Shown here: piece after piece, positions 1-64,000 of the stretch | Layout: each line of letters opens with the position of its first letter | Position numbering within the stretch: the first letter of the stretch is position 1 | Sequence record: NC_054921.1 | Reading direction: 5' to 3' (one strand) | Source of the DNA: Escherichia phage vB_EcoM_IME537 | Length of the DNA: 64,000 nucleotides | The notes under the pieces: generated by a model | Databases searched by the model: none | What the model was told of the DNA's origin: nothing | Seen by the model: the letters and a program-made list of their open reading frames with translations, nothing else | Program-made: the position numbers and the translations under genes

Positions 1-1365
1 GGAGCTAGTACTAAGTATGGAAGCGATGGGTCAATGAATAGACCAACTGTTTCTGTGTTTAAAAATGTCGAGGTTCTCGACGAAAATGTAGGAATTCTTA
101 AAACTGCCATTGAAACATCTCAGGAAGATATTAAAACCATTCAAGGCATTTTAGATGTATCAGGAGATATAGAAGCGCTATCACAGATCAGTGTTAATAA
201 AAATGATATATCAAATTTAAAGACACTCACGAATGAACATACTGATATATTAAATGGTACAAATACTACGGTTGATAATATTCTTTCTGATATTGGTCCA
301 TTTAATTCGCAAGCAAATTCAGTTTATAGAACGATTAGAAATGATTTGTTATGGATTAAAAGGGAATTAGGACAATATGCTGGGCAAGACATTAATGGTC
401 TTCCTGTTGTAGGAAATAGCAGCACGGGTATGAAGCACCGCATCATTAATAATACAGATGCTATAACTTCCCAAGGAATACGTCTAAGTGATTTGGAAGA
501 AAAATTTATTGAATCTGATGTAGGTTCACTGACAATTGAAGTCGGAAATCTTAGACAAGAACTTGGACAAAGACCATCTTCATTCAGTGAAAGCATATAT
601 TCACGTGTGCATAATTTAGATCAATCTCAAATTAATCTTAGTTCCGAAATTAAATCTATCAAAACTTCTATTGGATATCCAGGAAATACTTCAATAATCA
701 CAGATGTTAACACTAATACACGAGAAGTTTCAGCTTTAAATGATGAACTAAATAAAAGCGGAGGTATTAAACAACGATTGACTGTCATTGAAACGTCAAT
801 TGGCTCAGATGATATTCCTTCTAGTATTAAAGGTAGAATTAAAGATAATACAACATCTATTGAGTTTTTAAATGGAATTGTTGGTGAAAACACTTCATCT
901 GGACTACGAGCAAATGTTTCATGGCTAAACCAAATCGTTGGAACTGATTCTAGTGGAGGTCAGCCTTCTCCTCCTGGGTCTCTTTTAAATAGGGTTTCAA
1001 CTATTGAAACCTCTGTTAATAGATTGAACAATGATGTTCAAAACTTACAAGTTGAAATTGGTAATAACACTACTGGAATTAAAGGCCAAGTTGTTGCACT
1101 AAATAAACTAGTAAGCGGCACAAATCCAAATGGTTCAACAGTAGAAGAGCGCGGATTAACTAATTCAATAAAAGCTAATGAAACTAACATTTCTTCTATT
1201 AATCAAGAAATGCGTAGTATTAAAAGTAATGTATCTTCATTACAGGGGGATGTTCAGACTTTACAGGAAGCAGGTTATATTCCTGAAGCTCCAAAGGATG
1301 GTCAAGCTTACGTTCGTAAAGACGGCGAATGGGTATTACTTTCTACCTTTTTATCACCAGCATAA
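1..1365 (+). CDS. wac: Fibritin (whisker/neck fibre), 5' partial; reading frame is open to position 1
   Basis: C-terminal foldon [30 protein letters not shown]; coiled-coil heptads; sits upstream of gene 13 as in T4. Confidence 0.93.
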
Positions 1366-1368
1366 CAT

Positions 1369-1384
1369 GGGGCCGCAAGGCCCC
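1369..1384 (+). terminator. GC hairpin GGGGCC-GCAA-GGCCCC after wac (no strong T-run; stabiliser or weak terminator)
   Basis: perfect 6-bp inverted repeat with GNRA-type loop, seen directly. Confidence 0.4.
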
Positions 1385-1396
1385 AAAGGATTTTAA

Positions 1397-3098
<1,702 letters not shown>

Positions 3099-3139
3099 TA
3101 AATATTATAAACTAATTAAAGCTCAGATTAGGAGAAATC

Positions 3140-6280
<3,141 letters not shown>

Positions 6281-6308
6281 TATTAAAGCATATTAAAGAG
6301 GATTAAAA

Positions 6309-8288
6309 ATGACTTTATTATCTCCGGGCATTGAGCTCAAAGAAACTACGGTTCAAAGCACCGTGGTTAATAACTCTACTGGTACAGCAGCTTTGGCCGG
6401 TAAATTCCAGTGGGGTCCTGCTTTTCAGATCAAACAGGTTACAAATGAAGTAGATTTAGTTAATACTTTCGGTCAACCTACAGCTGAAACTGCTGACTAT
6501 TTTATGTCTGCAATGAATTTCTTACAATATGGAAATGATTTGCGAGTTGTGCGTGCTGTCGATAGAGATACCGCTAAAAACTCATCTCCGATTGCTGGTA
6601 ATATTGAATACACTATTTCTACCCCAGGTAGTAACTACGCGGTTGGAGATAAAATCACAGTTAAGTATGTTTCAGAAAACATTGAAACGGAAGGTAAAAT
6701 TACCGAAGTAGATGCTGATGGAAAAATTAAGAAAATTAATATTCCTACTGCAAAAATTATCGCTAAAGCGAAAGAAGTCGGTGAATATCCAGCATTAGGT
6801 TCTAACTGGACCGCGGAAATTTCTTCGTCTTCCTCTGGTTTAGCTGCAGTAATAACTCTTGGAAAAATTATTACTGATTCCGGTATTTTATTAGCTGAGA
6901 TTGAAAATGCTGAAGCTGCTATGACAGCAGTTGAATTTCAAACAAATCTCGAAAAATATGGAATTCCAGGAGTAGTAGCTCTTTATCCAGGCGAGTTGGG
7001 CGATAAAATCGAAATCGAAATCGTATCTAAAGCTGACTACGCAAAAGGAGCTTCTGCATTACTCCCAATTTATCCAGGTGGCGGAACACGCGCATCTACT
7101 GCTAAGGCAGTGTTTGGATATGGACCACAAACTGATTCGCAATACGCTATTATAGTTCGTCGTAATGATGCTATTGTTCAAAGCGTTGTTCTTTCAACAA
7201 AGCGTGGTGAAAAAGATATTTACGATAGTAACATCTACATTGATGACTTTTTCGCAAAAGGCGGTTCAGAATATATTTTCGCAACTGCACAAAACTGGCC
7301 AGAAGGATTCTCTGGAATTTTAACTCTGTCTGGTGGATTATCATCAAATGCTGAAGTAACAGCAGGAGATTTGATGGAAGCTTGGGACTTCTTTGCTGAC
7401 CGTGAATCTGTTGACGTTCAGTTGTTTATTGCGGGTTCTTGTGCCGGTGAATCTTTAGAAACAGCATCTACTGTCCAAAAACACGTCGTTTCAATTGGGG
7501 ATGCTCGCCAAGATTGCTTAGTATTGTGCTCACCACCGCGCGAAACTGTAGTTGGAATTCCTGTAACTCGCGCTGTTGATAACTTAGTCAATTGGAGAAC
7601 CGCAACAGGTTCATACACTGATAATAACTTTAATATCAGTTCAACCTACGCAGCAATTGATGGTAACTACAAATATCAGTATGACAAATACAATGATGTC
7701 AATCGCTGGGTTCCATTAGCAGCTGATATTGCAGGTTTATGCGCAAGAACCGATAACGTTTCTCAGACTTGGATGTCTCCAGCTGGTTATAATCGCGGCC
7801 AGATTCTTAACGTTATTAAACTTGCTATTGAAACTCGCCAAGCTCAGCGCGACCGTTTATATCAAGAAGCTATCAACCCAGTAACTGGTACAGGTGGTGA
7901 TGGTTACGTATTATATGGTGATAAAACAGCTACTTCTGTTCCTTCTCCATTTGATCGTATTAACGTTCGTCGTCTGTTTAATATGTTGAAAACGAATATC
8001 GGACGTAGTTCAAAATATCGCTTGTTCGAATTAAACAACGCGTTTACTCGTTCATCATTCCGCACAGAAACTGCCCAATACTTACAGGGAATTAAAGCTC
8101 TCGGTGGAATTTATGAATATCGTGTAGTTTGCGATACAACAAATAACACTCCGTCAGTAATTGATAGAAATGAGTTTGTTGCAACATTCTACATCCAACC
8201 GGCTAGAAGTATAAATTATATCCAACTTAATTTCGTCGCAACTGCTACTGGTGCAGATTTCGACGAGTTAACTGGTCTTGCAGGTTAA
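6309..8288 (+). CDS. 18: Tail sheath protein gp18
   Basis: 659 aa, synteny. Confidence 0.95.
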   Translation: MTLLSPGIELKETTVQSTVVNNSTGTAALAGKFQWGPAFQIKQVTNEVDLVNTFGQPTAETADYFMSAMNFLQYGNDLRVVRAVDRDTAKNSSPIAGNIEYTISTPGSNYAVGDKITVKYVSENIETEGKITEVDADGKIKKINIPTAKIIAKAKEVGEYPALGSNWTAEISSSSSGLAAVITLGKIITDSGILLAEIENAEAAMTAVEFQTNLEKYGIPGVVALYPGELGDKIEIEIVSKADYAKGASALLPIYPGGGTRASTAKAVFGYGPQTDSQYAIIVRRNDAIVQSVVLSTKRGEKDIYDSNIYIDDFFAKGGSEYIFATAQNWPEGFSGILTLSGGLSSNAEVTAGDLMEAWDFFADRESVDVQLFIAGSCAGESLETASTVQKHVVSIGDARQDCLVLCSPPRETVVGIPVTRAVDNLVNWRTATGSYTDNNFNISSTYAAIDGNYKYQYDKYNDVNRWVPLAADIAGLCARTDNVSQTWMSPAGYNRGQILNVIKLAIETRQAQRDRLYQEAINPVTGTGGDGYVLYGDKTATSVPSPFDRINVRRLFNMLKTNIGRSSKYRLFELNNAFTRSSFRTETAQYLQGIKALGGIYEYRVVCDTTNNTPSVIDRNEFVATFYIQPARSINYIQLNFVATATGADFDELTGLAG

Positions 8289-8304
8289 TACGGTGCATTC
8301 TAAA

Positions 8305-8322
8305 GGCCTGTTTCGGCAGGCC
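8305..8322 (+). terminator. Hairpin GGCCTG-TTTCGG-CAGGCC after gene 18
   Basis: 6-bp inverted repeat directly downstream of the gene 18 stop. Confidence 0.4.
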
Positions 8323-8323
8323 A

Positions 8324-8390
8324 TATAAATACACTATATCCTTAATTCTTTAATTCTATATGCCCTAGGTTAAACATAGGGATATAAATA
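8324..8390 (+). promoter_or_regulatory. Two tandem late promoters (TATAAATA at 8324-8331 and 8383-8390) for gene 19
   Basis: two exact TATAAATA boxes upstream of gene 19. Confidence 0.55.
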
Positions 8391-8404
8391 CTACAGAGGC
8401 TAAT

Positions 8405-8896
8405 ATGTTTGTAGATGATGTAACACGAGCGTTTGAATCTGGTGATTTTGCTCGACCTAACTTATTCCAAGTAGAAATTTCTTATCTTGGACAAAATTTT
8501 ACGTTTCAATGTAAAGCCACTGCTTTACCAGCTGGTATTGTAGAAAAAATTCCAGTCGGATTTATGAACCGTAAAATTAACGTAGCAGGCGATCGCACAT
8601 TCGATGACTGGACTATTACAGTAATGAATGATGAGGCGCATGATGCACGCCAGAAGTTTGTTGACTGGCAAAGCATTGCTGCTGGGCAAGGAAACGAAAT
8701 TACTGGTGGAAAACCAGCAGAGTATAAAAAGAGTGCTATTGTACGCCAATATGCTCGTGACGCTAAAACTGTAACAAAAGAAGTCGAAATTAAAGGCCTG
8801 TGGCCTACTAACGTGGGTGAACTTCAGTTAGATTGGGATTCAAACAATGAAATCCAAACCTTTGAAGTAACTCTCGCTCTCGATTATTGGGAATAA
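8405..8896 (+). CDS. 19: Tail tube protein gp19
   Basis: 163 aa, synteny. Confidence 0.95.
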   Translation: MFVDDVTRAFESGDFARPNLFQVEISYLGQNFTFQCKATALPAGIVEKIPVGFMNRKINVAGDRTFDDWTITVMNDEAHDARQKFVDWQSIAAGQGNEITGGKPAEYKKSAIVRQYARDAKTVTKEVEIKGLWPTNVGELQLDWDSNNEIQTFEVTLALDYWE

Positions 8897-8903
8897 AATG
8901 AAT

Positions 8904-8917
8904 GGGGAGAAATCCCC
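8904..8917 (+). terminator. Hairpin GGGGA-GAAA-TCCCC after gene 19
   Basis: 5-bp stem, GNRA loop. Confidence 0.4.
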
Positions 8918-8928
8918 ATCCTGCTTAA

Positions 8929-10553
<1,625 letters not shown>

Positions 10554-10554
<1 letters not shown>

Positions 10555-10802
10555 TGGAAGGTTTAATTGAAGCTATTAAATCAAACGACCTCGTAGCCGC
10601 TCGTAAATTATTTGCTGAAGCCATGGCTGCAAGAACGATTGATTTAATTAAAGAAGAAAAAATCGCTATCGCTCGTAATTTCTTAATCGAAGGTGAAGAA
10701 CCTGAAGACGAGGATGATGACGAAGACGAAGATAGTGATGATAAAGACGACAAAAAAGACAAAGACTCTGACGAAGATGACGAAGACGAGGATGATGAAT
10801 AA
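10554..10802 (+). CDS. 67: Prohead core protein gp67 with poly-acidic C-terminal tail
   Basis: 82 aa; D/E-rich tail; ATGA-type coupling to gene 20. Confidence 0.85.
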
Positions 10803-11227
10803 TGCTTCTGATCCCTGAAACTCATGAATTAGTTCTCGAGAATGTCGAAGCACTTATTCCTGAAGCACAGGGTCGCTTTGACGAATTGTCTTCTGCTTTA
10901 AATAAAGACGATATAAATACAATTGTCGAGAATATGCTTGATGATGAAACTGATTTAGCGATTGCATTAGCTTCTATTAATGAAGATATGCCGCTAAATG
11001 AATTCATCGTTAAACATGTTTCTGCTCGTGGTGAAATTACACGTACTAAAGACCGCAAGACGCGTGAACGTAATGCATTTCAAACCACCGGGCTGTCTAA
11101 AGCAAAACGTAGACAAATTGCTCGCAAAGCTACCAAAACGAAGATTGCCAACCCAGCAGGTCAATCTCGTGCTCAGCGTAAGCGTAAAAAAGCTCTTAAA
11201 CGCCGTAAAGCATTAGGATTAAGCTAA
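10802..11227 (+). CDS. 68: Prohead core protein gp68
   Basis: 141 aa, synteny. Confidence 0.85.
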
Positions 11228-11865
11228 TGAATGAACCCCAATTACTAATTGAAACTTGGGGTCAACCTGGCGAAATTATTGATGGTGTGCCAATGCTTGA
11301 ATCTCATGATGGAAAAGACCTCGGTTTAAAACCTGGTTTATACATCGAAGGAATATTCATGCAAGCGGAAGTCGTCAATAGAAATAAACGTCTTTATCCA
11401 AAACGCATATTAGAAAAAGCGGTAAAAGACTATATCAATGAGCAAGTTTTAACAAAACAAGCTCTCGGAGAATTAAATCATCCTCCACGCGCTAATGTTG
11501 ACCCGATGCAAGCCGCTATCATTATAGAAGATATGTGGTGGAAAGGAAATGACGTATACGGACGAGCTCGTGTTATTGAAGGTGACCATGGTCCTGGAGA
11601 TAAATTAGCAGCTAATATTCGTGCCGGATGGATTCCAGGAGTTTCTTCTCGTGGATTAGGTTCATTGACTGACACAAATAAAGGTTATCGTATCGTAAAC
11701 GAAGGATTCAAATTAACTGTAGGTGTTGATGCAGTATGGGGTCCAAGTGCTCCAGATGCATGGGTAACTCCTAAGGAAATTACCGAATCACAGACGGCGG
11801 AAGCCGATACAAGTGCCGATGACGCCTATATGGCTCTCGCAGAGGCCATGAAAAAAGCGTTATAA
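11227..11865 (+). CDS. 21: Prohead core protease gp21
   Basis: 212 aa, synteny. Confidence 0.9.
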   Translation: MNEPQLLIETWGQPGEIIDGVPMLESHDGKDLGLKPGLYIEGIFMQAEVVNRNKRLYPKRILEKAVKDYINEQVLTKQALGELNHPPRANVDPMQAAIIIEDMWWKGNDVYGRARVIEGDHGPGDKLAANIRAGWIPGVSSRGLGSLTDTNKGYRIVNEGFKLTVGVDAVWGPSAPDAWVTPKEITESQTAEADTSADDAYMALAEAMKKAL

Positions 11866-11868
11866 ATA
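11861..11868 (+). promoter_or_regulatory. Late promoter TATAAATA for gene 22
   Basis: exact box overlapping the gene 21 stop. Confidence 0.5.
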
Positions 11869-11895
11869 TTATTATCTAAACAACAGGACTACAAA

Positions 11896-12705
11896 ATGCT
11901 TAAAGAACAACTGATTGCTGAAGCGCAAAAAATTGATGCTTCCGTTGCTCTTGATAGTATTTTCGAATCAGTTAATATTTCTCCGGAAGCAAAAGAAACT
12001 TTCGGCACTGTATTCGAAGCTACCGTCAAGCAGCACGCCGTTAAATTAGCTGAATCTCATATCGCTAAAATTGCTGAAAAAGCAGAAGAAGAAGTAGAAA
12101 AAAATAAAGAAGAAGCCGAAGAAAAAGCTGAGAAGAAAATCGCTGAGCAAGCTTCTAAATTCATCGACCATCTTGCGAAAGAATGGCTCGCTGAAAATAA
12201 ATTAGCAGTTGATAAAGGCATCAAAGCCGAACTGTTTGAATCCATGCTTGGTGGATTAAAAGAGCTCTTTGTTGAACACAACGTTGTTGTTCCAGAAGAA
12301 TCAGTTGATGTTGTAGCTGAAATGGAAGAAGAGCTGCAAGAACATAAAGAAGAATCAGCTCGTCTGTTCGAAGAACTCAATATGCGCGACGCATATATCA
12401 ATTATGTGCAGCGTGAAGTGGCATTGAGCGAAAGTACTAAAGATCTGACTGAGTCTCAAAAAGAAAAAGTCTCTGCTCTGGTCGAAGGTATGGATTATTC
12501 AGATGCATTCTCAAGTAAATTGAGTGCCATCGTAGAAATGGTGAAGAAATCTAATAAAGATGAAAGCACTATTACTGAGAGTATAAATACTCCTGATACT
12601 GAAGCAGCCGGACTGAATTTCGTCACTGAAGCTGTAGAAGATAAAGCTGCACCTGGTGCAGAAGATATTGTAAGTGTATATGCGAAAGTCGCATCTCGTT
12701 TCTAA
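11896..12705 (+). CDS. 22: Prohead core scaffold protein gp22
   Basis: 269 aa, E/K-rich coiled-coil composition. Confidence 0.9.
   Translation: MLKEQLIAEAQKIDASVALDSIFESVNISPEAKETFGTVFEATVKQHAVKLAESHIAKIAEKAEEEVEKNKEEAEEKAEKKIAEQASKFIDHLAKEWLAENKLAVDKGIKAELFESMLGGLKELFVEHNVVVPEESVDVVAEMEEELQEHKEESARLFEELNMRDAYINYVQREVALSESTKDLTESQKEKVSALVEGMDYSDAFSSKLSAIVEMVKKSNKDESTITESINTPDTEAAGLNFVTEAVEDKAAPGAEDIVSVYAKVASRF
12582..12589 (+). promoter_or_regulatory. Late promoter TATAAATA for gene 23, inside the 3' end of gene 22
   Basis: exact box about 135 nt upstream of the gene 23 ATG. Confidence 0.55.
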
Positions 12706-12723
12706 TTTTAAAGGTTAACACAA

Positions 12724-14289
12724 ATGACTATCAAAACTAAAGCTGAACTTTTGAACAAATGGAAGCCATTACTGGAAGGTGAAGGTTTACCGGAAATTGC
12801 TAATAGCAAACAAGCGATTATCGCTAAAATCTTTGAAAACCAGGAAAAAGATTTCCAGACAGCTCCAGAATACAAAGACGAAAAAATCGCTCAGGCGTTC
12901 GGTTCTTTCTTAACAGAAGCTGAAATCGGTGGTGACCACGGTTACAACGCTACTAACATCGCTGCTGGTCAAACTTCTGGCGCAGTAACTCAGATTGGCC
13001 CAGCTGTTATGGGTATGGTACGTCGTGCTATTCCTAACCTGATTGCTTTCGATATTTGCGGTGTTCAGCCGATGAACAGCCCGACTGGTCAGGTATTCGC
13101 ACTGCGCGCAGTATATGGTAAAGACCCAATCGCTGCCGGCGCTAAAGAAGCATTCCACCCAATGTATGGTCCAGATGCAATGTTCTCTGGTCAGGGTGCT
13201 GCTAAGAAATTCACAGCTCTGGCTGCTAGCACACAAACCACAGTAGGTGATATCTATACTCACTTCTTCCAGGACACTGGTACTGTGTATCTGCAAGCTT
13301 CTGCTCAAGTAACAATTAGTGCAAGCGCAACTGACGCTGCTAAATTAGATGCTGAAATTAAGAAACAAATGGAAGCTGGTGTACTGGTAGAAATCGCTGA
13401 AGGTATGGCTACTTCTATCGCTGAACTTCAGGAAGGTTTCAACGGTTCTACCGATAACCCATGGAATGAAATGGGCTTCCGTATCGATAAACAAGTTATC
13501 GAAGCTAAATCTCGTCAGCTGAAAGCTGCTTACTCTATCGAATTAGCACAAGACCTCCGCGCTGTTCACGGTATGGATGCTGATGCTGAACTGTCTGGTA
13601 TTCTGGCTACCGAAATCATGCTGGAAATCAACCGCGAAGTTGTTGATTGGATTAACTACTCAGCTCAGGTTGGTAAATCTGGTATGACCCTGACTCCGGG
13701 TTCTAAAGCTGGTGTATTTGACTTCCAGGATCCGATTGATATTCGTGGTGCTCGCTGGGCGGGTGAATCCTTTAAAGCTCTGTTGTTCCAGATTGACAAA
13801 GAAGCAGTTGAAATTGCTCGTCAGACTGGTCGTGGTGAAGGTAACTTCATTATCGCTTCCCGTAACGTAGTTAACGTTCTGGCTTCAGTTGATACTGGCA
13901 TTTCTTATGCTGCACAGGGTCTGGCTACCGGCTTTAACACTGATACTACCAAGTCAGTATTTGCTGGTGTTCTGGGTGGTAAATACCGTGTATATATCGA
14001 CCAGTATGCTAAACAGGATTATTTCACTGTAGGTTATAAAGGTCCGAACGAAATGGATGCTGGTATTTACTACGCTCCATATGTAGCTCTGACTCCGCTG
14101 CGTGGTTCCGATCCGAAGAACTTCCAACCAGTAATGGGATTCAAAACTCGTTACGGTATCGGTATCAACCCATTTGCAGAATCCGCTGCTCAGGCTCCGG
14201 CTTCTCGCATCCAGAGCGGTATGCCTTCTATTCTGAATAGCCTTGGTAAAAACGCTTACTTCCGCCGTGTATATGTTAAAGGTATCTAA
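12724..14289 (+). CDS. 23: Major capsid protein gp23
   Basis: 521 aa; near-identical to remembered T4 gp23 (MTIKTKAELLNKWKPLLEGEG...). Confidence 0.97.
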   Translation: MTIKTKAELLNKWKPLLEGEGLPEIANSKQAIIAKIFENQEKDFQTAPEYKDEKIAQAFGSFLTEAEIGGDHGYNATNIAAGQTSGAVTQIGPAVMGMVRRAIPNLIAFDICGVQPMNSPTGQVFALRAVYGKDPIAAGAKEAFHPMYGPDAMFSGQGAAKKFTALAASTQTTVGDIYTHFFQDTGTVYLQASAQVTISASATDAAKLDAEIKKQMEAGVLVEIAEGMATSIAELQEGFNGSTDNPWNEMGFRIDKQVIEAKSRQLKAAYSIELAQDLRAVHGMDADAELSGILATEIMLEINREVVDWINYSAQVGKSGMTLTPGSKAGVFDFQDPIDIRGARWAGESFKALLFQIDKEAVEIARQTGRGEGNFIIASRNVVNVLASVDTGISYAAQGLATGFNTDTTKSVFAGVLGGKYRVYIDQYAKQDYFTVGYKGPNEMDAGIYYAPYVALTPLRGSDPKNFQPVMGFKTRYGIGINPFAESAAQAPASRIQSGMPSILNSLGKNAYFRRVYVKGI

Positions 14290-14304
14290 TCTTTGACGAT
14301 TTAA

Positions 14305-14330
14305 GGGACCTTCGGGTCCCTTTAGTTGTT
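14305..14330 (+). terminator. Rho-independent terminator GGGACC-TTCG-GGTCCC followed by a T-rich run
   Basis: 6-bp GC stem, UUCG tetraloop, TTTAGTTGTTTTT. Confidence 0.7.
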
Positions 14331-14337
14331 TTTATGG

Positions 14338-14345
14338 TATAAATA
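14338..14345 (+). promoter_or_regulatory. Late promoter TATAAATA for gene 24
   Basis: exact box about 28 nt upstream of the ATG. Confidence 0.55.
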
Positions 14346-14372
14346 AATCATATAAACCAAAAGGAAAGCGCA

Positions 14373-15656
14373 ATGGCTAAAATCAACGAACTTCTGCGCG
14401 AATCAACCACAACGAATAGCAACTCAATCGGTCGCCCAAATCTCGTTGCTTTGACTCGCGCTACCACTAAATTAATATATTCTGACATTGTAGCAACGCA
14501 AAGAACTAATCAACCTGTTGCTGCTTTTTATGGTATCAAATACCTTAACCCAGATAACGAATTTACATTTAAAACTGGTGCTACTTACGCCGGCGAAGCT
14601 GGGTATGTAGACCGAGAACAAATCACAGAATTAACAGAAGAGTCTAAATTAACTCTCAATAAAGGCGATTTATTCAAATATAATAATATCGTTTATAAAG
14701 TATTAGAAGATACACCATTTGCTGATATTGAAGAAAGCGATTTAGAATTAGCTCTTCAGATTGCAATCGTTCTTTTAAAGGTTCGTCTATTTTCTGATGC
14801 TGCAGTAACAAGCAAATTTGAAAGCTCTGATAGTGAAATTGCGGATGCTAGATTCCAGATTAATAAATGGCAAACCGCAGTTAAATCTCGTAAACTTAAA
14901 ACTGGCATCACAGTTGAATTAGCACAAGATTTAGAAGCAAATGGATTCGATGCTCCTAATTTCTTGGAAGATTTGCTTGCAACCGAAATGGCGGATGAAA
15001 TCAATAAAGATATTCTGCAGTCTTTGATTACAGTATCAAAACGCTATAAAGTTACAGGAATTACTGATACTGGATTCATTGATTTGAGTTATGCATCTGC
15101 ACCTGAAGCTGGTCGTTCATTATACCGAATGGTATGCGAAATGGTTTCACATATCCAGAAAGAATCAACTTATACTGCAACGTTCTGTGTTGCTTCAGCT
15201 CGTGCCGCTGCGATTCTTGCTGCATCAGGTTGGTTAAAACATAAACCAGAAGATGACAAATATCTTTCACAAAATGCCTACGGGTTCTTAGCTAATGGTT
15301 TACCGCTTTATTGCGATACCAACAGCCCATTAGATTATGTAATCGTGGGTGTAGTAGAAAATATAGGTGAAAAAGAAATTGTTGGATCAATTTTCTATGC
15401 TCCGTATACAGAAGGCCTTGACTTAGATGACCCTGAACATGTAGGTGCATTTAAAGTTGTAGTTGATCCAGAAAGTTTGCAGCCATCTATCGGTTTATTA
15501 GTTAGATATGCTTTATCTGCAAATCCTTACACTGTAGCAAAAGATGAAAAAGAAGCAAGAGTAATTGACGGTGGAGACATGGATAAAATGGCGGGTCGTT
15601 CAGATTTGTCTGTTTTATTAGGTGTTAAGCTACCAAAAATTATCGTTGATGAATAA
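14373..15656 (+). CDS. 24: Head vertex protein gp24
   Basis: 427 aa, gp23 paralogue, synteny. Confidence 0.93.
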   Translation: MAKINELLRESTTTNSNSIGRPNLVALTRATTKLIYSDIVATQRTNQPVAAFYGIKYLNPDNEFTFKTGATYAGEAGYVDREQITELTEESKLTLNKGDLFKYNNIVYKVLEDTPFADIEESDLELALQIAIVLLKVRLFSDAAVTSKFESSDSEIADARFQINKWQTAVKSRKLKTGITVELAQDLEANGFDAPNFLEDLLATEMADEINKDILQSLITVSKRYKVTGITDTGFIDLSYASAPEAGRSLYRMVCEMVSHIQKESTYTATFCVASARAAAILAASGWLKHKPEDDKYLSQNAYGFLANGLPLYCDTNSPLDYVIVGVVENIGEKEIVGSIFYAPYTEGLDLDDPEHVGAFKVVVDPESLQPSIGLLVRYALSANPYTVAKDEKEARVIDGGDMDKMAGRSDLSVLLGVKLPKIIVDE

Positions 15657-15662
15657 AACAAA

Positions 15663-15684
15663 GGGACCTTTCGGTCCCTTTTTA
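15663..15684. terminator. Bidirectional terminator GGGACC-TTTC-GGTCCC with T-run, between convergent genes 24 and rnlB
   Basis: hairpin flanked by an A-run on one side and a T-run on the other. Confidence 0.7.
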
Positions 15685-15685
15685 T

Positions 15686-16690
15686 TTAACTTACCAATTC
15701 AATCCAAGCCGGACGAAGTACATCTTGTACCATTTTAACTAATTCCTTTTTAACCAAAGAAGGATTATCTGCTTGAGTTAGAGTAATACCTTCACGAGAA
15801 GTTTCTTCCAAAATATCTTGAACAGTTAGTCCCATCACCTTTCCAAAATCTTTTGGACCAATTTCACCAATTTTAGAAATAACGTTATTTACTCGGTTCA
15901 GTGTAACGTAGCAAGCTAAAATTCCCAGCAATTTATTATCAGCTTCTGACAGCTCAACTTTAGCTTTAATAGGCTTATCAGACTTTTTCTTTTCACTAAA
16001 TTTAGAGTTCTTGCATTTAATCGCTACGCGATTGCCATTAGGCATCCAAGAAGGATAACAAGGTTTCAATACATATCCTTCAGCGGTAAATACTTCGCCT
16101 TTTGCTTCGGCATTCCAAACGCATTTATTTGCATCAACTAATCCAGCGTGGTCTACCGTAAAATTATAATCTTGGACGACGGAATCTAAATCATTTGGCA
16201 GTTTAATAAGCTCTTCAAATTTACCGCGACCCAAAAGTGGAGCCATTTTAAATTTAAATGTATTACAGAATGATTCCATCATATAATCATCGACATAAGT
16301 CACATCACCACTTTCTGTAGTAACAATAATGTCAAATACATAAAAATCTTTATCGCCATAATCGACATTCTTCTGAATGCCAGGTCCAGCGAATTCGCCA
16401 AAGACTTGATAAGATACAACCGCTGAAGTTTCCATAATATCTTGTACTGCTTTAATGGAATCAGCGTAATTCTTTAGAATAATTTCATACCCAAAGAAAT
16501 CTTCAGCAGGAAGAATCGGTCCAGTACGTTTAGCACAAGTTGCTTTATCGCGTTCAATAATTAGTGAGAAATTTGTGCCATGAATCTTTTCACGAGCTAC
16601 CCATTCGCCGCCAGTCAATCCTAAACTGTAAAGTTTTTCAATGAATTTAGAATTGTAATGATTTTCAAGACTGCTATACTTTTTAAACAT
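15686..16690 (-). CDS. rnlB: RNA ligase 2
   Basis: 334 aa; nucleotidyltransferase motif I KIHGTN. Confidence 0.9.
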
Positions 16691-16699
16691 AATTAATCC

Positions 16700-16978
16700 T
16701 CAAAATGTAATTTCTAACCAATCACCATCACGCTGATCACTATTGACTTTAAAGCTAAATCCTTCTTTTCTCAGCCAATCACCAATTTCTTCAGTAATCA
16801 ATTTATCGCGAGCAGTGCAATAATAACTAAAATATGTTTTACCTTGTTCAGCTGCTTTATTAGCAAGTTCCGAAAAATCTTTAATAAAACACTCTAGTTT
16901 AAACTGCTTACTTTTAAGTGCTTTTTCGCGTAATTGATTAGCAAAAGATTCATTTTCATAAAGATCATACTGTTCCAT
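16700..16978 (-). CDS. Hypothetical protein (T4 24.2 position)
   Basis: 92 aa ORF with ATG, collinear. Confidence 0.6.
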   Translation of the reverse strand: MEQYDLYENESFANQLREKALKSKQFKLECFIKDFSELANKAAEQGKTYFSYYCTARDKLITEEIGDWLRKEGFSFKVNSDQRDGDWLEITF

Positions 16979-17180
16979 TTTTCACCTTTTTATTAATGTG
17001 TCTTTTTCTATAGACAACTTTTTCTCGAGTCTCAAATTTATTCTTAGCAGTCATAGCTCGAGCCCATAATACAGCCACTTCTTTTGCCTGTAAGTTTAAT
17101 TCACGAGCAATTTCAATGAATGACTTTCCAGACTCATGAAGAGTAAACACCACAACCTCAGTTCTCATAATCAATCTCAT
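16965..17180 (-). CDS. Small HTH-like protein (T4 24.3 position)
   Basis: 71 aa; SFIEIARELNLQAKEV resembles a helix-turn-helix. Confidence 0.55.
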   Translation of the reverse strand: MRLIMRTEVVVFTLHESGKSFIEIARELNLQAKEVAVLWARAMTAKNKFETREKVVYRKRHINKKVKNGTV

Positions 17181-17238
17181 GTTATCGAGTTGATGCCATT
17201 ATATACATCATTTTCTGAGTATGTTTTGTGTGCTTTCA

Positions 17239-17263
17239 AAATGAAGAAAGGGGCCGAAGCCCC
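17239..17263 (-). terminator. Terminator GGGGC-TTCG-GCCCC plus T-run downstream of hoc
   Basis: hairpin then TTTCTTCATTTT on the - strand. Confidence 0.6.
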
Positions 17264-17268
17264 TGAGA

Positions 17269-18400
17269 TTATGGATAGGTATAGATGATACCAGTTTCTA
17301 AAGCAGTTTTATGAATGATGTATCCATTACGCGATTCTTGAACATCAACTTCTGGATAGTCTTTCATCATCTTCTGAAGAGTGTAACGATGCAAGTAGTA
17401 CTTACTATCTGGGTCGTCAGTTTTCCAATCTTTACCTTCTTCAGTCATTTTTTGGATTTCATCCATAACCCACCAACCGCACCAGATATAAGCTGAGCTA
17501 CGATGTGGAAGAGGATGAACATAAGGTAATTCACCTTCTGGTTCCGGAGCAACTTTATCAGTTACCTGAACTTGGCCTTCTGCTGTAATAGTTTTGCTAT
17601 CATAATCAGTGGCAGTAACAGTGGCAGTAACTTCAATAGTTTGACTTCCAATAGATGATGTATCAACGGTGTATACATTAGTTGACCCTTCTACAGGAGA
17701 AGAATCTTTCTTCCATGAGTAAGTAATTTGTGCTGCGTCAGGTGCGCCAGTAACATTAGCAGTAAATGTAGCCGAAGCATCCTGCTGAACATTAATAGAA
17801 GGAGGAGTCAATGCAATCTGTGGATTCATTGTCTTCTTATTAACTGTCAATGATACTTCATTAGAAGTAACTTCTTTTGTATCATAATCTGTCGCTGTTA
17901 CTTGAGCTACACACTTAATTTTTTTTAACTCCGCTTGTAGTAGGAGTGTAATTGAATGTAGCACTAGTTGCTTCGCTCACAGGAGAACCATCTACATGCC
18001 ACTGATACGTAGCAGATGCACCTGATGGTTGAGAAGCTAAGGCAGCGGTAAATTCAACAGGAGTTCCAATTACTCCAGCAGCAGGACTAGCAGGAGTTAC
18101 AGCTAAGGTAGTTGTCTGTGTCTTATTTTGAACTGTGATAGTTGTAGAAGCTTCTGCTGTTTCGGGACTACTATCGGCAACTTGATTGGTTGCAACTACT
18201 TTAATAGTCTTTTGACCGGCAGGTCCTTTTAGTACATAACTAAAAGTTGCTTCAGCTCCATCCTGTGGAACATCGTCTACAGTCCAAGCATAGGTAATAG
18301 TTCCACCTCCAGTTTCACCACTGGGTGTAGCAGTAAACTGCTGAGTCTGATCTATAACTCCAGTAGGTGTTTTAGGAGTTATATCAACTGTAAAAGCCAT
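17269..18400 (-). pseudogene. hoc: hoc (outer capsid Ig-like decoration protein) disrupted by a +1 frameshift in an A8 tract (plus-strand T8 at 17919-17926)
   Basis: 161-aa N-terminal ORF (17915..18400) and 231-aa C-terminal ORF (17269..17964) in different frames together reconstruct a ~376-aa Hoc; one fewer A restores GVKKIKCVAQ. Confidence 0.8.
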
Positions 18401-18409
18401 AAGTTATCC

Positions 18410-19090
18410 TTATTTTAATGTTACGAAAGAAGAATTACGTGTTTCACGAATTAGAACTGATCCGTCACGATTAATGTAGTAAATTAAGCTAAATAAAGTT
18501 TGATGTGCCGACGCGTGTTCAAAACTAGTTGGGTGAGATTTCCAATCCGGAGTTTCAGCAATCCACTGGTAAATCCACCAAGGAACAGTGCAGAATCCTG
18601 GATTTTTTCCAATCAGCTGAAGATTCGGACTAAAGTTTTCCGGAAGAGTAAATACAGACGGCTTTTCAGATTCAATAATCTCAGCTACAGCCTGTTCGAA
18701 TTTTTCTTCAACAAAAGGAGTATCTTCAATCAAAACATCGGTATTTTCAGGAATTTTATCCGTTTCGACTACTTCAATTTTAATATCAGATTTAACCGGA
18801 GAATCAATCAGAAGTGCTGCCTCTGGATTGACTTCTTCATCGTCATATTTTAATCCCTCTGCAGCATCAGCAGCATTGATTAAGTCTTTAATAGATAACC
18901 CATCAGTCTCTGGCATAGGTTCACTAGCGAGCTTCTGGAGGGCTTCTTCAATATCAACAACGATATTATCAAAAGATTTATTCTTTTTGACCTTTATACC
19001 AAACTGTTCAGCATATTCAGCTAATTTAGCTTTAGCTTCTTTATTATCATCAAGAGCCTTCAGCTCTGCAATATAATCTTTATCTATCAT
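18410..19090 (-). CDS. inh: Inh, inhibitor of the prohead protease
   Basis: 226 aa, synteny after hoc. Confidence 0.75.
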   Translation of the reverse strand: MIDKDYIAELKALDDNKEAKAKLAEYAEQFGIKVKKNKSFDNIVVDIEEALQKLASEPMPETDGLSIKDLINAADAAEGLKYDDEEVNPEAALLIDSPVKSDIKIEVVETDKIPENTDVLIEDTPFVEEKFEQAVAEIIESEKPSVFTLPENFSPNLQLIGKNPGFCTVPWWIYQWIAETPDWKSHPTSFEHASAHQTLFSLIYYINRDGSVLIRETRNSSFVTLK

Positions 19091-19102
19091 AATATTTCCT
19101 CA

Positions 19103-19110
19103 GTATAAAT
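19103..19110 (+). promoter_or_regulatory. Late promoter TATAAATA for uvsW
   Basis: exact box 30 nt upstream of the uvsW ATG. Confidence 0.5.
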
Positions 19111-19140
19111 ATAGATATATTTATTACATGGTATTTAGAC

Positions 19141-20652
19141 ATGACTGACATTAAAGTACATTTTTATGATTTTAGTCACGTGAGAATTGATTGTGAAGAA
19201 AGTACATTTCATGAACTCCGTGATTTCTTTAGCTTTGAAGCTGATGGGTATCGTTTTAATCCGAAATACAAGTATGGTCACTGGGATGGACGAATCCGTC
19301 TTTTAGATTATAATCGCCTTCTTCCATTCGGCTTAGTTGGGCAAATTAAAAAGTTCTGTGATAACTTTGGCTATAAAGCTTGGATTGACCCGCAAATTAA
19401 CGAAAAAGAAGAATTATCAAGAAAAGATTTTGATGAATGGCTTTCTAAGTTAGAAATCTATTCAGGAAATAAAAGAATTGAACCACACTGGTATCAAAAA
19501 GATGCAGTGTTCGAAGGATTAGTTAATCGTCGCAGAATTCTTAATCTTCCAACATCCGCAGGTAAATCTTTAATTCAAGCTTTGCTTGCACGTTATTATT
19601 TGGAAAATTATGAAGGTAAAATTCTTATCATTGTTCCAACAACTGCTCTGACAACTCAGATGGCTGATGACTTTGTTGACTATCGTTTATTCAGTCATGC
19701 AATGATAAAGAAAATCGGTGGTGGAGCATCAAAAGATGATAAATATAAAAATGATGCACCGGTAATTGTTGGTACATGGCAAACTGTAGTAAAACAACCA
19801 AAAGAATGGTTCTCACAGTTTGGAATGATGATGAATGATGAATGCCATCTTGCCACAGGAAAAAGTATTTCATCTATCATATCAGGTTTAAATAACTGCA
19901 TGTTCAAATTTGGTCTATCAGGTTCATTACGTGATGGCAAAGCTAATATCATGCAGTATGTTGGAATGTTTGGTGAAATATTTAAGCCAGTAACGACTTC
20001 TAAATTAATGGAAGATGGACAAGTAACTGAGCTAAAAATTAATAGTATTTTTCTTCGCTATCCCGATGAGTTCACTACTAAATTAAAGGGAAAAACTTAC
20101 CAAGAAGAAATAAAAATTATTACTGGGCTCAGTAAAAGAAATAAATGGATCGCTAAATTAGCTATTAAGCTTGCGCAAAAAGATGAAAACGCTTTTGTCA
20201 TGTTTAAGCATGTATCACATGGTAAAGCTATTTTCGATTTAATTAAAAATGAATACGATAAAGTTTATTACGTATCAGGGGAAGTTGATACTGAAACACG
20301 CAACGTAATGAAAACCTTAGCTGAAAATGGTAAAGGAATAATTATAGTAGCTAGTTATGGTGTATTTTCTACTGGTATTTCAGTTAAAAATCTGCATCAC
20401 GTTGTTTTAGCGCATGGTGTTAAATCTAAAATTATTGTATTGCAAACAATAGGTCGCGTATTACGTAAGCATGGTTCTAAAACAATCGCAACGGTCTGGG
20501 ACCTCATAGATGACGCGGGCGTTAGACCAAAATCTGCTAATACGAAAAAGAAATACGTTCATTTGAACTATCTTTTAAAACACGGCATTGATCGTATTCA
20601 GCGCTACGCAGATGAAAAATTTAATTACGTAATGAAAACAGTTAATTTATAA
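19141..20652 (+). CDS. uvsW: UvsW SF2 helicase
   Basis: 503 aa; helicase motifs (Walker A PTSAGKS, DEAH-like MMMNDECH). Confidence 0.9.
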   Translation: MTDIKVHFYDFSHVRIDCEESTFHELRDFFSFEADGYRFNPKYKYGHWDGRIRLLDYNRLLPFGLVGQIKKFCDNFGYKAWIDPQINEKEELSRKDFDEWLSKLEIYSGNKRIEPHWYQKDAVFEGLVNRRRILNLPTSAGKSLIQALLARYYLENYEGKILIIVPTTALTTQMADDFVDYRLFSHAMIKKIGGGASKDDKYKNDAPVIVGTWQTVVKQPKEWFSQFGMMMNDECHLATGKSISSIISGLNNCMFKFGLSGSLRDGKANIMQYVGMFGEIFKPVTTSKLMEDGQVTELKINSIFLRYPDEFTTKLKGKTYQEEIKIITGLSKRNKWIAKLAIKLAQKDENAFVMFKHVSHGKAIFDLIKNEYDKVYYVSGEVDTETRNVMKTLAENGKGIIIVASYGVFSTGISVKNLHHVVLAHGVKSKIIVLQTIGRVLRKHGSKTIATVWDLIDDAGVRPKSANTKKKYVHLNYLLKHGIDRIQRYADEKFNYVMKTVNL

Positions 20653-20664
20653 GGGCTTCGGCCC
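20653..20664 (+). terminator. Hairpin GGGC-TTCG-GCCC after uvsW
   Basis: 4-bp stem with UUCG loop; weak. Confidence 0.3.
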
Positions 20665-20677
20665 TTTGGAGAAAAAG

Positions 20678-20908
20678 ATGTTACTAGGATTTAAACAATT
20701 TCTTTATGAAGCTTCTATTGATGAATTTATGGGTAAAATTGCCTCTTGCCAAACATTAGAAGGTTTAGAAGAACTTGAAGCTTATTATAAGAAAAGAGTT
20801 AAAGAAACTGAATTAAAAGATACTGATGACATCTCTGTGAGAGATGCTTTGGCAGGAAAAAGAGCTGAATTAGAAGATTCAGACGATGAAGTAGAAGAAA
20901 GCTTTTAA
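20678..20908 (+). CDS. uvsW.1: UvsW.1 small acidic protein
   Basis: 76 aa from ATG 20678 with RBS GGAG; the ORF-track start at 20666 is a TTG. Confidence 0.75.
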   Translation: MLLGFKQFLYEASIDEFMGKIASCQTLEGLEELEAYYKKRVKETELKDTDDISVRDALAGKRAELEDSDDEVEESF

Positions 20909-20917
20909 ATTAAAAAA

Positions 20918-20940
20918 GGCCCAACCAAAAAGGAAGGGCC
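20918..20940. terminator. Hairpin GGCCC...GGGCC between convergent uvsW.1 and the uvsY-side ORFs
   Basis: 5-bp inverted repeat, 13-nt loop. Confidence 0.3.
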
Positions 20941-20963
20941 AAAACTATAGACTAAAGGTCACA

Positions 20964-21131
20964 CTATAGCAAAAGTTGTGTTTCATTTAATTGTTCTTCC
21001 GAACTTTCTGAAACTGGTAGTTCTTTAATGTAATTATAGCAAGGCCCAGGATGTACAGGACCTTTGTCTGTTTCAACAACCAATGCAGAATCGATTGGAG
21101 TTTTACAGACAACACAAATCTTATCTGACAT
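20964..21131 (-). CDS. 55-aa Cys/His-containing small protein (uvsY.-2 position), absent from the ORF track
   Basis: ATG with GAGGAG RBS; MSDKICVVCKTPIDSALVVETDKGPVHPGPCYNYIK... has a CxxC...HxxxC pattern. Confidence 0.55.
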   Translation of the reverse strand: MSDKICVVCKTPIDSALVVETDKGPVHPGPCYNYIKELPVSESSEEQLNETQLLL

Positions 21132-21159
21132 GATTGTCTCCTCTAAATTATATATCTAT

Positions 21160-21384
21160 TTATATAACTCTCATATGCATATCAATGCCCATATCTTTAG
21201 AATAAAAATATTCATCAAGATATCCGGCAAATTTTCCTTTAATATAAAGTACATCTTCACCGCATGGGTGGTCAGCCAGGATACGAATATCCTGACGCTT
21301 GAGATTATACTTTTTCATTAAGAATTGAATTTCCGTTTCGAATTCTTCTTCATAATTAAAAGCATCATCAATGCTATATTTCAT
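21160..21384 (-). CDS. Hypothetical protein (uvsY.-1 position)
   Basis: 74 aa, coupled to the uvsY stop. Confidence 0.65.
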   Translation of the reverse strand: MKYSIDDAFNYEEEFETEIQFLMKKYNLKRQDIRILADHPCGEDVLYIKGKFAGYLDEYFYSKDMGIDMHMRVI

Positions 21385-21797
21385 TATTTTCCAGCCTCAA
21401 ATGCTCGCATGTCTTGAATATGCTTAATAGCAAATCCACGTGATTTAATAGCATCAAGAGCTCCGCTACAGAAATCCAATAAAATTCCCCAATATTGTAA
21501 TGAAGTATCAACTTTTAAAACGTCCTTATCAGCTGATAGAACTGTCTTCATTTCTGATTTTTCATAACGATCCATACTAAATTCATCACCATCTCCTCGT
21601 CCCGAGTAGTAGTCTAATTTAGCTTTAAGAGCAACTTTTTTCTGTGCTTCAATTCTAAGCATTTCCTTTTTAATACTTGAATGCTTATTAAGCCATTTAC
21701 TATATAACATCACATTATTAGCTGCTTCATACTGTAATTTAGTCGAATCTATAAACACATCTTTCTTCAATTCTTCTTGAAGATCTTCTAATTTCAT
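21384..21797 (-). CDS. uvsY: UvsY recombination mediator
   Basis: 137 aa, synteny. Confidence 0.9.
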   Translation of the reverse strand: MKLEDLQEELKKDVFIDSTKLQYEAANNVMLYSKWLNKHSSIKKEMLRIEAQKKVALKAKLDYYSGRGDGDEFSMDRYEKSEMKTVLSADKDVLKVDTSLQYWGILLDFCSGALDAIKSRGFAIKHIQDMRAFEAGK

Positions 21798-21837
21798 ATT
21801 GTTCTCTATTCAATTGTTATTGGATGGACTTAGATTC

Positions 21838-21866
21838 ATTATACCACGTTTATACGTGAAGCATTA
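21838..21866 (-). promoter_or_regulatory. T4 middle promoter for uvsY: MotA box TAATGCTTCA, 13-nt spacer, TATAAT
   Basis: - strand reads TAATGCTTCAcgtataaacgtggTATAAT; overlaps the gene 25 stop. Confidence 0.6.
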
Positions 21867-22262
21867 TACTCTGTTACTGGAAGCCAGTTGCAGTTTTATC
21901 TGCTCAATATCATCAGGGTTATCGATGACCGAAAAGCGTATTTCTACTATCAGAGTATAATCATCATAAACTGGTATTACATTAACTGCTAATTTATCAA
22001 TACGCGGCTCGTAGTTTCTTACTGCGCTTTCGATGTTACGCTCAACTGTATCAGCAGTAAGAGGAGTCATATTCTCAAAAAGTTGATCAGATAAATCGCA
22101 TCCAAATTCTGGGTCAAACGGTCTCGACCCTTTTCTGGTTGTGATAATTCCCAAAAGGCTATTTTTAATTGACCTTAATCCAAGAGATCTAGAAACATCT
22201 TTGTCCCAATCCATTTTCATTTCTGGGTCAATGTCAGAATAAAGCTTATTAATATTTGCCAT
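21864..22262 (-). CDS. 25: Baseplate wedge protein gp25
   Basis: 132 aa, synteny. Confidence 0.9.
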   Translation of the reverse strand: MANINKLYSDIDPEMKMDWDKDVSRSLGLRSIKNSLLGIITTRKGSRPFDPEFGCDLSDQLFENMTPLTADTVERNIESAVRNYEPRIDKLAVNVIPVYDDYTLIVEIRFSVIDNPDDIEQIKLQLASSNRV

Positions 22263-22888
22263 TACAATAGCTCAAAGAATTCTTTGAGTCCTCTTATTAC
22301 ATGAGCGTGAGATTTTCCACACTCTGGACATTTAATTGGAACAGCCAAATAAACAGTAGGCTTTAAAAGCATATCTTTTATAGCTACAATATCTGACTCT
22401 GTGATGATAGAATATAAATCTTCCAACTCTTTTTCATTCAAGTCTTCAATTGGAATGCTTTCACCGTTAGCATGAATCGTTTCTATGCATGATACTATCA
22501 TGTGGGCTATATTTTTATCATCAAAAATTTTAGGGTAATGGAACTTAATTTTGATGTCACCCAGTGTATACCAGAGGTCTTCTGGTGCATCTATTTGTGT
22601 ATGTAATAGATTTATATGGGTTGGTATTTCAGTTCCACAGGTGCACTTCCAGGAGTTTTCGTGATTAACTTCTCCAAGAGAATGCGCCCATAAATGAATC
22701 AATAGTAGTTCTGATTCTTGACGGTTTAAATCTTTTGCATTTGTACAGTCTTTGATTAGCTTTTTAACGATCTCTTCTACTGAACCGTTCTTTTTAGCAG
22801 TAATAAGTTCTAGATATTCTTTAAGAGTAAATGCGCGACAGTTGATTATTTTAGAACCAACTCTCACGTCAAATTTGTATTCATACAT
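22262..22888 (-). CDS. 26: Baseplate hub protein gp26
   Basis: 208 aa, synteny. Confidence 0.85.
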
Positions 22889-22909
22889 ATTTAGCTCCTT
22901 TATTTATCA

Positions 22910-22921
22910 TATTTATAAATA
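22910..22921. promoter_or_regulatory. Overlapping divergent late promoters: TATAAATA on the - strand (22917..22910, gene 26) and on the + strand (22914..22921, gene 51)
   Basis: TATTTATAAATA palindrome-like core between divergent genes 26 and 51. Confidence 0.55.
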
Positions 22922-22938
22922 GAATAAAAGGAGCATCT

Positions 22939-23688
22939 ATGGCAAACATTATTCGTTGTAAATTACCAGATGGTGTTCATCGTTTTAAACCATTTACGGT
23001 AGAAGATTATCGAGATTTTTTGTTAGTTCGAAACGATATAGAACATCGGTCACCACAAGAACAAAAAGAAATAATTGCTGATTTAATTGCCGATTATTTT
23101 GGAGACTATCCGAAGACTTGGCAACCATTTATATTTTTGCAGGTATTTGTAGGGTCAATAGGTAAAACTAAAGTACCGGTCACATTTGTATGTCCAAAAT
23201 GTAAAAAAGAAAAGACAGTTCCATTTGAAATATATCAAAAAGAATTAAAGGAACCTGTTTTTGATGTAGCTAATGTTAAAATTAAATTAAAGTTTCCTTC
23301 TGAGTTTTATGAAAATAAAGCAAAGATGATTACTGAAAATATTCATTCTGTTCAAGTAGATGAAACATGGTATGATTGGAAGGAAATTAGTGAATCAAGT
23401 CAAATAGAACTTGTTGATGCCATCGAGATAGAAACATTAGAAAAAATTCTCGATGCAATGAATCCTATTAATTTAACGCTACACATGTCATGCTGTGATA
23501 AGTATGTAAAAAAATACACTGATATAGTAGATGTGTTTAAGCTATTAGTTAACCCAGATGAGATATTTACTTTTTATCAAATTAATCACACACTCGTAAA
23601 AAGTAATTATAGTTTAAATTCAATAATGAAAATGATTCCTGCCGAGCGCGGATTCGTATTAAAACTGATTGAGAAGGATAAACAATAA
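22939..23688 (+). CDS. 51: Baseplate hub assembly protein gp51
   Basis: 249 aa, RBS AGGAG. Confidence 0.85.
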
Positions 23689-24863
23689 TGAGTATGTTGC
23701 AACGCCCAGGATATCCAAATCTCAGCGTTAAATTATTTGATAGCTACGACGCTTGGAGTAATAATAGATTTGTTGAATTAGCTGCTACTATTACCACATT
23801 AACTATGCGGGATTCTCTTTATGGCCGAAATGAAGGAATGCTGCAGTTTTATGATTCTAAAAATATCCATACAAAAATGGATGGAAATGAAATAATTCAG
23901 ATTTCTGTAGCTAATGCAAACGATATTAATAATGTTAAAACAAGAATTTATGGATGTAAGCATTTTTCTGTGTCAGTAGATTCAAAGGGTGATAACATCA
24001 TTGCTATTGAATTGGGAACTATTCATTCTATAGAAAATCTTAAATTTGGCAGACCATTTTTCCCTGATGCAGGTGAATCTATAAAGGAAATGCTTGGCGT
24101 CATTTATCAAGATCGCACATTATTAACTCCAGCGATAAATGCTATAAATGCTTATGTTCCTGATATTCCGTGGACTAGCACATTTGAAAACTATTTGTCA
24201 TATGTCAGAGAAGTTGCTCTAGCTGTAGGAAGTGACAAATTTGTGTTTGTGTGGCAAGACATCATGGGAGTTAACATGATGGACTATGATATGATGATAA
24301 ATCAAGAACCGTATCCAATGATTGTCGGTGAGCCATCTTTAATAGGTCAATTCATCCAAGAATTAAAATATCCATTAGCATATGATTTCGTTTGGTTGAC
24401 TAAATCGAATCCTCACAAACGCGACCCAATGAAAAACGCTACTATCTACGCGCATTCATTTTTAGATTCTTCATTGCCAATGATTACTACAGGAAAAGGC
24501 GAAAACTCTATTGTAGTGTCAAGGTCAGGTGCTTATTCTGAAATGACTTATAGGAATGGATATGAAGAAGCTATTCGTCTTCAAACTATGGCACAATACG
24601 ATGGCTATGCTAAATGTTCTACTGTCGGTAATTTTAACTTGACACCTGGCGTTAAAATTATTTTTAATGATAGTAAAAACCAATTTAAAACAGAATTTTA
24701 CGTTGATGAAGTTATCCACGAATTATCCAATAATAATTCAGTAACTCATCTATATATGTTCACTAATGCAACGAAACTGGAAACAATAGACCCAGTTAAG
24801 GTTAAAAATGAATTTAAATCTGATACTACCACTGAAGAAAGTAGTTCTTCCAATAAGCAATAA
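23688..24863 (+). CDS. 27: Baseplate hub protein gp27
   Basis: 391 aa, synteny. Confidence 0.9.
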
Positions 24864-25341
24864 AGAAGTTTCTATTCCTAAAATGGGTCTTAAACATTAT
24901 AACATTTTAAAAGATGTTAAAGGACCCGATGAAAATTTAAAACTTTTGATCGATTCTATTTGTCCAAATTTATCACCGGCAGAAGTTGATTTCGTTTCTA
25001 TTCATTTATTGGAATTTAATGGAAAGATTAAATCTCGTAAAGAAATAGATGGTTATACTTATGACATTAATGATGTTTATGTATGCCAAAGATTAGAATT
25101 TCAATACCAAGGAAATACATTTTATTTTAGACCTCCTGGAAAATTTGAACAATTTTTAACTGTGAGCGATATGTTATCCAAATGCTTGCTTAAGGTCAAT
25201 GATGAAGTTAAAGAAATTAATTTTCTTGAGATGCCAGCATTCGTTTTAAAATGGGCAAATGACATTTTTACAACTTTAGCAATTCCTGGCCCTAATGGTC
25301 CAATAACTGGAATTGGTAATATTATTGGATTATTTGAATGA
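24808..25341 (+). CDS. 28: Baseplate hub distal protein gp28 (overlaps the 3' end of gene 27 by 56 nt)
   Basis: 177 aa, [13 protein letters not shown]... Confidence 0.85.
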
Positions 25342-27110
25342 AAAAGCCACAAGAAATGCAAACGATGCGTAGAAAAGTTATTTCAGATAATAAACCAACA
25401 CAGGAAGCGGCTAAATCCGCTTCTAACACTTTATCTGGACTTAACGATATATCTACGAAATTGGATGATGCTCAAGCTGCTTCTGAATTAATTGCTCAAA
25501 CTGTTGAAGAAAAATCGAATGAAATAATTGGAGCAATTGACAATGTAGAAAGCGCAGTGAGTGATACTACTGCCGGTTCTGAGTTAATTGCTGAAACTGT
25601 CGAAATTGGCAATAATATTAATAAAGAAATCGGTGAATCGCTCGGGAGCAAATTAGATAAATTAACAAGTTTACTGGAGCAAAAAATTCAGACAGCTGGA
25701 ATTCAACAAACAGGAACCAGTTTAGCCACTGTTGAAAGCGCTATTCCTGTTAAAGTTGTTGAGGATGATACAGCTGAATCTGTGGGTCCTTTATTACCGG
25801 CTCCTGAAGCAGTTAATAATGATCCTGATGCTGATTTTTTCCCTACCCCTCAGCCAGTTGAACCCAAACAAGAATCACCAGAAGAAAAACAGAAAAAAGA
25901 CGCATTTAACTTAAAATTATCTCAAGCTTTAGATAAATTAACGAAGACTGTTGATTTTGGATTTAAGAAATCTATTTCAATTACTGATAAAATATCAAGC
26001 ATGTTATTTAAGTATACCGTCAGTGCTGCTATTGAAGCCGCTAAAATGACTGCAATGATATTGGCTGTTGTTGTTGGAATAGATCTGCTGATGGTTCATT
26101 TCAAATATTGGTCAGATAAATTTTCGCAGGCTTGGGATTTGTTTAGTTCAAACTTTACTAAATTCTCTAGCGAAACCGGAACATGGGGTCCTTTATTACA
26201 GAGCATCTTTAGTTCTATTGATGAAATTAAAAAATTCTGGGAAGAGGGAGATTGGGGCGGTTTGACGGTAGCTATTGTAGAAGGGCTTGGAAAGGTTCTT
26301 TATAATTTAGGAGAACTTATTCAGCTTGGAATGGCTAAATTATCTGCTGCAATTCTTCGAGTCATTCCTGGCATGAAGGATACCGCTGATGAAGTAGAAG
26401 GAAGAGCACTAGAAAATTTCCAAAATTCTACTGGAGCATCTCTCAATAAAGAAGACCAGGAAAAAGTTGCAAATTATCAAGATAAACGAATGAACGGAGA
26501 CCTTGGTCCGATAGCAAAAGGATTAGATAAAATTGCTAATTGGAAAACTCGTGCATCTAACTGGATTCGTGGCGTTGATAATAAAGAAGCACTAACTACC
26601 GACGAAGAACGCGCAGCAGAAGAAGAAAAATTAAAGCAACTTTCACCAGAAGAAAGAAAAAACGCTTTAATGAAGGCTAATGAAGCTCGTGCTGCGATGA
26701 TTCGTTTTGAAAAATATGCCGATTCAGCTGATATGAGTAAAGACTCAACAGTTAAATCAATTGAAGCCGCTCATGAAGACCTTAAAAAACGGATGAATGA
26801 CCCGGATTTAAATAATTCACCTGCAGTTAAAAAGGAGCTTGCTTCTAGATTTGCTAAAATTGATGCTACTTATCAAGAGCTTAAGAAAAATCAACCTGAG
26901 GCCAAACCTGAAACTTCTGCTAAATCGCCAGAAGCAAAACAAGTCCAGGTAATAGAAAAGAACAAAGCGCAACAAGCTCCTGTTCAACAAGCATCTCCTT
27001 CAATCAATAATACTAATAATGTTATTAAGAAAAATACTGTCGTTCATAATATGACACCTGTTACGAGTACAACTGCTCCTGGTGTATTTGGCGCGACTGG
27101 AGTTAATTAA
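25338..27110 (+). CDS. 29: Tail tape-measure / baseplate hub protein gp29
   Basis: 590 aa, ATGA coupling to gene 28. Confidence 0.9.
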   Translation: MKKPQEMQTMRRKVISDNKPTQEAAKSASNTLSGLNDISTKLDDAQAASELIAQTVEEKSNEIIGAIDNVESAVSDTTAGSELIAETVEIGNNINKEIGESLGSKLDKLTSLLEQKIQTAGIQQTGTSLATVESAIPVKVVEDDTAESVGPLLPAPEAVNNDPDADFFPTPQPVEPKQESPEEKQKKDAFNLKLSQALDKLTKTVDFGFKKSISITDKISSMLFKYTVSAAIEAAKMTAMILAVVVGIDLLMVHFKYWSDKFSQAWDLFSSNFTKFSSETGTWGPLLQSIFSSIDEIKKFWEEGDWGGLTVAIVEGLGKVLYNLGELIQLGMAKLSAAILRVIPGMKDTADEVEGRALENFQNSTGASLNKEDQEKVANYQDKRMNGDLGPIAKGLDKIANWKTRASNWIRGVDNKEALTTDEERAAEEEKLKQLSPEERKNALMKANEARAAMIRFEKYADSADMSKDSTVKSIEAAHEDLKKRMNDPDLNNSPAVKKELASRFAKIDATYQELKKNQPEAKPETSAKSPEAKQVQVIEKNKAQQAPVQQASPSINNTNNVIKKNTVVHNMTPVTSTTAPGVFGATGVN

Positions 27111-27118
27111 GGAATAAT

Positions 27119-28213
27119 ATGGCAATTGTTAAAGAAATAACTGCTGATTTAATTAAAAAATCCGGTGAGACAATTTCAGCCGGACAAAGCACTAAATCAG
27201 AAGTAGTAACTAAAACATACACAGCCCAGTTTCCAACTGGGCGTGCTAGTGGTAATGACACTACAGGGGACTTCCAGGTAACAGATCTATATAAGAATGG
27301 ATTATTATTTACTGCATACAATATGTCATCTAGGGATTCTGGAAGTCTTAGATCGATGAGATCTAACTACTCTTCTTCATCTTCGAGTATTTTAAGTACA
27401 GCTAGAAACACTATTAGTAGTACAGTATCAAAACTATCAAATGGATTAATATCAAATAATAATTCAGGAACAATAAGTAAAGCTCCTGTCGCAAATATTC
27501 TTTTACCGAGATCTAAATCTGATGTTGATACATCATCACATAGATTTAATGATGTTCAAGAAAGTCTTATCAGCAGAGGCGGAGGTACTGCTACTGGTGT
27601 GCTAAGTAATATTGCTTCAACCGCAGTATTTGGGGCACTGGAAAGTATAACACAAGGTATAATGGCTGATAATAATGAGCAGATTTATACGACAGCCAGA
27701 AGTATGTATGGTGGTGCTGAAAATAGAACTAAAGTGTTTACATGGGATTTGACTCCACGTTCAACAGAAGATTTAATGGCTATTATTAATATCTATCAAT
27801 ATTTTAACTATTTTTCTTATGGTGAAACAGGTAAATCTCAATACGCTGCTGAAATAAAGGGGTATTTAGATGATTGGTATCGTTCTACGTTAATTGAACC
27901 TTTATCTCCGGAAGACGCAGCTAAAAATAAAACACTATTTGAGAAAATGACAGCAAGTTTAACGAACGTTCTAGTAGTTTCAAACCCGACAGTTTGGATG
28001 GTGAAAAACTTTGGTGCAACATCTAAGTTTGATGGAAAAACGGAAATATTTGGCCCATGCCAAATACAAAGCATCAGATTTGATAAAACACCTAATGGTA
28101 ACTTTAACGGATTGGCTATTGCTCCAAACCTCCCTAGTACATTTACTCTCGAGATTACTATGAGAGAAATTATCACGTTAAACCGTGCTTCTTTATATGC
28201 GGGGACTTTTTAA
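27119..28213 (+). CDS. 48: Baseplate-tail tube junction protein gp48
   Basis: 364 aa, synteny. Confidence 0.9.
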   Translation: MAIVKEITADLIKKSGETISAGQSTKSEVVTKTYTAQFPTGRASGNDTTGDFQVTDLYKNGLLFTAYNMSSRDSGSLRSMRSNYSSSSSSILSTARNTISSTVSKLSNGLISNNNSGTISKAPVANILLPRSKSDVDTSSHRFNDVQESLISRGGGTATGVLSNIASTAVFGALESITQGIMADNNEQIYTTARSMYGGAENRTKVFTWDLTPRSTEDLMAIINIYQYFNYFSYGETGKSQYAAEIKGYLDDWYRSTLIEPLSPEDAAKNKTLFEKMTASLTNVLVVSNPTVWMVKNFGATSKFDGKTEIFGPCQIQSIRFDKTPNGNFNGLAIAPNLPSTFTLEITMREIITLNRASLYAGTF

Positions 28214-29178
28214 TGTATTCTTTAGAGGAATTTAATAATCAAGCAATAAACGCAGATTTCCAACGTAATAATATGTTTAGCTGCGTTTTTGCAACAACTC
28301 CATCAACTAAAAGCTCTTCGTTGATAAGTTCAATTAGCAACTTTTCTTATAATAACTTGGGCCTAAATTCAGATTGGTTAGGATTAACTCAAGGCGATAT
28401 TAATCAGGGAATTACTACGCTAATTACTGCTGGCACACAAAAACTGATAAGAAAATCAGGGGTTAGTAAATATCTTATTGGTGCCATGAGTCAACGTACA
28501 GTTCAAAGTTTATTAGGCTCATTTACAGTTGGTACATATTTAATTGACTTCTTTAACATGGCATATAACTCATCTGGATTGATGATATACTCCGTAAAAA
28601 TGCCAGAGAATAGATTATCCTATGAAACTGACTGGAACTATAATTCTCCTAATATTCGTATAACCGGAAGAGAATTAGACCCTTTGGTTATTTCATTTAG
28701 AATGGATTCAGAGTCGTGTAATTATCGTGCAATGCAAGACTGGGTTAACGCTGTTCAAGACCCAGTAACTGGACTGCGTGCTTTGCCACAAGATGTCGAG
28801 GCAGACATTCAGGTTAATCTTCATGCTCGTAATGGATTACCTCATACTGCTGTGATGTTCACCGGATGCATTCCAGTGTCAGTGAGCGCTCCTGAGTTAT
28901 CATACGATGGAGATAACCAAATAACTACATTTGATGTTACTTTTGCGTATAGAGTCATGCAGGCTGGAGCGGTTGATAGACAAGCTGCTCTTGAATGGCT
29001 TGAATCTGCTACTATAAATGGCATTCAAAGCGTTCTCGGAAATAGCGGAGGTGTTACTGGACTATCTAATTCGCTTTCACGACTTAGTAGATTAGGAGGA
29101 ACTGCAGGAAGCATTTCAAACATTAATACTATGACAGGAATTGTCAATTCGCAAAGTAAAATATTAGGAGCAATATAA
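28213..29178 (+). CDS. 54: Baseplate tail tube initiator gp54
   Basis: 321 aa, TAATG coupling to gene 48. Confidence 0.9.
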   Translation: MYSLEEFNNQAINADFQRNNMFSCVFATTPSTKSSSLISSISNFSYNNLGLNSDWLGLTQGDINQGITTLITAGTQKLIRKSGVSKYLIGAMSQRTVQSLLGSFTVGTYLIDFFNMAYNSSGLMIYSVKMPENRLSYETDWNYNSPNIRITGRELDPLVISFRMDSESCNYRAMQDWVNAVQDPVTGLRALPQDVEADIQVNLHARNGLPHTAVMFTGCIPVSVSAPELSYDGDNQITTFDVTFAYRVMQAGAVDRQAALEWLESATINGIQSVLGNSGGVTGLSNSLSRLSRLGGTAGSISNINTMTGIVNSQSKILGAI

Positions 29179-29182
29179 CAAT

Positions 29183-29206
29183 GGGGACCGAAAGGTCCCC
29201 ATATTT
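29183..29206. terminator. Bidirectional terminator GGGGACC-GAAA-GGTCCCC with T-run
   Basis: 7-bp GC stem, GNRA loop, ATATTTTTATTT. Confidence 0.7.
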
Positions 29207-29497
29207 TTATTTACGGAATGAAATAAAAGCAGCAACTGAAGCAACTAAACTGTCTTCAATATAAACTTCAATTTTTACCGGAGCTTCTGACTCAAATTTA
29301 CCTGTTACTACACCTTGGAAAATGCTTTCAGTCTGTTCTGGCTTTGAAAAATTTTCAGAAGGAAAAATTCCAAACTTTTTATCTGTTCCGAAAATTTTGA
29401 TAAATTCATCATAAACCACTTCGTTAAAAGCATTATCAGCAGGAATAACGCCTTCAACTACAAGTTCTTGACCTAAAAAGCGTAAAGAAGATTTCAT
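29207..29497 (-). CDS. Hypothetical early protein (alt.-3-like position) expressed from the early promoter cassette
   Basis: 96 aa, ATG with GAGG RBS inside the conserved leader. Confidence 0.6.
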   Translation of the reverse strand: MKSSLRFLGQELVVEGVIPADNAFNEVVYDEFIKIFGTDKKFGIFPSENFSKPEQTESIFQGVVTGKFESEAPVKIEVYIEDSLVASVAAFISFRK

Positions 29498-29506
29498 TTT
29501 GTGTTC

Positions 29507-29562
29507 CTCATGTTATGTCAGTAAGTCTACTATAACACAACACGAGGGACTTGTAAACTACA
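29507..29562 (-). promoter_or_regulatory. T4 early promoter cassette, copy 1 (-35 GTTTAC, 18-nt spacer, -10 TATAGT, leader with RBS)
   Basis: 52 of 53 nt identical to 43601..43656. Confidence 0.65.
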
Positions 29563-29917
29563 TTTTGAACTTTTTAGTACGCGTAATAGGCATGCGTCGA
29601 TTTTATACTGTTTCATTGTTTGAAGAGCAGTATCAAAACAGCATTAATGACACCAATTGGATTTCCACCCAAGTTTTTAAGCTTAACTAATGATAGTTTC
29701 TCATTAACACCTATCATTACGATATGCATCATTTTGTCGCCTGGTTTAACGTTTTATCTGTATCACCGCCAGAGGTGTATGTACAAAATCTAAATCCAGG
29801 AAGCACGCTTTCTTCGCCGGCTTGAATAGCAAAAATTTGTGGTATTTTATGCTTAGGATTTAAGTTAACAACCGGCGCCGAAGCGCCGTCAAATAATTAT
29901 GTAATAAGTTCCATGAT
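29563..29917 (-). pseudogene. Degenerate duplicate of the 5' ~350 bp of alt (Alt N-terminal ~117 codons) with stops and frameshifts
   Basis: about 75% DNA identity to 31620..31969; translation MELIT*LFDGASAPVVNLNPKHKIPQIF...TYTSGGDTDK...KMMHIV... mirrors the Alt N-terminus. Confidence 0.7.
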
Positions 29918-31969
29918 TTATCCTTGAACGAACTTGTAAGGCATGTTTGCAATATCTATGCAAGACGCAATAATTCCAAGAGATGATTCTACTTTCTGTT
30001 TAACATTTGATGAAACAAATGATGCAAAGTCAACTCTATCTTCTATATCACCTGTCATTGTAACCAATTCACCAGTTTCCATTAAACGGTCACCGTCATA
30101 AATTGCCGATTCGGTGAGTTCTTCTGTAGTCATAACTTCAGCTTGAATAAGCTTGTTGTTAGTTCTAACTGTTCCATCGTTGTAAGATGCATCGGTTATT
30201 TTATTAACTTTGACCATTAATCCACGTGGCAAAATGACTTCCATTTCATTTGAAGGCGCTAAACTTCCACCGGGTAAAACAACATTGACCTTATCAGCCC
30301 CAGTAATAACCCATCCAATTCCGACTAAATTATCGCTAGAATTAACAAGCCCTTCATCAGTTTTATCAATAGAAACACTTAGACGCTTTTCGTCTGGTAA
30401 AACACCTATAGATGAATCAGTCATCCAAGTACCAAAAATATTTGGATATAATGATGTTGACACAAAGTTTCTAAAATAAAAAACTCGATTTTTTACCAAT
30501 GCTTCATATATTGAAGGTAACATTCGTTGCGAACGATATAAAGTAATACCTTTTGGCAATCGATCACCATTTTTAAAGGCTGAATCTAAATTATCGATGG
30601 CTTGTTCTATTTCGGGTGCTGTCAAAATACTTGTACGCTCATCTGGATTATATAATCCCAAAAGAGCATTATTCATGTCTACATATCCTGAACCCACATA
30701 TTCACGAATTCCGCGTTTTTGAGCCGGTGTGTATTTAGATGAATCTTTATTTTCGACTATAGAATGCAATGACCATCCAACGGTAAGAGCATATCCACGT
30801 AATTCTCTTCGAATAATCTTTGTTTTTATTGCATTCCAAGAATTTTGCACTAACTCATTTGCAGCATCTTGATTTAAATGCGAATGCTTGTTAATATTTC
30901 TTTCTAACCAAGCACTTTTATATTTTTCTAAAGTATCATCGACTATAGAAGCAATAGTTTCTAAAGTTTTTATTGAAGTAATAGATTCTTTTCGTAATCT
31001 TTCTAAAGCTTTATTTTTTATTTCTGCATTAACATCAGATTCTTTATCTTCAGGAATTATAGAAGCTTCTCTGAATGCCATTCCAGCTGTAACACTATTA
31101 AGAGCATTCTCTAATGCAAATCCTGAAGTAGAAATAACGGTTAATTCGTTAGCATCAGAAATTAAAGGCGCGTCGGCGGGTTTATTTAATTCTGCTGCTG
31201 AAGCCTCAAATTTTTGAAACATTGGTGTTTCAAATCTAGAAGATTCCAATGACTGACTTTGTGCAATTGCTCTACGGGAAATTTTAACTTTAACTATTAC
31301 AGCTTGGTCAGAACGTTTATCGTTTTCTTGCGCAATAGATGCTGCAATTGCTTCATTTTTAGTTACTTGAACCCCAGTATCTTTATTGATATAAACATCG
31401 CCGACCTTCGATTCAACTTTAGTAAAGAGCTCGGTACTAATTTCCGGAACTCCTGGAATGTCTTCTAGTGATACATTTTTGCGATGTATAAGAATATATG
31501 CATACTTTTTATCGTAATCCCAGAGTTCCTTAAGAAGGACGTATCTGCCACCTGAACGACTACGGATAAGTCTATCAGCAATAACTTGAATTTGTCGAGC
31601 TTGACCAGCAGTTTTAGACTTAAGAATACGAAGCATACAAGCATCAATTTTATACTGACGCATCGTTTGCATTGCAACAGTAAAAACTGAATTGATGTAA
31701 TTAATTGGACTTGGACCGAGACCTTTTAATTTAGCAATTGAACCCTTAGCAGTTAATGTAAAAGGAACAATATGCATCATTTTATCGCCCATCTTTAAAT
31801 CACGATTAGTATCACCTCCAGATGTATAGGTACATAAACGAAAGCCTGGTTGTTCAATTGCGTCATCAACATGAACTGAAAAAATTTGCGGTATTTTCTT
31901 CTTTGGATTTAAGTTTGTAATTGGAAGAGTAGTATCTTCGTCAAATAATTCTGTAATTAGTTCCATCAT
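29918..31969 (-). CDS. alt: Alt, head-packaged ADP-ribosyltransferase
   Basis: 683 aa, MMELITELFDED...; synteny between gene 54 and gene 30. Confidence 0.9.
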   Translation of the reverse strand: MMELITELFDEDTTLPITNLNPKKKIPQIFSVHVDDAIEQPGFRLCTYTSGGDTNRDLKMGDKMMHIVPFTLTAKGSIAKLKGLGPSPINYINSVFTVAMQTMRQYKIDACMLRILKSKTAGQARQIQVIADRLIRSRSGGRYVLLKELWDYDKKYAYILIHRKNVSLEDIPGVPEISTELFTKVESKVGDVYINKDTGVQVTKNEAIAASIAQENDKRSDQAVIVKVKISRRAIAQSQSLESSRFETPMFQKFEASAAELNKPADAPLISDANELTVISTSGFALENALNSVTAGMAFREASIIPEDKESDVNAEIKNKALERLRKESITSIKTLETIASIVDDTLEKYKSAWLERNINKHSHLNQDAANELVQNSWNAIKTKIIRRELRGYALTVGWSLHSIVENKDSSKYTPAQKRGIREYVGSGYVDMNNALLGLYNPDERTSILTAPEIEQAIDNLDSAFKNGDRLPKGITLYRSQRMLPSIYEALVKNRVFYFRNFVSTSLYPNIFGTWMTDSSIGVLPDEKRLSVSIDKTDEGLVNSSDNLVGIGWVITGADKVNVVLPGGSLAPSNEMEVILPRGLMVKVNKITDASYNDGTVRTNNKLIQAEVMTTEELTESAIYDGDRLMETGELVTMTGDIEDRVDFASFVSSNVKQKVESSLGIIASCIDIANMPYKFVQG

Positions 31970-31989
31970 ATCCTCTCTAGTGTTTATTC

Positions 31990-31997
31990 TATTTATA
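31990..31997 (-). promoter_or_regulatory. Late promoter TATAAATA for alt
   Basis: - strand TATAAATA about 20 nt upstream of the alt ATG. Confidence 0.5.
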
Positions 31998-32002
31998 AAA
32001 TT

Positions 32003-32020
32003 AAAGGCCCGAAGGCCTTT
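32003..32020 (-). terminator. Hairpin AAAGGCC-TTCG-GGCCTTT
   Basis: 7-bp stem with tetraloop, downstream of the 62-aa ORF. Confidence 0.45.
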
Positions 32021-32207
32021 AATAATCTAACGGTAAGAGAGTACGATATATTTCAAACTTTGGACCTTTTTCATAGGCATCAAATGTTTCTGTGAATTTA
32101 TTATAAGCATATGCATCTACAAATTCGAGAATGACTTGTGATACAGAAGTAGAAACATCTCCACCTTCTTTTTGAGCAATGACAATTGTTTCTAAGTAAG
32201 CTTTCAT
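32019..32207 (-). CDS. Small hypothetical protein, coupled (ATGA) to the gene 30 stop
   Basis: 62 aa, ATG overlapping the ligase stop. Confidence 0.5.
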   Translation of the reverse strand: MKAYLETIVIAQKEGGDVSTSVSQVILEFVDAYAYNKFTETFDAYEKGPKFEIYRTLLPLDY

Positions 32208-33667
32208 AGACTAGTTACCTCATGAAAATCGCCAAATACATCTTCGAACGTATTAGCTTTAGTTTTATCTTCGCGTAAACGAATCGCAATCGGAAGAAAT
32301 AATTTAACGTAATCAGTGCGGCCATCAGATTTTAACCAACCGTTGCATTCGCACTCTAGAATTTTTCCAATATAATAATTTTGGTTTTCCATAATGCGAG
32401 TACGGTCAAGTTCATGCGATTTTACACCGGCTTTATCTTTTAAGCCTGAACCAGCATTTACCTTAATTTTTCCACACTCTGACTCAAGAATAAATCCACC
32501 TGCTTTAGTAGGGTCTTTACGGTGAGGATAAATTCCTACAATTTTTAAATCAACATCAATTACTTCTTTAAATTTATAGAGATTTTTTGAACGAGCATTT
32601 TCCCATAATCCATCGATATTTTTGAGAATAATACCTTCAAGACCTTGGTCAATATACTTTTTATAAATTACCTTAGCTTCATCTAGGTTATTTACTACCT
32701 GGTTTTCAATTAAAATTACTTTATCATATCCTGATGTCATTTGTTCTAGTTTAGAAAAACGTACATCATATTTCAAACGAAATGCAGGAAGACCGTATAT
32801 TTCTACCAACGGAACATAATCCCAGACCTGAAACTTCATACATTGGGCTTCTTTTTCAGAAATGGTTCCCTTTAAAGATTTATTGGCGATTCCATTAGAA
32901 GTAGTACGTGATTCAGCTACTTCGGCGAATTCTTTGGCTTTACTAATTTCAGGATAAGCATCAAAAAGAAAATCTAGTCCTTCTGGTTCCTTTTTAACTT
33001 GCTCATGGTATACCAATTCGCCATCAATTAACACACCTTCTGGATGAATCTGGCGGGCTTCAGCAGTCATTTTGATTAACTCTTCCTTAAGAAGATCTAA
33101 TCCTAGATATTCATTACCAGCTCGCGATAAAAGACGAACATCATCTAATTCATCGCCTCGGACTTCAGCAAAGCACCGAGCCCCATCAGCTTTTAACTGG
33201 GCAAAGGCTGGAAATTTGATATTCTTATTAATGCCTTTTTCATCATAAGAACTTGCAAGCATTTGAGGTTGTTCAGGAATTAAACCTGGCCAAACTTTGT
33301 TTGCAATAGATACTGAAGCACCGCATTCAAGGTCTCGCATCATCACTCGACGCAAAACTTCAACATCATCTTTTTTACCATCGGTGATATATCCAGTTAA
33401 TTCCTCAATTGCTGCATTTCCAGTCAATTTCCGAGTAGCTAATGTGAATTCAATGAAGTCAAGCATATCGGTAAGAGTCAACATTCCAAAACTCTGGGTA
33501 GCAATACCAGGTTTAGGCCATTTCTTGATATAATACTGTAACCCACGAGAATAAGTCAGACGATATACTCGTTTAAGCAATTCATTATCTTTATTCTTTT
33601 CAAGAATTGCTTGCTTCTGCTTAGTTGAACCAATAGATGCTATTTCGTTCAGAATTTTAAGAATCAT
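32204..33667 (-). CDS. 30: ATP-dependent DNA ligase gp30
   Basis: 487 aa; adenylation motif KADGAR. Confidence 0.95.
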   Translation of the reverse strand: MILKILNEIASIGSTKQKQAILEKNKDNELLKRVYRLTYSRGLQYYIKKWPKPGIATQSFGMLTLTDMLDFIEFTLATRKLTGNAAIEELTGYITDGKKDDVEVLRRVMMRDLECGASVSIANKVWPGLIPEQPQMLASSYDEKGINKNIKFPAFAQLKADGARCFAEVRGDELDDVRLLSRAGNEYLGLDLLKEELIKMTAEARQIHPEGVLIDGELVYHEQVKKEPEGLDFLFDAYPEISKAKEFAEVAESRTTSNGIANKSLKGTISEKEAQCMKFQVWDYVPLVEIYGLPAFRLKYDVRFSKLEQMTSGYDKVILIENQVVNNLDEAKVIYKKYIDQGLEGIILKNIDGLWENARSKNLYKFKEVIDVDLKIVGIYPHRKDPTKAGGFILESECGKIKVNAGSGLKDKAGVKSHELDRTRIMENQNYYIGKILECECNGWLKSDGRTDYVKLFLPIAIRLREDKTKANTFEDVFGDFHEVTSL

Positions 33668-33933
33668 TGTTCATCCTTTAGAGTTTGGTTTACAGCTCTA
33701 TTATAAATCAATTCATCATTAAGCTCAGTCAAAGACCTGTGGTACGTGGTTCTAACTTTATTTCCTTGCATCCAGTGCTTGACGTAAATGAAACCTTGCT
33801 CTACACATTTTTTAAAAATTCGTTCGTCTTTTTGAGCTCGGAATTCTGGATTGCATCTAAAAAATTGATTTACGTGACCGTAATCACGTGTAGTATTACC
33901 TTCATTTTCATAAATAGTATGAACAACAAACAT
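33664..33933 (-). CDS. Hypothetical protein (30.1 position)
   Basis: 89 aa, ATGA coupling. Confidence 0.6.
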   Translation of the reverse strand: MFVVHTIYENEGNTTRDYGHVNQFFRCNPEFRAQKDERIFKKCVEQGFIYVKHWMQGNKVRTTYHRSLTELNDELIYNRAVNQTLKDEQ

Positions 33934-34772
33934 TAGAATGCTCCTTGGAAAATATTATCACCACAAGTAGGTCTATTATACAAATACTCTATACCGCCGG
34001 GTTTAATATAGTTCCATGTCTGAAACGGATGCGTCTGATATGGATGATATAGATGATTATAAGGATTAAATCCAGGAGTTCTCCAGGTAGTGTTCCAAGG
34101 AAAAGAATCGTTTTTAATCATCTTTTCAATTACATCTTTTATAGCTTTTTCACTATCAAAACTTTCTTTATTTTCCTTTGGTGAAAAAAGCTTATTCTCT
34201 ACATCGTTCCATGTATAAACTCGCTGAGCAGTTTTTGGAATATTATCACGCTCTCCTCGAGCCATCCAATAAACCGGAACATTTAATATTTCACTCGCGT
34301 GGTCGCAGTGGTGAGCGAGATCGTCAATATAACAAATTACGTTATATTTCTCTTTTGCCTTTTTGAACAACTCTTCTTTTGAAGAATCATGACCACACAT
34401 CATTACTTCTGAGAAGGCACCAGGAAAAAGAGCATTCAAATTAAATTGACGATTCAACAGAGCGTCAATAGAATCGCCCAATGCTGTAACAGCTACAAAA
34501 TTATAATCTTCTTTTAATTTGTTAATTACACACAGGGCATCTTTATACGGAGACAAGTAACGAATAAAATCTGAACGATTGTATTTTTCAATTAACTTGA
34601 CGCCAAGTTCTTCGTCACAATTAAAGAGTTTACCTGGAGAAATAAATTTCTCATCTTGGATCATTTTTAAAATATGTTCTAATGGAAGATTATATTTCTG
34701 AGCAAAATAAGGAAGGCCTGATTGCCAGCTTAAACATACTCCATCAATATCAGTTAAAATAGTAGGCTTCAT
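33933..34772 (-). CDS. HAD-superfamily hydrolase-like protein (30.2 position)
   Basis: 279 aa; N-terminal DIDGV (HAD motif I). Confidence 0.6.
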   Translation of the reverse strand: MKPTILTDIDGVCLSWQSGLPYFAQKYNLPLEHILKMIQDEKFISPGKLFNCDEELGVKLIEKYNRSDFIRYLSPYKDALCVINKLKEDYNFVAVTALGDSIDALLNRQFNLNALFPGAFSEVMMCGHDSSKEELFKKAKEKYNVICYIDDLAHHCDHASEILNVPVYWMARGERDNIPKTAQRVYTWNDVENKLFSPKENKESFDSEKAIKDVIEKMIKNDSFPWNTTWRTPGFNPYNHLYHPYQTHPFQTWNYIKPGGIEYLYNRPTCGDNIFQGAF

Positions 34773-35233
34773 AGAGAGTCTCTTAATAGGTTTAACACAT
34801 CAATAAATTCAGCTTCGGTTAGTATTGTATCATCTTTTGTTAGACCACTAGCCATGCTGTGCTTCAAAACTTTTCCTTTCGAGGCTTGTAATGCATCACG
34901 AAAGCCCTTGTTTTGGATCGCTGCTTCAAAATATGCATTTGTGTATAATTCTTTCCACGCCGGGGAGTATCTTGAAAATGGAACTCCAAGCCAGAACAAC
35001 GTGCCACGGTCCTGAGCTCTAGCATAAGACCTTCCAGCTTGTTGGGCGGCAAGCCCGGATAACCCAAATATACGACGTTGTTGTTCAACATTTTTCACCT
35101 TGCACCCTTGGAGAAATCCTTCAAGACCTCCAAATTGGATACCATCCATAACAAAAGGCCATTGAGCGAAATTACTTAATGCACATGATGGCCATCTAAA
35201 ATTGCTTCTAATCTCTAACTCAGACATTTTCAA
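34769..35233 (-). CDS. NADAR/YbiA-family protein (30.3 position)
   Basis: 154 aa; LSNFAQWPFVMDG...EGFLQGCK matches the YbiA signature FSNFAAWP..VDG...SEHYFQAQK. Confidence 0.65.
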   Translation of the reverse strand: MKMSELEIRSNFRWPSCALSNFAQWPFVMDGIQFGGLEGFLQGCKVKNVEQQRRIFGLSGLAAQQAGRSYARAQDRGTLFWLGVPFSRYSPAWKELYTNAYFEAAIQNKGFRDALQASKGKVLKHSMASGLTKDDTILTEAEFIDVLNLLRDSL

Positions 35234-35426
35234 TGCTTATAATTTCAACATCAGCCCAATGACCATAGCAAGGAAGACGAAATTCAACTGGCCAGTTAGG
35301 GTCCTTTTCTAATATAATAGACTCAACTCGTGGTTCTTCATGTTCATCAGTATATGGATTTTTATCTGTTACTTTATATGTGACCTTAATGTACTGAATT
35401 CCAAAAATCTTATTAATTATATTCAT
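35220..35426 (-). CDS. Hypothetical protein (30.x block)
   Basis: 68 aa, coupled. Confidence 0.5.
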   Translation of the reverse strand: MNIINKIFGIQYIKVTYKVTDKNPYTDEHEEPRVESIILEKDPNWPVEFRLPCYGHWADVEIISIENV

Positions 35427-35620
35427 ACTAATTCCTTTAATCCGTAAATAGGAGATAATTCATCACCCATGCGAAGGTCTTCATTTCCATCTACCCAGGA
35501 AACAATATAAGCCTCTTTTATTTGAATACCACTCCATTTAAATGGAGGTAGAACCTTAGAAATTAATCCAGGTATACCAACTCCCTTTAATTCAACAGTT
35601 TGACCTAAAAAGAATTTCAT
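35423..35620 (-). CDS. Hypothetical protein (30.x block)
   Basis: 65 aa, ATGA coupling. Confidence 0.5.
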   Translation of the reverse strand: MKFFLGQTVELKGVGIPGLISKVLPPFKWSGIQIKEAYIVSWVDGNEDLRMGDELSPIYGLKELV

Positions 35621-35907
35621 TAAAACCTCATCTGAAAACCATGCGATTTAACATTACCGCCGCCAATATCAGAAATGTTAATTTCACGCGCAATTGAAGG
35701 GTCAATGTCAATTTCGCGATTGAGTTTAGTGATAGCTAAAGTATCGCGGCCATTTACAGTACGGAACTCTAAAGGGCAGACTACATTAACATAGTTTTTA
35801 ATCGATTCACTAGTAGGCTGCAAATGAGCAGGAAGGTCTTTAGGTGCCTTAGAGAAAACCACTTCACAGAAATTTTTGCGGGTATCAAAATAAGTAGTCA
35901 TAAACAT
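35620..35907 (-). CDS. Hypothetical protein (30.x block)
   Basis: 95 aa. Confidence 0.5.
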   Translation of the reverse strand: MFMTTYFDTRKNFCEVVFSKAPKDLPAHLQPTSESIKNYVNVVCPLEFRTVNGRDTLAITKLNREIDIDPSIAREINISDIGGGNVKSHGFQMRF

Positions 35908-35924
35908 AGTATTTTCCTCAGTAA

Positions 35925-35938
35925 GGGGCCGAAGCCCC
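35925..35938 (-). terminator. Intergenic hairpin GGGGC-TTCG-GCCCC (no T-run; probable RNA stabiliser or processing site)
   Basis: 5-bp stem with UUCG loop. Confidence 0.35.
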
Positions 35939-35948
35939 TCATTTTATT

Positions 35949-36314
35949 TTAAATATCAAATTCGTTAAGAACTACATCAAAGATTGCTTCAAGATGCTCA
36001 GGTTTAGCTCTGTTACTCAGAATATGACGAATCCAAGTTTTAACCAGAAGCTTGCGATTAACGCCATTCCAGCAAGGATGAGTCCCTAAATCGCGTTGAC
36101 GAAAATCATCATCCAATGCGATTTTAAAAGAAGAACCTTCTTTCGTGATTGAAACCGTGATGCCATTTTCAAATCGCATATAAACGTAGTTAGGAGTCAT
36201 ATACTGTTCAATTTCGCATACTGATCCATTTTGATGTTTCCAAAGGCAGATAGTATCAATAGAACCTGCAATACCGTTAGAAACATATTTACGTTCAAAG
36301 TTGATGTAATTCAT
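35949..36314 (-). CDS. Hypothetical protein (30.x block)
   Basis: 121 aa. Confidence 0.55.
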   Translation of the reverse strand: MNYINFERKYVSNGIAGSIDTICLWKHQNGSVCEIEQYMTPNYVYMRFENGITVSITKEGSSFKIALDDDFRQRDLGTHPCWNGVNRKLLVKTWIRHILSNRAKPEHLEAIFDVVLNEFDI

Positions 36315-36340
36315 TTTTATTCTCCGAGATGTTTAATTGC

Positions 36341-36380
36341 GGTACAGGTATATAATATCATATCCTGTACCAAAGTAAAC
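36341..36380 (-). promoter_or_regulatory. Early promoter (-35 GTTTAC) whose -10 region lies in the loop of an 8-bp inverted repeat GGTACAGG/CCTGTACC
   Basis: seen directly; upstream of the ORF starting at 36314. Confidence 0.5.
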
Positions 36381-36384
36381 TATT

Positions 36385-36753
36385 TTATGCAACTTTAATC
36401 CAATTATCTAAATTTAATTCACCTTTGGCTTTCATTTTTTCAATCAAGAGGTCAGCGGTAATACGACCATTTTGATACCACGTAACATCTTCAGAGTAAC
36501 CAGTTTCTTTATCTTCATAAGTCTCACAGCGAATTTTACCAAGAATCAAAGTTTTTAATTCGTATGTATCTCCAGTAAAAAAGTTAGTTAACATTATTTT
36601 CCAAGAGAAATCATCAGAAGGACCTTCAGGAGTCATACAATCTACGAATTCAAATTGTTCTTTATATAAATGCCACTGAAGTTCTTTAGTTTCAATAGCT
36701 TTATAGCCGTCGTGATCTTTACCTTTGATGTATGAGTTAAGATTGATTTTCAT
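36385..36753 (-). CDS. Hypothetical protein (30.x block)
   Basis: 122 aa. Confidence 0.55.
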   Translation of the reverse strand: MKINLNSYIKGKDHDGYKAIETKELQWHLYKEQFEFVDCMTPEGPSDDFSWKIMLTNFFTGDTYELKTLILGKIRCETYEDKETGYSEDVTWYQNGRITADLLIEKMKAKGELNLDNWIKVA

Positions 36754-36780
36754 TTTATTCTCCTTTGTTTGTGTAAGATA

Positions 36781-36810
36781 ATACTATCACAAAGGAACCA
36801 TACTGTAAAC
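36781..36810 (-). promoter_or_regulatory. Early promoter (-35 GTTTAC, 18-nt spacer, -10 TAGTAT)
   Basis: same architecture as the alc cassette; imperfect inverted repeat around the -10. Confidence 0.4.
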
Positions 36811-36828
36811 AACTTTGTGCAATCTTTG

Positions 36829-36860
36829 GAAAATAAAAAGGACTCCCGAAGGAGTCCTTA
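36829..36860 (-). terminator. Strong terminator AAGGACTCC-TTCG-GGAGTCCTT plus T-run
   Basis: 9-bp stem, tetraloop, TTTATTTTCC. Confidence 0.7.
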
Positions 36861-36862
36861 AC

Positions 36863-37039
36863 TTATGCTTTCTGCTTACCAAAACGAGAAGCATCATCTC
36901 GAAGAACCGCACGTGCTCGGCGCATGATCTTCTCAACAGTTTGATTGATACGAGAGTTCGACCCACGCTTGTAACCAGCGCGTTTAGAATCACCGACTTT
37001 CTTTTCAACTGCTTTCTTTGCTTTAGCTTGTTTTGCCAT
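36863..37039 (-). CDS. Small very basic protein (30.9 position)
   Basis: 58 aa from ATG 37039 (MAKQAKAKKAVEKK...); the ORF-track start at 37081 is non-ATG. Confidence 0.55.
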   Translation of the reverse strand: MAKQAKAKKAVEKKVGDSKRAGYKRGSNSRINQTVEKIMRRARAVLRDDASRFGKQKA

Positions 37040-37284
37040 TATAAATTCTCTTTTAAATGAAAATGCAGGACTTATTGGCATTGCCTGCGCAAGCCCTCAA
37101 GGGGAACATAGGTTTTTGGATATTTAACGACCAGGATAACCATAAACCCGTCATCATTCACATTCAAGAGGTACACCGTAAAACTGCCGGGGTCTTAAAA
37201 CTATAATGATTCGCAAATCATTAATCAGACAGTTCGACGGCTCCTCGATTTTAGCTCACACTAAGGCAGTGAATCTCCAATGAA

Positions 37285-37533
37285 TTACTTCAGTGTTACC
37301 ACAAAGTGACGAACTGCTTTTCGTGCAGCAGAAGCCAGAGGCTTAGCATATTTAAGTTCATCTTTTTCCTGAAGCTCAGCAGCTAATGCAGTTTGAGCAG
37401 GATTCAGATGTTTGAAATAACGCAGGATTTCAAGAGCTTCGGCTTCAACATCAATAGATGCGCCATAGTTTTCGTGACCATTATTCCATGCGTTTCGTTG
37501 CAGTTCAAGAGCGTGTTGTAATTGTTTAATCAT
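37285..37533 (-). CDS. rIII: rIII lysis-inhibition accessory protein
   Basis: 82 aa, synteny. Confidence 0.85.
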   Translation of the reverse strand: MIKQLQHALELQRNAWNNGHENYGASIDVEAEALEILRYFKHLNPAQTALAAELQEKDELKYAKPLASAARKAVRHFVVTLK

Positions 37534-37672
37534 TTAAAAATTCTCGTTAGAGATTAAAACTCGGTAGTCACGTTCTTCTGAATTTCATCTTCTTTCGACA
37601 GATCTCTCAGTTGTAGACTACCACGTAGAATTGTTCGGTTAACTTATTATTCCGACACCCAATTCATATTAT

Positions 37673-37680
37673 TATTTATA
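37673..37680 (-). promoter_or_regulatory. Late promoter TATAAATA just downstream of gene 31
   Basis: - strand TATAAATA. Confidence 0.4.
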
Positions 37681-38016
37681 TCACTTATAAAGACACGGAA
37701 TAGCTTTATAGTGACATGTTACGAATTTTTGTTTAATTTCTTTTGGCTGCTTAAGACCCAGAGCTACAAAAGGATGCGGAACGTTTCGAATTTGACCAAC
37801 TGGAAGAGAAGTCAAATCACCAACTTCGCAGAAACCTTCGGGAACATCAGGACCAACAGAGTGAATTACACACAGTTCAGGAACTTCACCTTGAACACGT
37901 TTACCGATAATAAGTCCTGATTCTGTAACTTCTTCATCACCGGCTTGTGCAGGTTCAGAAACTAAAATAACATATTCACCTACAGCACGAATTGGTAGCT
38001 GTTGTACTTCAGACAT
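37681..38016 (-). CDS. 31: Co-chaperonin gp31 (GroES-like)
   Basis: 111 aa, synteny. Confidence 0.9.
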
Positions 38017-38072
38017 CGTTTTTCCTTTTTGTTAACAGATGAATTAATAATAACAAATAATTCTTAAAGCAT

Positions 38073-38381
38073 TTATTTACCAATAAATTGAAGCAAATGC
38101 TCAACTTTCATGCCATTAACGGAAATCAATTTGTCAATAGAAAAACCTCGCCATGCACCGAGTTCAACATCAAATACCGGAATCATATCAGTAGATTCTT
38201 TCCGAGTAGATTCAGTCAATTTACCGGTTTGCATGGTTGGCATAAAGTCTGCATCACGAGTACCTTTCATAGTACGAATAGTACCATCAGACTTTTCAAA
38301 AACTACGTTTGAAACACCCATGGACAATTTAGTTTTCAAAATTTCACGAATTGCTACTTTCTGCTCAGTTGTCAGTTTCAT
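38073..38381 (-). CDS. Hypothetical protein (31.1 position)
   Basis: 102 aa. Confidence 0.6.
   Translation of the reverse strand: MKLTTEQKVAIREILKTKLSMGVSNVVFEKSDGTIRTMKGTRDADFMPTMQTGKLTESTRKESTDMIPVFDVELGAWRGFSIDKLISVNGMKVEHLLQFIGK
38077..38096 (-). promoter_or_regulatory. Possible middle promoter for gene 31 (MotA-box-like TTTGCTTCA)
   Basis: - strand TTTGCTTCA about 70 nt upstream of the gene 31 ATG; -10 unclear. Confidence 0.3.
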
Positions 38382-38618
38382 TTATTTACCTATCACAGTT
38401 TTAATATGGGTTGTTCCACGTTCTTTAAGTGTGGAAAGCAGTTTTTGGCATTTTTCTAAATCAGATTTCCAACTATACGGCCTATCAATACAAACCCATT
38501 CTGACTTATAATACTGCTTCCATTTAGAGAAAAAATATTTCTTATACTCTACAGCAAATGAGATGTTCTCGTTAGAATAAGAACTAATTGCTGTGAGCTT
38601 TACCAAACGAAATTTCAT
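38382..38618 (-). CDS. Hypothetical protein (31.2 position)
   Basis: 78 aa. Confidence 0.6.
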   Translation of the reverse strand: MKFRLVKLTAISSYSNENISFAVEYKKYFFSKWKQYYKSEWVCIDRPYSWKSDLEKCQKLLSTLKERGTTHIKTVIGK

Positions 38619-39199
38619 TATTCACCACAGAATTCGTTGATATTTTCCCAGTTTAACTTATTCAAGTTTTTCTTAGGAACATTAAACACTTCAATACCTG
38701 CATTTCGCAGAATATCATCCCAGCCAGGTTTATTTTTATCGTATGTTTCGCAATAAACCAGCTTTTTAATACCAGATTGAGCTATCGCTTTTGCGCAATC
38801 TGGGCAAGGAGAAAGTGTTACATACATAGTAGCACCTTCAATTGAAGAACCATTTCGTGCAGCAAACAAAATCGCATTTAGTTCAGCATGAATTTCATTT
38901 TTAGACGACCATTCAGAGTGAGCGCTACGGTGTTCTTTCGCCAAAACAAAACGATCAGTTGAACCAAACGATACACATTCAGGCTTATGACCTTGAATGA
39001 TAGTATGTTTAGGCTTATTCAGCAACCAACCTTGCTCAGCAGCATAATCACAGCAATTCACACCACCTGCCGGAGAACCGTTATATCCAGTAGAAATAAT
39101 ACGTCCATTCTTTTCAATTACTGCTCCTACCTTCCAGGAGCAACATTTGGATTCTTGTGATACTAAATATGCAATTTGAAGTACTGTACTCGCTTTCAT
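38618..39199 (-). CDS. cd: dCMP deaminase
   Basis: 193 aa; zinc motifs HAELNAI and PCPDCAK. Confidence 0.92.
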   Translation of the reverse strand: MKASTVLQIAYLVSQESKCCSWKVGAVIEKNGRIISTGYNGSPAGGVNCCDYAAEQGWLLNKPKHTIIQGHKPECVSFGSTDRFVLAKEHRSAHSEWSSKNEIHAELNAILFAARNGSSIEGATMYVTLSPCPDCAKAIAQSGIKKLVYCETYDKNKPGWDDILRNAGIEVFNVPKKNLNKLNWENINEFCGE

Positions 39200-39534
39200 T
39201 TCATAATCACCAGATAAGCAGATTTAGCAGTTTCAACACGATAAATTTCGTGACGAAGTTTAGTTATACTTTTAATAACAGAACTAATTATATTCTGCCC
39301 GTCTTTAAAGCGGTTTTTCTTATCAATAAAAATTGCACCAGCCATCTTTTTGTGAAGCTCAACTGGATACTTCGTCACAATAATAGCATCATACACAGAA
39401 GGATGAATACTATTCACCAGAGTATCATTCATTAAAGTTATTCTAATGAACTGTGCTGTGTCAGAGTCAAGCGCTCTATGATCGCCAGTATCATTTTCAA
39501 GACAATTATCAATTATATCAGTTAAATTCATCAT
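39196..39534 (-). CDS. Hypothetical protein (cd.x block)
   Basis: 112 aa, ATGA coupling. Confidence 0.55.
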   Translation of the reverse strand: MMNLTDIIDNCLENDTGDHRALDSDTAQFIRITLMNDTLVNSIHPSVYDAIIVTKYPVELHKKMAGAIFIDKKNRFKDGQNIISSVIKSITKLRHEIYRVETAKSAYLVIMK

Positions 39535-39767
39535 AGTACGCCATACACCCTTTGTGCTTCAACTAATCCATCAAAATCCAATTTAAGATGCGATATTTGA
39601 TCGCCATCACCTGGATTCACAATTACTAATACTGAACGAGGAGTTTCGGTAATAACACGAACCGATGTTTCAGGAAATCGTTCAGAAACCTTATTTACCA
39701 ATTCCTGCGCAAATAGCTTAACTTTTTCTTGGAATTCTTTAACAGTAATCGGTTTTTCACTTAGCAT
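39531..39767 (-). CDS. Hypothetical protein (cd.x block)
   Basis: 78 aa. Confidence 0.55.
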   Translation of the reverse strand: MLSEKPITVKEFQEKVKLFAQELVNKVSERFPETSVRVITETPRSVLVIVNPGDGDQISHLKLDFDGLVEAQRVYGVL

Positions 39768-40288
39768 GTTGATCCCAGCTCCTTACTTTCAACGTTTTTA
39801 ACTAATTTGACAGAAACTAATTCAGCATCTTGAGTAATCATTACTGGGCCTTCTTCATACTCTTCAAGATATTCTAGAGCTTTCTTTTTAGCTTCTTCCT
39901 TCGTATCAGTTTGAGCATAGATATAAAACATACAACCAGTAATACCTACTACTTTCCATTTAATTTCTTTATCAGTTTTAATTTCAAATTTACTGACAGA
40001 ATCATCTTTTTGAACTTCTTCGAAAAAAGAATATTCTAACATATAAGCAATTGAAAATAACGGGCTATCTTTATAGGATTCGCCCATTACATCAATAGCT
40101 TTATACCAGCAGTCATCAATTTCGCGTTTAATGCTAATAACATTCTTTGCAGGGTCAATTTTTACTTTAAATGAATTTTCCCCAATAAACTGGGCAATTC
40201 GTTTATTAGCCCCGCAAGTTTCATTAAAAATATCTTTATACCCAGTTTTAAAGCGATAAACCTTATCTTCTTCAAACCATTCGCTCAT
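39761..40288 (-). CDS. Hypothetical protein (cd.x block)
   Basis: 175 aa. Confidence 0.55.
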   Translation of the reverse strand: MSEWFEEDKVYRFKTGYKDIFNETCGANKRIAQFIGENSFKVKIDPAKNVISIKREIDDCWYKAIDVMGESYKDSPLFSIAYMLEYSFFEEVQKDDSVSKFEIKTDKEIKWKVVGITGCMFYIYAQTDTKEEAKKKALEYLEEYEEGPVMITQDAELVSVKLVKNVESKELGSTC

Positions 40289-40309
40289 TTCAATTTCCTC
40301 ATTTGTTTG

Positions 40310-40348
40310 GTAGAGCTATAATATCACAACTCTACCGTAAAGTAAACT
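40310..40348 (-). promoter_or_regulatory. Early promoter (TTTAC -35, -10 TATTAT) with a 7-bp inverted repeat GGTAGAG/CTCTACC around the -10
   Basis: seen directly upstream of the ORF starting at 40288. Confidence 0.45.
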
Positions 40349-40349
40349 A

Positions 40350-40625
40350 TTAAATCGCTTTGAATTCCGCAGTTTGAGATTCAAAACGAATGTCGCCTTT
40401 GATAACTAGCTCAGCATCAAGACCGAATACAACAATGATATGCGCGGAACCTGGATACAACGTGATGGCAACAGAATCCACCTGGTCTGGAAGCAAAGTA
40501 TTCAATACATGAGTCACTTGAGCATGAATTCGAAGCTCAGCTGCATTATCAAGCTTTTCAAACATATTATTAGCGATAATTTGGCTAAACACTACTTCTA
40601 CGATTTTAGAATAAGTCGGAAACAT
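40350..40625 (-). CDS. Hypothetical protein (cd.x block)
   Basis: 91 aa. Confidence 0.55.
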   Translation of the reverse strand: MFPTYSKIVEVVFSQIIANNMFEKLDNAAELRIHAQVTHVLNTLLPDQVDSVAITLYPGSAHIIVVFGLDAELVIKGDIRFESQTAEFKAI

Positions 40626-40627
40626 AT

Positions 40628-40828
40628 TTACCTCACATAATTTTCTTCAAGCCAATCAATAACATCCAACGCATTATCAAAAGTTGAACCATCTACTTTG
40701 TCTTCTGTTTCATAATCAAGAACATCTAAGCCTACTCTTCCATCAACAATAGGCCATAAACAAAATAGATATTTCTTTTCTTTTTCAATTTTATCACAAA
40801 GACGATAAATCTTTTCTATATTATTCAT
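40628..40828 (-). CDS. Hypothetical protein (cd.x block)
   Basis: 66 aa. Confidence 0.5.
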   Translation of the reverse strand: MNNIEKIYRLCDKIEKEKKYLFCLWPIVDGRVGLDVLDYETEDKVDGSTFDNALDVIDWLEENYVR

Positions 40829-41017
40829 AAGTTTTCCATGGTAAAGGTAGTTTAGTTTTCTTTACTGTTAGTTCAATATCAGGATTCTTTTCTCTTAATT
40901 TAAGGCATTCCTCCCAAGCTCTTATTTCACTAGTGAATACACAAAATTGCCCATTACTAGTACCAACTAAACCACTATTTACAATAACAATAGACCAAGT
41001 TTCATGATGCCACGCCA

Positions 41018-41018
<1 letters not shown>
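40821..41018 (-). CDS. Hypothetical protein coupled to the pseT stop
   Basis: 65 aa from the internal ATG at 41018. Confidence 0.45.
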
Positions 41019-42221
<1,203 letters not shown>

Positions 42222-42225
<4 letters not shown>

Positions 42226-42452
42226 TTATTTTTCTCAACTAATGATTGAATATAATCATGCAGGTCTTTAGATGCTTTACCCCACTTATTTTGGTATTCA
42301 TTTTTAAGATTAGCCCGAGATTGAGCTAATAAAACATCATTAGTTGGAGGTAAAGATTCTAATCGTTGAATCTGGCGTCCATAAATCATTGCAGCCATCT
42401 CGGATTCATAAATCAATCCTTTGAGATGTTCAAATTGATTCCATGAAATCAT
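42222..42452 (-). CDS. Hypothetical protein (pseT.x block)
   Basis: 76 aa. Confidence 0.55.
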
Positions 42453-42748
42453 TTACATTTATCCTCTTTTAGCTCTTGACGATAATAACATATCATAGTT
42501 TTTTGGTCATGTACATATCGTTTTACATCATTAAGCCAAATACGAAATTCCTGGGAATCTTCAAATGGCATACCAACCCAAGCTTTACCATCAATAACTT
42601 TAACTTGCCAGGATAGTTTAGCTTCATCATATGACTTTATTTGCACAGGCCAATTAGGATGAACTGTTTCTTTCTTTACTTCTAGAGGCTTTGTCGAACA
42701 ACCAACTAGAAGACCAATAGATAATATTACTGCCGATAGTTTAATCAT
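42449..42748 (-). CDS. Outer-membrane spanin (Rz1-like lipoprotein)
   Basis: 99 aa; signal peptide with lipobox LLVGC. Confidence 0.65.
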   Translation of the reverse strand: MIKLSAVILSIGLLVGCSTKPLEVKKETVHPNWPVQIKSYDEAKLSWQVKVIDGKAWVGMPFEDSQEFRIWLNDVKRYVHDQKTMICYYRQELKEDKCK

Positions 42749-43098
42749 TTAGAAAGGTCCTGGATGTCTTCTGCGAACTTGTTGAAGGAGTTGTTGATTT
42801 GTTTTTCAACCAATCCTGGCTTATGAGCCACCACATCCGCCTTCTTTGCATCTTTGCGCAGTTTTTCATTTTCACGCTCAATAGCAGCAATTGCCTCACG
42901 ATTTTTATTATTCATCGCATCAATATAATTATACTGAATTCGCAAATTATCTAATGCTAAAGCGTTTTCATTGGCCGTTTTTGTAATTTCAGTAACCGAT
43001 GTTTCTAATCTTTCTACCTTATTTTTTAAAATAATAGATGTTCCGCCAAATGCTATTACAAGTAATAGCAATCCAGCTGTAAAATTACTTACATGCAT
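42745..43098 (-). CDS. Inner-membrane spanin (Rz-like)
   Basis: 117 aa; N-terminal TM helix AGLLLLVIAFGGTSIIL then coiled coil; adjacent to the lipoprotein. Confidence 0.65.
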   Translation of the reverse strand: MHVSNFTAGLLLLVIAFGGTSIILKNKVERLETSVTEITKTANENALALDNLRIQYNYIDAMNNKNREAIAAIERENEKLRKDAKKADVVAHKPGLVEKQINNSFNKFAEDIQDLSK

Positions 43099-43595
43099 AA
43101 AGTTTTAATAACCTCTACAATATCGTCTTGAGAAAGACCGTTAATTAAAATATGATGTTCAGCCGGAGATTTAGAAATTTTAAAGCATGCCTCAACATCT
43201 TCTGCCATATCTGATGCACTACGATTTGGATTACTAATTCCAAGACGATGTTTTCCCGTCAAAGGATTAACGATGATGTAGCATTTACAGCTATTAATGT
43301 GAACATTAGGTTGAGTCTGATTAATAAACACATCACAATCATATTTCGCAAGCTGATTTTCTAAAAAGACTTTCATCTCCTCAACCGCATCAGGAAGCAT
43401 ATCACGGGCTTGCTCAAGACGACGATTTCGATATTCTTTAATGGTCGTTTTCCGCTTGACTTGCTTAGCTAAATCTTTCTTAAGATCAGTGATATATCCA
43501 ACTCGACGATTTCCTTTGAATACAGAAATCCCATCTGTAGTATCACCGTATGCTTCAACGACCATCTCAGTAGTAATAAGCTGCAAATCCATCAT
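43089..43595 (-). CDS. alc: Alc, host transcription shutoff protein
   Basis: 168 aa; position between rnlA and the spanins, directly downstream of an early promoter. Confidence 0.75.
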   Translation of the reverse strand: MMDLQLITTEMVVEAYGDTTDGISVFKGNRRVGYITDLKKDLAKQVKRKTTIKEYRNRRLEQARDMLPDAVEEMKVFLENQLAKYDCDVFINQTQPNVHINSCKCYIIVNPLTGKHRLGISNPNRSASDMAEDVEACFKISKSPAEHHILINGLSQDDIVEVIKTLCM

Positions 43596-43600
43596 AAAGT

Positions 43601-43656
43601 CCTCATGTTATGTCAGTAAGACTACTATAACACAACACGAGGGACTTGTAAACAGC
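43601..43656 (-). promoter_or_regulatory. T4 early promoter cassette, copy 2 (GTTTAC...TATAGT plus leader with RBS) for alc
   Basis: 52 of 53 nt identical to 29507..29562. Confidence 0.65.
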
Positions 43657-45244
<1,588 letters not shown>

Positions 45245-45252
45245 AATAAAAT

Positions 45253-45266
45253 GGGCCTTGCGGCCC
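45253..45266 (-). terminator. Hairpin GGGCC-GCAA-GGCCC between nrdB and denA
   Basis: 5-bp stem, GNRA loop. Confidence 0.4.
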
Positions 45267-45271
45267 ACTCC

Positions 45272-46441
45272 TTAAAAATATTTTTTAAAACTCATCATAA
45301 CTTTATCATCAACATCATTATCAATCTGTGCTACAAGGTAAGATGACAGTTCTACTTCTTGCGGCGCGGATTGAACATTATCAGAATTAAGGTATTCACG
45401 AATCCAAGGATACGGATGTTTAACCGGAGCATCGGTAATTGGGCATGGAAGACCGCACTGTTTCATACGAGATACAGTTAAGTAATCAATAAAGCTCCAC
45501 ATGCTATTTGTATTTAATCCAGGAACATCGCCATCTTTAAATAAATGAACTGCCCAGTCTTTTTCTTGGCGGTTAACTTCCATGAAAATATCAACTGCTT
45601 CTTGTTCACACTCTTGAGCAATTTTAACCCATTCATCACCATCAGTGCCAAGTTGAAGTTGACGAATAATATATTGGGTGCCTTTAAGATGAAGCTGCTC
45701 ATCACGCGCAATGAACTTCATAATCTTGGCATTACCTTCCATGATTTCCATGTTCTTATGGAAGTTAAAGGTACATGCGAAAGATACGTAAAAACGAATA
45801 GCTTCCAATGCATTGATTACATGCAAGCAGAGGTAAAGAGATTTCATTAATGCTCGTTTAGTACATTCAACAACTTTGCCTAACTCTTCTTTACGAAATC
45901 CTTCTGATAAAATTCCTTCATAATCTTCAACCGCGTTTTGGTATTCACGAGTCTTAACTAGAACATCATCGTAATAGCGACCAATGGACTCGGCACGTTT
46001 CATAATAGCTTTATCTAATACAATCTCATCAAATACCTTTGATGGGTCAGTATAAAGATTTCGCATGATATGAGTATATGAACGACTGTGAATAGTTTCA
46101 CTAAAAGTCCATGTAGCAACCCATGTATCAAGACTTGGATCTGAAATTAATGACATAAGTACTGCAGACGGTGCACGACCCTGAATGCTATCTAGAAGTG
46201 ATTGATACTTCAGGTTATTAGTAAAAATATCTTGCTGATACTGAGGAAGCTTGTTAAATTGTGCAGCATCCATCATTAAGTTTACTTCTTCAGGACGCCA
46301 GAAAAATGATAAAGATTTCTCTGTAAGTTCTTCAAATACTCGATGCCGTTGAATATCATAACGCGCAATACCAAGACCTGAACCAAAAAACATAGGTTCT
46401 TTTAAAACATCAACTGGATTTGTATTAAAAACTGTAGACAT
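45272..46441 (-). CDS. nrdB: Ribonucleotide reductase small subunit NrdB, intronless
   Basis: 389 aa from ATG 46441 (MSTVFNTNP...); single continuous ORF. Confidence 0.93.
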   Translation of the reverse strand: MSTVFNTNPVDVLKEPMFFGSGLGIARYDIQRHRVFEELTEKSLSFFWRPEEVNLMMDAAQFNKLPQYQQDIFTNNLKYQSLLDSIQGRAPSAVLMSLISDPSLDTWVATWTFSETIHSRSYTHIMRNLYTDPSKVFDEIVLDKAIMKRAESIGRYYDDVLVKTREYQNAVEDYEGILSEGFRKEELGKVVECTKRALMKSLYLCLHVINALEAIRFYVSFACTFNFHKNMEIMEGNAKIMKFIARDEQLHLKGTQYIIRQLQLGTDGDEWVKIAQECEQEAVDIFMEVNRQEKDWAVHLFKDGDVPGLNTNSMWSFIDYLTVSRMKQCGLPCPITDAPVKHPYPWIREYLNSDNVQSAPQEVELSSYLVAQIDNDVDDKVMMSFKKYF

Positions 46442-47172
46442 TAATTTTTCCTCTTTAAAATTCTGCCGTGTTTCCAACCTGGCGGTATAATATCATCTTT
46501 ACCTATAAGCGTGCATTCACTTCCATTATTAATCCATTTCTTACCGCGGATTCCTTTATAATCTCTTGGTTTTATTTTGTCAAACTTTGCATCAAGTTGA
46601 TATGACCATCTAAATCCATAAGCATATTGAAATTTACCCTCGGCACAATATTTGATATTTGACCCGTTTCCATTAACTGACCGGGACGCTGCCGCAATAG
46701 AGTGAAAGGTTTCTATGAAATCCCCATCTAATGAGAATTTATGTATTTCTACAGATGGGCACGCATATCTATTCACGTTAGATACATGCTGTTTAGTTTC
46801 GTTTTTATGATGCTTGCCTAGCATCCCTTTAGGATGAGGATTATTTTTCCAATATTTCTTAAAGAACTCAGAATTAGCTTTAGCAAATAATTTTCTGTGT
46901 AAGCTGTACAATCTGTTATTAATTCTATTGCCAGCTTTATCTGTTGCCATTAACGTTAACGCAGAGGCAAGACCAAAATGGCCTTCATTTATCTTACATA
47001 GTAATAGATGAGCTATAAAATGTTCTCTGGCTGTTAATTCAACTAAATTTTCCTTATCATCAGAACCTCCCATACATTTAGGGATTATATGATGTGTCTC
47101 TTTATATTCTAGTAAAGATTCCCGAGCCTGAGCTCGGGAAATTAGGTCGTTATAGATTTTTTGATAATTCAT
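46441..47172 (-). mobile_element. mobE: Free-standing HNH homing endonuclease (mobE position between nrdA and nrdB)
   Basis: 243 aa; HNH motif ETHHIIPKCMGGSDDKENLVELTAREHFIAH; TAATG overlaps at both ends. Confidence 0.8.
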
Positions 47173-48161
47173 TACAATTTACACGCTGCGCAATCATCGG
47201 CTTTTGGAGTTTCTATTTCATAATCATCAGTACCGGAACCATCACGAGTATTATGATAATAGAAGTTTTTAATGCCATAATACCATCCGTATAGCATGTC
47301 ATCAATCATTACAGACATTGGAACTTTTCCTTTTGGAAAAATCTGCGGGTCATAATATGTATTTGCTGAAGCTGATTGACATACCCATTTCAGCATAATA
47401 GCTACTTGCGTAAGATAAGGTTTATTACCTTTTTTAGCTAATTTCCACGTATAATCATACAGGTCTATGTTATGCTCAATATTGGGCACGACTTGATTAA
47501 AGGAGCCCTCTTTTGATTCTTTAACAGAGACTGGTCCACGTGGAGGCTCGATACCGTTTGTACTGTTAGAAACTTGGGAAGATGACTCACATGGCATAAG
47601 TGCTGATAATGTGCTATTACGGATGCCAAAGAGCTTAAGGTCTTCCCGCAGCGACGACCAGTCACAAACGTATTTTGGAGCTGCGATTTGGTCAATCTTT
47701 TTATTGTACCAGTCGATAGGTAATTCGCCTCGAGACCAACGGGTGTCTGAATAATATTCGCAAGGTCCTTTTTCTTTGGCGAGCTTAATGGATGCTTTAA
47801 TGAGTCCATACTGTAATCTCTCAAATAGTTCATGTGTTAAATCGTTAGCATCTTCATAAGAAGCAAAATTACTTGCCAGCCAAGCTGCATAGTTAGTAAC
47901 ACCTACGCCAAGGTTTCGACGCTTTTTAGCTTTTTCTGCTTCAGGAACTGGATATCCTTGGTAATCCAAAAGATTATCAAGAGCACGAACTTGGACTTCT
48001 GCCAATTCATTAATTTTATCTTGGTCTTGCCAATCGAAGTTATCTAACACAAATGCAGATAACGTGCAGAGGCCCACTTCACCTTTGTTTTCAATAACTT
48101 GTATTGTTGTATACTCATCATCTTCGTAAAATTCATCTACAAATTCATAATCAATATTCAT
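47172..48161 (-). CDS. nrdA: NrdA C-terminal piece (carries GLCTLSAF and the C-terminal YY...CAAC tail)
   Basis: 329 aa; begins with a 23-aa acidic non-conserved head, then the conserved class I large-subunit sequence. Confidence 0.88.
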   Translation of the reverse strand: MNIDYEFVDEFYEDDEYTTIQVIENKGEVGLCTLSAFVLDNFDWQDQDKINELAEVQVRALDNLLDYQGYPVPEAEKAKKRRNLGVGVTNYAAWLASNFASYEDANDLTHELFERLQYGLIKASIKLAKEKGPCEYYSDTRWSRGELPIDWYNKKIDQIAAPKYVCDWSSLREDLKLFGIRNSTLSALMPCESSSQVSNSTNGIEPPRGPVSVKESKEGSFNQVVPNIEHNIDLYDYTWKLAKKGNKPYLTQVAIMLKWVCQSASANTYYDPQIFPKGKVPMSVMIDDMLYGWYYGIKNFYYHNTRDGSGTDDYEIETPKADDCAACKL

Positions 48162-48861
48162 TTAATTCTTCTACCTTTTTTCGAGATATTCCTAGAGCTT
48201 TAGATGCTCGATGTATTGATTGATATTCTATACCGTTTATTTTTACAGCAATTAAGTTATGGGGTTTTAATCCCTTTGGATGAGGTTTACTGACGTATTC
48301 TTGATTATCGTTTTCAGAGATATTATCAAGCTTTCGACACTTAAAGCCTTTATGTTGAGACCTTTTGCCTTTGCATACGGCCGACATTGCCGAAGCATTG
48401 AGTGAATGTAGTTCGCAAAATTCTCTTAGGCCTTTATGGATTTCTTCATGACCGTCCGGGAAAGTAAATACCCAAGTTGTTTGAAGTTTTTCTCTATGCT
48501 CGTCAGTTACCGGAATACCTTTGTTCCAAGCTGGTTTGCCTTTATTATTTTCAGATACAGAAATAGCCAATTTTCTTCTAAGCCACCCATGGCGTTTATT
48601 GGTGTTCTTTCGTTCAATATTATCTTCAGAATAAACACACATCATATTAGCGGCAAATACCAATTTATGATTATCTGGATATATCTTTACTAATAATTGA
48701 TGAGCTATGTAATGCTCTTCGGGTGTCAAATCTACCAGGTTTTCCTTTGTATCAGAACCACCAATACACAGAGGTATAATATGGTGTGATTCGGTATAGC
48801 AATCTAATTTTCTGTTCTTAGCTTTAGAAATAAGGTTATTGTAAATTTTAGAATAATCCAT
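48151..48861 (-). mobile_element. Second HNH homing endonuclease (mobE paralogue) inserted inside nrdA
   Basis: 236 aa; HNH motif ESHHIIPLCIGGSDTKENLVDLTPEEHYIAH; own RBS AAGAGGAAAA; C-terminal HTH-like RASKALGISRKKVEEL. Confidence 0.85.
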
Positions 48862-48906
48862 AACTTTTCCTCTTGTTATGGATTATTTATTAACGGTCTG
48901 TGTACT

Positions 48907-50340
48907 TTATTTGCTTTGAATTATACCGCCAGGATTAGCTTCATAAAACTTAGCTACATCCGACTTCTTAATTTTGATTAAACGGGTTTGTTGGCTATTG
49001 ACATCATTAGTTGGAATAGCAATTTCACAACACAAGTTGCTCTGACGAATAGGTGCCTTTTCGCGAATAAACGGAGTATAGTTATTCGTATTATCAATGA
49101 ACTGCACATAAATCCTTGCTGTTCCTGATCGTTCAGTCATGAGCAATTCAAACAGTTCACGGGCTTTAATACGCTTTTTACGAATATTAGGGTCTTTTTC
49201 TGCGGCTTCATATAATTCACGGAAACGGTCTTGGTCTTTAAAATAAGAATAATAAAGCTCGCCACCCATTTCGTGTGGACTGAACAAAGTAATGTAGTCG
49301 TTCTTTCCGAATCGTTCCATCATTAGGTCATTCAGCTGGACACCATAATCCATATGGCGGATACGGTTTTCTTCTACACCTTTGTTATTTTTCAAAACGA
49401 GAAGATTTTCAACTTCCAAATGCCAAATAGGATAATAAGCAGTAGCAGCACCGCCACGAATTCCGCCCTGTGAACATGATTTAACAGCAGTCTGAAAATG
49501 TTTCCAAAAAGGAATAACACCAGTATGGCGTACTTCACCTGTGCCAATCTTAGAACCTTCGGCACGAATCATACCAACGTTAATGCCGATTCCAGCTCGC
49601 TTGGAGATATATTCAACAATTGAAGCAGAAGCTTTGTTGATAGACTTCAGCGAATCACCTGCCTCAATAACAACGCATGAACTAAACTGTCGAGTTGGAG
49701 TACGACATCCAGCCATAATAGGAGTTGGCAATGAAATCTGTCGAGTGGATACTGCTTCATAAAAACGGATAACGTGTTTTAATCTATCAACAGGTTCATC
49801 TTGATGCAATGCCATTCCAATAGTCATAAACGCAAACTGTGGAGTTTCATAAATTTGACCAGTGGTTTTATCTTTAACGAGATATTTTTCTTTTAATTGC
49901 ATCGCCCCGGAATAAGTAAATTCCATATCCCGCTCATGCTTAATTTTTGATTCTAAAAATGTAATTTCTTCTGCTGAATATTTTGACAGCAGTTCAGGGT
50001 CATATTTACCTTCATTTACACAGTAAGAAATATGGTCAATAAATGAACATGGTTCATATTGCCCGTAAACATGCTTACGAAGAGCAAACATTAAACACCG
50101 TGCAGCTACATATTGATAATCAGGCTCTTCAACTGAAATAGAATTCGCAGCAGCCTTAATGACAATAGTCTGAATGTCATCAGTTGTCATTCCATCACGG
50201 AGATATGATTTAATATTTTCATATAATTCATAAGGATCTACAGATGTTCCTTCAGCTGCCCAAGATAAAACTTTAATAATTTTTTGCGGGTCAAAGCTTT
50301 GAGAAACACCACTACTTTTGATAACATTAATTAATTGCAT
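48907..50340 (-). CDS. nrdA: NrdA N-terminal piece (carries the active-site SNLCCEIAIP)
   Basis: 477 aa; MQLINVIKSSGVSQSF...; conserved sequence ends at ...IPTNDVN followed by a 29-aa basic tail and stop. Confidence 0.88.
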   Translation of the reverse strand: MQLINVIKSSGVSQSFDPQKIIKVLSWAAEGTSVDPYELYENIKSYLRDGMTTDDIQTIVIKAAANSISVEEPDYQYVAARCLMFALRKHVYGQYEPCSFIDHISYCVNEGKYDPELLSKYSAEEITFLESKIKHERDMEFTYSGAMQLKEKYLVKDKTTGQIYETPQFAFMTIGMALHQDEPVDRLKHVIRFYEAVSTRQISLPTPIMAGCRTPTRQFSSCVVIEAGDSLKSINKASASIVEYISKRAGIGINVGMIRAEGSKIGTGEVRHTGVIPFWKHFQTAVKSCSQGGIRGGAATAYYPIWHLEVENLLVLKNNKGVEENRIRHMDYGVQLNDLMMERFGKNDYITLFSPHEMGGELYYSYFKDQDRFRELYEAAEKDPNIRKKRIKARELFELLMTERSGTARIYVQFIDNTNNYTPFIREKAPIRQSNLCCEIAIPTNDVNSQQTRLIKIKKSDVAKFYEANPGGIIQSK

Positions 50341-50612
50341 AAGTCCTCAACTTGAAAATCGTCTTTAAACAATCGGTTAACTATATGAGCTATTATATCA
50401 CCATGACACGGCTTTGGTTTACATGTGCATCCTAGCCTCATTCCACGTAAAGGCTCTAAATGTGCTTTAGTTATTTCTCCGGATTTAATTCGACGTATAA
50501 AATCTTTTTTGAATAATTCAATGGCAGCCTCCCGGCTGCCAGCATCTTTACCGACGTAATTTCCCCAAAATGTACCACGGTGAATATTAACATCAAAGTC
50601 GGATTTATATTT
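50331..50612 (-). pseudogene. Conserved-looking ORF region (...GTFWGNY...LGCTCKPKPCHGD...) with no in-frame start; apparently disrupted
   Basis: 93 sense codons directly after the in-frame TAA of the upstream 87-aa ORF; the only nearby ATG (50659) is in another frame across an A5 tract. Confidence 0.5.
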
Positions 50613-50876
50613 TTATTCACTACTTGGCATAGACGGCCCGCGCGGTGATAATTCGTCATATTGTTTTTCCGTTAAAACAGTAATATCATAGTAACAATCA
50701 GAAGAAGTTTTAACCGTAGAAATTTTATTATCAAAATACTCACGAGTCATTTTATGAGTATAATATTTTTTGCCATAAATGATAATAGGCTGATTTGGTC
50801 CTGGAACTTCTAACTCGCTTGGGTTAGGAAGTGTAAAAAGAACTACACCAGAAGTATCTTTAAATCGTAAAATCAT
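50613..50876 (-). CDS. Hypothetical protein (nrdA.x position), in frame with the downstream disrupted region
   Basis: 87 aa ORF. Confidence 0.5.
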
Positions 50877-50899
50877 ATATCCTCACAATTAATAATTAA

Positions 50900-51759
50900 T
50901 TACACCGCCATTTTTCCTTTAATAGGAGGGTGTGATTCGTAACCTTTAAGAACGAAATCTTTAGGCCTGAGTTTAAGAACATATTCCAATTGTTCTTTAG
51001 TAGAAAGATAGCGGAATTTATAAGGCAATCCGCCTATTACCAGTTCACAAAGCTCTTTAGGTTCACGACGTAAAATTTCTTTACACTGTTCTATGTGATT
51101 CATATAGATATGAGTATTACCACCAGAAAATATCAAATCTCCTGGAATAAGATTACACATCTTAGCTACAATATGAACTAATGCAGCATATGATGCAATG
51201 TTGAATGGCAAGCCCAAGAACACGTCAACACTTCTTTGATACCACTGCAAATCCAAATAGCCATTACGCACATTAAACTGATAAAACATATGACAAGGTG
51301 GTAATGCCATATGTTTAAGTTCAGCTGGATTCCATGCTGAAACAATTTGACGCCTATCATTCGGCAGTTTTTTAATACGATCAATAACTTCTACAATTTG
51401 GTCTACACCGCCAAAATCACGCCACTGTTTTCCATAAATTGGACCAAGTTCACCACTATGATATCCTAAATCTTTTGCTTGATTTTCGTAATTTTCATCC
51501 CAGACTGTTTTGCCTTGAATTAATGAATCATGCTGAATTAATCGTAAATCATTTACGTTAGTACTTCCTGACAAAAACCATATTAGCTCAGCAATACAAG
51601 CTTTCCAGGCGAGCTTCTTAGTCGTTACTGCAGGAAAACCTTTAGTTAAATCCCAGCGTAATTTAGTACCGAACAAAGCAATTGTTCCTGTGCCTGTTCG
51701 GTCATCGGTTTCATAACCGTTTTCCAGGATATCTTTAATTAAAAATTGGTATTGTTTCA

Positions 51760-51760
<1 letters not shown>
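50900..51760 (-). CDS. td: Thymidylate synthase, intronless
   Basis: 286 aa from ATG 51760 (MKQYQFLIKD...); active-site PPCH; continuous ORF. Confidence 0.95.
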
Positions 51761-52792
<1,032 letters not shown>

Positions 52793-52803
52793 ATTATCTC
52801 CTA

Positions 52804-53136
52804 TTAAAAAGGATCAGGAACATATCCACTAGCTTTAATCATTTTAACTAATGTTACCATTCCTTTGTTAACTGCTTGTGAGATTTCATCAAAAACTTCA
52901 TCATTAAAAAGTTCTAGCACACCCTTCTGAACTTTTAATTTACAGCCAACAATTTCGTCATCGCCTATAGTAAATTCATTACCGCCAATTCCACCGAAAA
53001 ACTTAATTACCCCAGTTAACTGTCTTCCACGAGAATATGGGTCATGTGATAAAGTAATATGAGTCACCCCAGGTACAGTTTTAAATTGGCAGCGAATGTT
53101 TACTTGGGAAATTCCAGTTACATGAACGTCAGACAT
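52804..53136 (-). CDS. Hypothetical protein (frd.2 position)
   Basis: 110 aa. Confidence 0.6.
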   Translation of the reverse strand: MSDVHVTGISQVNIRCQFKTVPGVTHITLSHDPYSRGRQLTGVIKFFGGIGGNEFTIGDDEIVGCKLKVQKGVLELFNDEVFDEISQAVNKGMVTLVKMIKASGYVPDPF

Positions 53137-53146
53137 AATGTTTTCC

Positions 53147-53389
53147 TCAGACAGACTTTTTCACAATTTTCCAATCAGCTTTAAACTGATCAACGTCAGA
53201 ATGATAAATCCAGAATCCTGCGCTTTCTCCATCCTCATAAAGAGGGCATCCATCGCATTCATCTTCCCATCCCATATCACGCAAAAGACGTTCAGCTTTT
53301 TCAACAAGTTCAGAATCTTTACCGATGATATTAAAATACCATTTACCCCTAACTTCTGAATCTTTAATGCTCTGACGTTGTAATCTCAT
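53147..53389 (-). CDS. Hypothetical protein (frd.3 position)
   Basis: 80 aa, RBS GGAG. Confidence 0.6.
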   Translation of the reverse strand: MRLQRQSIKDSEVRGKWYFNIIGKDSELVEKAERLLRDMGWEDECDGCPLYEDGESAGFWIYHSDVDQFKADWKIVKKSV

Positions 53390-53399
53390 TTTATTCTCC

Positions 53400-53468
53400 T
53401 TAGCAAGCTTTAATCAAAAGGTATAAGCAAACTAACATAACTGCTGCCATAATATAAGGTGCGAACAT
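53400..53468 (-). CDS. Possible 22-aa hydrophobic micro-ORF (MFAPYIMAAVMLVCLYLLIKAC)
   Basis: ATG with GGAG 9 nt upstream; stop immediately before the frd.3 RBS. Confidence 0.25.
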   Translation of the reverse strand: MFAPYIMAAVMLVCLYLLIKAC

Positions 53469-53498
53469 TTTCTTTTCTCCATTAGTTTTGATAGGGTA

Positions 53499-53528
53499 AT
53501 AGTATCACACTACTACCCTTCTGTAAAC
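53499..53528 (-). promoter_or_regulatory. Early promoter (-35 GTTTAC, 18-nt spacer, -10 TACTAT)
   Basis: same spacing as the alc cassette. Confidence 0.4.
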
Positions 53529-53914
53529 TACTTTTTGAAAGTTTTTCGCAAAAGTTCAATGATTTCGTCTACATTGTTTTCGTCAACAATGCAGTGAATT
53601 TTTGTTACGCCAGAAACCTTGTCTTTGACTTCATCTTCTTCAGAAGTTGGTTCTTTATACTCGCGGAAACAATAAAACTCTTCTTCACTAAGTTCAAAAT
53701 AATCATCACCCATACCATCATCATTATAGATTTCGCCATTAGCACAAATGATTTCAGTTACATAATCAAAGCCATCTAAACTTGATATTGATTTAACTTC
53801 AAACCAACCACCATTTTCTTGAATGATGCCGACCATATTAGCATTTGATGAACTAATATCAATGAAAGATTTAATACGATGTGGATTTAACTCATATTTT
53901 TTGCCAATTTCCAT
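53528..53914 (-). CDS. Acidic hypothetical protein in the slot downstream of gene 32
   Basis: 128 aa from ATG 53914 (RBS GAGGA); ORF-track start 53929. Confidence 0.55.
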   Translation of the reverse strand: MEIGKKYELNPHRIKSFIDISSSNANMVGIIQENGGWFEVKSISSLDGFDYVTEIICANGEIYNDDGMGDDYFELSEEEFYCFREYKEPTSEEDEVKDKVSGVTKIHCIVDENNVDEIIELLRKTFKK

Positions 53915-53936
53915 TTTGATTTTCCTCATTTTGATA

Positions 53937-53952
53937 GGGGCTTGACAGCCCC
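53937..53952 (-). terminator. Hairpin GGGGC-TGTCAA-GCCCC
   Basis: 5-bp GC stem. Confidence 0.3.
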
Positions 53953-53959
53953 TTGATAA

Positions 53960-54190
53960 TTATTGTTCAATCAGTCCCATGTAAAATTCTGCATCTTCAG
54001 CATCCATACCATCACAGTATTCATTAGCCATAAATCGTTCAAGAACTTCTAAAGGACCTTCAATAACAATAGAAAAATTGCAATAATTGGGATCATCATG
54101 AATACTTGTGATACTAAGTTCAGGATAACGATTACGAATAATTTCTTCAATATATTCAAAATCAACGATGTCAATATCAACTTTAGCCAT
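53960..54190 (-). CDS. 76-aa acidic protein with its own RBS (AGAGGA), in frame with the gene 32 readthrough
   Basis: ATG at 54190..54188; [16 protein letters not shown]... Confidence 0.5.
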
Positions 54191-55168
54191 ATTGTTTTCC
54201 TCTTTAATCATCAGCAGTATTGCCGATAGTTGTATAGTACCATAGTCCTTGTTGTATGTAAACCGTTTTGTGAAAAAAAAAAATGGGTCCGTGTCATCAG
54301 CACTAGATGAACTGCCAGAGCTTGAGCTCATAAAATCATCTTCAGTTTTTGTTTTGAAGTCATCAACATTAAATGCATCCAAATCATCAGCAACTTTATC
54401 AGCTTTCTTAGCGGCAGTTGCTGCGGCACCGCCCATAGCAGCAGTTCCCATAACTTGACTGAACTTAGTGCTCAGTTCTTCAAACGATTTGAATTTATCT
54501 TTAGAAGTCATTTCAGAAAGGTCAACCATTTGTTCGAACAGTTCTTTCTGGAAAGATTCATCATCAATGTTTGGAATCGCAGATTGATTCAGGAATTTAG
54601 ATTCGTCGTAGTTACTAAAACCAGAAACTTGTTTAACTTTCAGTACAAAGTTAGCACCTTCCCACGGACAAGTTACATCAACCGGAGTTTCACCCATTTC
54701 AACATCAACTGCAATCATTGCATTGATTTTATCCCAGATTTTCTTACCGAAACGGTATTTAAATACTTTACCTTCATTTTCTGGAGCAGCTGGGTCTTTT
54801 ACAACAAGAATGTTAGCCCAGTAAGAAGTTTTACGTTTAACAAGACCGTACTCTTTATTGTCAGTGTTATACAAATCATTTTTACTGATGTACTGACATA
54901 CTGGGCAAGAATCGTAATCACCGTGGGTAGATGAACAGTTTTCAATATACCATTTACCATTTTTCTTGAAACCGTGATTTACAAGAATTGCGAATGGTGC
55001 TTGTTCATCATTTTTAGACGGAAGAAAACGAATTACTGCTTGACCGTTACCCGCATTGTCGAGTTTCAGTTTCCACTCGCCTTTATCTTCAGAAGAAAAA
55101 CCACCTTTATTTCCAGCCAGTTTAGCCATTTGCGCAGCGAGTTCAGCAGTAGATTTACGTTTAAACAT
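53960..55168 (-). CDS. 32: ssDNA-binding protein gp32 as read (402-aa ORF; conserved gp32 ends near 54287, after which there is no stop and the frame runs through a T11 tract into the 76-aa ORF)
   Basis: first ~294 aa match gp32 (zinc ligands H64, C77, C87, C90; ...[14 protein letters not shown]); 3' boundary unresolved. Confidence 0.85.
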
Positions 55169-55267
55169 TTTTATTTCCTTTTTAATTTAATTAACAGTTG
55201 GTGCTATGACGATGTATGACCTCATAGCTGGTCAGTGAGATAATTATAATCTATTTATAATAAGCAA
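55169..55267 (-). promoter_or_regulatory. Gene 32 leader: autoregulatory translational operator (pseudoknot region then A/U-rich tract) plus late promoter TATAAATA (55253-55260)
   Basis: GCTGACCAGCTATGAGGTCATACATCGTCATAGCACC followed by AATTAAATTAAAAAGGAAATAAAAATG. Confidence 0.6.
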
Positions 55268-55921
55268 TTAGTACTTGCAAGATTTCACAGTTTCAATAAA
55301 AACACTTTTAGCTTTCTGTGAATCAATATTTAAAATTTTTCTATAAGCCTTTAACTTTATAGAATAATTATTCCAGACTAAATTATCAGTCTGTTCATCA
55401 TGTTTATCGATTATATTTAAAAACGAATCAAGCAAGATAAACGTCTCAAACGAAATTATATTCGATTGAAGTAGTTTAAAAATATAACTTGATTGAACTT
55501 TTGGATTATATTCAAAAATTTCTTTAAAAGCAGAAACTTCAACTTTTTTACTAAAATAATAAATGTTGCGAATATCTTCTTCAAACTTAAATTTAATTTG
55601 CTTTAAGCGTCCGATATATTCACGATAAAACACAAGTGCATCAGCGTCAGAGATGTCACCAATCCAAGCATCTTGGTTAGCAACAAGATTGCTTATAAAG
55701 ATTAAAGCAAGTTCCTTTAATTTATATTTTTCTGATAACTTCTGGAAAAAATACTTATCCCTTCGCTTTTGATAAGCGGCATCAGACACCCGCATGCACC
55801 AATTATACTTAATTACATCATACTTTCCATTCATATGTTGTTTTATCATTAAGTATAATTTATAAACTGATTTACCATCAATGTATCTTTCACCACCAGC
55901 AGGCATGCGGAGTTTAATCAT
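55268..55921 (-). CDS. 59: Helicase loader gp59
   Basis: 217 aa; ATGA coupling to gene 33. Confidence 0.9.
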   Translation of the reverse strand: MIKLRMPAGGERYIDGKSVYKLYLMIKQHMNGKYDVIKYNWCMRVSDAAYQKRRDKYFFQKLSEKYKLKELALIFISNLVANQDAWIGDISDADALVFYREYIGRLKQIKFKFEEDIRNIYYFSKKVEVSAFKEIFEYNPKVQSSYIFKLLQSNIISFETFILLDSFLNIIDKHDEQTDNLVWNNYSIKLKAYRKILNIDSQKAKSVFIETVKSCKY

Positions 55922-56256
55922 AATAGAAAATCTAATGTATTAGTTTTTTCACAACGAACAACAGAAGGACGTAAAAGATTTTCGTCAATAGCTTCTGACT
56001 GAATTTTTTCAATTATACCCGAAGGAATAAATTTAGCAAATTGAGTTTCAGGAATAGAATTTTCTTCTAAGAATGCTGTTGTAGCTTCAAGATAACTCAT
56101 TCCAAACTCTTCTACCATTTTTTCAATAATAAATCCATTTTCTTGGCGGTCAAGAAGCTTTGCTATTTCATCCTTTTCTTTCTTAATTGAAAGTTCTTTT
56201 TCTGAAAGACCGGTCTCATCGACCGGACGAATATCATTTAGAGAAAACTGTGTCAT
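55918..56256 (-). CDS. 33: Late transcription co-activator gp33
   Basis: 112 aa from ATG 56256 (MTQFSLNDIRP...). Confidence 0.85.
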   Translation of the reverse strand: MTQFSLNDIRPVDETGLSEKELSIKKEKDEIAKLLDRQENGFIIEKMVEEFGMSYLEATTAFLEENSIPETQFAKFIPSGIIEKIQSEAIDENLLRPSVVRCEKTNTLDFLL

Positions 56257-56503
56257 AAAGTTCAACTACCTCTTCGGTTTCAGCTTCAAACACATCACGG
56301 TTATCTTTATGATACAAAGCTAACAGACGATTAAACATCTTACCATCAACGCCAAGTTCATCTTTGGCACGAATTCGAATATCTTTAATCAATTCATTAT
56401 AACCAGAAATTTTCAGTTTATGATCAGATGCTTCTTTAATAAATTTAGCTAAGTCTTCGCCATGGATAGCTTCATCAAATTCAACCATTTCTTTTTTAGC
56501 CAT
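56234..56503 (-). CDS. dsbA: dsDNA-binding protein DsbA
   Basis: 89 aa, synteny. Confidence 0.8.
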   Translation of the reverse strand: MAKKEMVEFDEAIHGEDLAKFIKEASDHKLKISGYNELIKDIRIRAKDELGVDGKMFNRLLALYHKDNRDVFEAETEEVVELYDTVFSK

Positions 56504-56511
56504 TATTCACC

Positions 56512-57429
56512 TCAAAATTCATTAATGCTATTAGTTAATTTAGAAAGACCCGCTTTTACAAAATATGAATAAATTTTGCCACGCGGTGGTAATTTATATG
56601 AATTATAGTAATTCACAATGTTTGAAGCAATATTATCAGGAATATAATCAAAATCAATTAGAACTAAATTTTCTTTATAACGATTGTATTCAGATTCAGT
56701 GAGAAGCACCTTAGCTTGCTCACGGTCATTAGCAATAGCTTCAACAATAGAGGTTTTCATTGAAGGAGTTCGTTCACCTTCAACTCTGGTAAACCAAAAG
56801 TCAGATCGTACTTTAACTGAAGCGACGTTATCCTTTTTATCACCCTTAAGAATTTTAGTCATGCAATCAATTTCAGCAGAACCGCTTTTAATTTTAACCC
56901 ATTTCTTGTGCATCGGTGACCATTGCTTAACATTTGGATATTTGTGAAGCTGTGTAAAGTCACCATCCGATGAAATGATTAAAATCTTGTGTCCTTCTAA
57001 AGAGAACTTTTTAACAAGAACAGCAATGTGGTCATCTGCTTCATACTTATCAATATCCATAACAATGTATGGCATATAAGCTTTTAATTCATCTATAACT
57101 TTATGGCTGGATTCAAAATAACCTTCCCAGTCCCAAGTAGATTCTTCTCGTGCCTTTCCGCGGTTTTTCTTATAATAATAAGCGAAATCACGACGCCAGT
57201 ATCCAGATTTCGCGTTATCAATACACAGTACAATTTTAGTGTATCCAAGCGTTTTTGCTTTTTTGACATTAAACTTAATTGAGTTCAATATCAAATGACG
57301 AACCATTGATAAATTAATTTTTTCTTTATCTGGGAAGTTTACTAGAGCAGTTGAAAGCGCAATTTGACTAAAGTCAATTAAGCAAATTCCTTCTTTGTAA
57401 TCTTCATCCAGCATCATTTCTAAATCCAT
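56512..57429 (-). CDS. rnh: RNase H (5'-3' exonuclease, FEN family)
   Basis: 305 aa from ATG 57429 (MDLEMMLDEDY...). Confidence 0.9.
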   Translation of the reverse strand: MDLEMMLDEDYKEGICLIDFSQIALSTALVNFPDKEKINLSMVRHLILNSIKFNVKKAKTLGYTKIVLCIDNAKSGYWRRDFAYYYKKNRGKAREESTWDWEGYFESSHKVIDELKAYMPYIVMDIDKYEADDHIAVLVKKFSLEGHKILIISSDGDFTQLHKYPNVKQWSPMHKKWVKIKSGSAEIDCMTKILKGDKKDNVASVKVRSDFWFTRVEGERTPSMKTSIVEAIANDREQAKVLLTESEYNRYKENLVLIDFDYIPDNIASNIVNYYNSYKLPPRGKIYSYFVKAGLSKLTNSINEF

Positions 57430-57450
57430 ATGAACCTCGTTCAATTAGTG

Positions 57451-57486
57451 AGATTTCTATTATACCATCCAAATCTTAAAGTAAAC
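57451..57486 (-). promoter_or_regulatory. Early promoter for rnh (GTTTAC, 16-nt spacer, extended -10 TGGTATAAT) with 6-bp inverted repeat AGATTT/AAATCT around the -10
   Basis: seen directly. Confidence 0.55.
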
Positions 57487-57489
57487 AAG

Positions 57490-57497
57490 TATAAATA
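57490..57497 (+). promoter_or_regulatory. Late promoter TATAAATA for gene 34
   Basis: exact box about 35 nt upstream of the ATG. Confidence 0.55.
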
Positions 57498-57531
57498 CTT
57501 ATTATTGAAAACACAATAGGAGCCCGGGAGA

Positions 57532-60500
57532 ATGGCCGAGATTAAAAGAAAGTTCAGAGCAGAAGATGGTCTGGACGCAGGTGGCGATAAAATAATCAAC
57601 GTAGCTTTAGCTGATCGTACCGTAGGAACTGACGGTGTTAACGTTGATTACTTAATTCAAGAAAACACAGTTCAACAATATGATCCAACTCGTGGATATT
57701 TAAAAGATTTTGTAATCATTTATGATAACCGCTTTTGGGCTGCTATAAATGATATTCCAAAACCAGCAGGAGCTTTTAATAGTGTACGCTGGAGAGCGTT
57801 ACGTACCGATGCTAATTGGACAACTGTTTCATCAGGACCTTATCAATTAAAATCAGGCGAATCAATTTCAGTTGATACTGCAGCTGGTAATGACATTACA
57901 TTTACTTTGCCATCTTCTCCAATTGATGGAGATACTATCGTTCTTCAAGATATTGGTGGAAAACCTGGTGTTAACCAAGTTTTAATTGTAGCTCCAGTGC
58001 AAAGCATTGTAAACTTCAGAGGCGAACAAGTACGTTCAGTACTAATGACTCATCCAAAATCGCAGATAGTTTTAATTTTTAGTAATCGTCTGTGGCAAAT
58101 GTATGTTGCTGATTATAGCAGAGAAGCTGTAGTCGTAACACCGGCAAGTCTTTATCAGGCGCAATCTAACGATTTTATCGTACGTAGATTTACTTCTGCT
58201 GCACCAATTAATGTTAAACTTCCAAGATTTGCTAATCATGGCGATATTATTAATTTCGTCGATTTAGATAAACTAAATCCGCTTTATCATACAATTGTTA
58301 CTACATACGATGAAACGACTTCAATACAAGAAGTTGGAACTCATTCCATTGAAGGCCGTACAACGATTGACGGTTTCTTGATGTTTGATGATAATGAGAA
58401 ATTGTGGAGATTGTTTGACGGGGATAGTAAAGCACGTTTACGTATTATAACAACTAATTCTAGTATTCGTCCAAATGAAGAAGTTATGGTATTTGGTGCG
58501 AATAACGGAACAACTCAGACAATTGAACTTCAGCTTCCGACTGATATTTCTGTTGGTGATACTGTTAAAATTTCCATGAATTACATGAGAAAAGGACAAA
58601 CAGTTAAAATCAAAGCTGCCGGTGAAGATAAAATTGCTTCTTCAGTTCAATTGCTGCAATTCCCAAAACGCTCAGAATATCCGCCTGAAACTAAATGGGT
58701 TACAGTTCAAGAATTAGTTTTTAATGGTGAAACTAATTATGTTCCAGTTTTAGAGCTTGCTTATATAGAAGATTCTGATGGAAAATACTGGGTTGTACAA
58801 CAAAACGTGCCAACTGTAGAAAGAGTTGATTCTTTAAATGATTCTACTAGAGCAAGATTAGGCGTAATTGCTTTAGCTACACAAGCTCAAGCTAATGCTG
58901 ATTTAGAAAATTCTCCACAAAAAGAATTAGCAATTACACCAGAAACATTAGCTAACCGTACTGCTACAGAAACTCGTAGAGGTATCGCAAGAATAGCAAC
59001 TACTGCCCAAGTGAACCAGGACACTACATTCTCTTTTGCTGATGATATTATCATCACTCCTAAAAAGCTGAATGAAAGAACTGCTACAGAAACTCGTAGA
59101 GGTGTTGCTGAAATTGCTACGCAGCAAGAAACTAACGCAGGTACTGATGATACTACAATCATCACTCCTAAAAAGCTTCAAGCTCGTCAAGGTTCTGAAT
59201 CATTATCTGGTATTGTAACCTTTGTATCTACTGCAGGTGCTACTCCAGCTTCTAGCCGTGAATTAAATGGTACGAATGTTTATAATAAAAACACTGATAA
59301 TTTAGTTGTTTCGCCTAAAGCTTTAGATCAGTATAAAGCTACTCCAACACAGCAAGGTGCAGTAATTTTAGCAGTTGAAAGTGAAGTAATTGCTGGACAA
59401 AGCCAAGAAGGATGGGCAAATGCGGTTGTAACGCCAGAAACGTTACATAAAAAGACATCAACTGATGCAAGAATTGGTTTAATTGAAATTGCTACGCAAA
59501 GTGAAGTTAATACAGGAACTGATTATACTCGTGCAGTCACTCCGAAAACTTTAAATGACCGTATAGCAACTGAAAGTTTAAGTGGTATAGCTGAAATTGC
59601 TACGCAAGTTGAATTCGACGCAGGCGTCGACGATACTCGTATCTCTACACCATTAAAAATTAAAACTAGATTTAACAGTACTGATCGTACTTCTGTTGTT
59701 GCTCTATCTGGATTAGTTGAATCAGGAACTCTCTGGGACCATTATACCCTTAATATTCTTGAAGCAAATGAGACACAACGTGGTACACTTCGTGTAGCTA
59801 CACAAGTTGAAGCTGCTGCAGGAACATTGGATAATGTTTTAATAACTCCTAAAAAGCTTTTAGGTACTAAATCTACCGAATCGCAGGAAGGTGTTATTAA
59901 AGTTGCAACTCAGTCTGAAACTGTAGCTGGAACGTCAGCAAATACTGCTGTATCTCCAAAAAATTTAAAATGGATTGTGCAGAGTGAACCTACTTGGGCA
60001 GCTACTACCCTGGTAAGAGGTTTTGTTAAAACTTCATCTGGTTCAATTACATTCGTTGGTAATGATACGGTAGGTTCAACACAGCCATTAGAATCATACG
60101 AGAAAAATAGCTATGCAGTATCGCCATATGAATTAAACCGTGTATTAGCAAATTATTTGCCGTTAAAAGCAAAAGCTGTAGATAGTAATTTACTGGATGG
60201 TCTAGATTCATCTCAGTTCATTCGTAGGGATATTGCACAAACGGTTAATGGTTCACTAACCTTAACCCAACAAACGAATCTGAGTGCCCCTCTTGTATCA
60301 TCTAGTACTGCTACGTTTGGTGGATCAGTTTCGGCAAATAGTACACTAACCATTTCTAATACAGGAGCCCCGACCAGTATCGTTTTCGAAAAAGGTCCTG
60401 CATCTGGGGCAAATCCTGCACAGTCAATGAGTATTCGTGTATGGGGTAACCAATTTGGCGGCGGTAGTGATACGACTCGTTCGACAGTGTTTGAAGTTGG

Positions 60501-61401
60501 CGATGAAACATCTCATCACTTTTATTCTCAACGTAATAAAGACGGTACTATAGCGTTTATCATTAATGGTACTGTAATGCCAATAAATGTTAATGCTTTA
60601 GGTTCTTTGAATGCGAATGGCGTTGCAACATTCGGTAGTTCAGTTACTGCTAATGGCGAATTTATCAGTAAATCATCGAATGCTTTCAGAGCAATAAATG
60701 GTGATTACGGGTTCTTTATTCGTAATGATGCTGCTAACACTTATTTTATGCTTACTGCATCTGGTGATCAGACTGGTGGATTTAATGGATTACGTCCATT
60801 ATCAATTAATAATCAATCTGGTCAGGTTACAATTGGTGAAAGCTTAATCATTGCCAAAGGTGCTACTATAAATTCAGGTGGTTTGACTGTTAACTCGAGA
60901 ATTCGTTCTCAAGGTACTAAAACTGCTGACCTATACACCCGTGCACCGACATCTGATACTGTAGGATTCTGGTCAATCGATATTAATGATTCAGCCACTT
61001 ATAACCAGTTCCCGGGTTATTTTAAAATGGTTGAAAAAACTAATGAAGTGACTGGGCTTCCATACTTAGAACGCGGTGAAGAGGTTAAATCTCCTGGTAC
61101 GCTGACTCAGTTTGGTAACACACTCGATTCGCTTTACCAAGATTGGATTACTTATCCAACGACCCCAGAAGCGCGCACCACTCGTTGGACGCGTACATGG
61201 CAGAAAACCAAAAACTCTTGGTCAAGTTTTGTTCAGGTATTTGATGGGGGTAACCCTCCTCAGCCATCTGATATTGGTGCTTTACCATCTGATAATGCTA
61301 TAATGGGGAATCTTACTATTCGTGATTTCTTACGAATTGGTAATGTTCGCATTATTCCTGACCCAGTGAATAAAACGGTTAAATTTGAATGGGTTGAATA
61401 A
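57532..61401 (+). CDS. 34: Long tail fibre proximal subunit gp34
   Basis: 1289 aa, synteny. Confidence 0.95.
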   Translation: MAEIKRKFRAEDGLDAGGDKIINVALADRTVGTDGVNVDYLIQENTVQQYDPTRGYLKDFVIIYDNRFWAAINDIPKPAGAFNSVRWRALRTDANWTTVSSGPYQLKSGESISVDTAAGNDITFTLPSSPIDGDTIVLQDIGGKPGVNQVLIVAPVQSIVNFRGEQVRSVLMTHPKSQIVLIFSNRLWQMYVADYSREAVVVTPASLYQAQSNDFIVRRFTSAAPINVKLPRFANHGDIINFVDLDKLNPLYHTIVTTYDETTSIQEVGTHSIEGRTTIDGFLMFDDNEKLWRLFDGDSKARLRIITTNSSIRPNEEVMVFGANNGTTQTIELQLPTDISVGDTVKISMNYMRKGQTVKIKAAGEDKIASSVQLLQFPKRSEYPPETKWVTVQELVFNGETNYVPVLELAYIEDSDGKYWVVQQNVPTVERVDSLNDSTRARLGVIALATQAQANADLENSPQKELAITPETLANRTATETRRGIARIATTAQVNQDTTFSFADDIIITPKKLNERTATETRRGVAEIATQQETNAGTDDTTIITPKKLQARQGSESLSGIVTFVSTAGATPASSRELNGTNVYNKNTDNLVVSPKALDQYKATPTQQGAVILAVESEVIAGQSQEGWANAVVTPETLHKKTSTDARIGLIEIATQSEVNTGTDYTRAVTPKTLNDRIATESLSGIAEIATQVEFDAGVDDTRISTPLKIKTRFNSTDRTSVVALSGLVESGTLWDHYTLNILEANETQRGTLRVATQVEAAAGTLDNVLITPKKLLGTKSTESQEGVIKVATQSETVAGTSANTAVSPKNLKWIVQSEPTWAATTLVRGFVKTSSGSITFVGNDTVGSTQPLESYEKNSYAVSPYELNRVLANYLPLKAKAVDSNLLDGLDSSQFIRRDIAQTVNGSLTLTQQTNLSAPLVSSSTATFGGSVSANSTLTISNTGAPTSIVFEKGPASGANPAQSMSIRVWGNQFGGGSDTTRSTVFEVGDETSHHFYSQRNKDGTIAFIINGTVMPINVNALGSLNANGVATFGSSVTANGEFISKSSNAFRAINGDYGFFIRNDAANTYFMLTASGDQTGGFNGLRPLSINNQSGQVTIGESLIIAKGATINSGGLTVNSRIRSQGTKTADLYTRAPTSDTVGFWSIDINDSATYNQFPGYFKMVEKTNEVTGLPYLERGEEVKSPGTLTQFGNTLDSLYQDWITYPTTPEARTTRWTRTWQKTKNSWSSFVQVFDGGNPPQPSDIGALPSDNAIMGNLTIRDFLRIGNVRIIPDPVNKTVKFEWVE
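58960..59176 (+). repeat. Direct repeats inside gene 34 (24-bp ACTGCTACAGAAACTCGTAGAGGT twice; ATCACTCCTAAAAAGCT twice)
   Basis: exact repeats encoding the reiterated TATETRRG and ITPKKL motifs. Confidence 0.7.
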
Positions 61402-61409
61402 GAGGTATT

Positions 61410-62525
61410 ATGGAAAAATTTATGGCAGAGTTTGGACAAGGATATGTCCAAACGCCATTTTTATCGGAAAGCAATTCAGTAAGATACAAAATAAGTATAG
61501 CGGGTTCTTGCCCGCTTTCTACAGCAGGACCGTACGTTAAATTTCAGGATAATCCTGTCGGAAATCAAACATTTAATGCAGGTCTTCATTTAAGAGTTTT
61601 TGACCCTTCTACAGGAGCATTAGTTGATAGTAAGTCATATGCTTTTTCGACTTCAAATGATACTACATCAGCTGCTTTTGTTAGTTTCATGAATTCTTTT
61701 TCAAACAACAGACTTGTTGCTATATTAACTAGCGGAAAGGTTAATTTTCCTCCTGAGGTAGTATCTTGGCTAAGAACCGCAGGAACGTCTGCTTTTCCAT
61801 CTGACTCTATATTGTCAAGATTTGACGTATCATATGCTGCTTTTTACACTTCTTCTAAAAGAGCTATTGCATTAGAACATGTTAAATTAAGCAATAGAAA
61901 AAGCACAGATGACTATCAAACTATTTTAGATGTTGTATTTGATAGTTTAGAAGACGTTGGAGCTACAGGATTTCCTAAAAGAACATACGAAAGCGTTGAG
62001 CAATTTATGTCAGCGGTTGGTGGAACTAATAACGAAATTGCACGTTTACCAACTTCATCCGCGATAAGTAAACTCTCTGATTATAATTTAATTCCTGGCG
62101 ATGTTCTTTATCTTAAAGCACAGCTATATGCTGATGTCGATTTACTTGCGCTTGGAACTACAAATATATCTATCCGTTTTTATGATGAATCGAATGGATA
62201 TATTTCTTCAACACATGCTGAGTTTACTGGACAAGCTGGGTCATGGGAATTAAAGGAAGATTATGTAGTTATTCCAGAAAATGCAGTAGGATTTACGATA
62301 TATGCACAAAGAACTGCCCAAGCAGGTCAAGGTGGCATGAGAAATTTAAGCTTTTCTGAAGTATCAAGAAACGGCGGAATTTCAAAACCTGCTGAATTTG
62401 GCGTCAATGGTATTCGAGTTAATTATGTCTGTGAATCTGCTTCACCTCCGGATATAATGGTACTTCCTACACAAGCATCGTCTAAAACTGGTAAAGTGTT
62501 TGGGCAAGAATTTAGAGAAGTTTAA
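61410..62525 (+). CDS. 35: Long tail fibre hinge protein gp35
   Basis: 371 aa, synteny. Confidence 0.9.
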   Translation: MEKFMAEFGQGYVQTPFLSESNSVRYKISIAGSCPLSTAGPYVKFQDNPVGNQTFNAGLHLRVFDPSTGALVDSKSYAFSTSNDTTSAAFVSFMNSFSNNRLVAILTSGKVNFPPEVVSWLRTAGTSAFPSDSILSRFDVSYAAFYTSSKRAIALEHVKLSNRKSTDDYQTILDVVFDSLEDVGATGFPKRTYESVEQFMSAVGGTNNEIARLPTSSAISKLSDYNLIPGDVLYLKAQLYADVDLLALGTTNISIRFYDESNGYISSTHAEFTGQAGSWELKEDYVVIPENAVGFTIYAQRTAQAGQGGMRNLSFSEVSRNGGISKPAEFGVNGIRVNYVCESASPPDIMVLPTQASSKTGKVFGQEFREV

Positions 62526-62530
62526 ATTGA

Positions 62531-62556
62531 GGGAGCCTTCGGGTTCCCTTTTTCTT
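62531..62556 (+). terminator. Terminator GGGAGCC-TTCG-GGTTCCC plus T-run after gene 35
   Basis: 7-bp stem (one G-U pair), tetraloop, TTTTTCTTT. Confidence 0.6.
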
Positions 62557-62564
62557 TATAAATA
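62557..62564 (+). promoter_or_regulatory. Late promoter TATAAATA for gene 36
   Basis: exact box about 24 nt upstream of the ATG. Confidence 0.55.
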
Positions 62565-62587
62565 CTATTAAAATAAAGGGGCATACA

Positions 62588-63244
62588 ATGGCTGATTTAA
62601 AAGTAGGTTCAACAACTGGAGGCTCTGTCATTTGGCATCAAGGAAATTTTCCATTGAATCCAGCCGGTGACGATGTACTCTATAAATCATTTAAAATATA
62701 TTCAGAATACAATAAACCACAAGCTACTGATAACGATTTCGTTTCTAAAGCTAATGGTGGTACGTATTTAAATAAAGTAATTTTTAATAAAGGAATGACT
62801 GTTCCTGGTGCAGGGTCAGGTGACAATGGTATTTTTGCTGGTCCTGGTGATAATGCCACGTATGATACTACAAATATGGATATTGTTTCTTGGTATGGTA
62901 TTGGTTTTAAATCATCACAAGGAACAGCAGGTAGAACTGTAGTAATTAACACGCGAAATGGAGATATTAGCTCAAAGGGTGTAATTGAAGCATCACAAAT
63001 ACGCGCAACTTCATTATCACCAGTAAATAATTATGACCTTACACGGAAAGATTATGTTGATGGAGCAATAAATATTGTTACAGCAAACGCAAACTCTAGG
63101 GTATTACGCTCTGGAGACACTATGACAGGAAATTTGACTGCGCCAAACCTTTTTTCACAGAATCCTGCATCTCAACCCTCGCATGTTCCGCGATTTGACC
63201 AAATTGTTATTAAGGATTCTGTTCAAGATTTCGGCTATTATTAA
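62588..63244 (+). CDS. 36: Long tail fibre distal small subunit gp36
   Basis: 218 aa, synteny. Confidence 0.9.
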   Translation: MADLKVGSTTGGSVIWHQGNFPLNPAGDDVLYKSFKIYSEYNKPQATDNDFVSKANGGTYLNKVIFNKGMTVPGAGSGDNGIFAGPGDNATYDTTNMDIVSWYGIGFKSSQGTAGRTVVINTRNGDISSKGVIEASQIRATSLSPVNNYDLTRKDYVDGAINIVTANANSRVLRSGDTMTGNLTAPNLFSQNPASQPSHVPRFDQIVIKDSVQDFGYY

Positions 63245-63252
63245 GAGGACTT

Positions 63253-64000
63253 ATGGCTACTTTAAAACAAATACAATTTAAAAGAAGCAAAACTGCAGGA
63301 GCACGTCCTGCCGCTTCAGTATTAGCCGAAGGTGAATTGGCTATAAACTTAAAAGACCGCGTACTTTTTACTAAAGATGACCAAGGAAATATTATTGATC
63401 TTGGTTTTGCTAAGGGCGGTAGTATTGACGGGAATGTTATTCATATAGGAAATTATAATCAAACTGGTGATTATACTTTAAATGGCACCTTCACTCAGAC
63501 AGGTAATTTTAATTTAACTGGTATTGCTCGAGTAACTCGCGATATTATTGCCGCCGGGCAGATTATGACTGAGGGCGGAGAACTTATTACAAAAAGTTCA
63601 GGTACAGCGCATGTTCGTTTTTTCGATGGCAATAGCCGCGAACGTGGAATCATTTATGCCCCGGCTAATGATGGTTTAACTACACAAGTACTTAATATCA
63701 GGGTTCAAGATTATGCTGCAGGAAGCGAAAGCACCTATGCATTTTCAGGCAGTGGACTATTTACTTCACCTGAAGTATCAGCATGGAAATCTATTTCGTC
63801 TCCACAAATTCTAACCAACAAAGTCATTACTAATAATAAATCTACGGGCGATTATGACATCTATTCGATGGCAGACAATGTTCCACTGTCTGAAAGCACT
63901 ACTGCTATTAATCATCTACGTGTCATGCGCAATGCAGTTGGTTCTGGTATTTTCCATGAAGTTAAAGATAATGATGGAATAACATGGTATAGTGGAGATG
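63253..64000 (+). CDS. 37: Long tail fibre distal large subunit gp37 (receptor-binding), 3' partial
   Basis: MATLKQIQFKRSKTAGARPAASVLAEGELAINLKDR...; runs off the window. Confidence 0.9.
   Translation, partial: MATLKQIQFKRSKTAGARPAASVLAEGELAINLKDRVLFTKDDQGNIIDLGFAKGGSIDGNVIHIGNYNQTGDYTLNGTFTQTGNFNLTGIARVTRDIIAAGQIMTEGGELITKSSGTAHVRFFDGNSRERGIIYAPANDGLTTQVLNIRVQDYAAGSESTYAFSGSGLFTSPEVSAWKSISSPQILTNKVITNNKSTGDYDIYSMADNVPLSESTTAINHLRVMRNAVGSGIFHEVKDNDGITWYSGD

Follow-up and report, generated by a model that had tools for sequence, protein, structure and literature searches.

In the 64,000-nucleotide stretch of Escherichia phage vB_EcoM_IME537 DNA analysed here (the window), the minus-strand nrdA gene is interrupted by the gene of a MobE-like HNH endonuclease (236 aa), leaving a 477-aa N piece and a 329-aa C piece, each with its own stop or start codon. 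The last 11 nt of the endonuclease gene overlap the start of the C piece. The features of the locus are collected in Table 1. A preliminary description of this DNA had drawn attention to oppositely charged extensions at the split junction; its open reading frames and peptide strings are as it gave them, the extensions are real, and the segment that it singled out, 48093..48996, has its ends exactly at codon 23 of the C piece and codon 449 of the N piece.

Table 1. Features of the split nrdA locus (positions in the window)
Feature	Position	Strand	Remarks
nrdA N piece (NrdA-a equivalent), 477 aa	48907..50340	-	ORF; ends in PTNDVNSQQTRLIKIKKSDVAKFYEANPGGIIQSK followed by the stop codon
Basic C-terminal tail of the N piece, 28 aa	48910..48993	-	QQTRLIKIKKSDVAKFYEANPGGIIQSK; absent from intact NrdA
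Spacer, N piece stop codon to endonuclease start codon, 45 nt	48862..48906	-	46 nt in Aeh1
RNA hairpin, 13 bp	48852..48887	-	endonuclease AUG in the 3' arm, GAGG Shine-Dalgarno in the loop
MobE-like HNH homing endonuclease gene, 236 aa	48151..48861	-	ORF; free-standing
Acidic N-terminal head of the C piece, 23 aa	48093..48161	-	MNIDYEFVDEFYEDDEYTTIQVI; homologous to the Aeh1 NrdA-b head
nrdA C piece (NrdA-b equivalent), 329 aa	47172..48161	-	ORF; begins with MNIDYEFVDEFYEDDEYTTIQVIENKGEVGLCTLSAF
Mobile cassette (tail, spacer, endonuclease gene, head), 913 bp	48081..48993	-	replaces 9 bp (CCTGATGCT) of intact nrdA

As the intact reference we used the NrdA of Shigella phage SH7 (754 aa), the closest intact relative, with which both pieces share 99% identity, the N piece over SH7 residues 1–449 and the C piece over residues 453–754. 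The N piece comprises the ATP cone, the all-alpha domain and the first half of the barrel, with C222, N435, C437 and E439 in invariant columns, and matches the Pfam families ATP-cone, Ribonuc_red_lgN and Ribonuc_red_lgC (profile positions 1–221). The C piece takes up the last of these profiles (positions 219–523) and provides the rest of the barrel, including C32, the counterpart of E. coli C462, together with the C-terminal CxxC; in an AF2 model of the C piece alone, the core is predicted well (pTM 0.78). On E. coli R1 the mapping range of the N piece is residues 411–455 and the C piece maps from residue 453 onwards. The split site corresponds to R1 residues 454/455, between C439/E441 and C462, and the C piece resumes at R1 residue 455. 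The cassette occupies the surface loop between the beta-strand bearing C437/E439 and the strand bearing the second active-site cysteine, and the active-site cysteines are divided between two polypeptides, C437 (with E439) on the N piece and C32 on the C piece. Among the best 120 matches to the whole N piece were mostly identical intact 754-aa NrdAs and two clusters of 477-aa split forms, and no fused form of ~806 aa.

The tail of the N piece had been given as 29 aa. A tail absent from intact NrdA is present, but its unique part is 28 aa long, because S449 is conserved in the intact protein. Its net charge is +4, as had been noted (pI 10.0), and the charge of −8 noted for the head likewise holds (pI 4.05). 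Depending on delimitation, the C piece starts with 23–27 extra residues: ENKG (48081..48092), which follows the head, replaces the native PDA (residues 450–452), and identity with SH7 resumes only at E28. ENKG nevertheless aligns with the NrdA family loop, in that residue 24 is where the match to the Pfam barrel profile begins again and the segment matches E. coli R1 residues 455–457, and the original delimitation of the head at 23 aa is therefore a fair one. In the predicted model of the C piece alone, the head is disordered (pLDDT < 50).

The full length of the endonuclease aligns with MobE of Aeromonas phage Aeh1 (229 aa, 47.6% identity, E 1e-60). In Pfam, an I-HmuI NUMOD-like match lies above the cut-off, with weak matches to HNH, NUMOD1 and the I-TevI DNA-binding domain. 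The fold of the hairpin over its translation start has a z-score of −4.5 and was equalled by 0 of 200 shuffles, and equivalent hairpins of different sequence are found in Aeh1 and in the metagenomic relative L037. In Aeh1, RNA structure inhibits MobE expression (Figure 5 legend, PMC3045599). The hairpin in the window, which occludes the AUG rather than the Shine-Dalgarno occluded in Aeh1, probably limits translation of the endonuclease. No exact T4 late promoter sequence (TATAAATA) occurs within the cassette.

The nrdA-a/mobE/nrdA-b arrangement of Aeh1, reportedly the subject of Friedrich et al. (PNAS, 2007), resembles the present locus in the loop that is split, in gene layout, in the homologous endonuclease and in both tails, with a basic tail on the upstream piece, an acidic head on the downstream piece and a hairpin over the endonuclease translation start. 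Beyond the matching spacers, the endonucleases measure 236 aa here and 237 aa in Aeh1, the gene overlaps 11 and 14 nt, and the split active-site cysteines have their Aeh1 equivalents in Cys-431 and Cys-31, the latter corresponding to C32. By the same calculation, the Aeh1 tails carry charges of +6 and −9 against +4 and −8 here; their published pIs are 10.4 and 3.8 (PMC3045599). The two systems differ in that the host NrdA here is of the T4 type, sharing 58% and 49% identity with the two Aeh1 pieces, and in that the N tail is unrelated over its distal third. The genome of the window also holds a second MobE-like gene, at the canonical nrdA–nrdB position, which is a further difference from Aeh1.

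Homology between the tails was assessed by Smith–Waterman alignment against composition-preserving shuffles, 5000 for each comparison. The C head and the Aeh1 NrdA-b head gave a score of 64, against a shuffle maximum of 54 (0/5000), and the Aeh1 NrdA-a tail is homologous to the first 16 residues of the N tail (score 42, 1/5000). The Aeh1 authors had reported no database matches to the Aeh1 tails (PMC3045599), and a 2022 preprint mentions 'several other Myoviridae' with MobE insertions in nrdA and conserved N- and C-terminal extensions (10.1101/2022.08.31.505936). The split had been taken to be newly created, which is contradicted by the presence of the cassette in Aeh1 and in a metagenomic phage, whose endonucleases are 48% and 67% identical, respectively, to that of the window. 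A protein search with a 50-aa head query returned a single candidate, P0001, and nothing else informative; a scan of bacterial genomes with the head returned only intact bacterial nrdA and no bacterial carrier of the head, and scans of IMG/VR returned only intact nrdA or Aeh1 itself.

Five variants of the tails were available for comparison: the window group, L119, L037, Aeh1 and P0001. All five retain the cores L.K.KKS[DE]V..F in the N tail and YED[DE]EYTT in the C head, and all five retain the charge polarity, with N tails of +4 to +6 and C heads of −7 to −9. The N tail is conserved in L037 and L119; its distal 12 residues are unlike Aeh1, and the distal part varies freely. The cores contain neither indels nor stop codons. 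Overall, dN/dS of the tails is 0.11–0.24 where dS is 0.4–2, that is, near saturation (N tail, 0.18–0.23; C head, 0.11–0.24), similar to the endonuclease (0.10–0.12), and this pattern of substitution indicates that the tails are under purifying selection. 'Non-conserved', the term first applied to the extensions, is thus accurate relative to intact NrdA but not among the split homologues. Conservation includes hydrophobic and aromatic positions (L, I/V, V, F; I, Y, Y, TT) beside the charged ones, and a specific fold is therefore favoured over bulk charge.

The cassette, including both tails, is near-identical in Tequatrovirus and Mosigvirus phages, with flanking nrdA ~20% divergent. In comparison with the Mosigvirus phages AV111 and ZQ3, it shows 0–2 nt differences, against 10–19 differences per 50 nt in the flanking nrdA. 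About 33 records in the phage collection searched carry the cassette. The tails and the endonuclease travel between phage genera as one unit.

Taking together the anatomy of the locus, the homology, the selection on the tails and their joint mobility with the cassette, we consider it highly likely that the extensions are MobE-type genes-in-pieces RNR tails (C-terminal on NrdA-a, N-terminal on NrdA-b), orthologous to those of Aeh1. In the mechanism that we propose, an HNH endonuclease cassette would have entered the NrdA surface loop and brought with it the basic 28-aa tail and the acidic 23-aa head, the former being read onto the upstream fragment and the latter beginning the downstream fragment. 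The two fragments would be translated separately and would join via the native barrel interface. As homology with Aeh1 suggests, the tails would form a specific interaction module, with hydrophobic and opposite-charge contacts through the conserved cores, that is needed for the heterodimer to proceed to (aa/ab)2 and to the holoenzyme with NrdB, and hence for activity. If the tails make the insertion phenotypically neutral in this way, the endonuclease cassette could therefore spread by homing. The aerobic RNR of T4 is dispensable in the laboratory, and selection on the assembled enzyme could therefore be weaker than assumed; as a counterpoint, dN/dS of both nrdA pieces is 0.03–0.07.

The Aeh1 proteins provide the experimental precedent. 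The mature proteins retain their tails and stay unligated (Crona et al. 2011, PMC3045599). Deletion of the tails lowers specific activity from 946 to 0.4 U/mg, about 2000-fold, and the tail-less fragments still form the heterodimer, but dimerisation to (aa/ab)2 and holoenzyme assembly fail (PMC3045599). We infer that the coliphage tails act as the Aeh1 tails do and that the two tails contact each other. The segments considered for such a contact in the window proteins are LIKIKKSDV..F and YEDDEYTTIQVI. The earlier suggestion that the tails aid reassembly of the fragments stands in part: judged by homology to Aeh1, selection and polarity, they are very likely functional rather than junk, but the association of the Aeh1 fragments needs no tails.

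The preliminary description had also considered that the tails might be intervening DNA left over in frame. In its strict form, this would make them neutral remnants of the inserted DNA, with the native barrel interface alone reassembling the fragments. The tails do belong to the inserted cassette and not to nrdA, and formation of the tail-less Aeh1 heterodimer, the disorder predicted for the head alone and the free variation of the distal N tail would all suit such an explanation. It is very unlikely, however, given the low dN/dS of the tails at near-saturated synonymous divergence, the persistence of motifs and polarity down to Aeh1, whose endonuclease is just 48% identical, the absence of indels and stop codons from the conserved cores, and the cost of tail deletion to Aeh1 activity; an origin in the inserted DNA is compatible with function, the tails being under selection too. 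The conserved opposition of net charge (+4 to +6 against −7 to −9) agrees with a strict form of the idea first put forward for this locus, in which the tails are electrostatic zippers whose sole role is to unite the two fragments. Crona et al. also consider charge–charge contacts between the Aeh1 tails (PMC3045599), and L120, an unrelated split of the same loop, has tails of the reverse polarity (−6 and +3). Yet the defect of tail-less Aeh1 fragments concerns not the heterodimer, which forms, but its dimerisation and holoenzyme assembly, the conserved hydrophobic and aromatic positions point to a specific fold, and the independent splits L118 and L122 have no charge complementarity; a purely electrostatic role is accordingly improbable.

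Inteins and self-splicing introns frequently target nrdA, and the tails could be remnants of a split intein or an intron, with trans-splicing or RNA splicing restoring a continuous NrdA. In the databases, a C-intein located at the C439 site opens many C pieces of split NrdA, the nrdA gene of L037 contains two inteins, and a degenerate intein was raised by Crona et al. as a possible origin of the Aeh1 tails (PMC3045599). Dassa et al. (2009, PMC2677866) ascribe fractured nrdA genes to split inteins, whose action joins the exteins. These genes share with the present locus the two ORFs around a homing endonuclease and C pieces that often begin acidic (C-intein net charges −7 to +3), but they are split at the C439 codon and their C pieces begin with a C-intein that ends in HN and is followed by Cys, whereas the tails here have no intein motifs and their Aeh1 orthologues are unligated. 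The N tail begins with Q, with no Cys/Ser at position 1 and no TxxH, and the head ends in ...QVI, with no terminal HN; the residue after it is E, where a C-intein would have C, S or T. Neither nrdA piece has an intein domain according to Pfam, and under an HMM trained on 11 C-inteins from split nrdA genes the scores of the heads do not exceed those of shuffles; on these grounds a degenerate split intein was rejected. A group I intron was also rejected, given that there is no Rfam match at E <= 1 over 46000..51000, that 9 nt of nrdA are replaced and that the pieces have separate stop and start codons. With tails of 28 and 23 aa, far shorter than two intein halves, an imprecise insertion, and mature Aeh1 proteins that keep their tails, any such restoration of a continuous NrdA is extremely unlikely.

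In the MobE-type genes-in-pieces family to which we assign the tails, no homologue was found that lacks them or has unrelated junction sequences. Three independent splits of the NrdA loop do carry unrelated tails: L118, with a 146-aa ORF; L122, whose endonuclease is of the GIY-YIG/NUMOD3 type; and L120, which lacks an endonuclease and is the only one of the three in which the charges are complementary. Uninterrupted NrdAs have insertions of 20–70 aa at the same loop. Those of P0063, P0139, P0026, P0140 and P0142 were considered as re-fused tails or tail ancestors and rejected, as they show no significant similarity to the tails (P0142 was borderline, at 12/3000 before correction for 15 tests). 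Outside nrdA, the T4 topoisomerase system gp39/MobA/gp60 is alike in that the gene of an essential enzyme is split by a related HNH endonuclease, with extension tails on both products (PMC3045599; 10.1101/2022.08.31.505936); it differs in the gene, in the tail sequences and in the translational bypass element of T4 gene 60, which has no counterpart here. A broader and more doubtful possibility, which we put forward tentatively, is that the cassette is a self-contained, portable and sequence-specific clasp for any split barrel, the NrdA loop being a generally permissive site in which no fewer than four independent splits have occurred, every one of them with tails of its own. Reassembly aided by tails would then be a path that evolution has taken repeatedly and not a single event, and transferable split-protein tags might be made from the conserved MobE tails.

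The mechanism of the tails was published for Aeh1 in 2007 and 2011, and the basic idea is not new. What is new is that the Aeh1 tails have homologues, and that five variants define cores under purifying selection, which points towards a specific structure rather than bulk charge and shows experimenters which residues merit mutation. The cassette resides in ordinary T4-like coliphages, whose genetics are far easier than those of Aeh1 for swapping or deleting the tails. The antidote and the endonuclease move together, and the joint mobility of the 913-bp unit directly supports, at the level of sequence, the idea that the insertion carries its own antidote.

The window comes from a T4-like coliphage; in its nrdA region every gene lies on the minus strand, and the two NrdA pieces are separate ORFs with an endonuclease ORF between them (table below). 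The insertion is 100% identical with that of Escherichia phage HY01, a Tequatrovirus. This split is the arrangement of Aeromonas phage Aeh1, in which mobE divides nrdA into nrdA-a and nrdA-b (Crona et al. 2011, PMC3045599); the two endonucleases share 47.6% identity over their full length (E 1e-60).

Features of the split nrdA region in the window and their Aeh1 counterparts
Feature	Position	Strand	Window	Aeh1
nrdA N piece	48907..50340	-	ORF, 477 aa	
Spacer, N piece to middle ORF			45 nt	46 nt
Hairpin at endonuclease start	48852..48887	-	strong, 13 bp, z = -4.5	
Endonuclease ORF between pieces	48151..48861	-	236 aa	237 aa
Overlap, end of endonuclease ORF with C piece start			11 nt	14 nt
nrdA C piece	47172..48161	-	ORF, 329 aa	
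Second active-site cysteine			C32	Cys-31
DNA exchanged relative to phage SH7	48081..48993		913 bp	
Second MobE-like HNH endonuclease gene	46441..47172	-	243 aa; after C piece, before nrdB (canonical mobE position)	

The limits of the two extensions were set by comparison with Shigella phage SH7, whose NrdA is intact (754 aa). The N piece corresponds to SH7 residues 1-449, with ...PTNDVNS as the last of them, and the C piece, from its E28, to residues 453-754; at the DNA level, the cassette takes the place of 9 bp (CCTGATGCT, coding PDA). The preliminary description had quoted the peptide strings of both extensions exactly, and its net charges of +4 for the tail of the N piece and -8 for the head of the C piece are confirmed. 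Its lengths hold only in part: the N tail is indeed non-native but has 28 aa rather than 29, because S449 is native, and the 23-aa head agrees with the Pfam barrel profile, which picks up again at C piece residue 24, but measures 27 aa against the closest intact relatives. The final four residues of this longer head, ENKG, align with a loop of the NrdA family, in a region corresponding to E. coli R1 455-457. Numbered as in E. coli, NrdA is broken between residues 454 and 455, which separates the C439/E441 strand from the C462 strand; C222, C437 and E439 are on the N piece and C32 is on the C piece.

Both extensions align with those of Aeh1 (N tail, TRLIKIKKSDVAKF against KMLFKVKKSEVDKF; head, IDYEFVDEFYEDDEYTTIQV against IEHERIYEVYEDEEYTTVEI). 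Judged against 5000 composition-preserving shuffles, the head scored 64 (shuffle maximum 54; 0/5000) and the N tail 42 (1/5000 shuffles), and on this ground the window tails are orthologues of those characterised in Aeh1. In Aeh1 the C-terminal tail is basic (pI 10.4) and the N-terminal one acidic (pI 3.8), and the mature proteins still carry them; when both are deleted, specific activity drops from 946 to 0.4 U/mg, and the aa/ab heterodimer still assembles, but neither dimerisation to (aa/ab)2 nor holoenzyme assembly takes place (PMC3045599).

More distant variants allowed selection on the tails to be assessed. A 128-kb metagenomic phage contig (L037), whose endonuclease is 67% identical, has the tails KKNVLIKIKKSDVLDFYKKHPDGVIRT and MSINYEIVDEFYEDDEYTTLQVI, and a further MobE-type locus (L119/P0001) has QQTRLIKIKKSDVDQFYKENPNGVIQSR and MNINYEFVDEFYEDEEYTTLQVI. 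Polarity is kept in all variants, with N tails of +4 to +6 and C heads of -7 to -9. The invariant positions are hydrophobic, aromatic and charged, including L, K, KKS, V and F in the N tail and M, I, E, E, Y, E, D, E, Y, T and T in the head, and the N tail is free to vary over its last ~12 residues. By the Nei-Gojobori method, dN/dS was 0.10-0.12 for the endonuclease, 0.03-0.12 for the NrdA cores and 0.11-0.24 for the tails (dS 0.4-2), the tail values coming from small samples of 26-33 codons in three comparisons that agree. The preliminary description had allowed that the extensions might equally be leftover intervening DNA read in frame. The tails are identical or almost so in seven representative phages, which by itself is no proof of selection because the cassette is young there; the low dN/dS in three agreeing comparisons, however, makes neutral read-through DNA unlikely. 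An intron was rejected, there being no Rfam match at E <= 1 over 46000..51000, an imprecise insertion and an own stop or start codon on each piece. An intein was likewise rejected: the insertion is imprecise, the tails lack intein hallmarks and Pfam identified no intein domain. Scored with a C-intein profile built from genuinely intein-split nrdA genes, the heads did not rise above their shuffled versions.

The cassette occurs in 33 records of the phage collection, in which ~820 records have a matching nrdA region. Between the window (Tequatrovirus) and Mosigvirus AV111 and ZQ3 it differs at 0-2 of 913 nt, against 10-19 differences per 50 nt in the nrdA flanks, and divergence begins exactly at the outer ends of both tails. 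On sequence comparison, such sharp boundaries around a conserved cassette are what homing leaves behind when the tail, the endonuclease gene and the head travel as a single unit. A second endonuclease allele (fPS-90, PTE-Eco05 and partly F2) differs only in a ~250-nt block inside the gene, which looks like a recombination mosaic affecting the central part of the protein; at loci L003 and L007 the block (cassette nt 500..750) is ~27% divergent and the rest, including both tails, nearly identical.

In all three diverged cassettes (window; L037, 1778..1812; L035, 3157..3205, minus strand) either the start codon or the Shine-Dalgarno of the endonuclease gene lies within a strong hairpin, with stem sequences that differ among them; this is consistent with the endonuclease being repressed at the level of translation, which has been reported for mobE in Aeh1 (PMC3045599). 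The second MobE-like gene matches Pfam NUMOD1 above the cut-off and HNH weakly, and is 35% identical to Aeh1 MobE over the N-terminal 150 aa. It is present in intact-nrdA phages such as SH7 and absent from the closest phages with the cassette, HY01 among them, whose matches begin at window position 47176. In the window genome, a distance of 1 kb thus separates two related endonuclease genes.

Many further split NrdA C pieces were found among the protein-cluster representatives, most of which have a C-intein located at C439 as their first part. On three Logan and ENA metagenome contigs nrdA is split in the window's loop, by apparently independent events and with unrelated tails of 27-50 aa. L118 (N tail -3, head -6) has between its pieces an unknown ORF of 146 aa that matches nothing in Pfam, L122 (-2, -3) has a NUMOD3-rich GIY-YIG-like endonuclease ORF, and L120 (-6, +3) has nothing but a TAAgATG junction; charge complementarity is thus kept in the MobE family and occurs once more with the polarity reversed, but is not universal. 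In uninterrupted NrdAs (P0139, P0026, P0140, P0063 and P0142, all cluster representatives) this loop is lengthened by insertions of 20-70 aa, with no significant similarity to the tails; that of P0142, across the tail junction, was borderline (12/3000 shuffles, uncorrected). The first half of the P0026 insertion is basic (+4) and the second acidic (-10). In L037 (OEQO01000002.1, 45..3487) one T4-like nrdA holds three mobile insertions: an intein after KSC, a second at the active-site Cys (SNLC/LSGDS...VHN/CLEIAIPT) and, ~10 codons beyond the latter, the MobE cassette with its tails. An otherwise intact nrdA (L021, IMG/VR UViG 2706796796, about 2398..2580) has a C439-position intein ending ...ILVHN/CAEIAIPT and a native loop, HAIENKREIGLC, similar to the ENKGEVGLC that follows the window head; genes of this kind may be where the cassette first arose.

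The tails are conserved, opposite in charge, under selection and mobilised together with the endonuclease gene. Judging by their residue patterns, each may supply an amphipathic segment together with a short strand (LIKIK; YTTIQVI). The C piece modelled alone as a monomer has a good core (pTM 0.78) and pLDDT < 50 at residues 1-26, consistent with a partner-dependent segment. By analogy with the Aeh1 experiments, the pieces would join via the native interface and the tails would be required for (aa/ab)2, holoenzyme and activity. The conserved cores of the tails probably build a specific interaction module. The mechanism and the charge observation are already published for Aeh1, and a 2022 preprint (10.1101/2022.08.31.505936) mentions, citing unpublished data, several other Myoviridae with MobE insertions and conserved extensions; our literature search found no paper on coliphage tails. 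What is added here is comparative evidence: the tail motifs, the selection upon them and a cassette that is mobile as a unit.

Follow-up and report, generated by a model that had tools for sequence, protein, structure and literature searches.

A private frameshifted allele of nrdA.1, a DUF4326 gene, in the sequence of an Escherichia phage

Between nrdA.2 and nrdA, the sequence of Escherichia phage vB_EcoM_IME537 (NC_054921.1) carries a disrupted allele of nrdA.1. The gene is already known from phage T4, and its defect is of a known kind. Comparison with relatives indicates that a run of three adenines has grown to five just past codon 16, leaving the start codon and most of the conserved protein in different frames. 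This allele is private to the window, the 64,000-nucleotide stretch of this genome that was analysed. On balance we lean towards a real loss-of-function mutation of very recent origin, in an accessory gene that the phage can do without.

Genomic setting

Hundreds of Tequatrovirus (T4-like) genomes match the window at 95-99% identity in megablast searches with queries 50250-50950 and 40001-64000, and none is identical. Judged by these matches, the window is a Tequatrovirus segment. Phage HY01 is collinear with it from the neck and head genes through the long tail fibre genes. Genes on the minus strand follow the order frd, a small ORF, td, nrdA.2, nrdA.1 and nrdA, and the td-nrdA.2-nrdA.1-nrdA synteny is that of T4, overlaps included. 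The features of the locus are as follows.

51963-52574, minus strand: frd, from local gene order
50900-51772, minus strand: td, without an intron
50613-50876, minus strand: nrdA.2 (DUF5496), 87 aa, intact; from ORF translation and Pfam PF17600 (195 bits), and annotated as nrdA.2 in T4 and vB_SsoM_113
50612-50659, minus strand: nrdA.1 codons 1-16 in the native start frame, overlapping the 3' end of nrdA.2; from translation, with the same ATG in T4, SF2-1 and SsoM_113
50610-50614, minus strand: A5 run, the frameshifting lesion, two A's more than the A3 of relatives; from alignments and a census of relatives
50603-50609, minus strand: TATAAAT core of an annotated late promoter, directly 3' of the A-run; J03968 feature 393-406, AATAAATATAAATC, mapped on the window
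50331-50609, minus strand: nrdA.1 codons 17-108 and stop (YKSDFDV...CTCKPKPCHGD...EDLCN), out of frame with their own start and in frame with nrdA.2
50522-50541, minus strand: 8-bp G+C hairpin (UGGCAGCC-GGGA-GGCUGCCA) within the coding part of nrdA.1, at a distance of 68 nt from the A-run; annotated as stem_loop 467-486 in T4 record J03968
50471-50611, minus strand: out-of-frame tail (NINPTLMLIF...NPEK, then TAA) of a 62-aa product; from translation of the nrdA.1 ATG
50338-50348, minus strand: nrdA Shine-Dalgarno sequence (GAGGA) and ATG (50340), the nrdA start overlapping the nrdA.1 stop region; ribosome binding site annotated in J03968

A first-pass annotation had described most of this arrangement from the letters alone, and translation bears it out. 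The 87-aa ORF on the minus strand ends with TAA and is followed in the same frame by 93 sense codons (KYKSDFDV...EDLCN) that run to a TAA at 50331-50333. The ATG at 50659 does lie in another frame, where it opens the 62-aa ORF, and the A5 tract is present at 50610-50614.

A disrupted orthologue of T4 nrdA.1

The ORF with the Cys/His motif is the orthologue of T4 nrdA.1, which encodes a 108-aa single-domain DUF4326 protein. When the two frames are joined, the sequence matches Pfam DUF4326 (PF14216) at 77 bits (E 1.8e-21; gathering cut-off 25 bits) over profile positions 3-81 of 82. With two A's removed, the repaired protein has 108 aa (...EDLCN). It matches the intact proteins of BP32, 107, ESh32 and others at 100% identity, and the T2 and T6 proteins at 95-98%. 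Because of this score and this identity, the downstream frame is taken to encode a real protein rather than to be open by chance, as its appearance had suggested in the first reading.

T4 nrdA.1 (NP_049846, 'uncharacterized 12.4 kDa protein in nrdA-td intergenic region') has the same position, ATG and stop, and its protein is about 96-100% identical to the repaired product. In the T4 genome (NC_000866) the gene occupies 142671-142997 (327 nt). Its ATG lies 47 nt within nrdA.2 (142951-143214) in the other frame, and its 3' end lies just inside nrdA. Phages SF2-1 and vB_SsoM_113 have nrdA.1 annotated with this ATG and this 47-nt overlap, and the gene in relatives ends 8 nt within nrdA. Alignment with T4, which had been proposed as a check, finds no trace of the same stop and frame arrangement: T4 nrdA.1 has A3 and a single uninterrupted frame, whereas the window has A5 and changes frame past codon 16. 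Locus position and high identity over all 108 aa are thus those of T4 nrdA.1, the frame is interrupted, and the locus is a disrupted allele of this gene. The earlier claim that a conserved gene upstream of nrdA is broken at a homopolymer holds, the gene being the T4 nrdA.1 orthologue and the change two additional A's.

Conservation within the family shows which parts of the protein are separated. Full-library HMMER searching retrieved 1791 family representatives, and almost all alignments begin at query residues 9-13. Aligning 76 homologues shows V13, V14 and N15 to be near-invariant and N33, C77, C79, P81, C84 and H85 to be invariant. The repaired window sequence carries every one of these invariant residues, and the conserved VVN ... 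WGN ... CxCxPxxCHGD residues are all in place. As the window stands, VVN is in one frame and the other motifs are in another. An AlphaFold model built on the 76-homologue alignment (mean pLDDT 90.5) assigns residues 12-15 to strand 1, so that the frameshift parts the strand holding V13-V14-N15 from the WGN and CxCxPxxCHGD motifs.

[quoted passage not shown] Intact NrdA.1 is accordingly predicted in the literature to be a rhodanese/phosphatase-like enzyme that acts on ADP-ribose-derived ribose phosphates. Fusions of DUF4326 to SLOG, TIR and NADAR domains were confirmed on ten multidomain homologues. A PDB sequence search with NrdA.1 returned noise only (E>=0.5), and a full-text literature search for 'nrdA.1' returned genome descriptions and no functional data.

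DUF4326 genes adjoin ribonucleotide reductase genes in several distant phage groups (for example, KP15, Pastis, EK010 and Acj61). One PHROG named 'ribonucleotide reductase NrdA-like' weakly matches DUF4326.

The lesion and its distribution

T4 and all 90 relatives inspected read GAATAAATAT (A3) at the site where the window reads GAATAAAAATAT (A5). The alignments likewise show GTGAATAAATATAAATCC in T4, HY01, SF2-1, SsoM_113, W143, EC.W14-2, JEP6 and a Logan contig, and GTGAATAAAAATATAAATCC in the window. Since T4, HY01, SF2-1, SsoM_113, W143 and the 90 inspected records are all 2 nt shorter here, the lesion in the sequence is a two-nucleotide insertion past codon 16 rather than an A6 run shortened by one. 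One extra A would indeed join the two frames arithmetically, as had been pointed out, but the resulting A6 is not the ancestral state, because the relatives have A3. The first two A's of the run are provided by the nrdA.2 stop codon (TAA, 50613-50615). The insertion begins within this codon and therefore leaves nrdA.2 unchanged.

No further indel in nrdA.1 appears when the gene is aligned to its relatives, and a second, compensating change was rejected on this ground. The 279 nt on the 3' side of the run (50331-50609) are 100% identical to SF2-1, SsoM_113 and W143 at the nucleotide level and show no decay. An 84-nt probe across the run has flanks identical to those of HY01.

This probe matches 486 phage records, from which the 30 best and 60 evenly sampled ones, 90 in all, were inspected. 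The best match among the 486 is 97.6% identical, the value given by the 2-nt gap alone, and no record exceeds it. Every inspected record (90/90) spans 2 nt fewer than the probe, and the two-frame arrangement occurs in none of them. Scans of IMG/VR and JGI metagenome contigs gave no exact match to the A5 pattern, and a gapped pattern permitting A3 to A7 retrieved A3 alone. Exact look-up of the 62-aa frameshift product found no record in the public assembly index. The A5 allele is therefore a singleton. Because it is found in no phage record, IMG/VR entry or metagenome contig, and because the codons downstream of it show no decay, it is either a null mutation of very recent origin or an error made in base-calling or assembly.

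Effect on the encoded product

If the sequence is taken at face value, the two extra A's (A3 to A5) would shift the reading frame past codon 16. A ribosome starting at the ATG at 50659 would then make 16 native and 46 nonsense residues, the 62 aa of the translated ORF, and would halt at 50471. In the downstream frame no ATG, GTG or TTG occurs before 50441, the Met of MRLGC. The 92 conserved codons past the run have no usable start, so the allele as written is null.

Recoding and internal initiation

The unbroken downstream frame raises the question of whether a functional product might still be made. Full-length NrdA.1 could arise by -1 (or +2) slippage of tRNA-Lys/tRNA-Asn on U AAA AAU, or a NrdA.2-NrdA.1 fusion could arise by readthrough of the TAA. 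The A5 run does put AAA AAU in the zero frame, runs of A are prone to slippage by tRNA-Lys, and the downstream frame is perfectly kept. These features are, however, offset by others that make recoding of either type very improbable. The two-frame arrangement is found in none of the 90 inspected relatives, T4 having a single frame, and a private arrangement makes a programmed event improbable from the outset. If the ribosome slipped by -1, tRNA-Lys in the P site would be opposite UAA, with a mismatch in the first position, and for this reason U AAA AAU does not qualify as a canonical X XXY YYZ heptamer. There is no stimulatory structure within 5-9 nt of the run; the one stable hairpin is 68 nt further downstream, and the folding z-score of the region is only -1.9. 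The E. coli dnaX site (A AAA AAG), a programmed -1 site, is similar in having an A-rich run decoded by tRNA-Lys. Sites of the dnaX type differ from the window, which has no canonical heptamer, no suitably spaced stimulator, either a Shine-Dalgarno-like sequence upstream or a hairpin downstream, and no conservation. Programmed -1 or +2 frameshifting was rejected for these reasons. UAA is also the most efficient stop codon in E. coli, and a readthrough fusion would lack the conserved VVN strand. Readthrough from nrdA.2 was rejected because nrdA.1 is a separate, overlapping gene in all relatives, with its own ATG in the other frame. Rfam at gathering thresholds gave no match in 45500-52500, and so no recoding element or group I intron is recognized there. 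A terminator scan of 50200-51000 was likewise blank.

The C-terminal part of the protein might instead be made alone with some function, for example as a 36-aa CxCxPxxCHGD peptide from the in-frame ATG at 50441. This idea is still more improbable than recoding. Initiation at 50441, the earliest possible start in the frame, would yield a peptide without strand 1, the WGN loop, or helices 1-2 of the predicted fold, a loss of fold that is implied by the model. Such an architecture occurs in none of the 1791 representatives. Internal initiation was rejected because the peptide lacks most of the predicted fold and no homologue resembles it. Taken jointly, functional recoding and internal initiation are given only a very small chance. 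Among the explanations first put forward for the locus, a pseudogene and a homopolymer error thus survive, whereas stop-codon readthrough and programmed frameshifting do not, given the private arrangement, the missing heptamer and the separate ATG in relatives.

Recurrent loss of nrdA.1 in related phages

Other Tequatrovirus phages carry frameshift alleles that resemble that of the window in being small indels in short homopolymers of nrdA.1, with the neighbouring genes intact. The most widespread is A6->A7 at codons ~50-51, which occurs on two haplotypes; the phages that carry it number at least 15 and come from several laboratories or projects. One haplotype comprises the EC.W series (including EC.W14-2) and S2_01, and the other comprises Lutter, the CHD2BS1/G3G/PM series and Ec_MI-02. 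Five phages (HY03, JEP6, SG1, pSe_SNUABM_01 and ELT1) have in common a T4->T3 allele in which the WGN motif is scrambled. A G4->G5 allele is found in the Logan read-derived contig SRR21919622, in three samples, and the nrdA N-terminal piece of this contig is identical in protein sequence to that of the window. Phage P0027 has a further type of frameshift allele.

These alleles differ from that of the window in lying at codons ~31 or ~50 instead of 16/17, in being changes of +/-1 instead of +2, and in several cases in occurring in multiple isolates where the window allele is a singleton. Together with A3->A5 there are at least five independent frameshift alleles (A6->A7, T4->T3, G4->G5 and that of P0027 being the others), all in short homopolymers. 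Since at least four of them arose independently in relatives, nrdA.1 is evidently dispensable and null alleles persist in nature. The pattern suggests recurrent loss of the DUF4326 gene in T4-like phages.

It is conceivable, though we consider it unlikely, that nrdA.1, besides being dispensable, is repeatedly disfavoured by selection in some hosts. If so, these losses would be of an escape or contingency type. Particular defence systems of the bacteria would sense the predicted ADP-ribose or nucleotide-signal enzyme, or make it costly. Natural nrdA.1 knock-outs could in any case help to find the function of DUF4326, a widespread domain of phages and giant viruses.

Genuine mutation or sequence artefact

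The competing explanation for the A5 run is that the phage truly has A3 and an intact nrdA.1, and that two A's entered the record by base-calling, consensus polishing or record editing. This is a substantial possibility, to which we give somewhat less weight than to a real mutation. It is consistent with the private status of the allele and the absence of its 62-aa product from public assemblies. It also fits the 279 downstream nucleotides that have no substitution relative to intact relatives, and the flanks that are identical to HY01 over the 84-nt probe. Moreover, the same window holds a second private homopolymer change, hoc T7->T8, of a kind typical of homopolymer miscalls. Against this, an addition of two bases to a run of three is an unusual error type; the usual miscall is +/-1 in a long run. 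Only two clean homopolymer changes affect coding sequence in 64 kb, both in dispensable genes, and clean single-base homopolymer differences from HY01 lie in intergenic DNA. The most telling point is that true frameshift alleles of nrdA.1 circulate among related phages, in which the gene has been broken by independent lesions. We infer that the insertion probably sits in the DNA and not in the sequence file alone.

The first-pass annotation had counted this as the third homopolymer-linked disruption in the window, and a protein-level audit against HY01 agrees. Exactly three genes are broken, namely hoc, a remnant of an alt paralogue (29533-29896) and nrdA.1, whereas every essential gene for structure or replication is intact. 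Both hoc and nrdA.1 are non-essential, judging from T4 and from the frameshift alleles of related phages. None of the three broken genes is essential, the alt copy being a duplicated paralogue.

In hoc (17269-18400, minus strand), T7->T8 near 17919 splits the gene into ORFs 17915-18400 and 17269-17964. The T8 allele, too, is private; PD112, the nearest relative, has T7, and exact look-up of the N-terminal fragment found no record. The region 29533-29896 is the remnant of a second alt-like ADP-ribosyltransferase, in which residues ~8-117 of the HY01 paralogue are left, spread over three frames. It has two -1 changes in A5/T5 runs, and ~1.7 kb of HY01 sequence is deleted. Because of this 1.7-kb deletion, the alt defect is not a base-calling error.

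For annotation, the locus should be labelled nrdA.1 (DUF4326), frameshifted. The A-run and the T8 run of hoc need to be checked in reads before gene content is interpreted.

Promoter elements and expression of neighbouring genes

The A-run is part of a 14-nt element, AATAAATATAAATC, that is annotated as a late promoter in J03968, and the insertion leaves its TATAAAT core unaltered. With nrdA.2, the late-promoter core and the nrdA ribosome binding site (GAGGA) untouched, the neighbouring genes should still be expressed. The stop at 50471 would abolish any translational coupling from nrdA.1 to nrdA, but nrdA expression should not need such coupling.

J03968, a T4 nrdA record from 1988, annotates several elements inside the nrdA.1 coding sequence (50494-50617): the late promoter over the A-run, two stem-loops and a -35/-10 pair. 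It has no coding-sequence annotation for nrdA.1 itself.

Mobile elements around nrdA

The nrdA gene of the window is itself split in two, nrdA-a and nrdA-b, on the minus strand (47172-50340). The nrdA-a piece (48907-50340, 477 aa) terminates shortly past the CCEIAIPTNDVNS active-site region and has a 28-aa tail. The nrdA-b piece (47172-48161, 329 aa) has a new N-terminus of 27 aa. Between them lies an HNH homing-endonuclease ORF (48151-48861, 236 aa), and Rfam finds no group I intron in the split gene. HY01, PEC04 and FL44 share this arrangement, which is similar to the 'genes-in-pieces' nrdA of Aeromonas phage Aeh1. A mobE-like HNH ORF of 243 aa (46441-47172) separates nrdA-b from nrdB, and neither td nor nrdB contains an intron in the window.

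The Logan contig that carries the identical nrdA-a piece (locus L013 1-942) has an I-TevI-type GIY-YIG ORF directly upstream of a 104-aa thymidylate-synthase ORF, the pattern expected of an interrupted td. Comparison of this contig with the window shows that mobile-element content is mosaic among close relatives.

Follow-up and report, generated by a model that had tools for sequence, protein, structure and literature searches.

A probable gp32-Frd.3 fusion accompanying loss of the gene 32 tip, stops and terminator in Escherichia phage vB_EcoM_IME537

The gp32 protein is the textbook single-stranded-DNA-binding protein, whose acidic C-terminus is described as recruiting replication, recombination and repair proteins, and the C-terminal tips of such single-stranded-DNA-binding proteins are held essential. 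In E. coli SSB (tip DDDIPF) and T7 gp2.5 (terminal Phe232), which belong to protein families other than that of gp32, partners are recruited by a brief acidic and hydrophobic motif that closes a disordered tail, and the gp32 tip is a motif of this kind. Deletion of F232 from gp2.5 abolishes the interaction with polymerase and leaves DNA binding unaffected (bioRxiv 10.64898/2026.02.22.705581). In gp32, contacts with gp59, gp61, RNase H, UvsW, gp41 and others are ascribed to the acidic C-terminal domain, which partner binding reportedly requires (PMC3012046; PMC10391720). Dda, the only partner mapped at high resolution, binds residues 248-270; residues 271-301 are disordered in the crystal (PMC11551737). 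A small viable deletion within the C-terminal domain, delta-32PR201, has also been described (PMC535899). The laboratory form gp32-A (gp32*I), delta-32PR201 and the allele considered here all alter this acidic protein-contact domain (PMC535899; PMC10391720). They do so to different extents: gp32-A, a biochemical reagent, lacks the entire A domain, about 50-60 residues including the Dda-binding helix, whereas the present allele loses 8 residues and gains 108, in a natural isolate.

Here, we analyse a 64,000-nt stretch of the genome of Escherichia phage vB_EcoM_IME537 (NC_054921.1; hereafter the window), for which the best matches, none of them identical, are Tequatrovirus HY01, PEC04 and PD112, at 95-97% identity. 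The gene order on the minus strand is 59, 32, frd.3, frd.2 onward. In the list of open reading frames, gene 59 (55268-55921, minus strand) is followed by a 99-nt interval without segG (55169..55267), and then by a single minus-strand frame of 402 codons plus stop (53960..55168) that spans both gene 32 and frd.3. Its 402-aa product has a calculated mass of 45.3 kDa and a pI of 4.67, and runs from gp32(1-294) through a 32-aa linker into Frd.3(1-76) with no stop between. Pfam assigns residues 40-240 to PF08804 (gp32; E 3.9e-66) and residues 327-402 to PF05798 (Phage_FRD3; E 1.8e-36), the latter covering positions 1-75 of the 75 in the profile. The T4 gp32 structures 8gme and 1gpc are matched at E 1e-189 and 2e-145.

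The gp32 portion, codons 1-294 (54287..55168, minus strand), holds the KRKST motif, the OB/zinc core, the Dda helix at 248-270 and a Ser/Asp-rich segment that ends in ADDTD. The protein starts MFKRKST, and so the N-terminal basic cooperativity motif is present. Residues 249-271 match the 'gp32 C-terminal peptide' of PDB 8s9i, leaving the Dda-binding helix region, and with it the acidic C-terminal domain that includes this helix, in place within the fused protein. Addition of LDDLLNDL to gp32(1-294) gives exactly the common 302-aa allele, found on 135 contigs, and relative to that allele there are no compensating substitutions inside residues 1-294. Judged from its sequence, gp32 would have lost only its conserved C-terminal tip and kept the Dda helix.

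Past residue 294, a 108-codon extension is open. Its first part is the 32-codon linker (54191..54286, minus strand), a translation of the frd.3 promoter and leader, which are normally untranslated. The linker begins over the deletion junction, CA + T11 (13 nt; 54273..54285, minus strand, from alignment with relatives), in which a homopolymer scan places the T11 run at 54273..54283. It then covers a retained promoter-like site, TTTACA-17 nt-TACTAT with an extended TG (54234..54262, minus strand), which carries a promoter annotation in phage Lutter, and a GAGG ribosome-binding site read from the sequence (54199..54202, minus strand), 8 nt before the ATG at 54190. The frd.3 coding region itself (53960..54190, minus strand; PF05798) consists of 76 codons plus TAA, intact and in frame. 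This agrees with the sequence-only reading, in which the frame was described as open to 53960 and fused to a 76-aa acidic ORF with its own ribosome-binding site; the ORF list and Pfam identify that ORF (pI 4.05) as Frd.3. The first hairpin 3′ of the fused ORF, AGGGGCT-GTCA-AGCCCCT (7 bp; 53936..53953, minus strand, read from the sequence), has no T run after the stem and escaped the terminator scan; read-through transcripts may use it as an RNA 3′ structure.

The sequence-only reading also held that gene 32 has lost its normal 3′ end. Alignment with relatives bears this out: the tail LDDLLNDL and the stop are absent, and the match to gp32 ends at residue 294 (54287). Comparison at the nucleotide level with the gene 32 ends of T2 and a T4 clone, which had been proposed as a check, reveals a specific loss of DNA. 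In the relatives aligned (SH_GT, Lutter, G50, JK38, HY01, T2, NR1 and the T4 clone), mostly 89 nt lie between ...ACGGACC and CACAAAAC(G/A)GTTTACA, as against the 13 nt of CA + T11 in the window, for a net loss of 76 bp (75-77 according to the relative used). These 89 nt contain, in order, TGGATGACCTTTTGAATGACCTTTAATAG, which supplies the codons for (L)DDLLNDL and two stops; a 19-nt spacer; the hairpin GGGGACCCTAGAGGTCCCC, which in the relatives reads GGGGACC-CTAGA-GGTCCCC and is the gene 32 terminator; and T6ATTTCA(3-5)T(6-8). With this DNA, gene 32 loses its eight terminal codons (LDDLLNDL), the TAATAG tandem stops and the intrinsic terminator hairpin. The left breakpoint falls directly after ...ACGGACC (54286), where the wild-type continuation of the left flank ACACGGACC is TGGATG. 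Both the wild-type gene end TGGATGACC and the hairpin are present in the longer, undeleted arrangement.

That longer arrangement is the rule. About 500 Tequatrovirus records match both flanks of a 551-nt query, in two pieces; among the 99 matches listed, the span is 602-651 nt, except in phage TB004 (499 nt). A 67-nt segment comprising tail, stop and terminator is carried by 482 records of the phage collection. The lost segment was sought elsewhere in the 64-kb window and not found, i.e. it has not been relocated, and the gp32 tip motif is absent from all six frames of the window. By terminator scan, the hairpin is recognised in phage G50, whereas positions 53400 to 55400 of the window gave no terminator. 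The interval between genes 32 and frd.3 in the relatives holds the terminator and the frd.3 promoter only. Folding of the wild-type interval as DNA gave the terminator hairpin as the sole robust structure (z = -1.3), with no large palindrome bracketing the breakpoints.

The T11 run, an A11 on the plus strand at exactly the position first assigned to it (54273-54283), is the only homopolymer of at least 9 bases in the 64 kb. Its length sets the downstream reading frame, and such a run is prone to slippage or miscalling. None of the three frames past it closes within 24 codons: a T10 or T13 version stops after a tail of 24-25 residues and a T9 or T12 version after 26-27 residues, and none of these four restores LDDLLNDL. 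The earlier contention that adding or removing one T gives back no T4-like tail is thus correct. A single homopolymer miscount fails as an explanation, because the LDDLLNDL codons, the stops and the terminator are physically absent. None of the relatives compared has a run of at least 9 T at the gene 32/frd.3 site. A search of IMG/VR for relatives in which a long T run precedes the frd.3 promoter found none; the control pattern matched only 5 loci, which indicates that this collection is poor in Tequatroviruses.

The junction had also been called a possible recombination scar, on the grounds that in T4 the slot between genes 32 and frd.3 carries segG. As a loose term for a deletion scar, the description is acceptable. 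Its basis is mistaken: the annotation of HY01, SH_GT, JK38 and the T4 clone, and a review of T4 mobile elements (PMC2988022), place segG upstream of gene 32, in the gap that separates it from gene 59. Across the relatives examined, the 32-frd.3 interval never holds segG, and we reject the identification of the junction as a segG slot or scar. The window itself contains no segG, gene 59 ending at 55268 and gene 32 starting at 55168.

How unusual is a gp32 without its tip? Among 117 gp32-length homologues examined, down to about 60% identity, 116 have the motif [LIV][DNEQ][DESA][LI]L-x-x-[LMIF] at the protein end, the sole exception being TB004. The window protein likewise does not end in this motif.

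Despite this conservation, similar deletions are found in other phages. A 65-nt query centred on a junction of the phiC600P9 type retrieved, at a stringent E-value, 7 records representing 5 phages, and a protein search returned the 392-aa phiC600P9 protein, with both the gp32 and the FRD3 Pfam domains; on the phiC600P9 contig, a single gene stands in place of gene 32 and frd.3. In Citrobacter phage vB_CroM_CrRp10 from France (MG775043.2 / NC_054899.1) and Escherichia phage GEP001 from China (PV173775.1), ACGGACC is followed by CCAAAGC, a clean deletion of 106 bp that yields a 392-aa fusion. The same CCAAAGC join, clean 106-bp deletion and 392-aa fusion occur in Escherichia phage vB_Eco-B1.1 from Poland (ON871820.1). 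Enterobacteria phage phiC600P9 from China (MT630408.1, MZ681930.1) has a 106-bp deletion and a 392-aa fusion too, with CCAAAGC in one record and TCAAAGC, one base changed, in the second. In Shigella phage TB004 from Malaysia (MW822011.1), GGACC is followed by ACCAAAGC; 105 bp are deleted, gp32 has 311 aa and ends ...TADD, and Frd.3 is separate. The window allele, GGACC followed by CA + T11 with a net 76 bp lost, gives a 402-aa fusion. Differences among phiC600P9, B1.1, GEP001 and TB004 amount to 1-2% within gene 32 and to 4-7% downstream, and so these carriers are different viruses rather than copies of one record. All five other carriers are sewage phages. Of the contigs reached through the neighbouring proteins Frd.2, DUF7247 and gp59, none belongs to the same phage as the window, and only TB004 departs from the normal gene 32 end.

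The CrRp10 genome comes from a de novo assembly of Illumina MiSeq reads, and the phage shows a latent period of 17 min and a burst of 85 (PMC7412075). The paper makes no mention of the SSB gene.

The window and CrRp10-type alleles share the left breakpoint after GATGACACGGACC, at position 1 of codon 295; the loss of LDDLLNDL, stops and terminator; and the in-frame reading through the frd.3 leader (IKEENN-MAK) into a complete Frd.3. Every carrier examined in the 59-32 interval, of either type, is free of segG there. They differ on the right side. The CrRp10-type join, which has no homopolymer, falls at CCAAAGC inside the frd.3 promoter spacer, so that the -35 region of this promoter is lost. 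In the window, the sequence resumes at CACAAAACGG, 30 nt further upstream than CCAAAGC, after CA + T11, and the whole frd.3 promoter is kept; here frd.3 and its promoter spacer belong to another lineage than their CrRp10-type counterparts. With a shared left and a different right breakpoint, the window allele is separate from the CrRp10 type. TB004 shares with the window the left breakpoint and the loss of tip, stops and terminator. Its deletion is one nucleotide shorter than that of the CrRp10 type, which puts the fusion out of frame and ends gp32 at 311 aa; a window sequence with T12 would give the same tail.

The window junction itself is private to this record in the collections searched. 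The exact junction (GATGACACGGACCCATTTTTTTT) and a shorter form of it were not found in IMG/VR, JGI metagenomes or GTDB genomes, nor was the exact junction seen among the 99 matches listed from the phage collection, in which the flanks always align as two pieces. No exact match is on record for the 402-aa protein or for its T10 and T12 versions. A pattern allowing any non-wild-type base after the breakpoint (AGTGCTGATGACACGGACCV) gave chance matches in G+C-rich bacteria only, and the Logan and ENA run-level assemblies queried held no fusion alleles. A literature search found no mention of a gp32-Frd.3 fusion. The window allele is a new variant in a small family of natural gene 32/frd.3 junction deletions. 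The type of mutation is ordinary; its target is surprising.

We think it probable that the gene 32/frd.3 boundary carries a real and heritable deletion that gives rise to a gp32-Frd.3 fusion. We read it as a real allele because relatives show what was lost, sister deletions share its left end, CrRp10 grows and the window is otherwise clean. The two parts of this reading can be graded separately: the deletion itself is very likely real, and if it is, there is a good chance that the T11 count, and hence the in-frame fusion, is correct. Counted against the reading are the complexity of the junction (89 nt replaced by 13, with an 11-base homopolymer of a kind that the genome otherwise avoids), its uniqueness in the collections searched and the near-universal presence of the tip in homologues.

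Under this preferred reading, ribosomes would carry on from gene 32 into frd.3 by way of 32 codons that were once frd.3 promoter and leader, making a 45-kDa gp32(1-294)-linker-Frd.3 protein the main product of gene 32, and gene 32 transcripts would read through into the frd.3-frd operon. Free Frd.3 would still be produced, because the frd.3 promoter is retained and the GAGG ribosome-binding site 8 nt before the ATG allows its translation. Slippage on T11/U11 might add minor gp32 isoforms of 318 and 321 aa. The cooperativity motif, the ssDNA-binding core, the 5′ autoregulatory region and the Dda helix would be untouched, and the tip would be swapped for a folded acidic domain. By analogy with five phages that have almost the same allele, one of them growing normally, the fusion protein appears able to support phage replication.

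Frd.3 (76 aa, pI 4.05) was aligned with 17 homologues at 66-97% identity, and the family is confined to Tequatrovirus. An AlphaFold2 model of high confidence (pLDDT 92.9) predicts a compact beta-alpha-beta-beta-alpha-alpha domain, for which the structural matches are generic ferredoxin-like only. A literature search found no function for Frd.3, and our analyses yielded no evidence for mimicry of the gp32 tip by Frd.3.

It is also conceivable, though unlikely, that the deletion is real and the T run is miscounted or heterogeneous, with a true T10 or T12 leading to a 318- or 321-aa gp32 that closes in a nonsense tail, 24-27 residues past D294, and to a separate Frd.3. Homopolymers of 11 bases are a classic place for length errors, and the window has a second private homopolymer lesion, a one-base change from A7 to A8 that breaks hoc. 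We are less sure of the exact number of T, and hence of the in-frame fusion, than of the deletion itself. TB004, moreover, provides an actual example of an unfused, tip-less gp32, and the predicted T12 product shares its C-terminal end. On the other hand, the coding regions of the rest of the 64 kb show no general homopolymer noise, neither the T10 nor the T12 protein is on record, and four other phages are fused in frame with no homopolymer at the junction, which argues that the fusion is a viable state.

That the lesion as a whole was produced in sequencing or assembly and conceals a normal gene 32 end seems to us improbable. Poor coverage or polymerase jumping at a G+C-rich, hydroxymethyl-C-modified hairpin and at A/T tracts is a possible cause, and the lost region does comprise the strongest local hairpin together with low-complexity A/T runs. 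The uniqueness of the junction, the conservation of the tip and the homopolymer anomaly in hoc would all fit such an error. However, an assembler requires reads that span the junction, and besides the hairpin 55 nt of unique, non-repetitive sequence are missing. Nor is the assembly otherwise poor: relative to HY01 there are only four indels, six bases in total, in the first 29 kb, and hoc is the only other broken gene in the 64 kb. Near-identical deletions with the same left end have, in addition, been recorded in five distinct phages isolated separately in four countries, one of them from a MiSeq de novo assembly. If the window allele were nonetheless an artefact, our finding would amount to a quality note on one assembly, and the CrRp10-type alleles would stand regardless.

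A stronger proposal is that loss of the tip and its replacement by Frd.3 is not a neutral accident but a recurrent, selected state at a site-specific hotspot between codons 294 and 295. We regard this as distinctly doubtful. If it holds, the benefit might lie in evading a host system that reads the phage SSB or in rewired replisome contacts, and the acidic Frd.3 domain or read-through into the frd operon could compensate for the missing tip. A supposedly essential tip would then be dispensable in nature, and Frd.3 would be assigned a function.

How the left breakpoint came to be shared is a related question. Three distinct junction types, four with the single-base variant of the second phiC600P9 record, begin at exactly the same nucleotide on the left, and microhomology at the clean junctions is at most 1 nt. 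A single deletion from any sampled parent cannot yield the window junction; one speculative route would start from the GGACC repeat in the terminator arm and proceed through a second deletion and then expansion of the T run. Common descent is possible, in which an allele of the window type would have lost a further 29-30 nt, including an unstable T run. Against this, the adjacent promoter spacer in the window is of a different lineage. A comparison of the window allele with the CrRp10 type for shared derived SNPs beside the junction found none that were informative. Selection for removal of exactly the tip is a further possibility.

It is also possible that a site-specific break is the source of the shared left end. 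A specific form of this idea is that the alleles are repair scars of a site-specific double-strand break made in co-infection, by SegG, another homing endonuclease or the phage topoisomerase II, and this we judge highly unlikely. It would explain the identical left breakpoint of distinct alleles and suits the scant microhomology of the clean ones, and all carriers for which the 59-32 interval was examined, being without segG, would be targets of SegG. Illegitimate double-strand-break repair is described in T4 (PMC2988022). Yet segG is not in the 32-frd.3 slot, no relative has an endonuclease gene near the junction, and common descent with secondary deletions also gives a shared left end. Break repair is disfavoured, too, by the location of the SegG cut, which probably falls within the 5′ part of gene 32, a few hundred bp from where segG inserts.

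A programmed slippage or recoding site, evolved to provide several gp32 C-terminal isoforms, is an extremely remote prospect for the T11 run: A/T runs of at least 9 are long enough for transcriptional slippage in bacteria, this one lies in a coding region and the three frames after it are open, but the run is unique to the window, the sister alleles are without it, and the alternative tails are translations of promoter and leader that are not conserved as protein.

With the window and the five public phages, at least six Tequatrovirus genomes lack the gp32 tip, usually with a whole extra protein fused in its place. Loss of the tip together with a normal burst in one of these phages, CrRp10, raises the question of what the tip does and of what replaces it. 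The fusions have been easy to overlook, through a blind spot of annotation: the fused coding sequences, of 1179 nt, are deposited under the plain label 'single stranded DNA-binding protein', one of them in RefSeq.

The gene 32 terminator hairpin, which is missing from the window, varies among relatives that retain it (positions 1260-1278 of the relative L018; also relatives L012, L013 and L019). Its loop is inverted between lineages: G50, HY01, SH_GT, Lutter and T4 carry the form GGGGACC-CTAGA-GGTCCCC, and T2, NR1 and JK38 carry GGGGACC-TCTAG-GGTCCCC. This loop inversion is a hairpin flip, and therefore suggests template switching at the terminator site.

Other changes are found in the interval between genes 32 and frd.3. 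In a mutant T4 clone, T4_583L (MZ375356.1; L011), the frd.3 promoter segment CACAAAACGGTTTACAAGCATAAAGCTTTATGG has undergone a 32-bp tandem duplication at about 1745-1810, a further rearrangement within the same short interval as the window's deletion. The two records of phiC600P9, MT630408.1 (L017) and MZ681930.1 (L014), differ by a single base exactly at the deletion junction, which reads GGACCCCAAAGC in one and GGACCTCAAAGC in the other; as a result, the linker begins with Leu instead of Pro.

On the other side of gene 32, segG is absent between genes 59 and 32 in the window (55169-55267), and it is likewise missing from the examined 59-32 intervals of the deletion-allele phages phiC600P9, B1.1, GEP001 and TB004. 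Many wild-type relatives, unlike these phages, carry segG. On the metagenomic Tequatrovirus contig k141_90854 (ENA; L029), at 4788-5757, frd.2 is bookended by two Frd.3-family genes, with products of 82 and 75 aa, and frd.3 is therefore duplicated on that contig.

Elsewhere in the window, two ORFs occupy the place of a single hoc, the head decoration gene, at 17269-18400 on the minus strand. The 5′ ORF (17915-18400, minus) encodes Hoc residues 1-160, and the 3′ ORF (17269-17964, minus) encodes residues 158-376. The gene is split because the run at 17919-17926 is A8 in the window, versus A7 in the best relatives; either the window has its own frameshift in this non-essential gene, shared with no relative, or the length of the homopolymer was miscalled. 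Finally, two stretches of the window, 29570-31980 and 50960-51040, have 68-79% identity to the related phage HY01 with numerous small indels, compared to 94-97% in their surroundings; mosaicism of this kind is typical of the accessory regions of T-even phages.
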